NCBI GenBank assembly: GCA_038214755.1
Contig: JBBQRQ010000007.1
Coordinates: 21,298 to 85,297 of the forward strand
Direction: 5' to 3'
Source of the DNA: Verrucomicrobiota bacterium
Lineage (GTDB): Bacteria > Verrucomicrobiota > Verrucomicrobiia > Limisphaerales > CANJXF01
Length of the DNA stretch: 64,000 nucleotides
Each line of letters opens with the position of its first letter. Position 1 is the stretch's first letter. A program made the translations under genes and the position numbers. The notes beneath the pieces are model-generated. The model saw only the letters and a list, made by a program, of their open reading frames with translations, did not search any database and had not been told where the DNA came from. Shown here piece by piece: positions 1 through 64,000 of the stretch.

Positions 1-577
1 TACCTTCTGGATCACCAGACCCCGGAACGCGGTAACTGTCAGACCTTGATTTTACTCCCCGTCGAGTCAACACATGTATCTTGAGGTTCAGCGCCTCCTT
101 GCAAATGCGCGCCGTTTCGCGAGCTAAACCACCGTAACCCCAAAAGCCAACTGTCATTCCACTAATCTCGCGCTGGAATCGCGCGTCGCGATCCCAAATC
201 CCGCCCTCCTGATTGCGAATCATGGCACGAAGGTCGCGCGCCAAATTGATCATCATGGACACGCACCATTCAGATATAGGTATATCAAATACCCCTTGTG
301 CATTCGTTGCTCGAACATTCCGCGCGGGAAGACCAAGGTCCAGCAATTGTTCAAACCCCGACGAACATACTTGAATCCACTCGAGCGCAATCAAGTCATT
401 GAAATTCGTTGGCGGTACGGAACAAAAGAGAATGTTCGTCTCGCGCAAGATATGTGCTGGCAAAGGGCGAGGTTCATCTGTAATCGGATCAGCCACGACT
501 ACCCGGACGCCATTAATAGTTTGCAACCGATCCACCACGGGTGGGTGCAAGGGAACATCAATCAGGATTTGTTTCAT
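1..577 (-). CDS. D-2-hydroxyacid dehydrogenase family protein (3' end runs off the window)
   Basis: Not in the ORF track; my translation from ATG 577 gives MKQILIDVPLHPP...TNAQGVFDIPISEW...TVGFWGYGGLARETARICK, with a Rossmann GxGxxA motif. Overlaps the upstream enolase-family gene by 20 nt. Confidence 0.85.
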   Translation of the reverse strand, partial: MKQILIDVPLHPPVVDRLQTINGVRVVVADPITDEPRPLPAHILRETNILFCSVPPTNFNDLIALEWIQVCSSGFEQLLDLGLPARNVRATNAQGVFDIPISEWCVSMMINLARDLRAMIRNQEGGIWDRDARFQREISGMTVGFWGYGGLARETARICKEALNLKIHVLTRRGVKSRSDSYRVPGSGDPEG

Positions 578-1814
578 GACAGTTCAAGCTCTCTTCCTCC
601 ATGATTTTCCCTGGCACGCTATTAAACTCGCCACTACCCGGAACGAACGGAAACCGGTTTTTCAGTTGTTCGGTGACTATAATTCCAAGACCAGGGCTTT
701 GCGGCGGAAGCACTCGTCCTTCCCGCATTTGAAACGAATCTCCCATCATTTCGCTGTGCAAAGGACCAAATGCTGGAGGCACCTCAACAATAAGGGTATT
801 CTCACAAGCGAAAGCGACGTGAATATTCTGCATGAGCGAAGCGCCTGATCCCCACGAATGGGTAGCGATTCGACGATCATGTTGAGCGAGCATATCCGCC
901 ACTTGCAGGACTTCCCCAAGACCACCGGTAAATGACGCATCGGGCTGACCAATGTCGAAGCAATCGCGTTCGACGAAAACTCGCCACTCATAGGTTCCGG
1001 TCAAGCATTCGCCACCCGCTATAGGAACTTCCGTGCTTCGGCATAATTCCGCGTAACCCTGGGGGTCAGTGTAGTGTAAGGGCTCTTCAAAGAACAATAA
1101 CCTATAAGACTCGACTGCCTTCATGACCGCTTGAGCTGTAGCCAGAGTCCAGGTTTTTGACGGGCTGTTCCCCATGTGCCCATCCAGCATCAACTCGATG
1201 CCGATCCCAATTTTGCGGCGGACGAACTCCAACTTGCCGGCTTCAAAATCGGCGGCTTGGTTTGGATCGTCGCTAATGGTGAAGCCGTGATCTGTTGAAA
1301 ATGCTCCAACGCCAAGCTTGATTCCCTTAAATCCAAGGGAGAGGTACAAATCCAATTTCGCTGCCAGCGAATCGATAGGATAATTCGATGGCCCACCAGA
1401 AGCATAGGCGAGCAAGGAATCGTGTTTCAGTCCACCGAGCAATTCGTAAACAGGTTGGTTGTGCAGTTTGCCTTTCAAATCCCAAAGCGCAGCTTCAATA
1501 CCATTGAGCACCGCCAAGCCTAAACCGACGCGGCACCAGAAATTACCGCATTGATACATTCGACTCCACAACTCATCAATTCTGTCCACGCTTTGCCCCA
1601 GAAGGATCGGCTTAAAAAAATCGACAATCCCGGGCACAACCTCCGGACAGAAATACCCCGCATAGGTTTCACCTATCCCGGTAACATTCGTATCGGTATG
1701 GATTTCAATTAACGCAACGCTTCGCCGCCGACGGCACTCGCTGATGAAGGGGTCCAGCGTAGCGGGGCCAGTCAGTAAGATGGTTCTTACGTCGATGATT
1801 TTCACGTCTTTCAT
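558..1814 (-). CDS. Mandelate racemase/muconate lactonizing enzyme family (enolase superfamily), probable sugar-acid dehydratase
   Basis: GIGE N-terminal motif, IEAALWDLKGK...PVYELLGG, KxK, metal ligands in MLDGH/FFEEP/GGE, QPD, terminal PGLG. Confidence 0.9.
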   Translation of the reverse strand: MKDVKIIDVRTILLTGPATLDPFISECRRRRSVALIEIHTDTNVTGIGETYAGYFCPEVVPGIVDFFKPILLGQSVDRIDELWSRMYQCGNFWCRVGLGLAVLNGIEAALWDLKGKLHNQPVYELLGGLKHDSLLAYASGGPSNYPIDSLAAKLDLYLSLGFKGIKLGVGAFSTDHGFTISDDPNQAADFEAGKLEFVRRKIGIGIELMLDGHMGNSPSKTWTLATAQAVMKAVESYRLLFFEEPLHYTDPQGYAELCRSTEVPIAGGECLTGTYEWRVFVERDCFDIGQPDASFTGGLGEVLQVADMLAQHDRRIATHSWGSGASLMQNIHVAFACENTLIVEVPPAFGPLHSEMMGDSFQMREGRVLPPQSPGLGIIVTEQLKNRFPFVPGSGEFNSVPGKIMEEESLNCHETNPD

Positions 1815-1855
1815 GAGGCGAACATTGGAAACATTGGATACAGCATACCGTCAAT

Positions 1856-2932
1856 CTAAGGCCCCTTCGCGGATGAATGCCTTGCAAGAATTTCCCTGTT
1901 ACGACTTGGAGCTTGGCGCACAGACTTTATCAATCCTGTCGCAGTTTCGTAAAACAGCATTTCAATTTGCTGTTGCGTCAGGCCAACCCGTCTTGCCGCG
2001 CGTCGCATGCCTCGAAGCTGTTCGTAGCGCGTAAAAGTCATGCGCGGGTCTGCATGAACCAGGCTCAGTGAATGGTTCTGTTCTGACAGAAAGGACCAAG
2101 CGAAACCAAAGGTGATGTATTTGCCCCGCATCACCCCAATCGGGATATCGTCGCTGCCGTACATTACTCTTTCAATGCCAATCTCAGAGTAAAGGGCATC
2201 AAAAGCATCTGTTTCGCACACCGATGAGGTATCGTACCAAATGTTTGGAAATGTCCGCAAACGCTTGGCCGCTTTTTCAATGGCCCATGAGGAATAGCTC
2301 CTGGCGCAATGAGCCAGAATCCACTTGGCGCCGGGGTACTGCTGAGTGAGGAAGTCCAGATCATCGATGTTTTCCGGATCCGCGATGGCATTTCGCTTCG
2401 ATAAATGCATCATAATGATGAGACCGCGACGATGTGCCACCTCGATTTGGTGTCGTGGCAGGAAATCAGTGATGCGACATTCCACCACATCGCCCGTTAC
2501 CGAATAGGTGCGATAGGGTTTGAATCCCAGAAAGCCACAACGTTCCACCTCTGCCTCAAGAAAGTCCGCACTCATGGAAGGGTTAACCAGCATCAGTGCT
2601 CCTGAGGCCAAATCATGCTGTGTTTGTTTGAACACAAACTCATTTGAGGCACGGAAGTCGCATGAAGGCGAAAATGGAAAAGGAAATACCAGACGGCTTA
2701 CTTCCCGGCCGGGCATCAGGAGTCGATCACAAGAATCCAGAGCTTCCCAATCAGCTTTCGGAAAATCCCGGCCGATAAAGTTGTAGGTAGCGCTATCATC
2801 CTTCTGGGGATCGGTGTTGAAGGTCCAACGGTAGGCATGGGTGTGAACATCAAAGACACGCTTCGGTACAAACTCTTCCAGCTCTTCCTGCCAAATACGG
2901 CGGTCCATGTCATTCAATTCAATGGTTTTCAT
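1856..2932 (-). CDS. Amidohydrolase family protein (amidohydro_2-like)
   Basis: DVHTH metal motif, GFKPY, ILAH, WYDTS, YGSD. Confidence 0.85.
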   Translation of the reverse strand: MKTIELNDMDRRIWQEELEEFVPKRVFDVHTHAYRWTFNTDPQKDDSATYNFIGRDFPKADWEALDSCDRLLMPGREVSRLVFPFPFSPSCDFRASNEFVFKQTQHDLASGALMLVNPSMSADFLEAEVERCGFLGFKPYRTYSVTGDVVECRITDFLPRHQIEVAHRRGLIIMMHLSKRNAIADPENIDDLDFLTQQYPGAKWILAHCARSYSSWAIEKAAKRLRTFPNIWYDTSSVCETDAFDALYSEIGIERVMYGSDDIPIGVMRGKYITFGFAWSFLSEQNHSLSLVHADPRMTFTRYEQLRGMRRAARRVGLTQQQIEMLFYETATGLIKSVRQAPSRNREILARHSSAKGP

Positions 2933-3014
2933 TTCGCGACGGCTACCACGGCATGCTGCTTTGACATTCGACTAAAGTCCTGCTTCATAAATGTCGCTGC
3001 GATACATCATTTGA

Positions 3015-3950
3015 TCAGGACTGATGCCATTTGAGCAAGAACTCTGCTCCCATCTGCCGCCACGAGTCGTCCACCGAGTGACCAGGCGCTGCCATCGCCG
3101 AAGAAATAAACTCGATCTTGGAAGTGCCACGACCCTTCCGAACATTCGCTTCCAGCAGATCGAGAAAGAATCGACTGCAGGTCAGCGCACTCACCCGATC
3201 ATCTGAATTATTAATCACGAGGAAGATGGGCTTACCTGTCAGTTGCTCAACGTAGAGAGAAAGGTTTAGCTTCGGAAGATATTCGCGTTTTCGGTCGGCG
3301 GCAAACTCAGCAAGAACACCCCAATCTGTCACCGGCGCGATTGCTGCCACAGCGGCCACGCGCGTATCGACCGCGAGCAACCGCAACGCCAGATAACCGG
3401 AGCGGGAAATGCCATAGATCACAATCCGTCCGGGATCTGCCAACCCAGCCTCGATACTCCAACTGATAACTGCGGAAGCCTCCTTCACGAACATCGTAAA
3501 CGGGTCTTTGCCATCAACGAAAGCATTGCGCCAACCCACCAGTCCCTCCCCGTATTTGTCCGCGCGCGTGCCTTGGTTTGGAAGGTCGAAGCTCAACACT
3601 CGGTGTCCTTGTTTCAAAAATAGATTCGCGGCCAGCAAGTAAGGATGAACCGTCAACGAAACTTCACGGCTCGTCGAAAGGTTCAACAGCAAGAGGGGTT
3701 TGGCCGCTAGTCGTTCTGGCTGGGGAGAAATGAGCCGGGGGATGATGGTATGGCCATCGACTTCGACTTTAAATTCTTGAGAGACAACAGGGCCAACCTG
3801 TTCCTTCTTGTTCTGCCCGAGCGCTTGAGTTTCTTTGCTTAAGGCTGAGTACTGTGGCAAGACAGCTAGGCTCGATTGGATCAAAAGTCCGGAGCCGCCG
3901 ACGCCTTGCAGGAAATTCCGTCGGGTAATATGACCTTCCCTATTTGTCAT
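3015..3950 (-). CDS. Tat-exported alpha/beta hydrolase (esterase/peptidase S9-like)
   Basis: TRRNFLQ twin-arginine signal just after ATG 3950 (preferred over the track start 4004); GISRSG nucleophile elbow, DDRV, GH. Confidence 0.75.
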   Translation of the reverse strand: MTNREGHITRRNFLQGVGGSGLLIQSSLAVLPQYSALSKETQALGQNKKEQVGPVVSQEFKVEVDGHTIIPRLISPQPERLAAKPLLLLNLSTSREVSLTVHPYLLAANLFLKQGHRVLSFDLPNQGTRADKYGEGLVGWRNAFVDGKDPFTMFVKEASAVISWSIEAGLADPGRIVIYGISRSGYLALRLLAVDTRVAAVAAIAPVTDWGVLAEFAADRKREYLPKLNLSLYVEQLTGKPIFLVINNSDDRVSALTCSRFFLDLLEANVRKGRGTSKIEFISSAMAAPGHSVDDSWRQMGAEFLLKWHQS

Positions 3951-4013
3951 GACTCTTGCGTAGAGGATGAATATTCCTAGCTCAAACCTGTAGACTAGAG
4001 TCAAGTTCAGTCC

Positions 4014-4517
4014 TCATGGTAAACTTGGCTTGGGATGAGGGCATCCACCTTTCGCTTTCCCAGCTTCCATGATCTGCGAGCCTTCGTTGCTCAATTTTAG
4101 AAACCATCGTTCCTCCTCCAGTGAACTGACAAGTATCCCATTCTTTCTACTCTCCAACGCAAAACCAATAGTCGATTGTCCACCGCCCCGCTTCATTTCC
4201 TCCTCAACTTGCCGCTTTACTTCAGGAGTGAATGTTTCCAAGAAGGCAATGAAATTTGTCGGCTTTGAATTAGCATCGCATATGAAAACGTAAGCGCGCA
4301 CGCCGGTTCCAGGACCAGACTTGGTGTCAATCGGCGGCACGCTCATATCGGAGGTAGGGAATAATTGATGCGTTTTCAAATTGTAAAACCAAATATTCCC
4401 CTTCGGTCGCTTGTTCGCGTTAAAGCTCCGCGTGATAAGGAAATAGCCAGCGGCAGCGATGCATAACACGGCCAAGGTCACCGTCAGTTTGGGCCAACGA
4501 TCGATAAGGTTACTCAT
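4014..4517 (-). CDS. Membrane-anchored hypothetical protein
   Basis: Single N-terminal hydrophobic helix, then WFYNL...PPI...GVRAYVF; co-oriented and abuts the next gene. Confidence 0.7.
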   Translation of the reverse strand: MSNLIDRWPKLTVTLAVLCIAAAGYFLITRSFNANKRPKGNIWFYNLKTHQLFPTSDMSVPPIDTKSGPGTGVRAYVFICDANSKPTNFIAFLETFTPEVKRQVEEEMKRGGGQSTIGFALESRKNGILVSSLEEERWFLKLSNEGSQIMEAGKAKGGCPHPKPSLP

Positions 4518-4642
4518 AATTCAAATATTGAGGTTAATGAGGACGGTCCGTTTAGGTTTACTTCTTCGTGAAACGAATTAATCACTCCAAGGTTCTTGGT
4601 TGTTATCATGACTAAGGGCGCATTTTTTTTTCAAAGGATCGA

Positions 4643-5971
4643 TCATTTCATTTCTTCCACATGCGCAAAGATAGCACGGCGCAGGGCTTCAAAACCTTGG
4701 CGCGAAATGCCGTGGCCACCCACTGGATCGTTGAAGATTTCCTTTTTTCCAGGCAGATTGTTATAGGCTGCATAGATACTTGTCGGTGGGCAAACCGTGT
4801 CGATGAAGCCGACGCCAATGATTCCTGCCGCTTTAGTGCGCGTGGCGAAGTTCATCGCGTCGAAGTAACGCGCAGTTTCGATTACGCTGGGATGCGGCTT
4901 ACCATCGGGACCGAGAGGATAAAGGATTTTTGGCCATCCGCCCACGCGGCCTGCAACACTGCCCGTAAGATCGCATAGTCCGGTAACGTTCGCCGCGAAA
5001 AATGTCACGCGGGGATCAAGACCAGCGGCGACGAAAGCTTGCGCGCCACCCTGGCTTCTACCGTGCGTGATTACCGTGCGTCCGTCCCACTCTGGTTGCG
5101 AGGCGAGAAAGTCATTCGCCCGGACCAGGCGGAGGAGCATGCCCAGCCAATAACTCTTCTCGCGCGATTCGCGGCCAAATCGGGGATAGTCCTTCAAATC
5201 GCCAGCCGCGAGATCAGCATAGAACTTATCCGGCTTGCCGTTGGGAAGGCCATGGGCGTTGATGTCGAGGGCTAGAAAATTTTCTTTCGCCCAACTCACC
5301 GCATTAGTGAGGTCCGATCCACTCACACCCACAACGTGAGTGAGAAGGATTATCGGCAAACTCTTCGGCTTCGCTCCAACGGGCCGTGCGAAGTAACCGG
5401 ACACGGGTGCTCCAACACAATCAGCTTGCAGATCGAAACACACAATGCTGGCCGCAGGAGATTTTACCGACGTGAGGCGCGGATTGATGGGGACCGCTGC
5501 CAGTTTCTTTTTTTGTGCAGACCAGAATGGGTCAAAGTCGTCCGGCACCGGTAAGCTTGGTTTGATTTGCAACGGATCAATGGCAGCGCCAGCTATTGCT
5601 GCGATCTTCTTATCTGGCGTCTGAAACGCGGCATTGAGTTGCAAAAAACCAGGTTCATCCAGTTTACCGGTAACTGTGGCTGTGCCTGCCTTGAGTTGTA
5701 CTGTACACAAGTGCGACGGAGGCACGCCATCTTTTGAAGTATTCCATTGCACTTCAGCGTCATTTACCGGTTCGTTATCGTGCAGCAACTTGATCGTGAA
5801 GGTGACCGTCTCGCCTTGCTTGTAAATTCCATTCGTGCGGTCCGCGACAACCGTTAGCACGTAAGCCTTGGATAACTTTCCTCCTTGCGCGTGAAGAACA
5901 GGAACTGGCGCGGAGATAACGAGAATAACTGCTACGAAGATCAAACATCTGAATAAAGAAGAGGGTTTCAT
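4643..5971 (-). CDS. Secreted acetylxylan esterase / cephalosporin-C deacetylase (CE7-like)
   Basis: Signal peptide; PDDFDPFW, GRSQGG nucleophile, GFIDTVCPP, GHG. Confidence 0.88.
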   Translation of the reverse strand: MKPSSLFRCLIFVAVILVISAPVPVLHAQGGKLSKAYVLTVVADRTNGIYKQGETVTFTIKLLHDNEPVNDAEVQWNTSKDGVPPSHLCTVQLKAGTATVTGKLDEPGFLQLNAAFQTPDKKIAAIAGAAIDPLQIKPSLPVPDDFDPFWSAQKKKLAAVPINPRLTSVKSPAASIVCFDLQADCVGAPVSGYFARPVGAKPKSLPIILLTHVVGVSGSDLTNAVSWAKENFLALDINAHGLPNGKPDKFYADLAAGDLKDYPRFGRESREKSYWLGMLLRLVRANDFLASQPEWDGRTVITHGRSQGGAQAFVAAGLDPRVTFFAANVTGLCDLTGSVAGRVGGWPKILYPLGPDGKPHPSVIETARYFDAMNFATRTKAAGIIGVGFIDTVCPPTSIYAAYNNLPGKKEIFNDPVGGHGISRQGFEALRRAIFAHVEEMK

Positions 5972-5984
5972 ACCGGGATTTGAA

Positions 5985-7220
5985 TTAAGGTAAGGACCGG
6001 TTGCGCGGTTTCACTAGAAGCAGCAGCCCGGCGCACACTGCTAAACCAGTCGCACCGAACAGAAAGAGCTTGCTAACGTCCACCTTTGCGTCGCGCAATG
6101 CACCACCCGCGTAAATCGTTGCGCCGCCGACGAGAGAAGCAAAAAGGTTCAACACCCCCAAGCCGGTCGCGCGATAACGCGGATCATCAATCAGACAGAC
6201 GATTGGCATCAACTCGGTGTCAGCAAACGAGCGCGTCAATCCATAAAGCACAAGGCCGCAGATCGCAAACGGAAGCAGGTCCGTGCTCGACAGGAGCAAA
6301 ATGCCGGGCGTTGCGGCGCACAGCCCAATTACCGACACGAAAATGCACGCACGCTTATTGGTGAGACTCCAGCGATCGGCCCACGCGCCGCCCACCAGCA
6401 AGCCGAGCAGTGATGCTACGTTGAGATAAATGGTCGCCAACAGACCAGCTGTGCCCTGCGTGAGATGAAAGTGTTCTTTTAGATAGGTGGGCATCCAGCC
6501 GACTATCATCCAACCCGCGAGGCCAAGCAGACCAAAGTAAATCAGCATGAGGATAAACGCGCCGCGACTGAACAGGCTTGTGATCGCTTCGCCGAGCCGA
6601 ACTTTTTGCCCTGTGTCCGTTTGCGGGATTGCGTCGGCACTCTGCCGAGGCACATCACGTAACAATAGAATGAGCACGACCGAGAAGACGATACCAATAA
6701 GGCCGAATAGGCTGAACGCATAACCCCAGCCGTGTCGCTCGGCGAGCCAGCCGCCTAACCCGCCCAAGCCTGAGCCGACCCGGACGCTGCCTAGAAAAAT
6801 ACCGGTCGCGAGCGAGCGTGTAGCAGTCTGGTGATAATCCGCGACGAGCGCAAGCCCTGCCGGGATGAAGCACGCTTCGCTGATCCCCATTAGTAATCGG
6901 GTCGCAAGCAACTGCTCATAGTTCTTCGCGTGCGCGGTCAACCATGTGATGAGCGACCAGACCAATAAGCTCACGATGATGACGCGGGAGCGGTTAAACC
7001 TGTCGGCCAAAAAACCGGCAAAAGGACTCAACAAGGCGTAAACCAATAAAAACGACGTGGTAAGGAGTCCGAACTGCGCCTCGGTCATTGGGATCGCCTC
7101 ATTCAACGAACTACGCATCGTCGTGATCATCACGCGATCAAGGTAATTGAGACATCCGACCACCCAAAGGAGTGCTACGACCAACCATGCTCGCGAAGGC
7201 AGCTTAGTGTCAGGTATCAT
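5985..7220 (-). CDS. MFS transporter (sugar-acid/anion type)
   Basis: About 12 TM segments, LNYLDR, GFLADRFNRSR motif A. Confidence 0.92.
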   Translation of the reverse strand: MIPDTKLPSRAWLVVALLWVVGCLNYLDRVMITTMRSSLNEAIPMTEAQFGLLTTSFLLVYALLSPFAGFLADRFNRSRVIIVSLLVWSLITWLTAHAKNYEQLLATRLLMGISEACFIPAGLALVADYHQTATRSLATGIFLGSVRVGSGLGGLGGWLAERHGWGYAFSLFGLIGIVFSVVLILLLRDVPRQSADAIPQTDTGQKVRLGEAITSLFSRGAFILMLIYFGLLGLAGWMIVGWMPTYLKEHFHLTQGTAGLLATIYLNVASLLGLLVGGAWADRWSLTNKRACIFVSVIGLCAATPGILLLSSTDLLPFAICGLVLYGLTRSFADTELMPIVCLIDDPRYRATGLGVLNLFASLVGGATIYAGGALRDAKVDVSKLFLFGATGLAVCAGLLLLVKPRNRSLP

Positions 7221-7303
7221 GAGAGTGACGTTAATGAGCCGAAGTTCGAGGACATAGTGCGCGGCTAATAAAGGCCATCATTAAACAGGCTATTTACTCC
7301 CAC

Positions 7304-10300
7304 TCATTTCCGTAATTCTTCCGCAGTCCAAGCGGTCTCTCGGTTCGCAGTGGTAACGCGGACGTCGTTTACGTCGGTGGCTAAAACCGGCGGAGCATCT
7401 GGTCCGAAGTCGGCGCGAATGAACGTCAGCACGTCCGCGATCTGCTGGTCGTCCAGCCCGGCCATCGAGGGCATTGGTATGGGGTTCTGCATCACGAACG
7501 GTTGGCCAGCGACCGTAAGCGTGCCATTGAGGCCATGCAAAAGAATCTTGATAAGATTCTCCTTGTCGCCACGCACCCAATCGCTGCGAACAAGTGGCGG
7601 GTAGGTATTAGGCAGACCCTTGCCGTCAGGCTGGTGGCATGGCAAGCAAGCCATTTCGTAAACAACCTTACCAGGCGAAGGTGGCACTCGAGGTGTGCTG
7701 GCAAGTTTGCGGACGTAATCAGCCTGGGTGGCGCTACCACCGAAAGTTAGACGGTGGGCCGCCAGCGCCGGTCCCCACTGCGGTTGCAGGGCGCGGATGC
7801 TTTGAACCAGCGCGTAGTCAATGAAACGATCACGCGGAGCTTCGATCGCTTGCGTGATGACTTCCACGGCTTCCGATTTCATAACGTAACTGGCCGCGAC
7901 AATAGCTTCGAGTCGGACGCGCGGATGCCCGTCACGGATGCACTCGCACAACAGCGCCAACGGGTCAGCCAAGCGATCAGCCCACGCGCCGATCACGCGT
8001 GCGCCATAGGCCCGGACACGCGGGTCTTTTGCCGCGAGCAGCTTTGCCAGAAGAGCAGGCCGAACTGTCTCATGCGCCTCGAAGACACCTATCACTTCGA
8101 GTAACAATCGTTCATAGTCTGCCATGGCAGGCTCAAGCGTCGCCACCCAGTCGTCAGCGGCTTTCAGCACATCGGTCGACGGAGTATCGAAGAGAAGTCT
8201 TTTGGCTTGATAGCGCGTCCAGCGTTCGGGCGAGCGGAGCTGTTCGAGCAATTCGACGGGCTTCATCGCAGCAAGATTGGGCTGCTTGACTGGCTCGCGG
8301 CCTTTCGCCGAAATGCGCCAGATGCGGCCATGTGTCTTGTCGCGGCGCGGATCGGCGTAGCTGGCCTGGTAGTGGCCAATGATAGGATTGAACCAGTCCG
8401 CCACGTAAATCGCGCCGTCCGGACCGATGCTCACATCCACCGGTCGGAACGCAGCCGTGGACGACTTTAGCAGCTTGGGCAACTGCGTGGTCTTGAAGCC
8501 CGACCCGTCGTCGTGGAAGCGATGCAGTTCGACCACGTTGTCGAAATAGCCGCCAATGACCGCGCATCCTTGAACATCATCCGGCAGCGCCCGTGTGCCG
8601 ATGATATCCAGCGACGTTGTCTTTAAAGTAGTCGCGAAGAGCGAGCCGAAAGGGTGATATTCGTCGGGGTTCGCCAGTCTCACCATACCCGGCACGGTAT
8701 AGTAGCCCTCGGGCCGGTCTCCGGACTTGTGGAAGACTTGGTTGTAGTCGTCGAACGCGACGCCCCAGCAATTGGCGCCGGCTTTACCACCGCCGAAAAA
8801 GCCGTCGAGACGCAGCGTGCGCGGACGCAACCGCCACACCGCCGCCTTGTCGAGCCGTGCAATTCCCCATGGCGTCTCGACGCGCGAGAAAGCGTGCAGG
8901 CCTTGCGTGAACCATAGGCTGCCGTCCGGTCCGTGCGTGATGGAATTAATGAGCTGGTGCGTGTCGCCAACGCCAAAGCCGGAAAACATCAAACGGCGCG
9001 AGTCGGCGCGGCCATCGCCGTCCGTGTCGCGTAGATGCACAAGCTGGTCAAAGTCGCACACGTAAAGTCCGCCATCGCCAAGCTCCAAACCCTGCACCAT
9101 GGTCAGCCCTTCTGCGAAGCGGCGCGACTTGTTCGCGCGTCCACCCCCGTTGGTATCTTCGAGAAGGACAATGTAATCCGCCGGCTTCGCGCTCGCGTGC
9201 GTTTGTGGATACGTTGGCGAGCAGGCCACGTAGAGGCGCCCGCGCTCGTCCCACGAGATTTGAGTGGGCTTCGCCACGCCCTCGCGCTCGGAGGCAAACA
9301 GATTCACCTCATAGCCCTCGGCCACCGTGAACGTGGCGAGTTCCGCCTTGGGAGACATCACTTCCAATTCAGGCGACGGGGCCAACTTCGGTTCCGGAAT
9401 TGAAGCCACCTTCTCGCCGCGAGTGAGTGCGTGAATCTGCCGATCCGCCTCGGTCACGAGCGGCTTGTAGTTTTCGAAATTTTCCCTCAACGAAGGCATG
9501 GAGCCGCCCGCCTTGCCATACATCTGCGCAACACGATCACCATAGACGAACGACCAATTAGCCGGACGCCAGCAGTCGAACCACAACCGGTTCTTCTCCA
9601 CGATGGCGACGCGTAGGGGATCAAGTTCCTTTGACCACTTGGCCTCTGCGCCCAGTTGGCGGGCGAAAACGTGCGCCACTTCTCGCAGTCCATCGGCGGT
9701 CAGATGAAGTCCGTCCTCCGTAAGCCGAGATGAATTCGCGCGCCGTTTTGATAGGGGCGTGAATAAATCAACAAACACTGCGCCGCGTTGCTTGGCGATG
9801 TCGCGCATGACATTTGCGTAAGTGCCCACATCGGAATTACGCTTGCTAATGTCCGGCGCGTGCGACGCCGTTGGCTTCTCAAAGGGCATCGGCGATACGA
9901 GCACCAGCCGCCGCGTCCGCGCGGCGAATTGGTCGAGCAGTCGGTGATACGCTGCTGAAAACTCCGGCAGCCGTCCAACGCCATCCAGCGCCTCGATTTG
10001 CCCGAACTGCGCTACCACGATGGTCGCGCCGGCCGTCTCCAACTGCCGCGTCCACGAGCCGAAATTCAGGTCGCGCCATTGCTCATAAACCGTGTCGCCC
10101 TCCCACGCCATTGAGCGAAAGCGCGGGCGCTTGGCCGCGAAGCTCGACGCGAGCAATGCCTCCAGTTCACCCGACTTCTGCTCGCGAATAAAATTCTCCT
10201 GACCAGCGAAGATTATAACTTCGTTTTCCTCCAGACTGAATTTGCCTTGCGTGAACGACCGGGGCGTCCAGTTAGGCTGCCTCTCGGCAAACCGGTTGAG

Positions 10301-10954
10301 TATTTCAGGCTCCGACGGCACGACAGGATCGGGTAACAGGTCAATCGTGATGTTGCGGAAGGAAATCTCTGCCTTGCAATTACCGTGAATTTGCAAAGCG
10401 ATGAGGCCATCGGTTTCGATGCCCGGCTCGCGCTCCGAGTAAGAGACTGTTCGCTGTCCATTGATTAAGAGCATGATTTGCGGTCCGATGGCGACGATTT
10501 CGTAAGAGTTCCAGTCACCTGGCTTTTCGACCTTCGCAATCAATTCCTTCTCCGCTGTTGCGAGTGTCTTTTTCCGCCGGGACTCATCATAAAGGGAGCC
10601 GGAATTACCGGCGCCAATGTCCGCCTGGTAGCCGGACATTTCATTGGATGGTTGCGAAATGCGCTTGCTGCGGAACTGCACGCCTCCGTTCACGAAGCCC
10701 TCGGTGCCGACCAGCTTGTATTCAAGCTTGAGATGGAAGTTCCGGTAGCTCTTGCGTGTGGCTAGAAACTCATTGCGGGGATTGCCTTCCAACGACCCGC
10801 CTACGATTGCGCCGTCTCGCACGCGCCAGACCTGTTTCGTCTCGCCTTCCCAGCCGGCTAACGACTTGCCATCAAAGAGCGGCAACGGTGTCGCATTGAC
10901 AATGGCAATGAGTAGCACAAAGTGAAACAAAGGAAGATAATGACGCCACTTCAT
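7304..10954 (-). CDS. PVC-type multidomain heme protein: DUF1080 (3-keto-disaccharide hydrolase) + SGNH-like + membrane-bound dehydrogenase propeller + HEAT + cytochrome c
   Basis: LFDGKSLAGW...NGGVQFRS...LQIH; DGLHL; EVNLFASE...DTDGDGRAD...FRPVD...YVADW...GRIWRI; CLPCHQ heme motif. Confidence 0.88.
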   Translation of the reverse strand: MKWRHYLPLFHFVLLIAIVNATPLPLFDGKSLAGWEGETKQVWRVRDGAIVGGSLEGNPRNEFLATRKSYRNFHLKLEYKLVGTEGFVNGGVQFRSKRISQPSNEMSGYQADIGAGNSGSLYDESRRKKTLATAEKELIAKVEKPGDWNSYEIVAIGPQIMLLINGQRTVSYSEREPGIETDGLIALQIHGNCKAEISFRNITIDLLPDPVVPSEPEILNRFAERQPNWTPRSFTQGKFSLEENEVIIFAGQENFIREQKSGELEALLASSFAAKRPRFRSMAWEGDTVYEQWRDLNFGSWTRQLETAGATIVVAQFGQIEALDGVGRLPEFSAAYHRLLDQFAARTRRLVLVSPMPFEKPTASHAPDISKRNSDVGTYANVMRDIAKQRGAVFVDLFTPLSKRRANSSRLTEDGLHLTADGLREVAHVFARQLGAEAKWSKELDPLRVAIVEKNRLWFDCWRPANWSFVYGDRVAQMYGKAGGSMPSLRENFENYKPLVTEADRQIHALTRGEKVASIPEPKLAPSPELEVMSPKAELATFTVAEGYEVNLFASEREGVAKPTQISWDERGRLYVACSPTYPQTHASAKPADYIVLLEDTNGGGRANKSRRFAEGLTMVQGLELGDGGLYVCDFDQLVHLRDTDGDGRADSRRLMFSGFGVGDTHQLINSITHGPDGSLWFTQGLHAFSRVETPWGIARLDKAAVWRLRPRTLRLDGFFGGGKAGANCWGVAFDDYNQVFHKSGDRPEGYYTVPGMVRLANPDEYHPFGSLFATTLKTTSLDIIGTRALPDDVQGCAVIGGYFDNVVELHRFHDDGSGFKTTQLPKLLKSSTAAFRPVDVSIGPDGAIYVADWFNPIIGHYQASYADPRRDKTHGRIWRISAKGREPVKQPNLAAMKPVELLEQLRSPERWTRYQAKRLLFDTPSTDVLKAADDWVATLEPAMADYERLLLEVIGVFEAHETVRPALLAKLLAAKDPRVRAYGARVIGAWADRLADPLALLCECIRDGHPRVRLEAIVAASYVMKSEAVEVITQAIEAPRDRFIDYALVQSIRALQPQWGPALAAHRLTFGGSATQADYVRKLASTPRVPPSPGKVVYEMACLPCHQPDGKGLPNTYPPLVRSDWVRGDKENLIKILLHGLNGTLTVAGQPFVMQNPIPMPSMAGLDDQQIADVLTFIRADFGPDAPPVLATDVNDVRVTTANRETAWTAEELRK

Positions 10955-11155
10955 AGATATGATTCAAATGACAGTGCAGGCGTTGTTGTGGGAAGATTTC
11001 TTGTGCAAGATATTCTTCGCTGTCTTGAAGACTTTTAGCAGCTTGACGAACAACTGATTGGCAATCGGCTCCATGTCAACTCAGCGCAGCCGTTCATGCT
11101 TGGCGGGTTCCCGAACGAGTCTTTGCGTCCACCTGGATGATACTAAAAAAGCTCA

Positions 11156-12466
11156 TTACGTTAGCCTCAAAAATCCGTTGTGGCAGACCGATGTTTTTAA
11201 GGACTTAGCTGGGTTTCCTCGTTGCAGCGCCTTAGCGATAAAAGCAAAAGCCTGATCTGCCGCATGAAGATAATTTACAATATCCTGTTTACGATGCGCC
11301 AAAGATGCATACAACGCGGTGGTCGCAAGAAAACCTTGACTGAGCATCTCCTGGGTAAAGAGGGTCTTTAAGACCAGCGGATCTTTGTCATCAAAACTAA
11401 AATGCGCCAGCGGATTCATCCCGGAAACCGTGATTCTTAAACCATGCCGAAGAGCTAGCTTTTGCCATCCGGCTTTAACGGTCTCTCCGATGGAATCAAG
11501 GTGCGCCGGAACGTTTTGCGCTTTCAATTTCTTAATGGTGGCCAAGGCCGCCACGGGGCCGATGCGCTCGGTCCAATAAGTACTGCTGATAAAAGAACTT
11601 TCGGCCGCTCTCATTACCTGGCGACGTCCGATAATTGCGGCCATGGGATAACCATTGCTCATCCCCTTGGCAAAAACAGCAATGTCAGGTTCTACTTTAA
11701 ACTTCAAGTGTGCGCCGCCAATGGCCAGCCGCCATCCAGAAGAAACTTCGTCAAAAATTAAAACGATGCCTCGCTTTGTGGTTTCAGTACGGACCGTCTC
11801 CAAAAAACCTTTCTTAGGCTCATAATTGCGAATCGGCTCCATCACCACCGCGCCCAATTGATTTCCATGTTTTTTGATCAGCTCAAGAAATCGTTCGGTG
11901 TCGTTATAATAAAAAGGGACCGCCGTGCTTTTTAATCGGCGCGACACACCTGCGGGATTCAGGCCAGGCAAAAGATGTCCATTCAACCGTTTGTTACCAG
12001 CCAAATTGGCGGATAGATACCAATCGTGCCATCCGTGGTAACCGCAAAATAGAATATTACTTTTACCCGTATGTGCTCGGGCGATACGCACCGCAACCGT
12101 CAGAGCCTCCCCGCCAGTGCGGGCGAATCGAGCCATCTTTGCCCAGGGATGCAGCCGGCACAAAAGTTCAGCGAGCTCAACCTCCTCCGGACAGTTTAGT
12201 GTTGACATGGTCCCCTGTTCGATTGCGTTCTTGACCGCCTGATCCACGTCCGGGTCCGCATATCCTAAAATGCAGGCGCCGATGCCCATATAACTGGCGT
12301 CGGTATATTGTTTACCGTTTAGGTCCCATACGCGGCAGCCTTTGGCCTTTTGATAATAGGTCGGCCATAACCCGGGCAAATGCAGTTCGGGACGCTTACT
12401 CAAAAGCTGCGTGCCGCCGGGGATCAATTTTTTTGCTCTTGCGTACAAAGTTTGGTTTTTATCCAT
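11156..12466 (-). CDS. Class III PLP aminotransferase (glutamate-1-semialdehyde aminomutase-like)
   Basis: IPGG, AKGCRVWDLNG, GYHGWHD, LIFDEV, FAKGMSNGYP (PLP lysine). Confidence 0.9.
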   Translation of the reverse strand: MDKNQTLYARAKKLIPGGTQLLSKRPELHLPGLWPTYYQKAKGCRVWDLNGKQYTDASYMGIGACILGYADPDVDQAVKNAIEQGTMSTLNCPEEVELAELLCRLHPWAKMARFARTGGEALTVAVRIARAHTGKSNILFCGYHGWHDWYLSANLAGNKRLNGHLLPGLNPAGVSRRLKSTAVPFYYNDTERFLELIKKHGNQLGAVVMEPIRNYEPKKGFLETVRTETTKRGIVLIFDEVSSGWRLAIGGAHLKFKVEPDIAVFAKGMSNGYPMAAIIGRRQVMRAAESSFISSTYWTERIGPVAALATIKKLKAQNVPAHLDSIGETVKAGWQKLALRHGLRITVSGMNPLAHFSFDDKDPLVLKTLFTQEMLSQGFLATTALYASLAHRKQDIVNYLHAADQAFAFIAKALQRGNPAKSLKTSVCHNGFLRLT

Positions 12467-12657
12467 GAAAGGTATGTCTTATGTTTTATTCTAACGAAAG
12501 TATGGCGCCGCGAGACAATGCATCGATGGAAATTAGAACCATCGAGACGCCACATCGTCGGCACAACGCAGGGGAAAAACTGCGTCGTCGTGAGAGGCGA
12601 TAGTTAGTTACATCTTCATCATGCTTGATCGGCTACAAAAACAATAAGTGAGTAGGA

Positions 12658-14817
12658 CTACTTCGGCCGTTTCTTGAATGCCTCTTCGTTCTCTTTTTCC
12701 GTGACCTCGCTGAAGGTGCCGTTGTCCTGCCGAATCCAAAGACTTTTCCAGGCGAACTCCGCCAGCCGCATGTCGCGGCGCTGATCCATGAACGCCTGGA
12801 GCACTTTCTCGCCATCGGTTCCGAGCTTGAGCAGCGCGTTTCCCACAGGCCGATAGCCCCAGTCGGCGTCGGCGCGCTGACAGCCAGCGCCGAGCTTCGC
12901 ATAGAGATTTTTCAACGCTTCGAGAATCTTCGGACGCAGCGGGTCCAATTCCTTTGCACGGCTCGTGGCAATCACGCCCAGCGAAGTTGCGGCGCGGTCG
13001 GACACCACGGGATCGTCATTACGGGTGGCTTCGATGAGCACTTCCACGGCTTTGGGGCTGCGGGAAACGTTGGCCAGTGCCTCGGCGGCAGCGAAGCGGA
13101 CGGGGCGCTCGGAATCGTTTAGCCCCTTCGCCAAGGTCGGCACCAACTCCTCGTTCGCTGTGCGGCGGAACGTGCGCATGGCCGTGAGGCGGACCATTGG
13201 GTTCTTGCTCTCGACGGCAGCAGTAGCGAGTTCGGCGCGCGGGAACGGCTGGATTTTCGTCAGGGCGATAACTGCACTCTCTACCAGCGGATGCGTGCCC
13301 GCCCGGTCAACGGCCGCGAGCAGTTTGGCAGCGCTTTCGGGCCGATTGAGTTCGCGCAAAGCTTCCGCGGCCACGCAGCGCACGCCATTCTCGGCGTCCT
13401 CCAGACCCGCCTCGATGATCGGCAGAGCTTGCAGGTCTTTCGATTTGCCTAGCGCCAGCAGGGCCATCCGGCGGACGAGCAGGTTCGCATCTTTGGTCAG
13501 CGGCGTGAGGTCGGCGACGGTGGCCTTGGTTTTTCCGTGGATAATCTGCGAGAGCGCTTTGAGCCGTGGCACATCGTCTTTTCCCCGCAAGACATCGAGC
13601 GGCTGCGCGGGTAGGTTGGCCCGGTCGAGGTAGGCGTCGTCTTCGCCCACGGCGATCGCTGTCGCCACGCCTCGGTCGTGAAATGGTTTCCAGCGTTCGG
13701 CATGAGGACTTGAGGTGATAGCGGAGACGGAAGTCCTCGTTTGCCGCGTCAGCCAGAGCAGGTCTTCCGTCGCGTGCAACTGCATCGCGGAACTGCCATA
13801 CGCGATGAATTCGTCCACGATGCCCTCGCGCACCCAGGCCTCGAGATCGAAGTAGATGTGGCCGCCGGTCATCATCAACTCCGGCACGTTCCATGGCTGC
13901 GGGAAATGCGTCTGCCCCGGGTTGATGAACATGCCGAGCTTCTTGCCGCTCTTGGCGAGTTCCGCTTTCAGTTCGCGCAGATATTGCGTGACGTATTCGC
14001 CGCGCAACGCATACCAGTCATCGCGGCTGGCCATGCGCGTGAATGGCTTCGCGCGGATGTCGAGGCCGGTGCGTCTCTTGAACTCTTTCACGATCGGCTC
14101 ATTGAAGCCAAACTCGTCCTGGAATCGTGTGCTGAAGTTCTCGGCGTAGGTGAGAAATATCATCCCATCATAGCCGTCGCGCTTCATAAACTTCATGTGC
14201 AAATCCACCAATGCGCGTCGCGCCTCGGGATAAGCAAACTCAATCGGCCCACCTTGGCGCAGCACGCCGTGGCGGTCCATGGGCACCCATTCGGGATGCG
14301 CCAGCCGAAGGCGCGACTCGGAGTTGTGCGGGAAATCGCCAGAGCATGGCGTGTCTGCTGAACTGCCCCAATCAAACATCGTGGCGACACCCCAAATCTC
14401 CATCCCGCGCCGATGCGCCGCTTCAACTGCCGTGCGATCAGGATCGACCTCCTTGTATAGCCGGTGGCACCATTTCCACCACTCAGCGTAACGACAGTTC
14501 TCCTCACGGAAGAGAAATGTGTCCATCCAGGTTGCCTCTTCCAGTCCGCGCCAGTAAACGCGCCGCACGCCTATTTTTTCCAGCAAATTAAACGACGCCT
14601 CAATCGACGCCTTTGAATCAATCGGCAACCATGACCCGAGCCAGTGATTGTCGCCGGTACTGATGAAGCAGTCGAAGATGACGGTTTTAGATGGCGTGGA
14701 TTCGGCGGCGACCAACGGGACGACGAGCGCAAACAGCAGCAGCGCAATGATCACGCCGAGGCCGCGCAGGAAGTGGCGGCGGTTCAGGAGCCAGTTTTGG
14801 GTAAGAATGTTGCTCAT
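12658..14817 (-). CDS. Tat-signal protein with GHL10/DUF187-like TIM barrel plus C-terminal HEAT repeats
   Basis: NRRHFL signal; GVRRVYWRG...HPEW...AYPEAR...GYDG; repeated LxDxxxxVRxxAAxAL HEAT motifs. Confidence 0.75.
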   Translation of the reverse strand: MSNILTQNWLLNRRHFLRGLGVIIALLLFALVVPLVAAESTPSKTVIFDCFISTGDNHWLGSWLPIDSKASIEASFNLLEKIGVRRVYWRGLEEATWMDTFLFREENCRYAEWWKWCHRLYKEVDPDRTAVEAAHRRGMEIWGVATMFDWGSSADTPCSGDFPHNSESRLRLAHPEWVPMDRHGVLRQGGPIEFAYPEARRALVDLHMKFMKRDGYDGMIFLTYAENFSTRFQDEFGFNEPIVKEFKRRTGLDIRAKPFTRMASRDDWYALRGEYVTQYLRELKAELAKSGKKLGMFINPGQTHFPQPWNVPELMMTGGHIYFDLEAWVREGIVDEFIAYGSSAMQLHATEDLLWLTRQTRTSVSAITSSPHAERWKPFHDRGVATAIAVGEDDAYLDRANLPAQPLDVLRGKDDVPRLKALSQIIHGKTKATVADLTPLTKDANLLVRRMALLALGKSKDLQALPIIEAGLEDAENGVRCVAAEALRELNRPESAAKLLAAVDRAGTHPLVESAVIALTKIQPFPRAELATAAVESKNPMVRLTAMRTFRRTANEELVPTLAKGLNDSERPVRFAAAEALANVSRSPKAVEVLIEATRNDDPVVSDRAATSLGVIATSRAKELDPLRPKILEALKNLYAKLGAGCQRADADWGYRPVGNALLKLGTDGEKVLQAFMDQRRDMRLAEFAWKSLWIRQDNGTFSEVTEKENEEAFKKRPK

Positions 14818-14913
14818 GGTCGTGCGGGGGCAGCGTTTTTGGAATAGTTCGTTGAGCGCGAGAGATTCGACGAGCGTGGTGGAATTGGAAATCCAACATG
14901 CTCGCCATTGAGT

Positions 14914-15678
14914 TTACTTCCGAACGGATAGTGTAATTTCCAACTGATCCATGGAAATCGTGCCGGTGACCTCATTGGAAAATCCTAAAAAACAGAAGCC
15001 ATGACAGAAACTCCCCTTGAGAGCCTGATCCAGATTTGCTGGGCTTGTCGGTGTAGCCGACCAGGTTCGTTGCCAAAGAGACTCCTCGTTCGTCAGAGTA
15101 AAGGTTTGTTTAGGCCCCCAACTGCCTTGTTGAATCTGGAGCGGATGCCCCGTATAAACCCACCGTGTGCCGTTAAAAGCCCAGAAAAAGCACTTCGCGC
15201 CCTTCAAATCCAGCCCATCTCCTCGCAGGTAAACGGACACCTTGGCGTTTCGTAAGTCCAATTCTCCACGGCCAAAAGTCGTTACCTTGAACGGGACATC
15301 GCCATTCCCCCAATCCCGGTAGAGTATTTTTAATTCGGGTAAAATTAATTTTAAATTCCGGTAGAGGATGAAAGGGAAAATTATCTGAGGACTCTCCGGT
15401 GTATCAATGCGCCACCGGGAATCGTCGGCCCAAATGTGGCCAGAATTCGTGACGCCTCCAGTCTTTTCCCAGGTTACCGGATAGAACGAATTCCCGCCAC
15501 TGGCGATACCTCCATTATAGTCATAGATATACCAACCTTCCGGGCCGTTTTCAAAGCTGCTTTCCAGGGTCCGCTGTGGCTGCGCATGGGCGCAATTAAA
15601 AGAAAGCCCAATGCAAATAAGTCCCGACATGGTGGCTGCCATCTTCCGTAGTGTGATCCGGCATGTAATTTCAGCCAT
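14914..15678 (-). CDS. Secreted hypothetical protein (start uncertain, 15642-15861)
   Basis: Signal-like GLICIGLSFNCAHAQ; domain with LDLRNAKVSVYLRG resembles part of 19225-21036. Confidence 0.7.
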   Translation of the reverse strand: MAEITCRITLRKMAATMSGLICIGLSFNCAHAQPQRTLESSFENGPEGWYIYDYNGGIASGGNSFYPVTWEKTGGVTNSGHIWADDSRWRIDTPESPQIIFPFILYRNLKLILPELKILYRDWGNGDVPFKVTTFGRGELDLRNAKVSVYLRGDGLDLKGAKCFFWAFNGTRWVYTGHPLQIQQGSWGPKQTFTLTNEESLWQRTWSATPTSPANLDQALKGSFCHGFCFLGFSNEVTGTISMDQLEITLSVRK

Positions 15679-15885
15679 GCGGTTATAAGTGCGGGCGATC
15701 ACGGCACAGACATCGGCGGCTGCGACGAAGATTGGAAGCAGATGGATCGTTCTCATTTTACTTTCGTTGGATGTTGCTAATTTTTTGCCGCTCGGCGGGT
15801 GCTGTTCATTGAAACTGGTTCTTTGTTCCCTTCGTTCGCTTCTCTTGAGCCGCCCGGACAAGGTCGTCCAATTCTCAAGAAACTG

Positions 15886-16743
15886 TCATGGCTTGGTGTG
15901 TTCCGGGAAATCCTTCGCGTAGCGTCCGAGCAGCTTCGACACGTCGTTTGGCATGACGTAAATCTTGCCGCGGATTTTCTTCGTCTCGCCAGCCCGCAAG
16001 CCGCCGAGCCGAAAATCCGCATGCAGACAGCGGCCCACGCCCTGGAAAAGTTCCTGATAAGGTTCCCAGGCGGTTGCCCAAATCAGTTTCTCGTCACCAC
16101 TGAAGCAGCCGATGAGGCCGTTGCTCGGCACGAGCCGGCTGAGCGGGCGCGGATTCACATCGGTGCGCGGCACGTGTGCCGGGCACCAGACCTGGCCGGG
16201 AACGTAGCGCGCGCGCTTCGCCCAATCGCGCGTCGGCATCCGCTCCAGTTTGCCATTGAGGAACAGAAAACACTTGGGCAAATAATCATCGAGGTCTTTG
16301 CTCTTCGGATCATTGAAGCCGGTGAAGTCGCCGAGGCGCGGACACGCCTGCGCCCAATGCGCCTCGGAGCGCGTGGTGTTGGGATTGCTCGCGACGAGTT
16401 GGAAGTCCACCTCATCATCTTTCGCCGTGATGGTGTGCTCGACGATCACACCGTCGATGAGCGCGTCCTTGAGTTTGAGCACTTTTTTGTCGTCGCTCAA
16501 TGAAACGAATGCCGACGCATGCTTGATGACTGTGTGTTCGATCCAATCGGCGTCGGTCGAGCCGGCGCGACAATACGCTTCGAGGTAGTTAATGCGAATC
16601 GCGCCGCCGGGAAGCTGCGGCCCATGGACGATGAGAAAATTATTAGTGCGCGAAAGCGTGAGGCCGGTCGGTGACTCTGCTCGGACCGCTACTAAATGAA
16701 CAAACGTGGCGGCCACCGTCAGGATGCGAGAATAGTTGCTCAT
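15886..16743 (-). CDS. Conserved secreted hypothetical protein
   Basis: Signal peptide, 285-aa ORF co-oriented in the cluster (YLEAYCRAGSTD, LFQGV..CLHADFR). Confidence 0.75.
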   Translation of the reverse strand: MSNYSRILTVAATFVHLVAVRAESPTGLTLSRTNNFLIVHGPQLPGGAIRINYLEAYCRAGSTDADWIEHTVIKHASAFVSLSDDKKVLKLKDALIDGVIVEHTITAKDDEVDFQLVASNPNTTRSEAHWAQACPRLGDFTGFNDPKSKDLDDYLPKCFLFLNGKLERMPTRDWAKRARYVPGQVWCPAHVPRTDVNPRPLSRLVPSNGLIGCFSGDEKLIWATAWEPYQELFQGVGRCLHADFRLGGLRAGETKKIRGKIYVMPNDVSKLLGRYAKDFPEHTKP

Positions 16744-16810
16744 AGGTTGCTCTGGTTTGCGCCGAAACGGCCTTTCAGGAGGATTGTCTTCAGTCGAAAA
16801 AACGTTCTGT

Positions 16811-17497
16811 TCACACGACCTCCAGCATCCTCGGCCTCACGCTCCGTAACGCCTCGGCATACTTGGCGCCGCAGGCCAGCCCGCGATAGCGCGCGAGCGC
16901 CGTCTTGGAGTCTATCGCACCATTTTTTGCGGGATCAAAAGGCGCGTTCATCATGAAAGCAAAGAGGCCTCCGAGCCACTTGGTGGCAAGCGGCCATTCG
17001 TCGGTGACATCAACGTAGGTATCGGGAGTGAAGTCGATGGTGTGACTGGGGCCGTTGTCGAACCAGAAGATCTGGCTTGGAGCGCGCGCGTTCTCTTTGC
17101 CGATGAGGCGCGCAGGCTGGGTCAGAGCGGCGTGCGCGATGGCACTGGCGGCCTCGTGGTCGGGGTTGCGGTCGTGACGCCAGAGCATAAAGGCGGTATC
17201 CGGCGCAACCTCGGCGACCACTTCGGCCACGGCGCGTTTGGTGGCGAGCGTAGGCTCGAAGCCCATGCTCGCGTGCTTGAGAAAGCGCATTTCGATGCCA
17301 CACTCCTTCGCCATGTGGATGCTGAGGTCGATGAGCTGCTGCTCGCGGCTTCGCACAGGTGGCCAGTTGGTGTAGTCGCCGATGAGGTTGAGAATGACCA
17401 CGCGATAATGCTGGCGCACGGCTTTCAGGAGAACTCCGGAAATTCCGAAGGGGCAGTCATCGTAGTGGGCACCGATGGCCAGGATGCTCTTGGGCAT
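16811..17497 (-). CDS. PIG-L family deacetylase
   Basis: ILAIGAHYDD, xPDH, PDTYVDVT, YAEAL. Confidence 0.85.
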   Translation of the reverse strand: MPKSILAIGAHYDDCPFGISGVLLKAVRQHYRVVILNLIGDYTNWPPVRSREQQLIDLSIHMAKECGIEMRFLKHASMGFEPTLATKRAVAEVVAEVAPDTAFMLWRHDRNPDHEAASAIAHAALTQPARLIGKENARAPSQIFWFDNGPSHTIDFTPDTYVDVTDEWPLATKWLGGLFAFMMNAPFDPAKNGAIDSKTALARYRGLACGAKYAEALRSVRPRMLEVV

Positions 17498-17550
17498 AAG
17501 GCTTTTTATTCGGAGTCGTGACCAGTTTAAGAATCTGCTCTGGAGGGCCG

Positions 17551-19110
17551 TTACTTTCCTCCTTCGATCCCTCGGCGCAAGAGGTTCTGTGTGATCTGCT
17601 GCACGCGTTCATCCGGACCGTGAGGACGCGTCCAGTGGGTCCAGGGAAGAGTGTGACCCGGCGGAGAACTAAGACCCTGAGCCCAGAAGATTGTCGAGGC
17701 GTTGAATACGAAATTATTCTTTGGACCGGGATAGATCGTCGCAGTCCAATGCTGGGGACTGGTGCCGTTGACCCAGGCGGTGCCTTCGCCAACTACCTCT
17801 AAGCCGGGGATGTCACTTGGGGGATTGCCGTGGTATTCCCAGCCGACGAGGCCGGGAATCCGGTCACCCTTCTTCATGCCGGTTCCCTCGAAGATCCAGT
17901 TATCGGGTTTCACACAGACCCAATCACCGCCACCGTTGACTGGCTCAACGTTGCGGGCTCCGATGAGGTAGCCTTCATCGGGTCCGCGATGGGGGAAAGG
18001 CCCATGTTCTTTCTCGCGCTGCTCGGCATGCTTAGCTTGCCCGCCATACGGGCCGCCTCGAAACATGATCCGCGCAGGACGGCCATCGGTGGAAGGCTTC
18101 AATGGCGTAACCCAGCAGACGGCGTTGCCCGAGAGGAACAGCAAGTTCACGCCAGCGTCGCGCATCTTCGTGACGCTTTCATACTGGCGGATGTCCCAGT
18201 ACTCGTCGTGGCCGACGCTGATGAAGACCTTGCACTTCAGACCATGCTCCGGAGTGGTCATGTCGCTGTTGGCGCAATACGACACGTCATAGCCGTGTTG
18301 TTCCAGGAAGTAAAGGAGCGGGAACTCAAACGGCAGAAACTCGCCCGAACCAACGGTGAGCGGATCGTTGACAATGCCCTGGAACTGAGCCTCGCGCCCA
18401 TAAGGCCGGTCGAAGCTCACATCGGCCCAAGGCCCTTGGCCTCCCTTCGGGTGGGTATAGACCGAGTAATGCGTGGGCCAGCGGTTGTACGCCTGCCATG
18501 TGTTATCGGAACATTGAAACAGGATGTCAGCAGGCCGGTCGTCGCGCACGATAAACACGATGTAGCTCTGCCAGTATGAGGTCTGCTCGTCGTTGGGCAA
18601 CGTTGTCATCCGCCCCAAGTATATGCCGCTAGGCCAATCCTGAGGAATCGTCAGGCTCGTGGTCTTGTCCCATCGGCATTCGTGCAGGTCTTTCGGACCG
18701 AGCGTCGGTGTGGGCTGGGCTTTGCCTTGAAACGGTCCGAGCGTTGTCATCAACCTAGCACCTTTTCCCCCGTAGTAACCCATGCGGAAGATCTCGACCT
18801 TGAACCTCACGGGCGGGTCGGTGGAGACCATGATATCGATAGCCTCGTTTGCCTTGACGCTCTGTTTCGAGCAATAACCCTCGATCCAAGGGCAGCGGAA
18901 GCCATTGATGTCGTCCAGCCGTACGCGCGTTAATTGCCAGTCCTTCGCGCCCGCCTTGGCGTTCTCGCGCTGGAGCAGCGTCGCATCCCGCTTCGGATTG
19001 CCGGTCGTTTCCTGAGCCGAGCAACTCAGCGCCAGCAACCCCATCGCACCTATCGCCAGAAGGCCGGCGAAACTCTTGCCTCTGATCGTCACCTTAGGCT
19101 TGTTGTTCAT
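17551..19110 (-). CDS. N,N-dimethylformamidase beta-subunit-like (DUF6605) domain protein, possibly a lipoprotein
   Basis: IEGYCS, IFRMGYYGGKGAR, TWQAYN, VSFDRPY, SVGHDEYW, LVGWEY. Confidence 0.85.
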   Translation of the reverse strand: MNNKPKVTIRGKSFAGLLAIGAMGLLALSCSAQETTGNPKRDATLLQRENAKAGAKDWQLTRVRLDDINGFRCPWIEGYCSKQSVKANEAIDIMVSTDPPVRFKVEIFRMGYYGGKGARLMTTLGPFQGKAQPTPTLGPKDLHECRWDKTTSLTIPQDWPSGIYLGRMTTLPNDEQTSYWQSYIVFIVRDDRPADILFQCSDNTWQAYNRWPTHYSVYTHPKGGQGPWADVSFDRPYGREAQFQGIVNDPLTVGSGEFLPFEFPLLYFLEQHGYDVSYCANSDMTTPEHGLKCKVFISVGHDEYWDIRQYESVTKMRDAGVNLLFLSGNAVCWVTPLKPSTDGRPARIMFRGGPYGGQAKHAEQREKEHGPFPHRGPDEGYLIGARNVEPVNGGGDWVCVKPDNWIFEGTGMKKGDRIPGLVGWEYHGNPPSDIPGLEVVGEGTAWVNGTSPQHWTATIYPGPKNNFVFNASTIFWAQGLSSPPGHTLPWTHWTRPHGPDERVQQITQNLLRRGIEGGK

Positions 19111-19224
19111 AGCAACTGAGAGGGGTTTGCATTTATGATGCTGATCTGTTTAGAGAGTTCATAGGGACTTCGTAAGAAAGCTGTGAGATCAATCGACACC
19201 TTCACGACGCCTTTGGCACGTCGC

Positions 19225-21036
19225 TCACTGGCTTGCGGTTTGAAACTGGGCGTCCTCGCCATGCGATGCGCCGGTAGAATTTATGCCGACCAAACGGTAA
19301 TGAAACGTGCTACCCGGCTTCAGTCCTGAAAGCAAGGCGAACACACTCCGGGGAGTGACTTGCAGGCCGCCGTATTGTGGGGCAGTTTCCTGGCCGTAGT
19401 TGGTATCGGGTCCATACTCGAAGTGGAACTGTGTTTTTTTCCCGAGGGGGTTGAGCCGTCCTTCCACTTTAGCCGACGCGTTACGAATCCGGCTGGGCGG
19501 GCCGGTTGTAACTTGTGGTCGAGTGTCGGAGGGAATCGTAAAGATCTGGTCTGTTCCGTGACTGGTCCCGGCGGCACTGGTGGCCACCACCCGGTAGTGA
19601 TATGTTCCACCCCCCTTCAGATCGCCTATGTCCTGGTTGACGTGATACCAGTCGTCATCCGTTTGCATCACGGCTCCCGAGCCAAACAGTTCGATCTCGC
19701 CCAAGCCCCAATGTTCCGGCTTGTAGCCAGAGAGGATTCGCACGCGCGCTTGGCGGGCGGGGGCATTGAAGCCTCGTTCAAGGAGAAAGGCAAAATTGGG
19801 ACCGGACGGAGAGTTCCTGGACAACTCTTTTTTAAGCAGGGGCTTCCAAGACTGTCCGTCATTGGAGACTAGAATTTCAATTCCTTCGCTGGGCCAAACC
19901 GGATGCTGGTGGATCTGAATAGTTTGAATGATTACGGGATTGCTGAATGAATAAATGAACTCAAGCGGAGTGGTGGGAGTCGCGGCGCTGCACCACATGC
20001 GGCCCGGACCATTGCGCCAACCGTCGGTCAGCGTGGCTGGATCGTCGAGAGCGCCGGCGGGAGAACTCAACAACCTGCCTCCGTTCGACGGCAACAGTAG
20101 GGAGTAGTTGCGGTAGGCCATTTCGAAATCATCGAAGTCGATCGATCCTCTTGGTGGATTCTTCGGGTCGACATAGGCCAGCAAGTGAAAGAAATCGCAA
20201 CTCACACCAGCCAAGGAATTGTTAATCGGTGCGTAGGAATAGTTGGGTCGATTTTGTGCCAGATTGTTACCGGCGTAGGTCCAATCCTGGGAGTTGTTGT
20301 TCAATCGGTATTCGACTTTTTCCCATTTGCCGGAGTCAAGAAAATCATTAAGGCTGAAACTCGTGTAGGCCCAGTTAGCCCGCCTCCAATCGGGGCTGTT
20401 CTGCAACAACACATCGTGGTCGCTCTGCAACCACCAGAGACACTCTGTGCCGTTGGGAATCCACTGGTTGCCTCGGACACTGATCTTCACCCTGGCATCG
20501 CGGAGGTCGGGATCGCCTCCACTCAAAAAGGCATGTAGGTCGGCGGGACCCGGGTGAGTTGCGGGATAGAAGTAGCTGGCAAGATGCAAGGCGCCAATTC
20601 CATCGTCATGGTTGCGGTCGAGAGCGCTCGGCTCCGAAAATCTCACGAATCCTTTTGATGCGCCTCCCTCGGCATGATGCACCAAATCCTTCCCATTCAA
20701 GCCCCCCATCCAACCGGCGAGGCCATCATCCCAACTTTCGCCATAAAAGGCTGCGAGGCGAGGAGGAAGGGGATGTTCAGCGGTTCTGGATCCGTAGCTC
20801 GGCGTAACACCGTATTCAAAATAAGCGGAGGTGGGAAGCGTGTGAGGGTTGATTCGGCCGTTGGCGGTGAAGCCCGTTAAGCCGAGTGAACTGGCAGGCT
20901 GCGATTCCACCGTCGGGGCCTCGCCTTTTCCTCCGGCCACCCTCTTCTCATTGGCCAGGCCGACACGATCCTTGGAGGCAATATTGCCCGGGACGCCAAT
21001 GGCGAAGACACCTAATAGCATCAATACCCTTTTCAT
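19225..21036 (-). CDS. Secreted protein with FN3-like repeats and a discoidin (F5/8-like) module
   Basis: FEYGxTxxYG and L.GLKxGxTYHYR.V motifs; LTDG...WC...LVSNDG..W...LGEIELFG. Confidence 0.75.
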   Translation of the reverse strand: MKRVLMLLGVFAIGVPGNIASKDRVGLANEKRVAGGKGEAPTVESQPASSLGLTGFTANGRINPHTLPTSAYFEYGVTPSYGSRTAEHPLPPRLAAFYGESWDDGLAGWMGGLNGKDLVHHAEGGASKGFVRFSEPSALDRNHDDGIGALHLASYFYPATHPGPADLHAFLSGGDPDLRDARVKISVRGNQWIPNGTECLWWLQSDHDVLLQNSPDWRRANWAYTSFSLNDFLDSGKWEKVEYRLNNNSQDWTYAGNNLAQNRPNYSYAPINNSLAGVSCDFFHLLAYVDPKNPPRGSIDFDDFEMAYRNYSLLLPSNGGRLLSSPAGALDDPATLTDGWRNGPGRMWCSAATPTTPLEFIYSFSNPVIIQTIQIHQHPVWPSEGIEILVSNDGQSWKPLLKKELSRNSPSGPNFAFLLERGFNAPARQARVRILSGYKPEHWGLGEIELFGSGAVMQTDDDWYHVNQDIGDLKGGGTYHYRVVATSAAGTSHGTDQIFTIPSDTRPQVTTGPPSRIRNASAKVEGRLNPLGKKTQFHFEYGPDTNYGQETAPQYGGLQVTPRSVFALLSGLKPGSTFHYRLVGINSTGASHGEDAQFQTASQ

Positions 21037-21061
21037 TGAGCCAGGCAGGACCGCTATGCAC

Positions 21062-22210
21062 CTATTTTATTAATTTCCAGCCGGTCTCATCAACTTTGAG
21101 GCCGGTGAATCCCTTGTATTGGTCATACACTTGTTGCATCTGCTCAATGGAATCAAAGTAGCCAACTATAAATGCTGTACTAAACGATTGACCGGCTTTC
21201 ACCGGGCTGGCTGGGCCGACCTCTTGTATAAAGCAGACGTAGCGGACATTGTTGCACCAAGCCTCGTGCGTGCCGGCTGGGTTGAGCGTCATGCCTGCGA
21301 GCCACGGCCCGTCCGAACCAGTCTTTGGGTCACGCAGTTTGTAAGCACGGATGAAACGCTGCGGAACTCCGTCGCGATCGCGCCGATAGTTGAACTTCTG
21401 CTCCGGCATGAACTTCTCGCGAAACTGACTGGATGGCAGCCGAGAGCCATCCGGCCCGCCGTGATAGCTGAGGTAAATCTCGCTGAACGTGTCCCCGTCG
21501 TTGTGCTTGATGTGCCCGGGCATGTCGATCCGCAGATACACCTGTTCGTAATCGTTGGCGCAATCAATGCGGTCTATCGAGACGAAATACCGCTTGCCTT
21601 TCTGGAAGACCAGGTACTGCGTCCACTTCGAGCCAGGCTTGTATGGCGGGGCGGCGGTCGTATAGGTGTGAGTCGTTTCAATAGCAACGAAACCCTTGCC
21701 TCGGATAACCCGTGGGTGCTGTTGAGGCACCTGGCACATCTGCGGCCCTTCGAGCTTTCGTTTGGGACGGTCTCCGTGGATCAGGTGGACGATCTCCGGC
21801 TCGTGCCGATAGCGCATATCCTCGGGTAGTTGATCTTCGTACGCATCGTCAGAGCCATCTTGCAGTATCCAGTCCACCGCATCCAGCCCGTAGCCGGGGT
21901 CGCGGAAGCCCGTCCGCTTGTCTAAAAACGATGTAGCCGCTACACCGGTGGTCAATGGACCTGGCGGTTTCTTTTTGCGGAAAGTGGCCGTCAGCGTATC
22001 GGTCTCCAGGTAGATGCCCGCCTCGTCCTCAGTGATTTTCGCCCAGTCCTCTCCTGCCTGAACACGACTGGACAGAGTGTTCGACGAATAGACCAGCGAG
22101 TTTGATGCTTGTTTGCTGGTGTCGGGTTGAGGAGCAGTCCGACCGGGTGATACCCACACCATCAAAGTGAGCAGGGTCCAGCGGATCGTCATGAACGTGT
22201 GATTACTCAT
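21062..22210 (-). CDS. Conserved secreted hypothetical protein
   Basis: Signal peptide; 382-aa ORF (RIDMPGHIKH, AFIVGYFDSIE). Confidence 0.75.
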   Translation of the reverse strand: MSNHTFMTIRWTLLTLMVWVSPGRTAPQPDTSKQASNSLVYSSNTLSSRVQAGEDWAKITEDEAGIYLETDTLTATFRKKKPPGPLTTGVAATSFLDKRTGFRDPGYGLDAVDWILQDGSDDAYEDQLPEDMRYRHEPEIVHLIHGDRPKRKLEGPQMCQVPQQHPRVIRGKGFVAIETTHTYTTAAPPYKPGSKWTQYLVFQKGKRYFVSIDRIDCANDYEQVYLRIDMPGHIKHNDGDTFSEIYLSYHGGPDGSRLPSSQFREKFMPEQKFNYRRDRDGVPQRFIRAYKLRDPKTGSDGPWLAGMTLNPAGTHEAWCNNVRYVCFIQEVGPASPVKAGQSFSTAFIVGYFDSIEQMQQVYDQYKGFTGLKVDETGWKLIK

Positions 22211-22250
22211 AGGAATTTGCTTTCATAATGCTACGCAGTTTATTCGTGAA

Positions 22251-24038
22251 CTAATACCCTACTCGATAGAAGAAGCCCCCGTCATGCAGGCCCAAGCGGA
22301 TGAAGTTCAACACCCCGTACCGCTGTCCAGTGGGACCATAGTATTTGCCACCGAACATCATTGGATCCTCGGCGACGAGATAATGCACCCGTCCGGCCTC
22401 GGGTTTGAACTCGTCGGCATCGGTCACTCGCACCGCGAAACCCAGAGTCGAATCGAGCGATGCCAGCGCAACCTTCAACGTATAGGTATCGTCGCCGTCA
22501 GACTGAAGTGAAGCGCGTTTGGGATCAAAACCAGCCGGCAGCGCCAAGGCGGCTTTGGGCTGGCCCTCTTGCTCCTTGTAATACATGCCCAAGCGAACGA
22601 CACCCTCGGGGTTGCCGTCCTCTGGCGAAGTGTCGCGCGCGGCTGTGGCGTGCGGGCGCAGGTCAAAAAAGAACTCGATCGCATCACAAGCCTGCCAGGT
22701 AGGGCTGCTCAGGAGGTCTATGGGTGCATTGATGCGCTGTCTCGCCCGAGCGGAGATCTTATATGCGTCAAAGTGGTCTTGCGCGCAGACTTTGTGCGGA
22801 TCGTTCACGTGAAATCGAATGCTTACAGCCTCGGAGGTTCGTTCCAGCGAGAGCCTCGTGATCGGGCATGGAAGCTTGCCCTTGTACGTCGCTGACAGCG
22901 GTCTGAACTGACTGGCATTAAACGAAACTCCGGGTGGCGCGGCAGGCAAGATCGCCGCATAATGGAATAACGCGAATCCCGAAGCGAAACCGTCCTTGGC
23001 ACGGAGCATGAGATAGAGCGGCTGTGTGCCCGCGGTGGCGGAAAAATCCTTGGTCGGCACGGAAACTGTGAACCTCCTGGACTCTTTAGGCGCGAGCGTT
23101 ACGCGGCCCACATCATAAGTCTTATCAAGGACAGCAACCATGGTACCTGAGCGCGGCTGATCGCTCAGGTTTCGCGCGGTGATCCGAACTGTTAGTTTCC
23201 CGTCTTTTGGAAGCAGGTTGACATCATCAGCGGCGGTCAATTCGACCGTGGCCGGACCACCGGCGCGGATCGGTGGGCGTCGGCCATCTTTAGCCAGCGG
23301 CAAGCCCACGCCCATGCCATCCAGGATGGCTGCCGAAATGCATGCTTCGCCGGTCGGCAAAGGATGGATCACGTCAGGCGAAAACTCGTACCGCGGGTCC
23401 TTTTGCCACGCTTCGTGGAGTCCGCGTACGTAGGTCGCGTGGACATCAATGACCGGAACGTCCTGCTCGCGCGCCATACGAATGAGCCCCGCTGCCAGCC
23501 GATCCAAGACCACGTTCATTTGGTTCTCGAACTGGGCCGGTTTGTCATTATGGGAGAAAGGCGTCTCGGCCAGGAAGACGAGTTGGATTTTGTGCTGACG
23601 CGCCAGGGGAGCGAATTGCCGCATCCACTTGAGAAATTCCTGCTCCTTCTCGTCAGCGTGGTCCGGCCGCATTTTGAGGTCATTCACGGCAAGCATGACC
23701 AGGGCAACGGTTGGCGCTCCGCCGTTGTCAATGTATTGGCGCAACGTTTCCAGCCCGCCCCGCGACGCCTGCCCGCCAACCGCTTTATTCGTGATAGAGA
23801 TACGGTTCCCAGGATAAACGGCATTGAGCACTCGCTCGATCTGAGAACAAAAAACACCCCGAGCGGTTATCGAATCGCCGATAACAACAATGCGATCGTC
23901 CGCCTTCAAGAATGAATACTCCTCGGCATCGACACTCCCAATAGTGAGGAACAGACAGATGGAGAGACTGAAGAGTATTCGATTCAGCGGCGAAGGAATA
24001 AGCATTGGAATTTGGTCTTTGGACCGTCGGAGAGACAT
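22251..24038 (-). CDS. SGNH/GDSL hydrolase with C-terminal beta-sandwich (CBM9-like) domains
   Basis: IGDSIT, AVND, DVIHP; later DAIEFFFD. Confidence 0.82.
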   Translation of the reverse strand: MSLRRSKDQIPMLIPSPLNRILFSLSICLFLTIGSVDAEEYSFLKADDRIVVIGDSITARGVFCSQIERVLNAVYPGNRISITNKAVGGQASRGGLETLRQYIDNGGAPTVALVMLAVNDLKMRPDHADEKEQEFLKWMRQFAPLARQHKIQLVFLAETPFSHNDKPAQFENQMNVVLDRLAAGLIRMAREQDVPVIDVHATYVRGLHEAWQKDPRYEFSPDVIHPLPTGEACISAAILDGMGVGLPLAKDGRRPPIRAGGPATVELTAADDVNLLPKDGKLTVRITARNLSDQPRSGTMVAVLDKTYDVGRVTLAPKESRRFTVSVPTKDFSATAGTQPLYLMLRAKDGFASGFALFHYAAILPAAPPGVSFNASQFRPLSATYKGKLPCPITRLSLERTSEAVSIRFHVNDPHKVCAQDHFDAYKISARARQRINAPIDLLSSPTWQACDAIEFFFDLRPHATAARDTSPEDGNPEGVVRLGMYYKEQEGQPKAALALPAGFDPKRASLQSDGDDTYTLKVALASLDSTLGFAVRVTDADEFKPEAGRVHYLVAEDPMMFGGKYYGPTGQRYGVLNFIRLGLHDGGFFYRVGY

Positions 24039-24057
24039 CGCAGAAGCGAAAAGAATA

Positions 24058-25701
24058 TTATTCCGTTACGTAGAGCGCAAAGACATGGGCTTTGCTGTTG
24101 GCAGGAAACTTCACTTTTCCGGCCAATTGCTGACCCGTCGGCAACGATGCGGTCTTGGTCTTCGGCCACACGATTTGTTGCTGTGTTCCGTTGGCAGTGA
24201 TCGTTGCCGCATCAGCTCCTGAATAGCCTGGCACCGGCCTATCATGGCCATCAAGCAGTTCAACGGTTAGCGGCGCATCGGACGTGATGCCATCGGCGTT
24301 GAGCAGGAGCTTGCCGCCCTTTCTGCTCGCGAAGGGAGCAGTAATAAAGTGGGCGTCGTTGCCATCCTCTTTGCAAGCGAGATAGCCGAAGCCATCGCGG
24401 CGTAGAGTGGCAAGGCCGATTTCCATAGACTTCAGCTTCCCGCCCGTGTCCCAATGCGAATACCAAAGCATGGTCTTTTCACCCTCATTCACAAACGCAT
24501 GACCTTGGATCAGCGCGATGTCGTCCCACTCGCCCTCCTTGCCGCGCGCAATCACTTTGAAGTCCGGCACGGGTTCGCGGAAATGAATGCCGTCGTTGCT
24601 CATAATCAGCCCCAAGTCGATATGTACGCCTAGATTTGGCATCGCTCCCTTGGGGGGCACAGGTGCATTCAGCCACATCCCGTACAGCCCCAGCATTACG
24701 TTGCCACGATTCCACAGCCCAGCGCCCATGTGTACCTGTTGAGCCGTACCATAACCTCCCACAAGCGGGTTCTCTCGATTCCACGCGCCCGCCTCCGTGT
24801 GAACCGGTTGGGCCGTTGGGAGCGGATTTCCAAGCTGACCATGGCGTGCAAACGAAAGAGTCTTTGCCTGTGACCAATTCACGAAATCAGGTGAGCGATA
24901 AGCCAACATTACACGGCCCACATCACTCCCATCGGCACGCCAGGTCCAAGGGGAGATCAACTGCCCGGTCGTGTAGTAAAAACCGTCGAAGCGGTAGAGA
25001 CTGGAGACCTCGAAGCGCTCGCCTTCGGCATTTGCGGGACGATCTCCGACGATCTTCCATCTCAGTCCATCAGCGCTCGTTGCGCAAATGGTGACAGGAA
25101 GGCGAGTTTTCGGGTTGACGGGGGAACGCTTGTCTTTGACTCCGATCTTGCTCATGCCTCCACGAATGTCCTCGTATTGCGGGTGCGCAATATAGGCGGC
25201 CTTGTAGCGGCGTTTCGGATCGGGATCGTTCGGCTCATACAGAATGGAGAGGAAATCATCCACCAATGTCAGAGATCGAGGCTCGCCTTCGATCAGGCAG
25301 ATGTTGTTGCGCTTGTTGCCGTTTAACTCCACCAGTCCAAGTTCCGGCTTGGTCCAATGCACCCCGTCCTTGCTCTCCGCATAGCACATCGGTCGCCACC
25401 AGCCGGGAGCGTTTAAACTTTTGAGTTCTGTTTCGATCATGCCGAGATACCACATGCGAAACTTGTCACCGTCCTTGATGACCGTTCCGTAAAGAACAGC
25501 GTGCCCATGATCGGGCGCTCCCTCAGGTCCGCGCCGCAGCACGGGGTTTTCGGGGTGCTTCTGCGCTGCGACGAGCGTGACTTTCAAATTATGCTGCCAC
25601 GGGATGCTGTAGTCATCGAACGCGAAGAAGACGCGCTCCTCGGCGTGCGCCGCGATCGAAAGACTAAGAACAATCAGAGCGGTGGTGAAGTGCGTACTCA
25701 T
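24058..25701 (-). CDS. Secreted beta-propeller glycoside hydrolase-like protein (GH32/43/130-like)
   Basis: KHPENPVL, FRMWY, YAESKDGVHWTKP, Asp-box-like SADGLRW/SPDFVNW/SNDGIHF, IGLATLRRDGF. Confidence 0.75.
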   Translation of the reverse strand: MSTHFTTALIVLSLSIAAHAEERVFFAFDDYSIPWQHNLKVTLVAAQKHPENPVLRRGPEGAPDHGHAVLYGTVIKDGDKFRMWYLGMIETELKSLNAPGWWRPMCYAESKDGVHWTKPELGLVELNGNKRNNICLIEGEPRSLTLVDDFLSILYEPNDPDPKRRYKAAYIAHPQYEDIRGGMSKIGVKDKRSPVNPKTRLPVTICATSADGLRWKIVGDRPANAEGERFEVSSLYRFDGFYYTTGQLISPWTWRADGSDVGRVMLAYRSPDFVNWSQAKTLSFARHGQLGNPLPTAQPVHTEAGAWNRENPLVGGYGTAQQVHMGAGLWNRGNVMLGLYGMWLNAPVPPKGAMPNLGVHIDLGLIMSNDGIHFREPVPDFKVIARGKEGEWDDIALIQGHAFVNEGEKTMLWYSHWDTGGKLKSMEIGLATLRRDGFGYLACKEDGNDAHFITAPFASRKGGKLLLNADGITSDAPLTVELLDGHDRPVPGYSGADAATITANGTQQQIVWPKTKTASLPTGQQLAGKVKFPANSKAHVFALYVTE

Positions 25702-25972
25702 AGATATGTAACGTTTCGTGATTAAGATTTGTTTTTTGGATGCAGTGATACTTTGAAAAATATGCCCTTGGTTTTAGCTCAAATTCCTTAATCTTTCTTG
25801 TCTTTGGCGATATTACCTTTATCAGGGTTTTGAGAAGGACGCTTCATTTGGAGCTAATTAGAATTTCCCGACGACTAGGGCCATGGATCCCCAGAACCCA
25901 GTGGGTAGTTGATACCGTTAAATTCGCCACGCATCCACATGGCCGCCCGGCAATGTTTTTTGAAAAACGTGG

Positions 25973-26770
25973 CTATGGCAAAGCCACTGCAGGAGGAATG
26001 TTTATGGAAAAATGCTCCCACCAATCATTATTAATGGGGTCATTGGAATAAGTGCCGGCGTTGGAACGAGCAATCACGCGTTGCCTATCACTATACCAAG
26101 CTGCGTGGGCGTCCGTGTACGCGACATTGTATCCAGTTTTGTGAGCAAAATCTCCAACGCCCGATGGAAAGAAATCCGAGCTCAACGCTCTGATCCCGGG
26201 GCGCTCGATAGCCGTCAGCTTATTCGGTTTATCCTCACTGGTGGAACCAGTGTATAGATAAATATACCAAATATTGATGCCGTTATTACCGCCGGTCGTA
26301 GGTCTTGGGAAGTTGTTCTCCCACCCATACGGTCCGCTATATTCCAACGCTCCCTCATAACCAAAAAATGTCTGCGTCTTCGAAGGACAATAAAACACTC
26401 TCGGTTGCCGGATATAGTTTGGATAGAGCTTCCCCAAGCCGACAAGAGATGAGATCGCCTCGTCGGTATTCCTCGGAATCGGATCACCAAAGAGGATGTT
26501 TTGAACGCAATAGGAAGTCACGCCGCGCTTCGGTAGAACTTGATTGTTATCGCTCGCGTACATAGTCAGACCCAGCGCCTGCTGGCGAACATGGTTGAGG
26601 CATTGCGTGCGTTTCGCTTTCTCCTTAGCCTGACTGAGAGCCGGCAATAGCAGGCTGGCTAAAATGGCGATGATGGCAATAACGACGAGCAACTCAATCA
26701 AGGTGAACCCGCAGGGGGGTAAACGCATGCACAAACGAGTTGATTTTAAATGTTTCAAAGATTTGTTCAT
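25973..26770 (-). CDS. Prepilin-type N-terminal cleavage/methylation protein (DUF1559-like, H-X9-DG type)
   Basis: [25 protein letters not shown]...[21 protein letters not shown]. Confidence 0.92.
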
Positions 26771-26816
26771 AATGAAATATCGGTTGTTGGATCTTCAGAC
26801 GACTACTTTTAAGGTC

Positions 26817-29800
26817 TTAAGGTAAAGTGAACGCATAAATTAATCTATAGAATTTTTTACCCGCTCCCACGGTTACGGTATAGGGACTGGTCACAGGAGT
26901 TGCGTTGCTATTCAGTGGTACATCCGTCCATCCCGATGGATTTGAAACGTCGTCACTCTGTTGCAATCTGAACCCGGCTCCCGACCACGACAATGTCAAT
27001 TGACCCCCAGCCAAAACAGTGGTGATTTTTGGTTGAGGGGCTGAAATCGGCCCCCACGCTTGCACGTCGTCCACGTAATCGAGACCCGTATTATTGCCGT
27101 TTTTGAACGAGAGACCTTTGATGACCGTTCGGACGGGACAGGCGTAGTTGGTCGAAACGCCGTTGGCCGCCACGAGGACATTGGTGGAACCCACAACATA
27201 ATCGGCCTCCAGCTTAACCCAAGTGTTTGCGGGTACGGTCACACCTTTGGCTATATGAGCGGTGCCGTTAAAGACCGTGACAGTAAGTTGCGTAATGCCG
27301 ATGGAAATAATTTGAGCGAAGGTATCCGCCGACGGACTCGTCGTGTCCAGACCCATTTGTGAAAACCCCCCGACGAAGTGATAGATCCAGGCCTCGTAAT
27401 GCAGGGTACCATTAGTCACACTCGCCGTGAATGCCGGATGCGCTATACGTTGGGAAGCAGTGGCGCTATTCGGTCGTTCGCTAATCAGGTACTTCAAGCC
27501 TCCGTGCGCCCCTGGGTCAGGGTTATCGGTCGTGATGGTAAGGAATGGCAACGGAGGATAAATGTTATAGGAGCCAATTTGGGGTGCATCAGGAGCGGTG
27601 TTCGGGATGGAATTTTCAAAGGTGTCGGCGAAAAGCAGCGGCGAAACCACCGCACTAATATCGTCCACATAGCTTACACCCCCATCAGCACCATTTCTGA
27701 ACCAGAGACCTTTCACCACAGTTTGCGCGGGAACGGAAAAAGCGGCTGGCGTGTTGTTGACCGTCAGGACGATGTTGGTGGAGCCGACCACATAATCGAG
27801 CGCAAGTTTCGTCCAAACTCCCAGAGCGTTGGTCAGTCCTTTGTCCACGAACGTCGTGCCGTCCCAAACCCGAACTTTCCCATCCTGACCAAACGCAGCA
27901 TCCGTGTGGAAGGAATCCCCAGCGGTGTCCAAACCCATTTCCGCAATCCCGCTCCCGATGGGCAAGTTGATCCATGCCTCCACGTGTACTGAACCATTGC
28001 TTAGAGGGGCAAAGAAGGCCGGGCGGGCAATACGTACCGTAGCCGCCGTCACTCGTTGGATGACCAAATAGTTCGAACCGCCATGCGCGCCAGGGGCGAG
28101 GTTATTTGTCACCACGGCGGGGTTCGTCTCGACGTTATATGAGCCTGCCTGAGGCGCATTCGGGGCGGATCCAACAGCGGCGTTCTCAAGGTTGTCGCTG
28201 AATAAAACAGCGCTGTAGGAAGGAATATTATTTGCACGAAAATTCTCACCTGGCCCCGCGCCCGTCGGCTGGGGATAAGAGGCATTGGTGGTTATTAGAA
28301 TTTTATCGATGATAAAGCCGTCTTCGCGCATCCATATATGAAACTGATGATCGCCGGGTGAGGTCACGTCGAATGCCACCGGTGTGCCATCCAAGTTGGT
28401 GTTCAGCCAGACCCAACCGGCGCCTGCCGGGAAACGGCCGATACGACGCGTCGTGGAAAGCAATACCTTGTCCAGTCCGGCATGCACCACGCCGTTGTCG
28501 GTGGTGCCAACAGTTCCATTATCGCGTCCTCTCACCCAAATGTAATGAGTGCCAGTGGTGAAGAACCTGACTTTGTAATCCAAGCGGGGACTGTCGCTGA
28601 CATCGTCTCCAACGTTGACCCCGGTATTGGGCACAGCTTGCATCGCTCCCTCTCCAGAATACCCTGGATCAGAGTTAGTGCCTGTCCAACGTTGGGCTAG
28701 AACATTAGGCAATACGTTGCGGTCAAAACGTTCCGCTTCAATTACCAGGAGTCCGTCCGCGCTCTCTTGCAGCGGCGGCCGGGTGTTCAAGGTGCTGATG
28801 ATGGTGTAAGTGATAGTATTGCTGTTCACGTTGCCCGGAAGCGCGTCATCACTGTAAACTAACTGAACCGTGTTGGTGGCTTCTTCCGGTTGAATTGGAG
28901 GCTGGTAACTTATGATGGTGAGATTAGTGCCACTCGGCCTGGTGATGGAGGGCAAAACCGGAACGCCGTTAAAGTATAGCACCAGTGAATTAGTGTTAAC
29001 CTTTTGCGTCCCGTCCTTTACCGTAAAGACGACATTGGTGGTTCGTGATACACCGGTCGCTCCGTCCGCTGGTTGCGTTGATACTAGTAAGGTCTTGACG
29101 CCCGGAAGCAAGTATGCCTGCACGTCGTCCACGTAGTTCGTAGCAGGCTGGCTGCCGTTCTTGAAAAAAAGGCCAATGATGCTGGTGGTTATTCGGGGAG
29201 TGGCATAATTCGTAGTTGTGCTGGGATCGTCGTTGAGCGTCAGGGTCAAGTTGGTCGTCCCCATCACATAATCGAACGCCCATTTATGCCAGGTGTTCAG
29301 CGCCAGGGTCTGACCTTTGTCCACGAAAGTCGCATTCTCAGGAGAGACACGGACGGACGTGCCGTTAATGCCCATAACGTTCGCTATGAGATTACCCGCA
29401 GTGATCGGAGTTATGACAAATCCAATTTCCGCAAAGGGCGGGGTCGAACCTGATTTGTTGTAAAACCAATTTTCGACATGCAACCTATTACCAGCTTCGG
29501 TCACGGCGCGTGTGAACTGCGGGCGCACTATATATGAACTTGAAGTGGCGCTATCCAATCGCCTCGTGATCAGGTAATTCGCGCCCCCGTGAGCGCCGGG
29601 GCTAAGGTCATTCACCACGCGGGTTAGGTTTGTCGTCTCCATGTACGACCCGAACTGGGGCGCGGACGGGACAGCACCGACCGTGTTGCTTTCAAAGTTG
29701 TCGGCGAAAAGAACTTCGGGGACAAACGGAATTGCGTCGTAATAAACAGTCGAGCCAGCGCCACTGGTCTCCAGCCTGATGCCAGTGGCGTTGCCGCCCG

Positions 29801-30434
29801 TGCCACCATAGGAAGATTGGGAATTCCTCGTTTCGAAGGTCGTGCCATTGACCGAAACTGACCACGAACCGCTGCCGTTGGTGTGTTGCAAAACTACAGT
29901 ATTCCATGCGAGGAGGTTGTACGTCTGAGTCAGAACCTGGGGGCCAGGAATACTGCCGTCGTAGATGCTGATTGACCCATTAGCCAAGAAATCAATTTCA
30001 CCACTGTCCGCCGCACCAGACATGGGAAAAGCGGCGGCACCATTGGTATCTACATAGATGGAAAAGCTGATCCGGACTAAATCGCCTGTACCACTATTAG
30101 TCGCAGCGCCAAACTCACCAACTGCCGTGATTGTTGGACTGCCTGGTGTACGGGCGAGGCGCAAGAACTTACTGCCTTCAGTGGCGCTGATGGCAGCACC
30201 AAGACGATTGGTCGCGGCAGCCACAACTGCCAAGCTGTTGCTCAAACCATTATTAGACCAGTTACCCACTAATGGATCGTTCGCACCAGGAACCGAACCG
30301 ACAGTGCCGTTCTCAAAATTAGCGTTGAAGATGGACTGACTCTTAGTGACGTTGAAAATCACGAAAGCATTGGCTGGGGGCGTCAGACAGAGAGCCCCGA
30401 GGGCAGATAGGACAAACAATTTTGTTGGTTTCAT
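26817..30434 (-). CDS. Large secreted repeat protein (four ConA/LamG-like repeats, Ig-like and CBM-like domains, Verrucomicrobia-type C-terminal domain)
   Basis: Signal peptide; repeats starting LFADNFE/LFSDNLE/LFADTFE with PGAHGG and YVDD; C-terminus LTLSW...LQ...W...FYRL. Confidence 0.8.
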   Translation of the reverse strand: MKPTKLFVLSALGALCLTPPANAFVIFNVTKSQSIFNANFENGTVGSVPGANDPLVGNWSNNGLSNSLAVVAAATNRLGAAISATEGSKFLRLARTPGSPTITAVGEFGAATNSGTGDLVRISFSIYVDTNGAAAFPMSGAADSGEIDFLANGSISIYDGSIPGPQVLTQTYNLLAWNTVVLQHTNGSGSWSVSVNGTTFETRNSQSSYGGTGGNATGIRLETSGAGSTVYYDAIPFVPEVLFADNFESNTVGAVPSAPQFGSYMETTNLTRVVNDLSPGAHGGANYLITRRLDSATSSSYIVRPQFTRAVTEAGNRLHVENWFYNKSGSTPPFAEIGFVITPITAGNLIANVMGINGTSVRVSPENATFVDKGQTLALNTWHKWAFDYVMGTTNLTLTLNDDPSTTTNYATPRITTSIIGLFFKNGSQPATNYVDDVQAYLLPGVKTLLVSTQPADGATGVSRTTNVVFTVKDGTQKVNTNSLVLYFNGVPVLPSITRPSGTNLTIISYQPPIQPEEATNTVQLVYSDDALPGNVNSNTITYTIISTLNTRPPLQESADGLLVIEAERFDRNVLPNVLAQRWTGTNSDPGYSGEGAMQAVPNTGVNVGDDVSDSPRLDYKVRFFTTGTHYIWVRGRDNGTVGTTDNGVVHAGLDKVLLSTTRRIGRFPAGAGWVWLNTNLDGTPVAFDVTSPGDHQFHIWMREDGFIIDKILITTNASYPQPTGAGPGENFRANNIPSYSAVLFSDNLENAAVGSAPNAPQAGSYNVETNPAVVTNNLAPGAHGGSNYLVIQRVTAATVRIARPAFFAPLSNGSVHVEAWINLPIGSGIAEMGLDTAGDSFHTDAAFGQDGKVRVWDGTTFVDKGLTNALGVWTKLALDYVVGSTNIVLTVNNTPAAFSVPAQTVVKGLWFRNGADGGVSYVDDISAVVSPLLFADTFENSIPNTAPDAPQIGSYNIYPPLPFLTITTDNPDPGAHGGLKYLISERPNSATASQRIAHPAFTASVTNGTLHYEAWIYHFVGGFSQMGLDTTSPSADTFAQIISIGITQLTVTVFNGTAHIAKGVTVPANTWVKLEADYVVGSTNVLVAANGVSTNYACPVRTVIKGLSFKNGNNTGLDYVDDVQAWGPISAPQPKITTVLAGGQLTLSWSGAGFRLQQSDDVSNPSGWTDVPLNSNATPVTSPYTVTVGAGKKFYRLIYAFTLP

Positions 30435-31061
30435 AGAGTTAGTAGCTGTGAGTATCTTGATGGTATTCCGATTTTCGCAGAGGGAGGTCTGTTGCTGTTT
30501 TTAATTTTTTTTCCGGACTTGAGACAAGTTTTAGAGATGGCTCCGCACTTGATTGATGCACGGAGAACCAACGCCGAAGATCAACTCCTTATTAGAATTT
30601 TCGTACATCTGCATAAAAGTTTCGGGTAAACAACCACGAACCTTGCCACTAGGCCACCCATATCACCAAGATACTGCAGTCTGTTAAACATGGCAGAACT
30701 TCCCAAGTTTCGCGCGCAAATGCCTTTTCCTATCCCCGACGTGCCGTGGCGTATCCCACGCTGAAGGGAATGAAGCGTTTCTCAAGGAGCAGGTTGATTT
30801 TGCAGTCGGTCGCGGCACCAAGATGTACGCGGTCAAAAAGCGGGGTAATACCCCAGCGCAGCACCCGCGTGTCCGTCGAGAATGCGATGAACGGCCGTGT
30901 CATAATTGTGATGGTATACAATGCGAGAAATTCTTGGCAAGCTTTTTTTTGATTTATTTTTTTCAAGAATAAACATGCCAACTACTATGAAATCCGATGC
31001 TCGAACGTGGTTCGGGTGGGCGACGGACAAGGGTCTAATCGACTCCAGACTGGAAAATGCT

Positions 31062-31089
31062 TTGACAACTGACACGGAATGGAATACCA
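31062..31089 (+). promoter_or_regulatory. Putative gntR promoter (-35 TTGACA) with overlapping GntR-type operator TGGAATACCA
   Basis: TTGACA at 31062-31067; near-palindrome at 31080-31089 over the expected -10 position; related sites at 30461 and 30912. Confidence 0.5.
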
Positions 31090-31137
31090 AGGTGGCAATA
31101 GGTTGTTTGAGAGTCACCACCGTCAGGAAAAATCGCT

Positions 31138-31779
31138 ATGTTATCCGAAAAAGTCTACAAGAAAGTTAAGTCGATGATCTACGATGGACACTTGCAGCCA
31201 GGTGAGCGTCTGGTGGAGCGAGATCTTTCCCGGAAGCTAGGCACAAGCCGCATTCCCTTGCGTGAGTCTCTGGTTCGTCTTGAATCCGAAGGGTTAGTAC
31301 GCAGCATCCCGAACAGCGCCTCTTACGTTGAGGATTTTTCCCCGTCAGACATTTTGGAAATGTATTCGATGCGACTCGTGCTGGAGCCCTTGGCGGCGCG
31401 ACTGGCCACGCTGCAGCATGAGGATTCCTTGTTGGACAAACTGCGCAGGCTTTGCGAACTGATGACCACCTGCACAAGAAACTGTGATTGGACTGGACTT
31501 GATCGCGCCGACTACCAGTTTCATCGCTTGATCGTCGGCGCATCAAGCCATAAACTTTTGATTCGTACCTATGACAACTGCCATATCCAAGTCACCGGCA
31601 GCCGCCCTTCATACGCTCACTTGAAGCTCCTTACCCCTGATACTACCGCTAAAGAACACGATGTCATCATGCAGGCTATTGGAAAATGGGATGCCCACGC
31701 TGCGGAGGAAGCTACCCGCGATCACGTAAGACTTGCTCTCGGTCAACTGGAGGAATACTTAGGAGTACGGCTGAAATAA
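31138..31779 (+). CDS. GntR family (FCD domain) transcriptional regulator
   Basis: LQPGERLVERDLSRKLGTSRIPLRESLVRLESEGLV; D..FH...EH..I..AI. Confidence 0.95.
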   Translation: MLSEKVYKKVKSMIYDGHLQPGERLVERDLSRKLGTSRIPLRESLVRLESEGLVRSIPNSASYVEDFSPSDILEMYSMRLVLEPLAARLATLQHEDSLLDKLRRLCELMTTCTRNCDWTGLDRADYQFHRLIVGASSHKLLIRTYDNCHIQVTGSRPSYAHLKLLTPDTTAKEHDVIMQAIGKWDAHAAEEATRDHVRLALGQLEEYLGVRLK

Positions 31780-32275
31780 AGGATCGGGGCATTAATGCCA
31801 ATGCTACGGCACCAAACATATCCATCCGGGCATCCTCGCTCTTCCACGGAACACGTTTTGGTGGCAACCGGAATCCGAGTTCATCCGAAAATTTGTCGGC
31901 AATGATTTGAGCGATCTGATGTTTGGTGCCGTGTCCATCAGGAACAAAGGTACGACTCACCTGCTCGCGCGGAAACAACAGGACAGTGACATTGCGTTTT
32001 TCCGCCCGGAAGATGATTCGCTTGGTGAGCATCCGAATCCTCGTTGAACGCCGGAACGGTTTAATGGAAGTATCTTCAAGAACCAGTACGTCAGGCTCAT
32101 AATGCTCGATCATCTCTCTTACCCTCGCAATTGATCCATTATTCTTGTCTCCATCAATTGCCTTCAGACCCCAATCGGCCAAGATGTTCTGTCCTTCAAG
32201 GAGCGCAAAACCGAGACCTCGAGTTGAGAGAGCTATTCCAAGGATACGAGGATATTTCGGGAGAGTCTTTGTCAT
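31712..32275 (-). CDS. RuvC/RNase H-like fold hypothetical protein
   Basis: RILGIALSTRGLGFALLEG..DWG; YEPDVLVLED; TKHQIA; MFGAVALAL. The last 68 nt run antisense into gntR. Confidence 0.6.
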   Translation of the reverse strand: MTKTLPKYPRILGIALSTRGLGFALLEGQNILADWGLKAIDGDKNNGSIARVREMIEHYEPDVLVLEDTSIKPFRRSTRIRMLTKRIIFRAEKRNVTVLLFPREQVSRTFVPDGHGTKHQIAQIIADKFSDELGFRLPPKRVPWKSEDARMDMFGAVALALMPRSFISAVLLSIPPVDREQVLRDRG

Positions 32276-32286
32276 GATGTTCTGGG

Positions 32287-32631
32287 TTAAGAAGCCGCAA
32301 GGTCAGCGAATGCTTCGCGTTTACGAACGCTCTGGGAACTAGGTTTGCCGAAATCTTTTCTTTCCGATAAAATCTTGGCCCGCTCGGTTACTTCTCCTTC
32401 GACTTTTTGATAGAGACCAGCAAAGAGTTCACTGGTTGATCTTTTGTAAACGACCTCGAACGCCAAGGCGGTTCTCAAACTTGGCTCACGAGCAAACCGT
32501 TCGTAACGGGAAATCTTGGCTCCGCTTCTAGTGCCCAACAGAAAAGCCACTTCATCTTGGGATAAAGCAAGGCGCTTTCGGTTTGCTTTGAGGTAATTGG
32601 GTAGTTGTGGCGAAGACATGGAATTGATCAA
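32287..32631 (-). CDS. XRE-family helix-turn-helix regulator
   Basis: NYLKANRKRLALSQDEVAFLLG....ISRYE...REPSL. Confidence 0.9.
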   Translation of the reverse strand: MINSMSSPQLPNYLKANRKRLALSQDEVAFLLGTRSGAKISRYERFAREPSLRTALAFEVVYKRSTSELFAGLYQKVEGEVTERAKILSERKDFGKPSSQSVRKREAFADLAAS

Positions 32632-32863
32632 CTCTGAATGAGTTACAAGTTACAGTATCCGATCACTCGGATTACCTCACGGGGGCAACCTTTGCCGGAA
32701 TCGGCAAGATTTTACAAAAACACCGAGCGTTTTTGCTCGGCGCTATCGGAAATATAAAAGCACATTTCTGGAGATTTGTACAGTATTCTTTGTGATTCAA
32801 CTTGCCTAAACCTACAAGCTTCACCGTCTGCCTCGCCGTATAGAGATGGGTCAGACTTAAGTG

Positions 32864-33034
32864 ATGAAAATTGAGCAGACCCAGATCGATGAGTTGAATC
32901 GCATTTGTATGGAGTCCTTTCAAAGAAATTTCTCCGAAACCGAATTACAGGAGATTGCCCAAAGGATCATTCGCTTTCTCAAGAATACCGAAGGCTTCCC
33001 CGCTCCACTTTCGCACGACGTTGACCCGGATTAA
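32864..33034 (+). CDS. Small (56 aa) recombinase-associated helical protein
   Basis: Below the track cutoff: MKIEQTQIDELNRICMESFQRNFSETELQEIAQRIIRFLKNTEGFPAPLSHDVDPD*; ends 31 nt before the recombinase start. Confidence 0.65.
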   Translation: MKIEQTQIDELNRICMESFQRNFSETELQEIAQRIIRFLKNTEGFPAPLSHDVDPD

Positions 33035-33050
33035 CGTCGTACGTTAAGCT
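33021..33050 (+). promoter_or_regulatory. Putative recombinase promoter with palindromic operator
   Basis: TTGACC (33021) - 18 nt - TAAGCT (33045); inverted repeat TTAACGT-cgt-ACGTTAA at 33031-33047. Confidence 0.5.
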
Positions 33051-33065
33051 AGAACAATCCCTTCC

Positions 33066-34904
33066 ATGACCCCCTATGTAATTTACAGTCGAAAATCGCT
33101 GGAGGATGAAGACAGTCAAGTGCAATCAATTCCGTCCCAAGAGAAGGAAATGAAATCGATTGCGGCTAAATTCAATTTGACCCTCGTCGAACCTCTGCTG
33201 AGTGAAGCCAAATCCGCCAAAGCACCTGGCCGGCTTGTTTTCAACGAGATGATGGAGCGGGTTGATAAAGGTAAAATCAAAGGAATACTTTGCTGGAAAC
33301 TTGATCGGCTTGCCCGCAATCCCGTTGACGGCGGACGGATCATTTGGGCAATCAAGCAACATGGTTTAGTCATCAAGACCCCTCACCAAACTTTCTCCCA
33401 GGCGGAGGATAACTTGATTCTCATGTATATCGAGTTTGGGATGGCTCAAAAATATGTTGATGATCTCAGTAGAAATACCACAAGAGGTTTGAAGGCCAAA
33501 GCTGAAAAGGGCTGGTACCCCGGTGTAGCTCCAATGGGATATTTAAACTCCAAGATAGAAGAACGTGGCAGTAAAACCATCCTGAGTGACCCGGAACGAT
33601 TTGCGGCTGTCCGGCGAATGTGGGATCACATGCTCACGGGCAATTTCAGCCCCGCACGCATCCAGAAGATGGCAAATGCGGAATGGGGATTTCGCACTCG
33701 CCAAACCAAACGAACGGGAGGTAAAGCCATTTCAAGAAGCACGGTCTACAAAATCTTTTCTGATCCCTTCTATTATGGTCGGTTTGAATATCCAAAAAGA
33801 AGCGGGCTATGGTATGAAGGCCAGCATGAACGGATGATTACGGAGGCAGAGTTCAACTGCGTCCAAAAGATACTTCACCGCGAGACTAATCCGCGGCCTC
33901 ATACGGAATTTGTTTTCCATTTCCGAGGATTGATTAGATGTGGAGAATGTAATTCAAGTATTACAGCCCATTGTAAGGAGCAAGTGCGTTGCACCGGGTG
34001 TCATTACAAATCGTCGGTCAAGAACCGCGCTTCCTGTTTTAAGTGTGGTCTATCACTCAATGACATGAAAGCTCCGAAGCTCAGGCAATACGCGTATTAC
34101 CATTGCACGCGCAAGCTCAATAGAGCTTGTCGCCAACAATGTATTTCTGCCGATGCCCTCGACAAGCAACTAACGGAAAAGTTGAAGGCTTACCGTCTGC
34201 CACCCGAGTTCCGGGATTGGGGCTTGAAATATATTGAAAAACTAAAGGATCAAGATCGTGCGGAGAGAAAGCAAATCTTTGAAGAACGCAGAAAGACGTA
34301 CGACCAATGTCTATCTCGCTTGGAGAATCTGGTTAAGCTCAAGACAGCCCCCGAGAATGCTGACGGCAGTCTTCTTTCCGATGAGGAGTATCAAAAACAG
34401 CGCTCCGATTTACTCAATCAGAAAGGCAGTCTAGCAATGGATACTTCCACCTTTGAGATCGAATTGGAGAGCAAGACGCGCGTGGCAAAGGAAGCCTTAA
34501 ACACGATGGGCCAAATAGCCGAACCGACCTTCGATGGGGATGTTTTGAGAAAAAGAGAGATTCTGGCTGCTCTGGGATTGAACCACGTCTTAAAGGAAAA
34601 GGAGCTAGAGATTAGGCCGGAATTTCCCTTCTCTGACTTTCCATATGATGGAAAGCAGGATCGATCTAGTATTGACCCGATTGAACCGGAAAATATGCAG
34701 GAGGGACCAGGCTTAAATGGGGATACTATCTCTCCTTGTCCGAGACTGGAGCGGGACGTGGACGAAGATCGAACCAACGCATTGAAATCGTGCCTTCAAT
34801 CAATCTGGAAAAAGATTGATCCATCATCGCCGATTTTCAATCGCTTTCCTTTTAAACTAGGGGCACCAATTGTCCCCGTTCGTCGCGGGAGACGGCTAAT
34901 TTAG
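33066..34904 (+). CDS. Large serine recombinase (resolvase + recombinase + zinc-ribbon + coiled coil)
   Basis: YSRKS catalytic Ser, ESAK..GR-like EAKSAKAPGR, WKLDRLARN, G.AP.GY, G.HE.MIT, CGEC...YYHC. Confidence 0.95.
   Translation: MTPYVIYSRKSLEDEDSQVQSIPSQEKEMKSIAAKFNLTLVEPLLSEAKSAKAPGRLVFNEMMERVDKGKIKGILCWKLDRLARNPVDGGRIIWAIKQHGLVIKTPHQTFSQAEDNLILMYIEFGMAQKYVDDLSRNTTRGLKAKAEKGWYPGVAPMGYLNSKIEERGSKTILSDPERFAAVRRMWDHMLTGNFSPARIQKMANAEWGFRTRQTKRTGGKAISRSTVYKIFSDPFYYGRFEYPKRSGLWYEGQHERMITEAEFNCVQKILHRETNPRPHTEFVFHFRGLIRCGECNSSITAHCKEQVRCTGCHYKSSVKNRASCFKCGLSLNDMKAPKLRQYAYYHCTRKLNRACRQQCISADALDKQLTEKLKAYRLPPEFRDWGLKYIEKLKDQDRAERKQIFEERRKTYDQCLSRLENLVKLKTAPENADGSLLSDEEYQKQRSDLLNQKGSLAMDTSTFEIELESKTRVAKEALNTMGQIAEPTFDGDVLRKREILAALGLNHVLKEKELEIRPEFPFSDFPYDGKQDRSSIDPIEPENMQEGPGLNGDTISPCPRLERDVDEDRTNALKSCLQSIWKKIDPSSPIFNRFPFKLGAPIVPVRRGRRLI
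34747..34775 (+). repeat. att-like direct repeat, copy 1 (inside the recombinase CDS)
   Basis: TGGAGCGGGACGTGGACGAAGATCGAACC; 28/29 identical to 35913-35941. Confidence 0.85.
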
Positions 34905-34957
34905 TCATGAGACTCTTTACTACCCGATGACCTGAACGGGAGGAGGAGAGACCTAGA

Positions 34958-35071
34958 CTACCTGTAATATCTCGTATTGATGGAGAAATTCCTTCCCTTT
35001 CTGCCGTCTTTATAAAGTAGTTTCTTCTCAGTTATTGCTTTGAATTCCTGAACTGCCTCCGTGATGATCAT
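34958..35071 (-). pseudogene. Possible degenerate second copy of the small recombinase-associated protein
   Basis: MIITEAVQEFKAITEKKLL..., with pattern similarity to 32864-33034; appears frameshifted towards the end. Confidence 0.35.
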
Positions 35072-35139
35072 TATAGTACGGTATCAAAACTGGAGTAGGA
35101 GTACAAGATTGCCGGAGGCGGCAAGAAATCTACACTGCT

Positions 35140-35168
35140 TTGCATTTTGGGTTAAAGTTTTATAGAAT
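35140..35168 (+). promoter_or_regulatory. sigma70-type promoter of hicBA (probably leaderless)
   Basis: TTGCAT - 17 nt - TAGAAT; the ATG at 35175 is 6 nt after the -10. Confidence 0.6.
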
Positions 35169-35174
35169 GAAACT

Positions 35175-35423
35175 ATGAACCAATACACCTACTCAGTCGA
35201 AATAGAAGCAGCGGAAGAAGGAGGATATGTCGCCTCTGTCCCCGCATTGCCGGGCTGTCATACGCAAGGCGAATCATTGGATGAAACAGTTGCCAATATC
35301 AAAGAAGCAATTGAAGGATTCTTACTGTCACTCGTAAAACATGGCGAGCCGATTCCTGTTGAGCGTGAGTCGAGACATCCTCTGACTATAAGCATAGGGG
35401 TACGATCTCCGCTTGCTGCATGA
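35175..35423 (+). CDS. hicB: Type II TA antitoxin HicB (short form)
   Basis: EEGGYVASVPALPGCHTQGESLDE...IKEAI...GEPIP; ATGA overlap with hicA. Confidence 0.92.
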   Translation: MNQYTYSVEIEAAEEGGYVASVPALPGCHTQGESLDETVANIKEAIEGFLLSLVKHGEPIPVERESRHPLTISIGVRSPLAA

Positions 35424-35647
35424 CGCGGTTACCTATTCTCAATTCTAAGAAAATAATTAAGGCTTTAAAACAAGCTGGTTTTGAAGAGGACATTCAACAT
35501 GGCAGTCATTTGTATTTTTGGCATCCGATAAAGAAACTAAGGACGTGTGTGCCAATTCATGCCGGCAAAGATATTGGTCGTAGCTTACTGAGAAAGATTT
35601 TAACCCAGGCTCGACTTTCAGAGGATGAATTCCGAAAATTACTCTAG
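35420..35647 (+). CDS. hicA: Type II TA toxin HicA
   Basis: IIKALKQAGF...GSH....HP....VPIH..KDI...LLRKIL.QA.LSEDEF. Confidence 0.92.
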   Translation: MTRLPILNSKKIIKALKQAGFEEDIQHGSHLYFWHPIKKLRTCVPIHAGKDIGRSLLRKILTQARLSEDEFRKLL

Positions 35648-35855
35648 ACACGAAAGGTGGTATTTTATTGCCCCGAAGTCCAAACCCAGCAAAGTGTTCC
35701 GTTCTCCTCACTCGATTAGCTGTCGAACAACATCTCTTCCTTGACCGTTTCAAAGAGAGACTGGAGTTTAAGAGCAGCTGGAGTGTTTACCTTGTTTACC
35801 ATACAAAAGTGGGTATCTCTCCTTTTTGAGGTAAACAGTCGGCCTTAGACCAAAG

Positions 35856-35881
35856 AAAAACCCCTAAGCTGAGGGGTTTTT
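35856..35881. terminator. Bidirectional intrinsic terminator-like hairpin
   Basis: AAAAACCCCT-aagctg-AGGGGTTTTT, about 30 nt before att-like copy 2. Confidence 0.7.
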
Positions 35882-35911
35882 CATGGGGGCTATTCTTGCC
35901 AATTTGGCAAC

Positions 35912-36079
35912 TTGGAGCGGGACATGGACGAAGATCGAACCGTATCATTGAAGCTTGCTTTAGAAGGAATTTGGAAAAAGATCGTTCCTTCATTGCCGAT
36001 TCTTGATCGCTACCCTTTCGTGAATGAAAAGCCAGTAATTCATGCTCTCCATCGTGATGAGAAGGGTCGTTTTGTTTAA
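35912..36079 (+). other. att-like repeat copy 2 plus an alternative recombinase C-terminal tail
   Basis: Translates as LERDMDEDRTVSLKLALEGIWKKIVPSLPILDRYPFVNEKPVIHALHRDEKGRFV*, colinear with the recombinase end LERDVDEDRTNALKSCLQSIWKKIDPSSPIFNRFPF... Confidence 0.8.
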
Positions 36080-36105
36080 GAAACAGATCCAATCAAATAA
36101 TCCTA

Positions 36106-36977
36106 GAAGCCATTTCATAAGTTAAAAATTGTAAGTGCTTTGTACTTGTACTTTTACGAAGGATTTGTGAAAAGCTGGGGATGCAAAAAGCATTCTTATC
36201 AGATGAGCAATGGAAAAAAATTGAGCCGCATTTGCCGTGCGACAAAAGTCGCGGACGGCCTTGGGCGGACAACCGCCGTGTCTTCGAAGGGCTATGGTGG
36301 ATGCTTAAGACCGGCGCACGCTGGTGCGATCTACCCAAAGAATATCCCAGCCCCAGCACCTGCTGGAGACGCTTGCGCCGCTGGGAAAAGCAAGGCGTCT
36401 GGCTCAAAATCTGGCGGCAGTTTTTATCGGAACTGGACCAGCGCGGCAAACTCGATTGGAGTGAAAGTTTTCTGGATGGCAGTTTTGCTCCGGCAAAAAA
36501 AGGGGCTTTGGCGTCGGCAAAACCAAGCGCGGCAAAGGCACGAAGTGGATGGTGGTGGTCGACGGCCAAGGTGTTCCTCTGGGAGTCCAACTGGTCAGCG
36601 CCAGCCCGGCGGAAGTGACGCTGGCGGAGAGCACGCTGCAAAAAATTTCGGTGCCGCAGCGGCGCGGACGCCCGCGCCAGCGGCCTTTGCGCGTGGTGGC
36701 CGACCGCGCTTACGACAGCGATGCCTTGCGCTGGCGTTTGCTGCAACGCGGCATGGTTTTGATCTGTCCGCATCGCAAGAACCGCCGGAAACCCTCGCGC
36801 AACGACGGACGAGAACTGCGCCGCTACCGCAAGCGTTGGAAAGTCGAACGCACCTTCGCCTGGCTGGGCAACTTCCGACGGTTGCTGGTTCGTCACGATC
36901 ATCATCTGAATATTTATGAAGCGTTTTTCCACCTCGCCTGCCTCATCATCACCCTCAGGCACTTATGAAATGGCTTC
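36106..36977 (+). mobile_element. IS5-family insertion sequence (IS427-like), 872 bp
   Basis: Perfect 20-bp inverted repeat CTAGAAGCCATTTCATAAGT (36103-36122 and 36961-36980), including the C-TA-G target; two-ORF transposase. Confidence 0.93.
36181..36968 (+). CDS. IS5 transposase, joined by a -1 programmed frameshift
   Basis: OrfA LSDEQW..IEP..GRP..DNR..GARWCDLP; slippery A7G4 at 36495-36505; OrfB GKGTKWMVVVDGQG, ADRAYDS, YRKRWKVERTFAW. Confidence 0.92.
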
Positions 36978-37054
36978 TAGTCATTCTCAGATGCTATTAC
37001 TACTCGGTTGACTCTAACTATATCACTCTCCCGCCGAATCTAAAAGAGACGGCT

Positions 37055-37303
37055 TTAGGAACTACCCCACTTGATCCAATCGCTCTGATGAATATTCGAC
37101 TGTTGGATCATTGTCTTGAGTGTTGAGATGGGATAACTCCCATGAGTAATATTCACTTCGACCCGTCTATCTTTCTCCGCACCTTCTCCGTATTTTATCC
37201 AGGCCTCATGCGAGCCTTTTAATGGTTTTAAAAATCTGAATCCGTTCTTCTTCAAAAAGTGCGTAACATCTCGATATGTCCAGTTGCGTAATTTTCTTGT
37301 CAT
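37055..37303 (-). CDS. HicA-family toxin-like protein
   Basis: YRDVTHFLKKNGF....KGSHEAW...VEV..TH...TLKTMIQQS. Confidence 0.8.
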   Translation of the reverse strand: MTRKLRNWTYRDVTHFLKKNGFRFLKPLKGSHEAWIKYGEGAEKDRRVEVNITHGSYPISTLKTMIQQSNIHQSDWIKWGSS

Positions 37304-37422
37304 GCCCCCAGAATAATTCTGAGGACCGTTGAAATACAGACGATGGGATTTGACGACAGCGGCAAGTCTTTTTTAGACGTCAAATGATCTTCCCTCCGAG
37401 GCCGTAGGGAAACCATATTCAT
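37300..37422 (-). pseudogene. Possible vestigial antitoxin C-terminus coupled to the second hicA
   Basis: 40-codon frame MNMVSLRP...DLPLSSNPIVCISTVLRIILGA*, ending in an ATGA overlap like hicB-hicA; lacks the HicB core. Confidence 0.3.
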
Positions 37423-37720
37423 TCTACTCGCAGCCGAAAGAGCGAAATGTTAGTCTGACGCACTACTGAAAGAGCATATTCCTTACTGTTGACCTTTTTC
37501 CAATTTCTGAGGACGCCACTGCCCTACACCAGAATTTACCTTGTTGCCCTGCCGTCAATTTTAGCTCGCTAACCGATCCTGCCAACGATTACACAGGGAA
37601 GAGACTGGATGATAAAGGTAAAAGATAAAAGAACCGTATTCTTCCAGGCACCAGACAGGCGTTTTATCTCTTTCGAGCGCCTGGATGTCAATTCACTTTC
37701 GCTGATTATATGCGAGTTGA

Positions 37721-37966
37721 TTACCCTTTCGACTCGCGAGGGTCTGCACTTCTAGGATAGGTACGCTCTTCTTGGAATCGAGCATTTTCCTTTTGGATTT
37801 TTACTGAACCGCCTTCCTGGCCAAGAACTTTCTTAAGCACCCCGCCTTTGGTCGCGTCCTCTTTGGTCTCGAAGGTTTTAACGACCCGGTTGGTTTTATC
37901 ATTTCCAAGGTCCCAACGGTCCTTTTTCTCGTTATATTCCAATGTGAATTTTCGTAAATTTGCCAT
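37721..37966 (-). CDS. DUF2188 domain protein
   Basis: W.L......FETKEDA....GGSVKIQKEN.RFQEERTYPR..DP..SKG. Confidence 0.8.
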   Translation of the reverse strand: MANLRKFTLEYNEKKDRWDLGNDKTNRVVKTFETKEDATKGGVLKKVLGQEGGSVKIQKENARFQEERTYPRSADPRESKG

Positions 37967-38114
37967 ATTTTTTTAAGTTAGTTCTTCGGTGGTCGACCGA
38001 GCACCGATATTGTTACAATGATATCAGTTATGGCAGGAATGTAAAGCTTGGTAGAATAGCGTTCTTGCCTTCCGTTCGATAACCCAGCATCTTGGCATGG
38101 TTGAGAACTGTCCT

Positions 38115-38594
38115 TTACAAGAGTTGTTCCATCAAGCCGGAAATCGCCCTAATCAATGGGTGAATCTCTCCCAAGAGGCATTTGAATTCGCCTCTACCGC
38201 GCGAGCTCGGTTTGCTAAAGGTGATCCAAAGACCAAAAAACGATTCTTTCCACTATCGCATCGAACTTAACCTAATCGACAAAAGCTTAGCATTGAAGCC
38301 AAGAAACCATTCTTTATCCTAGAAAATTCCGTGCGAGGTGAGGGATGTGAAAATCAAGAAATCGAACCTGAAATAATCCATGTGGAACGAGGACAGAAAG
38401 AGGCAAGGGCCTCTTCTGGTCCCGGATGGTGCGCCATCCGGGACGAAGATCGAACATTTCCATTAAAAAGCGGAGAGATAGTTAAGTCAATTTACCACTT
38501 CTTTCGAAGCGAATGTTCGTCGCCTAAATTTAAGTTGTCCGAATGGGCCGATTTAGGTCATGAAGAAAGCATGACAGAACAAGAAAAAATCTAA
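38115..38594 (+). pseudogene. Frameshifted C-terminal fragment of a second large serine recombinase, containing att-like copy 3
   Basis: ...QWVNLSQEAFEFASTARARFAKGDPKTKK/ILSTIASNLT/DK/LSIEAKKPFFILE...IEPE...WCAIRDEDRTF, aligning to GDVLRKREILAALGLNHVLKEKELEIRPEFPF...IEPE...DEDRT of 33066-34904; core GGACGAAGATCGAAC at 38441-38455. Confidence 0.75.
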
Positions 38595-38641
38595 AGTGGG
38601 TCGAACTTGCCGGAAGTGATAAGAATCATCACCTGCTCTGT

Positions 38642-38865
38642 TTACAGCAATTTTTGAAAGTCTTCCTCAGATACTTCTATTTGTTTCAAAATGAGTTTGA
38701 GCAATGAACGTTTTGGATCCTTACCATGCTTTGGCACGCACGTTGTAACCCCTTTATAGGATGTTTCAAAATAAGGTGACTACCGCGTTGCCTATCCACC
38801 ACAAAGCCGACTCGTTCGAGAGCTTGAATAATTTTACGTGCCGATAGAGTCGGCTGGCTGCCAAT
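38642..38865 (-). pseudogene. Frameshifted hicA copy
   Basis: PTLSARKIIQALERVGFVVDRQRGSHLILKHPIKG / TTCVPKHGKDPKRSLLKLILKQIEVSEEDFQKLL*; one frame break and no clear start codon. Confidence 0.8.
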
Positions 38866-38955
38866 TTCAAATATAAAAAATGACCGGTTGCGGACGGGAT
38901 TTAGATAAAAGCTTGTTGCCAAGCGATCTTTTGGTTAAAAACTGCGGTCGACCCA

Positions 38956-41900
38956 ATGGCAGTGATTTGCCCAATCCTTTTCTGCATTTTTGGTGCGGCG
39001 CTCGGGGTGGCTCACGCGGAAGCCGCGTTGCGCCCGCCAGTGCATCCGCGCCGCAACGTGGAGGATTTTCCGGTGGTGCCGGCCAAGTACGTTCGCTTCA
39101 CAATTCTCAAGGCCACCAGTAGCGAGCCTTGCTTGGATGAACTAGAGATTTATCCCGAGGAGGACGCAACGCGCAACATTGCGCTGGCCAAGGGCGGCGC
39201 GCGGGCGACGGCTTCAGGCTCTTTGCCGGGTTTCCAGATTCACCAACTCGAATTCGTCAATGACGGAAGATATGGAAACGGCCATAGCTGGATCGCCGAT
39301 AAAGCCAGTGCCTGGGTCCAAATCGAACTTCCGGAGGTGGCGCTTATCAACCGCGTGGTTTGGGGTCGTGACCGCGAGAACAATTTCGTCGACCGCTTGG
39401 CGGTGGAGTATGGCATTGAGGTATCTACCAACGGCAGCACTTGGTGCCCCGTCGCTTCCTCCGCTGACCGGTCGCCGTTGGTCATAGGCGGAACGTTCGC
39501 CGGAGTCCAACCCATGACACGGCAAATCGTGACTCGGTTCGCGCCTGTCAATAGCAGCTTCTCATTCGAATCGCAGAACAACTCCCCCGATTACAGAATC
39601 GACCGCTGGCAGACCGAGGACGGCCTGCCGGGGAATACGGTGACTTCGATACTTCAGACGCGCGACGGGTATCTCTGGATTGGTACGTTTGGCGGGTTGG
39701 CGCGGTTTGACGGGGTGCGGTTCAAACGATTTGGCGAGGCGGAGGGACTGAAGAACAATCGCGTTCTCTGCCTGTGCGAAGATCGGCAGGGCAACCTCTG
39801 GGTGGGCAGCGAGGGCGGCGGGCTTTTTCAACTTCGTGACGGTGTGTTTACTGAACTGACGACCCGCGACGGTCTGCGGCACGATGTCGTCACGGCGTTG
39901 GCGGAGGGCCGGAGCGGCCGCCTTTGGATTGGAACCTACGCTGGCCTACAGTGCTGGCAGGAAGGACACTTTGTTATGGACCCAGCGGAACCGTTTCAGT
40001 CTTCCTTCCCGGTGACGCGGTTGCTCGTGGACCGCGCTGGCACGGTCTGGATGGTCGTTAACGGTCAGTTGCGCACGGTGGTGGCCGGGCACGTGGTCAC
40101 TCCCAAACTGGGGGGTGAACCGAGCGGTCAACTGGCGATCTCCGCGCTGCACGAAGGCAAATCAGGGCAGCTCTGGCTCGGCGGCAACAGTGGATATGTG
40201 GCGTCGTCTAGCAACGGCGTCCTGAGGGTCTTACCACTGCCGCAGGAAATGCCGCCTGACAATATTTGGGAAGTGCTGGAGGCAGGGACTGGCGACATAT
40301 GGATGGGCACCGCCTCGAGTGGCTTGCGGCGCTGGCGCAACGACCGCGTTTTGGCGCTCACCACCCAAGAGGGGATGGCTGAGAATTCCGTACGTTGCCT
40401 CTTTGAAGATCGGGAAGGAAACCTTTGGGTGGGCACCAATGGCGGGGGACTACAGCGGCTCAAGCCGAAAACTCTTCGACTCGTGACCACTCGTGATGGG
40501 CTGGCCCACAACGTCGTGATGTCACTCGCCGAAGAGGGTAGTGGGGAGTTGTGGATTGGTTCTAATTGTGGGGGGCTGAGCGCGCGACGCAAAGGAGTAT
40601 TCACTCCCGCATACTTGAACTACCTGCTCGACAATGAATGCATTTGGTCGGTGCTAAGCGCTCGGGACGGTGCGCTGTGGGTGGGCACTTGGAACAACGG
40701 ACTGTTTCGCAAAACTGGGGAAAAGCTGGAGCAGTTTAAATTGGCCAACTCCTACAGCGATGAACCAGTGCTGGCGTTATGCGAAGACCGCAACGAAGGA
40801 ATGTGGGTGGGAACCTACCAGGACGGGCTGAAATTTTTTCGGGACGGCAAGTTTACCTCGTATCGCATAACAAATGGATTGTCGGCAAATTTCGTTACGG
40901 CGTTGGTGCAGGACGTGAAGAGTAGGCTTTGGATTGGGACGGCCGGGGGCGGACTAAATTGTTTCGCGGACGGCGTGTTCAAAGTCCTGAAGCGCCGAGA
41001 CGGATTGGGCAGCGATTTCATTCGCGCTCTCCACATTGACGCGAATGGAGTGCTCTGGATTGGCACAGGCGGAGGCGGAGTGAGCCGGCTAAAGGACGGG
41101 GAGTTAAAGACGATCAGCACCCGCCAAGGGCTGCTTGATGATGTTATCTCGCAAATTCTTGAGGACGACAATGGTCATTTTTGGTTCGGTTCGAATCGTG
41201 GCATTTTCTACGTGTCCAAGGCGGAATTAGAGCGGGTAGCCGAGGGACGTGTAGGCTCACTTAATCCCATCACCTTTGGAAAAGCGGAGGGAATGGAGAA
41301 TCTCGAATGCACCGGCGGCTTCTGCCCGGCGGGCCTGAAGACACGAGACGGCAGGTTATGGTTTTCGACAGTCAAGGGACTGGTGACCATTGACCCGAAA
41401 AACATTCGCAGCAACGATTTGCCTCCGCCGGTTGTCATCGAGCAGGTCATTGTTGACGGGGTTCCCGCAGAAGTTGATGTAAAGAGGCTCACTTCTCAGA
41501 TCCGAAACTCGAAATTGGAGATTCGAAATCGTCGGGGCATGTATGCATCGAATAATACGACTTTGAGAATTCACCCCCGGGCAAAACGCGTCGAGTTGCA
41601 TTATACCGCGCTGAGTTTCACTTCACCGGAGAAGGTGCGGTTTCGCTACCGACTTGACGGTCTTGATTCGGACTGGGTAGAAGCCGACGGACGACGTATC
41701 GCGCAGTATCCATTTCTGCCGCCGGGACCGTACCGGTTCCGCGTTACCGCCTGCAACGAGGACGGCGTCTGGAGCCAGAGCGAGGCAGTGCTGGCGCTAA
41801 CCTGCCTGCCGGCTCTCTGGCAGACTTGGTGGGTTCGGCTGCTGGGGGCCGCGCTAGTGTTGGGCGGAGCTGGTTGGACTGTGAAAGTGGGGGCAACGCA

Positions 41901-42582
41901 CCGGCTGCAGCGTAGGCTCACGCTGCTCCAGCAGCAGCACGCGCTTGAGCAGGAACGGACGCGGATTGCCCGGGACATTCACGACGAGCTGGGTGCTTCG
42001 CTCACGGAAATTTCTCTGTTGAGCGATCATTGCCGGAAACGCCTCGACCGGCCTGGAGAAGTGGCGGTCGATTTACAGAGGATTTCCACCACCGCGCGAG
42101 AAGCCGTGCAAACTGCGGATGGCATCGTTTGGGCGGTCAATCCCCGAAATGATTCGCTTGATCACCTAGCCAACTACCTCGTCCACTTTGCCGAGGACTT
42201 CTTCCGGCTGACAAACATTCGGTGTCGTTTGGATGTGCCAGCCGACTGGCCGCAAATTCCCCTACCTATGCAACATCGGCACCATTTGCTATTGGCGGTT
42301 AAGGAGGCTTGCAATAATGTCGCACGCCATTCTGAGGCGTCTGAAGTGTGGCTGCGCATGACGCTGACAGACCAGGAATTCAGCATCGAGGTTCGAGATA
42401 ACGGTCAGGGGTTCCGACCTGAATCAAAACCGGAAGATAGTGACGGTTTAATCAATATGCGTGAGCGCATGGCAGATCTGGGTGGGCGATTGGAACTATC
42501 CAGCGAAGCAGGTCGGGGAACGTCGGTGAAGTTGATTGCGCCACTGAACCAACTCAACTCATTCACATGTCCATCCGTGTAA
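38956..42582 (+). CDS. Sensor histidine kinase: discoidin-like + two-component propeller repeats + Y_Y_Y + TM + HisKA_3/HATPase
   Basis: Repeated DGL....V..L.ED..G.LW.GT; YRLDGLDSDW...PPG.Y.F.V.A.N; ERTRIARDIHDELG; NVARHS, DNGQGF, GL.NM.ER. Confidence 0.93.
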   Translation: MAVICPILFCIFGAALGVAHAEAALRPPVHPRRNVEDFPVVPAKYVRFTILKATSSEPCLDELEIYPEEDATRNIALAKGGARATASGSLPGFQIHQLEFVNDGRYGNGHSWIADKASAWVQIELPEVALINRVVWGRDRENNFVDRLAVEYGIEVSTNGSTWCPVASSADRSPLVIGGTFAGVQPMTRQIVTRFAPVNSSFSFESQNNSPDYRIDRWQTEDGLPGNTVTSILQTRDGYLWIGTFGGLARFDGVRFKRFGEAEGLKNNRVLCLCEDRQGNLWVGSEGGGLFQLRDGVFTELTTRDGLRHDVVTALAEGRSGRLWIGTYAGLQCWQEGHFVMDPAEPFQSSFPVTRLLVDRAGTVWMVVNGQLRTVVAGHVVTPKLGGEPSGQLAISALHEGKSGQLWLGGNSGYVASSSNGVLRVLPLPQEMPPDNIWEVLEAGTGDIWMGTASSGLRRWRNDRVLALTTQEGMAENSVRCLFEDREGNLWVGTNGGGLQRLKPKTLRLVTTRDGLAHNVVMSLAEEGSGELWIGSNCGGLSARRKGVFTPAYLNYLLDNECIWSVLSARDGALWVGTWNNGLFRKTGEKLEQFKLANSYSDEPVLALCEDRNEGMWVGTYQDGLKFFRDGKFTSYRITNGLSANFVTALVQDVKSRLWIGTAGGGLNCFADGVFKVLKRRDGLGSDFIRALHIDANGVLWIGTGGGGVSRLKDGELKTISTRQGLLDDVISQILEDDNGHFWFGSNRGIFYVSKAELERVAEGRVGSLNPITFGKAEGMENLECTGGFCPAGLKTRDGRLWFSTVKGLVTIDPKNIRSNDLPPPVVIEQVIVDGVPAEVDVKRLTSQIRNSKLEIRNRRGMYASNNTTLRIHPRAKRVELHYTALSFTSPEKVRFRYRLDGLDSDWVEADGRRIAQYPFLPPGPYRFRVTACNEDGVWSQSEAVLALTCLPALWQTWWVRLLGAALVLGGAGWTVKVGATHRLQRRLTLLQQQHALEQERTRIARDIHDELGASLTEISLLSDHCRKRLDRPGEVAVDLQRISTTAREAVQTADGIVWAVNPRNDSLDHLANYLVHFAEDFFRLTNIRCRLDVPADWPQIPLPMQHRHHLLLAVKEACNNVARHSEASEVWLRMTLTDQEFSIEVRDNGQGFRPESKPEDSDGLINMRERMADLGGRLELSSEAGRGTSVKLIAPLNQLNSFTCPSV

Positions 42583-43187
42583 CTATCGTCGAAGATGAAG
42601 CTCGCGTGCGGGCCCAGTTGGCGAGAATAATCACCGAAGCCCAGGGGTTCAGTTGTCAGGGCATCTTCGGTTCAGCCGAGCAGGGTTTGCAAGAGATTCC
42701 GCGTCAACCGCCTGACGTGGTGTTGATGGACATCAACCTGCCGAAAATGTCTGGTGTCGAATGCACTTTTCGACTCAAGAAATTGGTGCCGCAAGTGCAA
42801 ATTGTCATGCTCACGGTCTATGACGACAGCGAGCAGATTTTCAAAGCGCTGGAAATGGGCGCGAGCGGCTATCTGCTCAAGCGAACGCCGCCGGATGAAA
42901 TTCTGAAGGCGGTAATGGAGGTGCATCGTGGCGGTGCGCCGATGTCAAGTTACATCGCACGCCAAGTGGTTCAATCGTTTGGGAAGCGAACCGCCCCCGA
43001 CACGCCGAATCTTTCCCCGCGTGAAGCGGAAGTTCTGGCGCTGGTTGCCAAAGGATACATCAATAAAGAAATCGCTGACCAGCTGGGCGTGGGTCTGGAA
43101 ACCGTCCGATCCTATTTGAAGAGCACCTACGACAAGCTCCATGTCCGTTCACGGACCGAAGCGGCCATGAAATTCTTTCAACGGTAA
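42567..43187 (+). CDS. NarL/LuxR-family response regulator
   Basis: IVEDE, PDVVLMDINLP, GASGYLLK, LSPRE.EVL.L...G..NKEIA..L. Confidence 0.95.
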   Translation: MSIRVTIVEDEARVRAQLARIITEAQGFSCQGIFGSAEQGLQEIPRQPPDVVLMDINLPKMSGVECTFRLKKLVPQVQIVMLTVYDDSEQIFKALEMGASGYLLKRTPPDEILKAVMEVHRGGAPMSSYIARQVVQSFGKRTAPDTPNLSPREAEVLALVAKGYINKEIADQLGVGLETVRSYLKSTYDKLHVRSRTEAAMKFFQR

Positions 43188-43240
43188 CTCACACCACGAG
43201 GGGTTTAAGTTCAAAAGGCGGATGACGATTCTAAAACAAG

Positions 43241-43283
43241 CCCCCGTACGGGGGATTCCAGACGAGTGAATCCAGATTACTGT
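43241..43283 (+). promoter_or_regulatory. Palindromic activator site CCCCCGTACGGGGG plus -10 TACTGT
   Basis: Perfect 14-bp palindrome; identical copy at 50772 and a variant at 48791. Confidence 0.7.
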
Positions 43284-43289
43284 TCATAC

Positions 43290-46200
43290 ATGAGAAAACA
43301 TTCAATCCCTGGTCAGGGAGTGCTGACTATGGTACTCGCGACGATGGGAATCAGCATGGTGGCTTCGATGCGACACAATTCGGCGCAGGCGCAACTTCTC
43401 ATCGCTCCCAGTATCGTTTCTTTTACCTCTTACTTCGGCACGCGTTCGCCCGTGAATTTGGTTAATGGGTCGGGCCTCACCCTCGGGCCATCGGGAATCC
43501 TGGGTGATTCTGATTCGACGCACGGCTCTGATGTTGATGGGACGATGTGGTATTCGAATCCGTATATTGCCCCGCCCGACACGAGCCCAATTGTCACCTT
43601 CGACCTGGGAGGGGTTTACGACCTGCAAACGACACGCCTCTGGCAATATAATCAACCTGGTGGCTTCACCGTGTACGGGGCCAAGAACATCGAGGTGTCC
43701 ATCTCAGCCGACAACACAAATTTTACCGTGCTAAGCACGATTACGCCAGCGAGAGCAGGCGGAACCAATGGTGAACCCGCACAGGATTTCACCACGGCCG
43801 CCACGGGAGTTCAATACGTTCGGCTCCACATTCTTGACACTTTCGGTGGCGTTCAACCATCCGGGCTTTCTGAGGTTCGGTTTGTCGCGTCTCCGGGGCA
43901 CGGTGGGGTGACGCTGTTTACAAATGCGTCCACGGTGCAGCTTGCCAATGACCTCCAGAAAGTCTCTTTCGATAAGAGTTCGGACGGCAAGTTTCATATT
44001 ACGACTTCAGTGTGGGATGGTTCAAGTTGGCGCTCATTCTTTGATGGAGCGCACCCTTTGATGGAAGGATCAAAATTTAACTTGGAGCCAACCACCTATT
44101 CCGTTCTCACAAACACAACCACGAAGAAATCTGTGCGTTTTCAGGGATCCCACACAAGCCCCACATATTCATTTGATATTGAGGTAGAAGTTCAGTCCGG
44201 CACCGATTTGGTTAAATTTCAGATTGCGAGCCATTTTCCGAGTGCCGTGTCACTGCCGAGTCCGCAGCCGACCGTCGGCCTGTGGATGAATCGTCCATCC
44301 GCCCAATTGGTTATGCACCAAGGCCCGCCCAGCGCGACGCGCGGGGCCTTTGCGGTTGATTTCAATTTTGGTTTCCCCGCCGCCTACTTATGGGATCAAA
44401 ACCAGGAGGCGGCCATCTTTTTTGATATGACTCCTGCGACGTGGATGGCTGGAAATGGGGTAAGGCGGTTTTTTGATGTACAAATAAAAACCTTCGGTAA
44501 CGGAACCCAGACCGGTTTGGGGATGTATCCTTATCATTTGTCCGGCAACACCCTGCGCTCGGGAGAGATGTTGGTTAATTTCTATTTGTATGCGTCTTGG
44601 CGACCGCAAGGGCCGGCAAGGTTGTCCGATATGCTCGACAAGATGCTCGAAGTCTTCCAGCCCCTTCACCCTTGGACACCCACTTTTCCAACCAATTTTC
44701 TGGATGCCAGCGAGGTCAGTTGGAGAACCACCGCGGAGCGAACCATTACCGACCTAATGCTGCAGAACGTAACTTATGGCCATCGCACCAATGAACCCTA
44801 TACCGATTCTCCGCTGCCGTTGGTTTCACTCCCCACCGAAATGATTGTTCACCCCTCCTTCGTAGTGAGCAATTCGGCTGCTGCCCTTAATCAGTGGATT
44901 TTTCGACAGTCAATCATCATCTGGCCCCTTCGGTTCTCTACACGCGGCTGCACGATTCGCCCCAGGCCCAACACTTCGTGCAGCTCAAGAAGGACGCACT
45001 GCCCCGTTTCTATGATTCAAATTCTCGGCAAATCACAAGCGGCACCCAGCAACCCTCCCATGTCTTCGGGCTGGAGATTTCCTGGCAGACGCTCGTCTTT
45101 TATCAGGAAATGCTCGCCGTCATGGACTCGTTGGCAAAGGAGGATTTCAACCCGGCTATTGGGGGTCGCTTCCTGATGGGGCTGGAAGGGCTGATCAATT
45201 ATGCCCATCAGGTCAACTATGTCTTTTCAGTTTACTATGATCCGTTCACCAAAGTGCCGATGAACTTCGTAGAAAACCCGGGGCTGGGTGCCATCCGTGA
45301 GCCGTGGTCGGTCGGCTCCTATAGTTATGTAATGCTCGGTGGGTATGATTTGACGGGAGACCAGCAATATCTGGATGAAGCGCGTGCCGCCATGGACACG
45401 CTGATGACCAACATGACCTACACGGAATCCAACAGCTATTACACCGCCACCTATTCCAACCCGATGGAAATGCCGATCATGGAATTGATGGGCAACAGTT
45501 ATGGGGCAATTGCGGCCCAAAAGTTGTATCGTCTGACCAACGATCCCAAATATCTGACTTATCAGCGGGATTTTCTCAATGTGTTTCTGAGGATGACCTC
45601 TTGGTTCGAAGATCAAACTGATCCGGTCAGTCGTGATCTTCATAACCTTGGGCTGTTTTATCCATTTGTTGGAGCGCCAACCCCCACCTCGTGGGAGACA
45701 GCGGAGGCTAACCTATGCCTGGCTTGGTTACTCAAATATAACCGCACCAATGTTCGCGCGCCGCTACTTGCCAGATTGAGCAATTTGAACCGGATCAATT
45801 CATTTTACTTTTACCCGTTCACATTTACCCCTACCGTGCGCAACCTCCATCCCGGTTTGCGTCAGGATGTCGGTCAATATTTTCCCACTGAAAATATGTA
45901 TATGTTGGAATTTCCGCAAGGTTCAGGCGGCTCTCCGGCGCAGACGGCGATCTATATGTCGGGACTTTCATTATGGAACAGTTGGCTCTACGAAGAGTTG
46001 GCAAGCGCCGCCAACCGCGATGTGCTCGTGCTTAATCTGGCGAGCCTCGATGGTTATGAAGAATCGCTCCGCTCGGCACGCCGTGAATTTCTGGTTTGCA
46101 ATCCTACTGACACCACAATTAGCACCACGATAACCAACCAGGCGCTTGATCCCGGCGTCTATCAGGTCACGGTGACGGATCCCGGAGGCACCGTGCTCTC

Positions 46201-47251
46201 CAGCACCAATTATACACAAGGCCAATTGGTGGCGGGCCATTCCATCACTCTGGCACCGGAACAAATTGTGTATCTAAAGGTCCAGAACACGAATTCATCT
46301 AACATCTTGGCCAGCATTGATGTTTATCGGTCGGCGGGTAAGAGGTTATCGTATGCTTATCAGTTACTGCAAGTCAGAGCCCGGGATTATGGTATCGGCA
46401 CAAATATTCAGCAACTGCGAGGCTTGTTTGGATTAGCACGCCAGGCATATCAGGCGGGGGATTATGCCTCCGCATACAGTCAGGCAGATCAAATTGTCAC
46501 CAATCTCCAGGTCGTGCCGCGCATAACTTTAAGTATCGCCCGCGTGTCCGATCGCCTCATTGCTCCCAGTGTCGTTTCTTTTACTTCCTTCTTCGGCTCT
46601 CGTTCGCCCACAAATTTGGTTAACGGCTCTGGCCTGACAGCCGGGCTATCAGGAATCCTGGGGGCTGCCGACTCCACCCACGGCAACGCGGTCGATGAGA
46701 CTATGTGGTATTCAAATCCATTTCTCGCTTCCCCCGACACCAGCCCAATCGTCACCTTCGACCTAGGAGGGCTTTACGATCTACAAACCACGCGCCTTTG
46801 GCAGTATAATCAATCGCCGTATGGCTTCACAGTGTACGGGGCCAGGAATATTGCAGTGTCCGTCTCACCCGACAGCACGAATTTTACCCTGGTAAGAACG
46901 ATTGCGCCGGCGAGAGCCGGTGGAACCAATGGCGAACCCGCGCAGGATTTCGCCACGGCCACCACGGGAGTGCATTACGTTCGCCTCCAAATTCTTGACA
47001 CCTTCGGCGGTGCCCAAGCATCCGGGCTTTCCGAAGTGCGGTTCGTCTCGGCTAACACGGGGGTGGCAGTCACCCTCAACAATGGTGTGTTGGGATTGCA
47101 CTATCGCGTGGAATACCGCAACTCGCTGAACCCATCTGACTCCTGGCAGTTGCTCCAGGACATTCCGGCTCTGAACAGCACGCCTCTTTTGGTTTATGAC
47201 TCGACGCCGATTCAGACACAACGATTCTATCGCGTAGTCCAACTCCAATGA
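43290..47251 (+). pseudogene. Large secreted protein (discoidin-like - putative catalytic core - discoidin-like - C-terminal domain) split by one frameshift at about 44897
   Basis: ORFs 43266-45176 and 44894-47251 join as ...NSAAALNQW|DFSTVNHHLAP... if one base is restored; the ORF1 tail after that point looks non-coding. Confidence 0.7.
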
Positions 47252-47286
47252 CCTCATGAACTCAAACCAAATATCACCACAAACCA

Positions 47287-48723
47287 ATGAAGCCAATCCT
47301 GAAACTAATTTACTTGCTCAGCACGATTCTTCTGGCCGCAGTGTCAGGTTTTGGCGCGGACCATCGCTTGAACATCCTCTTCCTTTTCGCGGATGACCAG
47401 CGCGCCGATACCATCGCAGCTCTGGGCAATCCGCACATACGGACGCCCAATATCGACCGGCTGCTTCGTTCCGGTCTGGCATTCAATCGCGCCTATATGC
47501 AGGGCGCGCTAAACGCGGCGACCTGCATGCCCTCGCGCGCCATGCTGCTTTCGGGGCGAGGAATGTTTCGCATTGATGAAAAGCTAATGCGCGATGAGAC
47601 CTGGCCTGCCGCGTTTGGTCGGGCTGGTTACACCACGTTCATGAGTGGAAAGTGGCACAATGACGAAAACTCCATTTACCCCAGGTTTTTAAGGGGACCA
47701 TGGCATAACGAGGAAAGTTCCATTGCCAAGAGCTTCCAAAGCGCCCGGGCCGTTTTCATTGGGGGCATGATCGACCCAATGAAGGCAAAGTTCAGCGACC
47801 TGGCCGACGGGAAACTCAGCACACCAAAAACAAATAGCCAGCACTCCTGTGCAGTCTTCGCCGACGAAACGGTACGTTTTCTGAGCGAACACTCCGGCGC
47901 ACCATTCTTTTGTTACGTGTCGTTCAATGCACCCCACGACCCACATATAGTACCGGATGATTTTCCAATACACTACGATCCCGCCAAAATCCCGCTCCCT
48001 CCGAACTTTCTGCCACAACATCCTTGGGACAACGGCGAGATGCTCATCCGTGATGAAACGCTTCTGCCATGGCCACGTACGCCGGAAAGCGTGCGCGCCC
48101 TCAATGCCGAATACTACCGTTACATCTCGTACCTCGACGCGCAGATCGGCCGCATACTCGATGCATTGAAAGCCTCGTCGTATGCCAGAAACACCATCGT
48201 CATCTACAGCGCCGATTCTGGCGTCGCACGGGGCAGCCACGGATTGATTGGCAAACAGAACGTCTATGAACACTCTGTTCGTGTCCCACTTATCATCAGC
48301 GGTCCGGGCATTCCGAGGGACAAGCGGACGGACGCCATGTGCTATCTCTTCGATGTGCTACCCACACTCGGCAAACTCTGCGGCGTTCCCGCGCCCACCG
48401 CTAGCGAGGGCGTCGAATTTACCGGTACGCTTCAAGACCCGGCAAAAGCGGGACGCGCCGAGTTGATGTTCGCTTACCAAAATGTCCAGCGCGCAGTGCG
48501 CGATGACCGATGGAAACTGATCCGCTATCCGCTCGTGAACAAGACGCAGCTCTTCGATCTTAAAGTCGATCCGCAAGAGACGGACAACCTTGCCGACAAA
48601 CCAGAGCACGCTGCAAGGATCGTGGAATTAATGGGGACGCTTGCGCGCGAGCAAAAGGAATTTGGTGACAACGCGCCGCTCACTGTAGAGAATCCAAAAT
48701 CCGCGCAGTGGTCACCGCCATAG
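47287..48723 (+). CDS. Cys-type sulfatase (choline-sulfatase-like, S1)
   Basis: NILFLFADDQ, TPNID, CMPSR, GKWH, APHDP, GKQNVYE.S.RVP. Confidence 0.93.
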   Translation: MKPILKLIYLLSTILLAAVSGFGADHRLNILFLFADDQRADTIAALGNPHIRTPNIDRLLRSGLAFNRAYMQGALNAATCMPSRAMLLSGRGMFRIDEKLMRDETWPAAFGRAGYTTFMSGKWHNDENSIYPRFLRGPWHNEESSIAKSFQSARAVFIGGMIDPMKAKFSDLADGKLSTPKTNSQHSCAVFADETVRFLSEHSGAPFFCYVSFNAPHDPHIVPDDFPIHYDPAKIPLPPNFLPQHPWDNGEMLIRDETLLPWPRTPESVRALNAEYYRYISYLDAQIGRILDALKASSYARNTIVIYSADSGVARGSHGLIGKQNVYEHSVRVPLIISGPGIPRDKRTDAMCYLFDVLPTLGKLCGVPAPTASEGVEFTGTLQDPAKAGRAELMFAYQNVQRAVRDDRWKLIRYPLVNKTQLFDLKVDPQETDNLADKPEHAARIVELMGTLAREQKEFGDNAPLTVENPKSAQWSPP

Positions 48724-48790
48724 GCAAGGGATGCCAAATCCGCCATGCGCCAACGTAGGGGTAAACGGCGCTCGTGGCCGGACTGAACTA

Positions 48791-48835
48791 CACCCGAACG
48801 GGGGATGCCAACGCGCGGCCACACATGCATAAAGT
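48791..48835 (+). promoter_or_regulatory. Variant activator site CACCCGAACGGGGG plus -10-like TAAAGT
   Basis: 12/14 match to the 43241/50772 palindrome, followed by the same ATnCC. Confidence 0.55.
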
Positions 48836-48903
48836 TAACGGATATGTGCGTAACACGAAAGCAATTCTCCCTGAACCACGGGTCGTCAAAAAGGCAAATT
48901 CTG

Positions 48904-50703
48904 ATGAGTCATTTTGTGATCTCGGTATTGGTGCTTCTGCTTCCTAGTGTGACAATGGCGATTGAAGGCGGTGATGGCAATCCTGGTCTGAAAACTCCCC
49001 AAGAGTCACTCAAACGCTGGCGATCGCTTCGCGTGGGGGCATTTATTCATTGGACTCCTTATGTCTTGGCATCAGGTCAGGCTCGCCCCGCTGAGGGATA
49101 CGATAATCTCTATAAGAGGTTCAGCCCGGAAAAGTTTGATCCCAAGGAATGGCTTCAGATATTAAAAAAAGCTGGATTCAAATACATGGTTTATACCACC
49201 AAGCATGGAGACTCCTGTTGCATGTGGGACACAAAGGAGACGGAGTACAATATCATGAATTCCCCCATGAAACGTGATGTAGTGGGGGAGCTGGTCATAG
49301 AGAGCAAGAAACAGGGCGTGGTATTCTGCCCTTATTATGCAACGCACAACGATAGCCAAAATCATCCGGATTGGACCATCGACCTAAATCCCACGACCGG
49401 ACAACCGAACTTTGCAACCAGAAAAAAAATGGGGAATCCCGCCGGGTACCATCTTCCATCGGGCTTGAAGCCTGATTTCAACCGGTACGTCAAGCATATG
49501 GACGCCCAAATGAAGGAACTCACAGAAAAGTATGGTCCATTCCTGGCTTGGTGGTATGACATGAGAGCCCCTAGCTGGACTCACGAACGTGGCACTCACC
49601 TGTATGCTTATATGAGAAGCCTTCAACCCGACGTGCTGGTCAACAATCGGGTTGATACCTGTTACGACAGAGGGCTTGATAATCCAACCTGGTTTGTGAC
49701 GGAAAGCAAATCTGCAGGAGATTATGCGGTATCGGAGATTTCTATACCTCGCTTCAATCGCGATATTCCTTTTGAATACTGCGTCAGCGCAGGACAGCAA
49801 AGTTGGTTCTGGAAACCCAACGATGTTTATCGACCTCTGAGTGAATGGATCATCGATATTGTTAATTCCGCATGCAGAGACGGGAATGTTCTGCTCGGTA
49901 TCGGGCCAATGGCTGATGGAAGATTCGAGCCGCGACTGGTGGATCAACTCAGGCAACTGGGTTCATGGCTGGAAAGTTATGGGGACAGTATTTACGGCAC
50001 ACGTGGCGGGCCATTCAAGCCGAACGCCTGGTATGGAAGCACGTGCAAGGGTAACAACGTATATGTGCATGTGTTCAAAACCGATAGCAACGCAACTTTC
50101 ACCTTACCCCCAATCGCCAGGAAAGTGCTCCGCTATCGACTGATGAATGGTGGCGCACTCGATGTTAGGCAAACGGACAAAAACATCACGGTGACAATAG
50201 GCAAATATGACATTCAGCCGACCGATACGATTGTAGTTCTTGAACTGGATGGATCAGCCGAAGAAATTGCTCCCGTTGAAGAAAGAATACTTACCGCGGG
50301 CGCAAATGTCTCCGCCTCTAGCGTCCGTGAAAACAAAAAAGAATACCGTCCGGAGCTGACAGTAGACGAAAATCGCGCTTCATACTGGACCACGGATGAG
50401 AGTTTAACAGAGGGTTGGCTCGAATATGACCTGGGCAAACCATGCACTTTTTCCCGCGCTATTCTCGATGAAGGAGACGACGGATGGATACGACACGTTC
50501 AGATTCAGACTAAAGTCGGCAATGAGTGGAAGAACGCCTTTGAATACCGTCACGGAAATCCGGAACTTTGGAAGAAAATACCAATGGAACTTTTCTGCCC
50601 CGAATTCAAATTCCCCCCGGTAACGGCTCAGATCGTGAGGGTGAAAATAATATCGGCCATCCAAAGTCCGATAGTTCGCGAATTCAAGCTCTACGAAAGG
50701 TGA
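48904..50703 (+). CDS. Alpha-L-fucosidase (GH29) with C-terminal discoidin module
   Basis: GAFIHW, F.PEKFDP.EW, AGFKY...TTKHGD, WWYD nucleophile, GN.LL.IGP..DG, IYGTRGGP; start placed at MSHFVISV. Confidence 0.9.
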   Translation: MSHFVISVLVLLLPSVTMAIEGGDGNPGLKTPQESLKRWRSLRVGAFIHWTPYVLASGQARPAEGYDNLYKRFSPEKFDPKEWLQILKKAGFKYMVYTTKHGDSCCMWDTKETEYNIMNSPMKRDVVGELVIESKKQGVVFCPYYATHNDSQNHPDWTIDLNPTTGQPNFATRKKMGNPAGYHLPSGLKPDFNRYVKHMDAQMKELTEKYGPFLAWWYDMRAPSWTHERGTHLYAYMRSLQPDVLVNNRVDTCYDRGLDNPTWFVTESKSAGDYAVSEISIPRFNRDIPFEYCVSAGQQSWFWKPNDVYRPLSEWIIDIVNSACRDGNVLLGIGPMADGRFEPRLVDQLRQLGSWLESYGDSIYGTRGGPFKPNAWYGSTCKGNNVYVHVFKTDSNATFTLPPIARKVLRYRLMNGGALDVRQTDKNITVTIGKYDIQPTDTIVVLELDGSAEEIAPVEERILTAGANVSASSVRENKKEYRPELTVDENRASYWTTDESLTEGWLEYDLGKPCTFSRAILDEGDDGWIRHVQIQTKVGNEWKNAFEYRHGNPELWKKIPMELFCPEFKFPPVTAQIVRVKIISAIQSPIVREFKLYER

Positions 50704-50771
50704 TATGGAGAAATCTTCCCAGTTTTTTAAAGGTGGTCGGGTTATCTGCTTTGGGAAAGATACGACTGCCC

Positions 50772-50814
50772 CCCCCGTACGGGGGATACCACCTGTCTGC
50801 CAACTCTCTAAACT
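50772..50814 (+). promoter_or_regulatory. Palindromic activator site CCCCCGTACGGGGG plus -10 TAAACT
   Basis: Same palindrome and the same 37-nt offset to the -10 as at 43241. Confidence 0.7.
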
Positions 50815-50854
50815 GCTATCAAATCCCGATGATCACATTAACAACGGCCGAACT

Positions 50855-52780
50855 ATGAATAGACAAACAAGAACACCAAGATTAATCAACTCCGTCCGCA
50901 CCCACGCTGCGGCGTTCGCAATGATGGGAGTCGTTGCCGCAACCTTGCTCAACAGTTCCGCGCAGGCGCAACTCATCGTTATTCCCAAAAACATCGAATC
51001 TTTTACTTCCTTCTTCGGCAATCGAACCCCTACGAATTTAATTAACGGTTCGGGCCTTACTGCCGGGGCATCAGGAATCCTAGGGGCGGCAGACTCCACC
51101 CATAGCAATAATGAGGCTCAGATGTGGTATTCGTCTCCGTTCCTCACTCCTCCCGACACGACCCCCATCGTGACCTTGAACCTGGGAGGGGTTTACGACC
51201 TGCAAACCACGCGCCTCTGGCAGTATAATCAACCTGGGGGCTTCACCGTGTACGGGGCCGCTGAGATTGAGTTGTCTGTTTCGACCGACAACACGAACTT
51301 TACGGCATTATCGCCTACTCTGTTCCCGACCAGAGCCGGCGGAACCAATGGCGAGCCGGCGCAGGATTTCAGCACACCCCGTACAGGAGTTCGCTATGTG
51401 CGTCTCCAGATTTTCACAACTTTCGGCGGGGCTCAAGCAACTGGGCTTTCGGAAGTCCGGTTCGTGGTGGCTTCAAACACGGCACCCCCAGTCATTACAA
51501 GTCAACCGACAAACCAGACCGTTGCTATCGGCGGAACAGCGACGTTCACGGTGAGGGCGACGGGACCCACGCCGATCAGCTATCAGTGGAGGCAAAATGG
51601 TACGAATTTGACCAATGGCGGCAACATTTCCGGCGCTACATCCAGCAATTTGGTGGTGAACAGCGTCAGCCTCGCCTCCGAGGGCAACTACAATGTGGTG
51701 CTTACCAACATAAACGGTTCAGTGACGAGTTCAAGTGCGGTCCTCGCGCTCGCGGGCCCCATCATCACGCAACAGCCGCAAAACTCGACCAACGTCGTTG
51801 GCCAAACCGCGAGCTTCATTGTCACGGCGACCGACGCTTTGGGAAACCCGGCTACTCTGACGTTTCAGTGGAGTAAGAACGGAACCAATCTGGTCAATGG
51901 CGGCAATATCTCTGGGGTTACTACTACTAACTTGGTTGTGAGCAACCTGAGTACGAACGACGCCGCAGGCTATCGCGTTCTGGTGACCGATAACCTCGGC
52001 AAGGTCCTACTGAGCAGGAACGCCATCCTCATCGTTGCTCAACTTCCCACTGTTGGTGTGACTGTGATCAATCAGCCCATCCTTGCTCCCACCATCCAGT
52101 CTGTTACTTCCTTCTTCGGCCCTCGTCCGCCGGTGAACATGGTTAACAACTCCGGCCTTACGGCCGGGCCATCGGGAGTCCTGGGGGCGGCAGACTCCAC
52201 GCATAGCAATAATGACAGTGAGATGTGGTATTCGGATCCGTTCCTCACTCCCCCCGATACCACCCCTATTGTGGTCTTTAACCTGGGAGGGGTTTACGAC
52301 CTGAAAACGACTCGCCTCTGGCAGTATAATCAAGCGGGTGGCTTCACCGTGTACGGAGCCGCTGAGATTGAGTTGTCCTTTTCGAGCGACAACACGAACT
52401 TCACCACGTTATCCCCTACTCTTTTCCCGGCCAGAGCCGGAGGAACCAATGGCGAGCCGGCGCAGGATTTCAGCACACCAGGCACGGGAGTTAGGTATGT
52501 TCGCCTCCAAATTTTCACGACTTTCGGCGGTGCTCAAGCGACCGGGCTTTCAGAAGTTCGATTCGTCGCATCTGGAAGCAAAGCGGCGATCTCTTTGAAC
52601 AAGGGTGTCCTAGGCTTGCACTATCGCGTGGAGTATCGCAACTCACTTAACCCGGCTAACTCGTGGCAATTGCTCCAGGATATTCCGACTCTGAGTAGCA
52701 CTCCGCTTTTGGTTAGTGACCCGGCTTCGGTCGGGGCGCAGGCGCAACGATACTATCGCGCGGTACTTGTTCTTCCCTAA
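50855..52780 (+). CDS. Secreted non-catalytic protein: discoidin-like - Ig - Ig - discoidin-like - C-terminal domain
   Basis: Signal ending SSAQAQ; two near-identical NGSGL...MW...LGGVYDL domains; two PVITSQP...YQW..NG Ig domains; start at MNRQ (50855). Confidence 0.85.
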
Positions 52781-52803
52781 CCCAAGTTGAACTGATACGG
52801 TTC

Positions 52804-53664
52804 ATGGTTATGCAATGGCCAAGAACTCTTCGCTCTCCCGCATCGCATCCGATGCGGAGAGCTTTTACCTTGATTGAATTGCTTGTGGTCATCGCGATCA
52901 TCGCCATACTGGCCGGCCTTTTGTTGCCCGCATTGAGTCGGACGAAGCTCAAAGCGACTGGGGCTGCTTGTTTGAACAACCAAAAGCAATTGCTCCTGGC
53001 ATCTTTGATGTATAGCAACGACAACCAAGATGGGATTATTCCCAGTCAATTCTTCGTGGGAGGAAGCCTTCTGAGCATGATCGGGGGCGGCTACTGGGCA
53101 GGGCCAACACCGCCCGTTCGGGCCGGTCTCTCTGAGGCCGATGCGTTGATCCGGGTGGCGAAAGGAGTTAGCCTGTCGCCGCTCGCTGATTACAAAGTGG
53201 CCATCGGTTCCTACCATTGTCCAGGCGATGTGCGAAATAAGAACCCGATGGGCAGCGGCTGGGCTTGGGACAGTTACTCAAAAGTCGATCCTATGAACGG
53301 CTTTGGTTGGAATGGTACGGTATTTACCAAACAATCTCAGGTTCCACAGCCAGCCAACTCCTTCCTGTTTATCGAGGAAGCAGATGGGCGCAACGGATGC
53401 AACCAGAATACATGGGTGCTCAATACAAGGCCAACAGGATGGGTTGATGTATTCGCCATTTTCCACGGTACTTGGAGCACCTTTGGCTACATCGACGGAC
53501 ACGCCGATGGCCACAAATGGAAGGACCCGAAGACAATCAAAGCCGCGCAAGATTCTGCCAAAGGCATCGACAGTATCTACTGGTCAGGCGGCGACAAAAA
53601 CAATCCCGACTATGTGTGGGTATATGACCGCTACCGTCATCCAAGTTGGCAACCGTTGCCATAA
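52804..53664 (+). CDS. Prepilin-type N-terminal cleavage/methylation protein (H-X9-DG), paralog 1
   Basis: [44 protein letters not shown]. Confidence 0.92.
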
Positions 53665-53697
53665 TTTGGTTTGGCACGACTGATACTAATTATAATT

Positions 53698-54552
53698 ATG
53701 AAATGGCGACCGACTATTAGCATTTCCGCATCTTGCCGGGCGCGGAGAGCGTTTACCTTGATCGAGCTTCTGGTGGTCATCGCTATCATTGCGATCCTGG
53801 CGGGGCTGTTGCTGCCGGCATTGAGTCGGTCGAAACTCAAAGCGACCGGCGCTGCCTGTCTGAACAACCAAAAGCAATTGCTCTTGGCATCTTTGATGTA
53901 CAGCAGCGACAACCAGGATTCGATTATTCCTAGTGATTTCTTCGTGGATGGAAAAATCGAGTCAATGATCGGGGGCGGCTTCTGGAAAGGGCCAACACCG
54001 GCTCTTCGGGCTGGCCTTACTGAGGCCGAGGCCTTGAATCGAGTGGCAACTGGAGTTCGCATGTCGCCTCTCGCCAGCTATAACATCGCCGTCGGTTCTT
54101 ACCATTGTCCCGGCGATGTTCGCACCCGGAACCCGATGGGTAGCGGCTGGACTTGGGACAGTTACTCAAAAGCTGATCCTATGAACGGCGGTGGTTGGAA
54201 CGGGGCGGTATTTAAGAAAGTCTCTGCGGTACCACAGCCCGTTAGCTCCTTCTTGTTCATTGAAGAAGCGGATGCGCGCACCGGGTACAACGTTGGTCCC
54301 TGGGTACTGGAAACAAAACCACCGGGCTGGATTGATGTATTCGCTATTTTCCATGGCACTTGGAGCACCTTTGGCTACATCGACGGACACGCTGCGGGCC
54401 ACAAGTGGACGGACCCGAAAACAATCAAAGCCGCGCAAGACGCAGCCAGCGGAATCTATAGTATCTTCTGGCAAGGCGGAAACAAGAGCAACCCTGATTT
54501 CGTATGGGTTTGGAACGGCTATCGGACTCCAGATTGGCAACCCCTACCTTAA
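53698..54552 (+). CDS. Prepilin-type N-terminal cleavage/methylation protein (H-X9-DG), paralog 2
   Basis: Same motifs and colinear with paralog 1; start at MKWRP. Confidence 0.92.
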
Positions 54553-54857
54553 TTGAGGTGTTGTATTTTATCCTGAGTGAATCCTCAGCAAGCTGCGCCA
54601 TTACCCGCGACGCTCGCTCTATCCCGCCGAAGAAAGGTCGGTCGTCCCGGTACCGTTCGAGCCGCAGGGCAAAATACGTTTGGACAACTACGGAACGTAA
54701 CGCCGGAGTGCTGTCGTGGTTACGCCACTCCAAAAGGCCGTCGTCGCCTCGCACGAGATGTTCGCCAGCAGCCTTGGGAGGGCCAGTTGGCCGAAGGACT
54801 ATTCGAGAGAGCGCCAATATATCGGGTCACAAGAGCCAATGTATCGCTTAGAATAAT

Positions 54858-57800
54858 ATGAAAAGACATTCCATCTTCCTCGCCGTGCTCGTTTTGCTTG
54901 GAACGGCACTTTATCCCGCCGTCGCCGCTGAACAGCTTTTACGTGTCGGATGCGAGGCCTTCACCTTCCACCGCTTTACGGTTTTCGAGGCTATCGAAAA
55001 AACCGCACAGGCGAGTGGCAACATGATCGAGTTTTTTGCAGGGCAACTCTTGAGCCCGGACGACAAAATGGCCATGAGCCACACTCTCTCCGATGCTCAA
55101 CTGACTGCGCTCAAAAGGCACCTTGAAAAAAACGGTGTAGAAGCCGTCAGCTACTACACCGACATTTCTCCAGACGAGTCAGTAGCTCGGCCAGTATTCG
55201 AGTTCGCGCGAAAACTCGGCCTTAAATCGCTGACCACTGAGTCCGACGGGGCCATAGATACGATCGAGAAGCTCGCAAAGGAATTTGACCTGCGAGTCGG
55301 TTTTCACGGACATATGAAGGACACCAACAAACCTGCCTACAAGCTATGGAACCCGCAATACGTCCGCGACCTTGTCAAAGGCCGCGACCGCCGCATCGGC
55401 GCGTGCGCTGACACCGGCCACTGGGCATCGTCAGGCTTCGTGCCCATGGAAGCTTTGAAGATGCTCGACGGACGTATCGTCAACGTGCATCTCAAGGATC
55501 GACCCGTAATCGGCAAACCTAACCATGATGTCATCTATGGAACCGGTGTGAGCGACATCGCGGGACTCTTGACCGAACTGCGCCGACAGAAGTTCGATGG
55601 CACCATCTTCGTCGAATACGAGAATAAGTTTGAAGACAACGTGGAAGACGTAAAGCAGTGTCTCGAGTTCGTGCGTGATCGCCGAGACTACTCGCTCACC
55701 GATTCGGAGTTGAAGCTCGTCAAAATTGATTCGGACGCGAAAGAATCCTTTCTTGGTCTCGCTGTCGATGGCATGGGCCGTATTTTCGCGGGCGGGCGTG
55801 AAGCGCTGTTTGTCTATGAGCCGGACGCCAAAGGTTTCTATCAACCTCGTAAGGAATTGTACCGGTTCCAAAAGGACGCGTGGATTTACGACATTGCTGT
55901 ACGCGGACGCGATCTCTACATACTCACCGTGGGCGCGCTCTACGTCCTGCGCGATGGCGCAATCAAACGCGAAGATCTTCAACCGGAGCGGCTCATGTGG
56001 GGCATGCCAGTGGCGCATATCCACCAAGGGCTGCACGGTATGGCCTTCGGTCCTGACGGCGATCTTTACATTTCCCAAGGCGACCAACTTTGGTATTACG
56101 GCGACTTTAAGCAGCGGCCGGACCATTGGGGTCATTGGACGATTTACCACGGACCTGACAATACGCCAACGCCCTACACCGGGGCTGGCGGCGTATTGCG
56201 TCTCAGTCCGGACGGAAAACATCTCGCCGTTCTTGCTAACGGTACGCGTAACGACTGCGGCCTCGCCTTTGACATGCATTGGAATCTCTTTGGCACCGAC
56301 AACGACCACGAGTCCGAGCCGACAGATTATGTACCGGGACGCATGCTGCACATTACGCCCCATGCCTATTTCAATTGGCCACGCGGATGGATGCCGGAAA
56401 AGCAGCCGTGGCGTTCGGACCTGCTTGAAACAATGACGCCGAACCTCGGACGCTATGTGCCCGTTGGGATGTGCTATTACAATGATGATTTGCTCCCGGA
56501 GAAATACCGCCACTCTCTTTACGTTGCACGCTGGGGTGTAAGAACAATTCCGCGCTATCCGCTCCGGCTTTCGGGGGACACCTTCAAGACTGATGAGCAA
56601 TCTTTTCTCGTCGGCACGAATGACGCCCGCCCTGTCAACATTACGGTCGGACGAGGGGGACGCCTCTTTGCTGCCATCTGCTACATGGCTCATAATGAAG
56701 AGTCGCCGGTCTATCGCAGCGATCTAGTCATGATAACTACCGCCCACGACGCAGCGAATTCGCCGTTCCGCGCCTTCGACGAAACGCAGGCTACACAGAA
56801 GCAGTTGATGGAGGAACTGGACGCGACGGCGTGGAGTCGTCGTTCGCGCGCTCATTTAGAACTGACACGACGCGGCGCGGACAGTTCGAGGGCGGCAGCC
56901 GCCAAACTGGATAATCTCGGCGCGAAGGCCGTCGCCACGTCTCACCTTATCTGGCTCGCGGCGGCCGATGCGCGCGTTGCCACGCGCTCGAAACTTGCCG
57001 CCCTCGCACATCATACAGAGACGGACGTTAGGTTGACCGCCGTCCGCGCCTTGGCGCGTTTCGGCGCAGGTGAAAAATCGCGCGACATTTTCCTCGCTGC
57101 ATTAAAAAACAGCGACCCGCACATCCGCCACGCCGCGCTGATTGGCTTTTTCGACCAGACGAAAGAATCGCCTTCCGAGGAAGTCATTGGGGCCACCTGT
57201 GAGGACGAAACCTACATCCGGCAAACTGCCGCGTTCCTGCTCGCACGCCGCGCCAGCGTTCAGCAGCTTTTGGCGCTCTGTGAAGACTCCGACGCGAATC
57301 GTCGACGCGCCGGCGTGCTCGCGGTTGGTTTCCGCCTCACAGTGCCGGAGTTCGACAAAAATCCAGAAAAAACCGTGCCGCTTGACCCTGGAATGAAGCA
57401 CGCCTATACTGTCACTTACGCGGGCGGTGTTCAAGAAGACCTTCGCGCCAAGGGGCCGATGGGGAACTTCACCGAGGCGGATGCTTGGGCTAAGCGAGCC
57501 AAGACCGTAGAGGACGAAACCCTTTTCACTCTGCTCGAACGGCGCCTGCACGATGCGAACGAGAACATCGCTAAACAAGCCGCTTTCTTCCTTCGTCTGC
57601 TGAAGGACGAGCGCAGTGACAAACTGGCCGCTACAGTGCTCGGCCTGCATGAGCCTACTGCGCCGCAAGGCAGCGCACTGACCAACGCGACTACCACCGG
57701 CGCAACTGAATTGCCGGAAGCCTTCCGCCACTTTGACTGGACGAAGGAAGTTGCGCAGAGTGACGTTAAGAAAGGCCAGGAACTTTTTAACACCCGTGGC

Positions 57801-58178
57801 TGCGCGGTCTGCCATTCCACCAAGGTTGGCGACCAAGGCAGCGGCGGTCCCACTCTCATCGGGGCGGGCAGCCGGTTTACCGTGTCTTATTTCGTCGAGT
57901 CCATCATCACGCCGAACAAAACCATCTCACCCATTTTCCGCTGGACTCTCTTGAGATTAAAAGATGGCGAAGAACTCGCTGGCCTCATCACGAGTGAAAC
58001 CGGCAATGAAGTTGAAGTACTGCTCCCTGCCGCCGTTCGTCGTTCCGTGAAAAAAAACGATATTGTTTCCAGAGAACTACAAAACCGTTCGCCCATGCCG
58101 GAGGGTATTATCCAAACTCCTGCCGAATTGCGCGACCTCATCGCCTTCCTCCTGGCGCAAAAGGAGGCGGCGAAGTAG
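54858..58178 (+). CDS. Sugar-phosphate isomerase/epimerase TIM barrel fused to a PVC-type dehydrogenase propeller, HEAT and cytochrome c
   Basis: CADTGHW, HLKD, EYE; HGMAFGPDG.LY, G.RN..G, TDND; CAVCH; SPMPEG. Confidence 0.87.
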   Translation: MKRHSIFLAVLVLLGTALYPAVAAEQLLRVGCEAFTFHRFTVFEAIEKTAQASGNMIEFFAGQLLSPDDKMAMSHTLSDAQLTALKRHLEKNGVEAVSYYTDISPDESVARPVFEFARKLGLKSLTTESDGAIDTIEKLAKEFDLRVGFHGHMKDTNKPAYKLWNPQYVRDLVKGRDRRIGACADTGHWASSGFVPMEALKMLDGRIVNVHLKDRPVIGKPNHDVIYGTGVSDIAGLLTELRRQKFDGTIFVEYENKFEDNVEDVKQCLEFVRDRRDYSLTDSELKLVKIDSDAKESFLGLAVDGMGRIFAGGREALFVYEPDAKGFYQPRKELYRFQKDAWIYDIAVRGRDLYILTVGALYVLRDGAIKREDLQPERLMWGMPVAHIHQGLHGMAFGPDGDLYISQGDQLWYYGDFKQRPDHWGHWTIYHGPDNTPTPYTGAGGVLRLSPDGKHLAVLANGTRNDCGLAFDMHWNLFGTDNDHESEPTDYVPGRMLHITPHAYFNWPRGWMPEKQPWRSDLLETMTPNLGRYVPVGMCYYNDDLLPEKYRHSLYVARWGVRTIPRYPLRLSGDTFKTDEQSFLVGTNDARPVNITVGRGGRLFAAICYMAHNEESPVYRSDLVMITTAHDAANSPFRAFDETQATQKQLMEELDATAWSRRSRAHLELTRRGADSSRAAAAKLDNLGAKAVATSHLIWLAAADARVATRSKLAALAHHTETDVRLTAVRALARFGAGEKSRDIFLAALKNSDPHIRHAALIGFFDQTKESPSEEVIGATCEDETYIRQTAAFLLARRASVQQLLALCEDSDANRRRAGVLAVGFRLTVPEFDKNPEKTVPLDPGMKHAYTVTYAGGVQEDLRAKGPMGNFTEADAWAKRAKTVEDETLFTLLERRLHDANENIAKQAAFFLRLLKDERSDKLAATVLGLHEPTAPQGSALTNATTTGATELPEAFRHFDWTKEVAQSDVKKGQELFNTRGCAVCHSTKVGDQGSGGPTLIGAGSRFTVSYFVESIITPNKTISPIFRWTLLRLKDGEELAGLITSETGNEVEVLLPAAVRRSVKKNDIVSRELQNRSPMPEGIIQTPAELRDLIAFLLAQKEAAK

Positions 58179-58221
58179 AAAGGTGGACATTTTTTTCATT
58201 GATTCATAAAATGATATTGTT

Positions 58222-61200
58222 GTGAAGCCGATTGCTTTGAATCGAACTACATTCCTACTCATCCTGGCATTGACAGTGAATGGTGTTGCCACCCTCCATA
58301 GTGACAATGTTAATTTTGCCCGCGACATACAGCCGATTTTCATCAAGCGGTGCTACGAATGTCACGGACCGGACAAACAGAAAAGCGAGCTTCGCTTGGA
58401 CAAAAAAAGTGCGGCCTTTCACGGCGGCAAATCGGGCAAGCCAATTTTGGTCGCAGGTAAAAGCGCCGAAAGCCAGCTTATTGAGCGTGTCACTTCGCAA
58501 GACCCGGACGAAGTGATGCCTTCAAAGGGTGAACGGTTGAACTCGCAGCAGATCGACTTGTTGAAGGCTTGGATTGATCAAGGCGCAGTTTGGCCGGAGG
58601 AAAAACAACATTGGGCGTTCAGCAAACCGGTGCGGCCGGCATTGCCTGGAGTAAAAAATAAAATCTGGCCGCGCAACGAAATCGACGCCTTCATTCTTGC
58701 GCGTTTGGAGCAGGAAAGATTGTCGCCTTCACCCGAAGCAGATCGGGCCATCTTAATCCGGCGGCTGAGCCTTGATCTCACCGGCTTGCCGCCTACCATC
58801 GCAGAAGTGGATGCCTTCTTGAACGACCGCAGCGATCAGGCCTACGAAATAGTCGTCGATCGACTGCTCGCCTCAAAACATTACGGCGAACACGTTGCTC
58901 GCGGGTGGCTGGACCTGGCACGCTATGCCGATTCCAACGGCTACCAAGTAGACTTGGCGCGCTCGATGTGGCCCTACCGTGAATGGGTGATTAACGCCTT
59001 CAACCGCAATCTGCCGTTCGACCAATTTACAATTGAGCAACTGGCGGGTGACCTTTTGCCAAATGCCGCGCTGGAGCAGAAGATCGCCACCGGCTTCAAC
59101 CGCAACACCAAGTCGAATGATGAAGGCGGCGGTGACGACGAAGAATATCGCACCAAGGCAGTCAAGGACCGCGTCGCGACCACTGCGTCCACCTGGCTGG
59201 GTCTCACCATGATGTGTGCCGAATGCCACACGCACAAATACGATCCCATTTCCCAGGAGGACTATTATCGTTTCTATGCCATTTTCAACAACACGGCTGA
59301 TCGCGGCAACGGTAACGAGCCGAGTATTCCCGTCCCTGCGCCTGTTTTGAAGCCCAGAGTTGATTACCTCCATTCGCGCCTTGCCCGATTGAAAGAGGAA
59401 TTGGCGGAAGCGGAACGGAATTTACCCGCAGAGCAAGAAGCGTGGGAACGAAAGATCGCCGGCCGGACGAACGTTTGGATGACGTTAAATTTGACGAAGG
59501 CAATTTCCACAGGTGGGGCCACCTTTACGAACCTGCCCGATCAATCGATTCTCGCCACCGGTATCAACCCAACCTACGACACTTACCAGATCGGGGCCGA
59601 GACCGGTCTTCAAAACATCACGGCGATCTTGCTCGAGGTTTTGCCTGATCCGAGCCTGCCCAAAAACGGTCCGGGCCGGTGGGGTCAGACTGGCAACTTC
59701 ATTTTGGATGAACTCGGGATGACGGCGGCACCGAAGTCAGAAGATGGGATTACTCCGAGTACGATCTTCTTCGGCAGGGCGACCGCTGATTGGGAACAGC
59801 AGTATTATCGTGCCGAACATGCGGTTGATCACAATCCGAAAACCGGCTGGGCGATCGGCCCCAGGTTCGGCCAGCGGCATTTTCTTATCGCCGAGTTGAA
59901 GGAGCCGGTGCGTTTTGACTCGGGCGCGAAACTCGGTTTCCGATTCGACTCGTACCACGGCAACAACCACACCGTTGGTCGCCTGCGGCTCTCGGTCACG
60001 AGCGAGCCTGATCCATCAAAGCTTTGGCCGCTGCCTGCCCAGGTCGTCGACTTGCTTGCTGTTCCGGCAGAGCAACGGACCCCGGAGCAAAAGCGTCAGC
60101 TTGCCGCTCACTACCGCGCGGTGTCGCCGGCCATTCGCGCCCTGGAGCGGGAAATCTTCCGGCTCAACGAGCGCGAAGCCGAGCTTGCGAATCCGAGGTT
60201 CACGACGCATTTCCCCGAACTGGCGGAGATGAGGTTCACCACGCTGGTCATGAAGGAACTCGAGACACCCCGGACGACGTTCGTCCACGAGCGTGGAGAC
60301 TTTTTAACCAAGGGCAAGGAGGTCGCACCCGGCACCCCGGCGATTCTTCCGCCGTTGTCGGATGATCAGCCGGCAAATCGTCTTGCCTTGGCTCGCTGGC
60401 TGGTCCGGGCGGACAATCCGCTCACGGCTCGCGTGACGGTAAATCGTTTTTGGGAACGTTTCTTTGGCACGGGCATCGTCAAGACGAGTGAAGATTTCGG
60501 CAAACAAGGCGAGCTCCCATGGCACCCTGAACTCCTCGACTGGCTTGCCTGCGAATTCATGCAACCTTCCGCTGCCCACCGTGCTTGGGACGTCAAACAC
60601 ATCCTTAAACTCATCGTTATGTCGACGACTTATCGCCAAAGCCCGGCGGCGGATGACAGGATTCTCGACAAAGATCCCTATAACCGTCTGCTGGCTCGCG
60701 GGCCGCGGTTTCGCATGGACGCCGAGATGATCCGCGACCAGGCACTGGCGATCAGCGGCCTTCTGAATCCGGAGGTTGGCGGACCGAGCGTTTTTCCGGT
60801 GCAAGTCCCTAATTTGTGGAAGGAACTCGGTTTCCTCCGCCCAGAAATTGGCATGGACGAATGGCCCACGAGTGAAGGACCAGACCTTTATCGACGCGCG
60901 CTCTACACGTTCTGGCGTCGCGTCTGCACTTATCCGACATTCGCGACGTTCGACGCACCGAGCCGCGAGGTCTGCGTTTCGCGGCGTCCACGCGCCAACA
61001 CACCTCTGCAAGCACTGGCCGCCTTGAATGAACCGACCCTGCTGGAAGCCGCGCGGATGTTGGCGCAACGAATTTTGCTCGAGGGTAGTTCTGATCCCAA
61101 CCAACAAATTGAGTATGCGTTTCGTCTTTGTCTGGCTCGGACTCCCACCAAGGTTGAACGGCAGCGGCTGGTGAATCTTTACGAGGAGCAGTTGAAAGGT

Positions 61201-61347
61201 TTTGAGCTCGATGTGAAATCGGCGAGTGATTTGGTGAGCCAGGGCACCGCTAAGCGCCCGGCCAACCTGGACATTCGCAAATTGGCCGCGTGGATGATAG
61301 TGGCCAATGTGTTATTAAATTTGGACGAGACTCTCACAAAAGGTTAG
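58222..61347 (+). CDS. Planctomycete cytochrome c + DUF1549 (PSCyt2) + DUF1553 (PSD1) protein
   Basis: [60 protein letters not shown]. Confidence 0.93.
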
Positions 61348-61349
61348 TT

Positions 61350-62795
61350 ATGTTTGGGCCTGATTTGGAAAACTTAAAGTACGTCACCCGGCGAAAATTT
61401 TTTCAACAATGCGGCACCGGCATGGGCGCGCTGGCTCTGACTTCGTTACTTAATGAAAAGCTTTTCGCTGCATCCGCTAAAAACGCCGTTGGTTCAACGC
61501 CGGCCGGTCCGCATTTCGCCCCCAAAGCGAAAAATATTATTTACCTCTTCCAATCCGGCGGCCCCTCCCATCTCGACCTGTTTGACTACAAGCCGGAACT
61601 TATCAAACAAAATGGTAAGAAGATGCCGGATGAAATCTTGAAGAATATCCGGCTGGCGCAAATTGGCAAAGACGCCGCCTTGCTTGGGACCAATTACAAG
61701 TTTCAACAATATGGCACGTCTGGAGTGTGGCTCTCGGAACTGTTGCCGCATCTCTCGACCATTGTTGACGAAATCGCGTTTGTGCAAGGTTTTCATTCGG
61801 AAGCGTTCAACCATGATCCTGCCACGCTTTTCATGAACACCGGCGCGCAACTATCCGGACGGCCCAGCATGGGTTCGTGGTTCAGTTACGGGCTGGGCAG
61901 CGAAAACAAAGACTTGCCCGCATTCGTCGTGATGACGACCGGCGCTGGGCAACCGCTTACCAACAATTCCTGGAGCAGTGGATTCCTCCCGACGGTGCAT
62001 CAGGGCGTGCAACTTCGCTCGCAGGGCGATCCGGTGTTGTTCGTCTCGAATCCGGCCGGCTTGGGCGCGGCACGCCGCCGCCAATCTCTGGACGCGGTGC
62101 GCGACCTGAACCAGATGCGCTACGATGTATTGCGCGACCCGGAAATCGCCACTCGCATTTCTGCTTACGAACTGGCTTATCGAATGCAGACCAGTGTGCC
62201 CGACGTAATGGACATTTCCAAAGAGCCACAAGGCATGCACGAAAAATACGGCACGACGCCGGGCCGCGCTTCCTTTGCGAATAATTGTCTCCTTGCGCGC
62301 CGACTGGTGGAACGCGGCGTGCGCTTCGTTCAATTGTATCACCGTGGCTGGGACCACCACGGGGGCCCGGATGGCAACCTGATCTTCGATCTGAAAAAAC
62401 GTTGCCTCGAAACCGATCAGCCAACGGTCGCGCTGATTAGAGACCTCAAGGAGCGCGGCCTGCTGGAAGAAACCTTGATTGTCTGGGGCGGTGAATTTGG
62501 TCGGACGCCGATGATGCAGGGAAAACTGCAGCCCGACGAGTTAGGCCGCGACCATCACCCACACGGATACACCGTCTGGCTCGCTGGCGGCGGCATCAAA
62601 CCAGGGATTGCCTACGGCAAGACGGATGACTTCGGTTTTTATGCAACCGAAAACAAAGTCCACGTCCACGATCTGCACGCAACGATTCTGCACCTGTTTG
62701 GCTTAAACCACACTAAATTGACTTACCAATTCCAAGGCCGCGATTATCGCCTGACCGACGTGCACGGCGAGGTTGTAAAAGGTCTCCTGGCATAA
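61350..62795 (+). CDS. DUF1501 (sulfatase-like, Tat-exported) protein
   Basis: TRRKFF, GGPSHLDLFDYKP, ARRLVERGVRFVQ, WDHH, GEFGRTP, GRDHHP; start at ATG 61350. Confidence 0.93.
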   Translation: MFGPDLENLKYVTRRKFFQQCGTGMGALALTSLLNEKLFAASAKNAVGSTPAGPHFAPKAKNIIYLFQSGGPSHLDLFDYKPELIKQNGKKMPDEILKNIRLAQIGKDAALLGTNYKFQQYGTSGVWLSELLPHLSTIVDEIAFVQGFHSEAFNHDPATLFMNTGAQLSGRPSMGSWFSYGLGSENKDLPAFVVMTTGAGQPLTNNSWSSGFLPTVHQGVQLRSQGDPVLFVSNPAGLGAARRRQSLDAVRDLNQMRYDVLRDPEIATRISAYELAYRMQTSVPDVMDISKEPQGMHEKYGTTPGRASFANNCLLARRLVERGVRFVQLYHRGWDHHGGPDGNLIFDLKKRCLETDQPTVALIRDLKERGLLEETLIVWGGEFGRTPMMQGKLQPDELGRDHHPHGYTVWLAGGGIKPGIAYGKTDDFGFYATENKVHVHDLHATILHLFGLNHTKLTYQFQGRDYRLTDVHGEVVKGLLA

Positions 62796-62893
62796 ATTCA
62801 CTTTTCGAATTGTTTCGTCGTGGCTCACCTTCACGCGTTCGAACCCCCGCTGCTTAAGCGGAGATCGTCCAGCTTTGGCCCGCGATCATCGAA

Positions 62894-63932
62894 GTTTCAA
62901 TCCGCGCTCCGTGACGAATCACGGAGCGACTAATCGGACGTTTAATTTCCCGACACCGCACGAAGTTTCAATCCGCGCTCCGTGACGAATCACGGAGCGA
63001 CGTGAAGTGCGCGATTCGATCTTTCACAAGAACAGTGTTTCAATCCGCGCTCCGTGACGAATCACGGAGCGACGCGTTGCTCAACTCACGCCTGGCGAAC
63101 CTGAGGTTGGTTTCAATCCGCGCTCCGTGACGAATCACGGAGCGACTGGACGATTACGATTACGTGCTTGTTCCGTTGGGCGTTTCAATCCGCGCTCCGT
63201 GACGAATCACGGAGCGACTTTGGCCGCGCTGTCTTCCGTCCCGCCCGTGACGTGTTTCAATCCGCGCTCCGTGACGAATCACGGAGCGACCAGCCGGTCA
63301 GCGCGGAATTCACAGCGAGCAATGCGTTTCAATCCGCGCTCCGTGACGAATCACGGAGCGACGCTCGATTCCGAGGAGTCACAGGCATGCCAGAGAGTTT
63401 CAATCCGCGCTCCGTGACGAATCACGGAGCGACGCTCTCTTTGCGGTGATTCGCCAGTTGCAAAGGGGTTTCAATCCGCGCTCCGTGACGAATCACGGAG
63501 CGACACACCTATTTGCAGGATGCGGGGGCGGAATACTCGTTTCAATCCGCGCTCCGTGACGAATCACGGAGCGACTGGACGTGATGATCGCGAGCATTGT
63601 CCAGTACACGTTTCAATCCGCGCTCCGTGACGAATCACGGAGCGACCGGCTCTTTCAACTGGCTTTGGCCCATTTGCGTTGTTTCAATCCGCGCTCCGTG
63701 ACGAATCACGGAGCGACAGGACGAACGTTACATGAACGAGGCCGAGACGAACCGTTTCAATCCGCGCTCCGTGACGAATCACGGAGCGACCTGGTAGCCC
63801 ATTGGGTTGGCCGTGGCCACGTCCGTTTCAATCCGCGCTCCGTGACGAATCACGGAGCGACACCAATGTCCCCGAACCTGAGACAACACTCCCGAGTTTC
63901 AATCCGCGCTCCGTGACGAATCACGGAGCGAC
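62894..63932 (-). CRISPR. CRISPR array, 15 identical 37-bp repeats and 14 spacers (34-36 nt), type I-C-like
   Basis: Repeat GTTTCAATCCGCGCTCCGTGACGAATCACGGAGCGAC starting at 62894, 62965, 63037, 63110, 63182, 63254, 63326, 63397, 63468, 63539, 63610, 63681, 63754, 63825 and 63896; the minus strand ends in ATTGAAAC. Confidence 0.98.
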
Positions 63933-64000
63933 CCCTGGACATGTAAAGTCTTTACGAAACTGAAGAGGTGTCAAAACCCGCACCTGTACGAAAAACGGAG
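63933..64000 (-). promoter_or_regulatory. Probable CRISPR leader (partial)
   Basis: Non-repeat, AT-richer sequence on the 5' side of the minus-strand repeats; no further repeat within 68 nt. Confidence 0.5.

Follow-up and report, generated by a model that had tools for sequence, protein, structure and literature searches.

A large serine recombinase gene with repeated attachment-like sites and C-terminal tails in a Verrucomicrobiota islet

Genes of a low-GC islet

We analysed a window of 64 kb (64,000 nucleotides, the whole stretch of DNA studied here) from a Verrucomicrobiota bacterium. At about 31.78–38.95 kb, the locus forms an islet of about 7 kb whose GC content is low, 42–47% inside compared to 52–63% outside. 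It contains an intact gene for a large serine recombinase of 612 amino acids (33066–34904, forward strand). The protein matches the Pfam families Resolvase at residues 5–149 (67.9 bits, cut-off 23.3, E-value 1.3e-18) and Recombinase (37.3 bits, cut-off 21.1, E-value 3.3e-9), and its match to Zn_ribbon_recom (21.7 bits) lies under the cut-off of 25.3. When 33 homologues are aligned, residues R9, K10 and S11 are nearly invariant, S11 presumably being the catalytic serine, and the cysteines C292, C295, C309, C324, C327, C347 and C355 are invariant. The AlphaFold2 model (mean pLDDT 77.9) has long helices at residues 362–483. In its domain order the product is a large serine recombinase: the catalytic domain comes first, and the Recombinase domain, a zinc ribbon and a coiled coil follow. 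Of the 8000 candidates scored, 3520 were homologues at E<=0.001.

The C-terminal module of the enzyme is a tail that runs from DEDRT to RRLI (tail 1, 34761–34904, forward strand). In the 33-protein alignment, DEDRT and the tail are kept across a subfamily of 65–75% identity (subfamily 1), and a second subfamily has a tail type of its own. AlphaFold2 predicts a helix at residues 565–583 (pLDDT about 90) that is preceded by a linker at residues 530–564 (pLDDT below 50). The DEDRT motif is thus the start of a conserved C-terminal tail that is predicted to be helical.

Three further genes belong to the conserved recombinase unit. The leftmost is an ORF of 187 amino acids (31712–32275, reverse strand), which has tblastx matches in five related loci (L094, L013, L015, L026 and L098). 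It matches no Pfam family; a weak RuvC match (E-value 0.002) is far under the cut-off. In the left-end alignment, homology to the relatives begins at about 31780–31795, adjoining the stop codon that ends the neighbouring GntR gene. Next is a helix-turn-helix regulator of the XRE type (32287–32631, reverse strand; Pfam HTH_31 and HTH_3), which is conserved upstream of the recombinase and forms a single neighbour cluster with the 187-aa ORF (88 members in 44 loci). Directly 5' of the recombinase lies an ORF of 57 amino acids (32861–33034, forward strand) that is conserved in relatives (its neighbour cluster counts 46 members from 44 loci) and matches no Pfam or NCBIfam family. Palindrome A, TTGCCGGAATCGGCAA (32692–32707), lies 374 bases before the recombinase start. 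Palindrome B, TTGCCGGAGGCGGCAA (35109–35124), lies 205 bases past the recombinase stop, just before hicB. The exact form TTGCCG-N4-CGGCAA occurs three times in the genome, and two of these occurrences are at the locus.

Downstream of the recombinase, we find small cargo genes. After palindrome B and a promoter-like match at 35139–35168, hicB (35175–35423) and hicA (35420–35647) follow on the forward strand (together 35175–35647) and overlap by 4 bases. Their Pfam matches (HicB_lk_antitox 44.7 bits, HicA_toxin 65.5 bits) are both over the cut-off of 27, and the adjacent antitoxin and toxin genes are a HicAB toxin–antitoxin pair, the cargo of the first unit past the recombinase. Further right, on the reverse strand (37055–37966), are a HicA-like ORF (37055–37303), whose 24.1 bits are under the Pfam cut-off of 27, and a DUF2188 ORF (37721–37966) with 31.8 bits, over its Pfam cut-off. 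The last cargo gene is a frameshifted hicA pseudogene (38642–38922, reverse strand). Its halves lie in different frames (ORFs 38686–38922 and 38642–38737), and its Pfam HicA_toxin match is limited to profile positions 1–31 of 58. This cargo agrees with that named in a preliminary description of the locus, which had been made from the sequence alone. That description overlooked the second-recombinase pseudogene at the third repeat (see below) and an insertion sequence at 36103–36980 (forward strand). The insertion sequence has a two-ORF transposase (Pfam DUF4096 and DDE_Tnp_1), perfect inverted ends of 20 bases and a GC content of 60%; its summed contig depth reaches 40.3 in one bin compared to about 20 elsewhere.

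Three direct repeats and their tails

The 15-base core GGACGAAGATCGAAC is present in three copies (34760, 35926 and 38441), all on the forward strand and thus in direct orientation. Three matches were reached in none of 100 shuffles, and the whole genome (5,106,438 bases) contains no copies other than these three. The core is held by a 29-base block that is common to all sites. At site 1, the block (34747–34775) lies inside the recombinase ORF, as expected from the proposal that an att-like site is located within the 3' end of the gene. In the structural model, this block is placed exactly where the predicted disordered linker meets the conserved C-terminal helix. The blocks of sites 1 and 2 are identical at 28 of 29 bases, and their homology extends into the tail (79% over 107 bases). 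DEDRT is encoded in an open frame at all three sites, and the left and right arms of the sites are alike. The three direct copies of the core, the 28 shared bases of sites 1 and 2 and the DEDRT frames had been described correctly.

The preliminary description interpreted the downstream repeats as an array of spare tails. This holds for site 2 (35913–36079, block 35913–35941, forward strand), which is a true orphan tail: it is open to its stop codon, shares 58% identity with tail 1 over 43 residues, and has no recombinase body upstream. Before it lies the right-end module of the first unit past the recombinase (35855–35910). The module consists of a two-way terminator-like hairpin (35855–35882), the only element described earlier, and palindrome C, TTGCCAATTTGGCAA (35896–35910). 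Site 3, however, is no orphan. Its block (38427–38455) and tail 3, whose type was assigned from the alignment of 33 homologues, lie within a pseudogene (38085–38594, forward strand), the remains of a second recombinase gene whose 5' part is missing. Only residues 444–609 are left, with one in-frame stop; the region 38085–38582 matches homologues of subfamily 2 over these residues (tblastn with P0036, P0048, P0057, P0034 and P0117, E-values 1e-27 to 8e-18). A degenerate palindrome D (38607–38624) is found 13 bases past the stop codon of tail 3, at a position that an intact palindrome occupies in relatives. Searching the whole genome with the tails (tblastn) gave no convincing further copy, and neither block nor tail recurs on the left side of the recombinase unit. 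When site 1 is joined to site 2 in silico, 1166 bases are removed and an open frame of 615 amino acids is left, i.e. a whole enzyme with tail 2, as had been proposed.

The reverse complement of the 29-base block has its best match to the 3' end of the tRNA-Gly(tcc) of the host genome. The 64-kb window contains no tRNA or tmRNA, and the region 32000–40000 has no Rfam match. Distant relatives of the enzyme, however, have their 3' end within a tRNA gene: in 19 of the 72 related loci scanned, the recombinase ORF runs into a convergently oriented tRNA (Gln, Asn, Trp, Ser or Ile). Furthermore, in locus L093 a recombinase remnant is fused to an intact tRNA-Thr at the common junction point. The attachment site is thus a part of the recombinase gene and probably derived from a tRNA.

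Extra tails and tail exchange in relatives

Repeated tails are not restricted to this genome. Of the 100 loci whose recombinase ORF is complete, 17 contain extra tail copies, which are downstream in 16 of the 17; two loci (L094 and L164) have two extra tails each, and L164 mixes tail types within one array. Where the downstream flank spans 1 kb or more, extra tails are found downstream in 16 of 78 loci compared to 1 of 77 upstream, and none is on the other strand. Between the sites lies variable cargo that resembles phage-defence or toxin–antitoxin genes, and cassettes carry XRE regulators. This is the pattern that the preliminary description had suggested looking for downstream of homologous recombinases. 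In neighbour clusters, the genes upstream of the recombinase are conserved and those downstream are not.

We considered whether the repeats are only debris, i.e. tandem full-length elements whose downstream bodies were lost by ordinary deletions, so that recombinase-less units were never mobile and orphan tails have no role. Several observations are in line with this: site 3 is a truncated remnant with a stop codon, L093 keeps a partial recombinase body ahead of its second tail, the insertion sequence and the broken hicA testify to decay within the islet, and no recombination was seen in the source contigs. However, most orphan tails in relatives have no recombinase body upstream, and in 12 of 16 gene–orphan pairs the homology sets in 12–15 bases before the DxxRT codons, although random deletions should not share one endpoint; three of the remaining four pairs have the same start point by eye. 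Terminator hairpin and palindrome, laid out as at 35855–35910, precede the orphan in most of the 16 sites (nine of which were aligned) and across subfamilies. Locus L132 has a perfect direct repeat of 284 bases that brackets 2.7 kb of cargo. Most orphan tails are also in frame and retain the stop codon. Their dN/dS, a check named in the preliminary description, is mostly 0.16–0.55 (pooled pS 0.40 versus pN 0.18), a signal that may go back to the time before their displacement, and 8 of 16 have exactly the length of the gene's tail at 4–60% synonymous divergence. We thus regard debris alone as a rather unlikely explanation. Nevertheless, site 3 and L093 keep part of a recombinase body, and therefore plain decay also shapes the arrays.

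Exchange is seen among closely related recombinase genes. L015 and L026 are 91% identical up to ...CGAACC and 51% identical beyond, and L116 and L156, whose tail types differ, are 86% identical before the switch and 38% past it. Among close relatives, the change from one tail type to another thus falls exactly at the motif. Recombination at this site has therefore rewritten recombinase tails in nature, in agreement with the earlier claim that such events change the tail of the enzyme.

Some cargo boundaries fall outside the block. L156 and L150 are 96–98% identical across the recombinase unit and its upstream flank and diverge about 30 bases past the stop codon, and L156 and L025 diverge just past the downstream palindrome. 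In addition, four loci have a common right-hand flank beyond variable segments of 4.4–9.4 kb.

General homologous recombination could also swap cargo. In that case, the joints and the recombinase unit would serve as anchors of a defence-gene hotspot, and the recombinase would not be involved in the arrays. The joint modules (170–284 bases) are long enough for exchange and identical in L132, and both the breaks between near-identical loci away from the block and the shared right-hand flank would be compatible with such anchors. On the other hand, joint pairs are mostly 74–93% identical and thus a poor substrate, the homology has an abrupt edge that keeps its position at the block, and the tails of close relatives switch exactly at the motif. 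Moreover, distant relatives and L093 join the gene to a tRNA there without long homology. We consider this explanation very unlikely.

Probable stacked units and comparison with known systems

The repeats are, in our opinion, probably the joints of stacked units that were built by site-specific recombination, some of them without a recombinase. The islet would consist of small mobile units in head-to-tail order, whose joints all copy the attachment site of a family of large serine recombinases; that site lies inside the enzyme's own gene. One unit would comprise the 187-aa ORF, the XRE regulator, the 57-aa ORF and the recombinase. A second, recombinase-less unit would comprise tail 1, a palindrome, hicBA, the terminator and a second palindrome. 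By entering at the block, it would have given the enzyme a new tail and displaced the older one (tail 2) downstream. The remainder would be older debris: the insertion sequence, the HicA-like and DUF2188 ORFs, the final quarter of a second recombinase including its tail, and the broken hicA. The 612-aa recombinase presumably catalyses these events, with the crossover likely in or adjoining the 29-base block; units without a recombinase may be mobilised in trans, and the array may still be active. Contigs of the one run that contains this DNA, its probable source, show no recombination joint at any site, although contigs would not reveal rare events. The repeat site does not account for the arrival of the recombinase unit itself, because there is no copy of block or tail to its left and relatives have an upstream copy in only one case. 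Furthermore, the alike arms of the sites are at odds with the asymmetry between attP and attB that is classic for phage serine integrases.

In integrons, the tyrosine recombinase IntI acts on attI and on folded single-strand attC sites, and cassettes share a common promoter. The locus resembles them in its conserved recombinase, next to which small units with repeated sites and defence-like cargo form a variable array on one side only. A strict version of this analogy would make the enzyme's own site attI-like, capturing circular cassettes with the newest next to the gene, and the stored tails a working bank of C-termini that alter enzyme behaviour. The almost exclusively downstream position of extra tails, the conserved recombinase unit with its variable downstream side, the end module conserved among recombinase-less units, the predicted helix of the tail and the mixed array of L164 would agree with such a platform. 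In contrast to integron cassettes, the cassettes here have their own regulators and the first carries a promoter-like match, and L093 ends at a real tRNA-Thr, as in ordinary tRNA accretion. Instead of being captured at an attI-like site, the units may have piled up through ordinary accretion at a target that is now lost. To our knowledge, no functional difference between tails has been described. We hold this strict analogy to be distinctly unlikely. As a true integron, the locus can be rejected: the enzyme is a serine recombinase, coding tRNA-like blocks and tails take the place of attC, and units have XRE regulators and a promoter-like match before hicB. Defence genes as integron cargo are reported in 10.1101/2024.07.02.601686.

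The stacking of units is shared with several other systems. We begin with the staphylococcal SCC and SCCmec elements, where the large serine recombinases CcrAB or CcrC insert cassettes into the 3' end of a gene, which is restored in the process. SCC cassettes also form arrays parted by direct repeats, and recombinase-less cassettes occur. The locus is similar in all these respects; however, the target of SCC is the host gene rlmH, whereas here it would be the recombinase's own gene and no rlmH is involved. The enzyme is not a Ccr recombinase, as its NCBIfam scores for CcrB, CcrC and CcrA (56, 54 and 51 bits) compare to cut-offs of 900, 900 and 700. SCC is also mentioned in PMC3146451.

This paper (McMurdie et al. 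2011) describes the ssrA islands of Dehalococcoides, where the att repeat invariably extends into the 3' end of the gene for the large serine recombinase DsiB. These islands target the tmRNA gene, with the insertion point within the T-loop and a repeat of 20 bases, and they stand in tandem between direct repeats, some without an integration module. The principle of an att-overlapping serine recombinase gene with tandem islands and integrase-less units is thus not new. Based on the published description rather than on the DsiB sequence, the likeness is that the gene's 3' end overlaps the repeat (here the block inside the ORF) and that tandem units, some without integrase, lie between direct repeats (here three sites). 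Here, by contrast, there is no tRNA or tmRNA target at the locus, and a tRNA underlies the ORF end only in a part of the relatives (19 of 72 loci). The joint, 170–284 bases long, codes for a tail that is conserved, predicted to be helical and under purifying selection, whereas the overlapped DsiB C-terminus was called divergent and probably non-functional; the same authors asked if DsiB needs the right sequence downstream of it to be fully functional. Joints here are also flanked by palindromes, and units of 1–8 kb carry defence-like or toxin–antitoxin cargo. We found no companion small serine recombinase like DsiA, as none of the other ORFs among the 15 scanned between 31 and 39 kb has a Resolvase domain.

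A recombination site inside the integrase reading frame also occurs in the 'suicidal' archaeal integrases of the SSV type (PMC7253208), where recombination within the frame likewise changes the gene. Those are tyrosine enzymes whose gene is split in two on integration, whereas here the partner site would give a replacement tail and the gene stays whole. Gene stacking by repeated att sites is thus already known, and the variant described here needs no tRNA gene.

Repeated sites and genes of the recombinase locus

We found the 15-base core GGACGAAGATCGAAC at 34760, 35926 and 38441 of the window, always on the + strand and always encoding DEDRT in an open frame. A scan of the entire 5.1-Mb assembly detected no further core copy, and three matches were reached in 0 of 100 shuffles. 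The core lies inside a 29-base block that all three sites share. The blocks of sites 1 and 2 (34747-34775 vs 35913-35941) are identical at 28 of 29 bases, with 79% identity over 107 bases onward. The window and genome scans thus bear out the three direct cores, their sharing of 28/29 bases and the DEDRT frames of the preliminary description. Its gene content agrees with Pfam as well: a large serine recombinase of 612 aa (33066-34904; Resolvase and Recombinase domains), hicB and hicA as cargo between sites 1 and 2, a HicA-like ORF (match below Pfam's cut-off) with a DUF2188 ORF, and, beyond site 3, a hicA that the ORFs show to be split by a frameshift. Joining sites 1 and 2 computationally would remove 1166 bases and keep a 615-aa frame open, which reproduces the proposed 1166-bp loss that leaves an intact recombinase with tail 2.

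Two features are absent from that earlier account. The first is an insertion sequence (36103-36980) of 60% GC; its inverted ends match perfectly over 20 bases, and its transposase is spread over two ORFs (DUF4096, DDE_Tnp_1). The second is a recombinase remnant at site 3: the segment 38085-38582 matches residues 444-609 of subfamily-2 recombinases, the more distant homologues, in one frame (E ~1e-27) and with one in-frame stop. Site 3 is thus located in what remains of a second, inactivated recombinase gene, within its final quarter, and is not the spare tail that it had been taken for. Tail 2 is the only true orphan tail in the window, that is, a site and tail with no recombinase body upstream.

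The GC content is 42-47% across 31.8-38.8 kb, the insertion sequence excepted, and 52-63% outside. Over the insertion sequence, the summed contig depth is up to 40.3 in one bin vs ~20 elsewhere, so several copies or relatives are present in the sample. ARAGORN detected no tRNA or tmRNA in the window, and Rfam gave no match at the sites; at E<=1 there was merely a chance snoRNA match within the insertion sequence.

Tails, junctions and palindromes in related loci

The recombinase family is very large (3520 proteins at E<=0.001 among 8000 candidates scored). We collected the surroundings of 160 homologues (80 genomic and 80 metagenomic loci) and searched the 100 loci with a complete ORF for extra tails, each with its own last 60 residues. 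Extra copies were present in 17 of the 100 loci, 16 downstream on the same strand, one upstream and none on the opposite strand. When we consider loci with at least 1 kb of flank, this corresponds to 16/78 downstream and 1/77 upstream; with at least 9 kb, to 10/41 and 1/43. Two loci (L094 and L164) have two extra tails apiece. Most orphans are not preceded by a recombinase body; in L093 there is a partial one, as at site 3 of the window. Repeated site-tail copies with variable cargo, as initially described for this one locus, are thus found among homologues, downstream in 16 of 78 loci. Of 110 contigs, 21 stop no more than 250 bases past the core, compared to 7 of 110 that stop in the 250 bases ahead of the gene start; this excess hints that assembly breaks at the site and is not a clean test. 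The bins of the 160 loci are labelled Verrucomicrobiota, candidate phyla radiation groups, Nitrospirota, Acidobacteria, Dehalococcoidaceae and even archaea, which reflects either wide movement of the family or loose binning.

Within the enzyme, the tail is a conserved part. Across 33 aligned members, those of the close subfamily (65-75% identity) retain D-E-D-R-T followed by LKxALxxIWKKxDP...FxRYPF, and the second subfamily (~48% identity) retains DDVRT followed by ...AAALIYAHFKKEFG or ...VKSIYxFF...; tail 3 is of the second-subfamily kind. In an AlphaFold2 model built on this alignment (mean pLDDT 77.9), residues 530-564 form a linker of low confidence and residues 565-583 a helix of high confidence, with a pLDDT of ~90 over 571-600. 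From this border, the repeated block is predicted to fall exactly at the junction between a disordered linker and a structured C-terminal module. The 55-aa orphan-tail ORF matched itself alone among proteins of 30-97 aa, in a search that depends on shared 5-residue words and is therefore little informative.

Comparing attached to orphan tails, we observed a pooled pS of 0.40 and a pN of 0.18, and changes are most frequent at third positions (119, 93 and 169 at codon positions 1, 2 and 3), which rules out a long neutral decay of the orphan tails. The preliminary description had proposed dN/dS of the orphan tails as a check; it is 0.16-0.55 in 13 of 16 attached-orphan pairs. In 8 of 16, the orphan has exactly the length of its own gene's tail. 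The selection seen in these sequences may have acted before or after displacement.

To the left of the DxxRT codons, homology starts 12-15 bases away, usually at TG, in 12 of the 16 gene-vs-orphan pairs, and three of the remaining four arrive at the same onset by eye, across internal mismatches. To the right, related recombinases switch tails exactly after ...GAAC(C): identity drops from 91% before to 51% after between L015 and L026, and from 86% to 38% between L116 and L156, whose tail types differ. The left-side onset and the right-side switch thus leave the 29-base block as the sole piece common to all sites. Exchange on both sides of the block has happened in nature.

At most of the 16 orphan sites (16 printed, nine aligned), the left flank consists of a two-way terminator-like hairpin, ~12 bases, a palindrome, 2-4 bases and the block. 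This palindrome reads TTGCCAAnTTGGCAA or TTGGTATnnATACCAA and is nearly the same in the window's locus, L094 and L109, which represent two subfamilies. Rightward, the joint repeat takes in the tail and reaches a second palindrome, of the form TTGCCG-N4-CGGCAA; its length is 196 bases in L157 (93% identity) and 284 bases in L132, where it is free of mismatches and encloses 2.7 kb of cargo. Palindromes of this form (stem starting TTG) are present in 53 loci, in many of which one precedes the recombinase start by 300-460 bases and another follows the stop by 15-70 bases. The exact TTGCCG-N4-CGGCAA occurs three times in this genome, two of them in this locus. The palindrome family as a whole (TTGCCG-N4-CGGCAA or TTGCCAA-N-TTGGCAA) is found in the window at 32692-32707, 35109-35124 and 38607-38624 and is almost absent elsewhere in the genome; in the 53 related loci it brackets the recombinase unit at fixed distances. 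Candidate binders of these palindromes are the XRE protein and the recombinase.

tRNA likeness and origin of the array

In 19 of 72 relatives' loci, ARAGORN placed the end of the recombinase ORF within a convergent tRNA gene (Gln 5, Asn 8, Trp 4, Ser 1, Ile 1). The C-termini at these loci, ...LDSNQ or ...ESNPR, are the antisense of the T-loop. The reverse complement of the block, GGTTCGATCTTCGTCCACGTCCCGCTCCA, has its best match in the tRNA-Gly(tcc) of this genome, at the 3' end, with GGTTCGAT and CCCGCTCCA in common and four extra bases between. By this likeness, the site appears to be a tRNA-end mimic. An intact tRNA-Thr(cgt) lies on the opposite strand in L093 (3180-3640); at the block position, its 3' end adjoins the remnant of a recombinase, and twenty bases past its 5' end a further block and tail begin. 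L093 thereby connects the tRNA-free subfamily with real tRNA targets.

In the simplest account of the array, small units would have been stacked at the block by site-specific recombination. Among them, hicBA would belong to a recombinase-less unit that brought tail 1 and displaced tail 2, and the remainder of the islet, which as a whole spans ~31.78-38.95 kb, would be older material, partly decayed. A more elaborate reading, which we consider rather improbable, is a tRNA-free, integron-like capture. Since the capture site would lie where linker and helix meet in the recombinase gene itself, each cassette would bring a new C-terminal helix, and the previous helix would be shelved. Joints shelved in this manner (block, tail and palindrome) would serve both as landing pads and as alternative tails that tune the enzyme, e.g. 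its reaction direction, and toxin-antitoxin and phage-defence cassettes would be assembled in this way in Verrucomicrobia and other phyla. Instead of by capture at the enzyme's own site, the stack may have grown at a now-lost tRNA.

Some observations limit any scheme of stacking at the block. All sites have alike arms, in which they differ from the attP and attB of phage integrases, and some cargo boundaries lie after a stop codon or a palindrome, away from the block. Searching the genome with the tails (tblastn) gave no convincing further copy; with no block or tail left of the recombinase unit, the arrival of this unit is unexplained by the block. We rejected a classic island geometry, in which an orphan tail would mark the left extreme of the island that holds the recombinase, as the core is found nowhere else in the genome and an upstream tail in 1 of 77 relatives. 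The attP, attB, attL and attR junction types did not all fit a single life cycle. A typical phage integrase was also rejected, since just one of eight viral-contig matches is a real relative, at 50% identity. The contigs of one run, the probable source, contain no recombination product or joint at the three sites, which is evidence neither way. Contigs of this run diverge into unlike sequence at 33441, inside the recombinase gene, and at 36045, near the end of tail 2; these may be related elements in the same sample.

Conserved unit, cargo and known systems

Upstream of the recombinase, the trio of a 187-aa ORF, an XRE regulator and a 57-aa ORF (31712-33034) is kept in 44 loci, and the left edge of the whole unit is sharp (~31780 in the window; 8668 in L156, compared to six relatives). 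The 187-aa ORF has a weak RuvC match (E 0.002, far below the cut-off) and, save a chance match, no solved-structure relative at E<=1. We know of no role for any of the three in serine recombination. Downstream, we found no conserved gene family, the largest wholly downstream cluster having seven members in seven loci. Eight other same-genus genomes offered no usable common flank DNA, so the insertion point of the islet is not fixable by comparison.

We scanned the 54 ORFs of between-site cargo in relatives with Pfam. They include Shedu (SduA_C), a STAND NTPase with a metallophosphatase, ThiF with an E2-like protein and DUF2188, three NYN-domain proteins, a SIR2-like match below the cut-off, a HATPase_c_3 protein, a dCTP-deaminase-like protein with a methyltransferase, an M23 peptidase and several XRE regulators. 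Beside the recombinase of L156 (13239-17080), the translations have by eye the look of a Gabija-type pair, an OLD-like ATPase and a UvrD-like helicase. Beyond 4.4-9.4 kb of variable cargo, L156 (17090-18948), L025, L150 and L043 have a right-hand segment in common: ~550 non-coding bases with long inverted repeats, for which Rfam found no match, followed by an ORF of 434 aa in which an ATPase-like motif was recognised by eye. In L164, near-identical 131-aa ORFs close both cassettes (5014-5409 and 8283-8678, - strand); their N-terminus is like the small ORF found ahead of the recombinase, and they weakly match a LexA-type DNA-binding domain. Cassettes may thus carry their own copy of the recombinase unit's regulator.

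The general kind, in which serine recombinases stack small mobile units at a tRNA or tmRNA gene, is already known. SCC arrays follow the same stacking logic as the window array. So do the Dehalococcoides ssrA islands, which are described with insertion at the T-loop, a dsiB that always overlaps attL, tandem arrangement and some islands without an integration module (PMC3146451). That some integrases keep the site within their own gene, cited as background in the preliminary description, is documented for SSV-type integrases (PMC7253208). In the known stacks, the overlap of enzyme gene and site is treated as incidental. Particular to the window array are the missing tRNA, a joint that codes for a conserved structured tail, a copy of which is present in every unit, the palindromes on either side of the joints and, among relatives, the evidence for tail exchange at the site. 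Our literature search found no description of tail-coding joints, flanking palindromes, tail exchange or tRNA-free arrays for this recombinase family. Should the tail influence activity or direction, nature would here offer an example of a recombinase whose own product alters with each event, which would also be useful for serine integrase engineering. The arrays are also a place to seek compact defence genes in poorly studied phyla.
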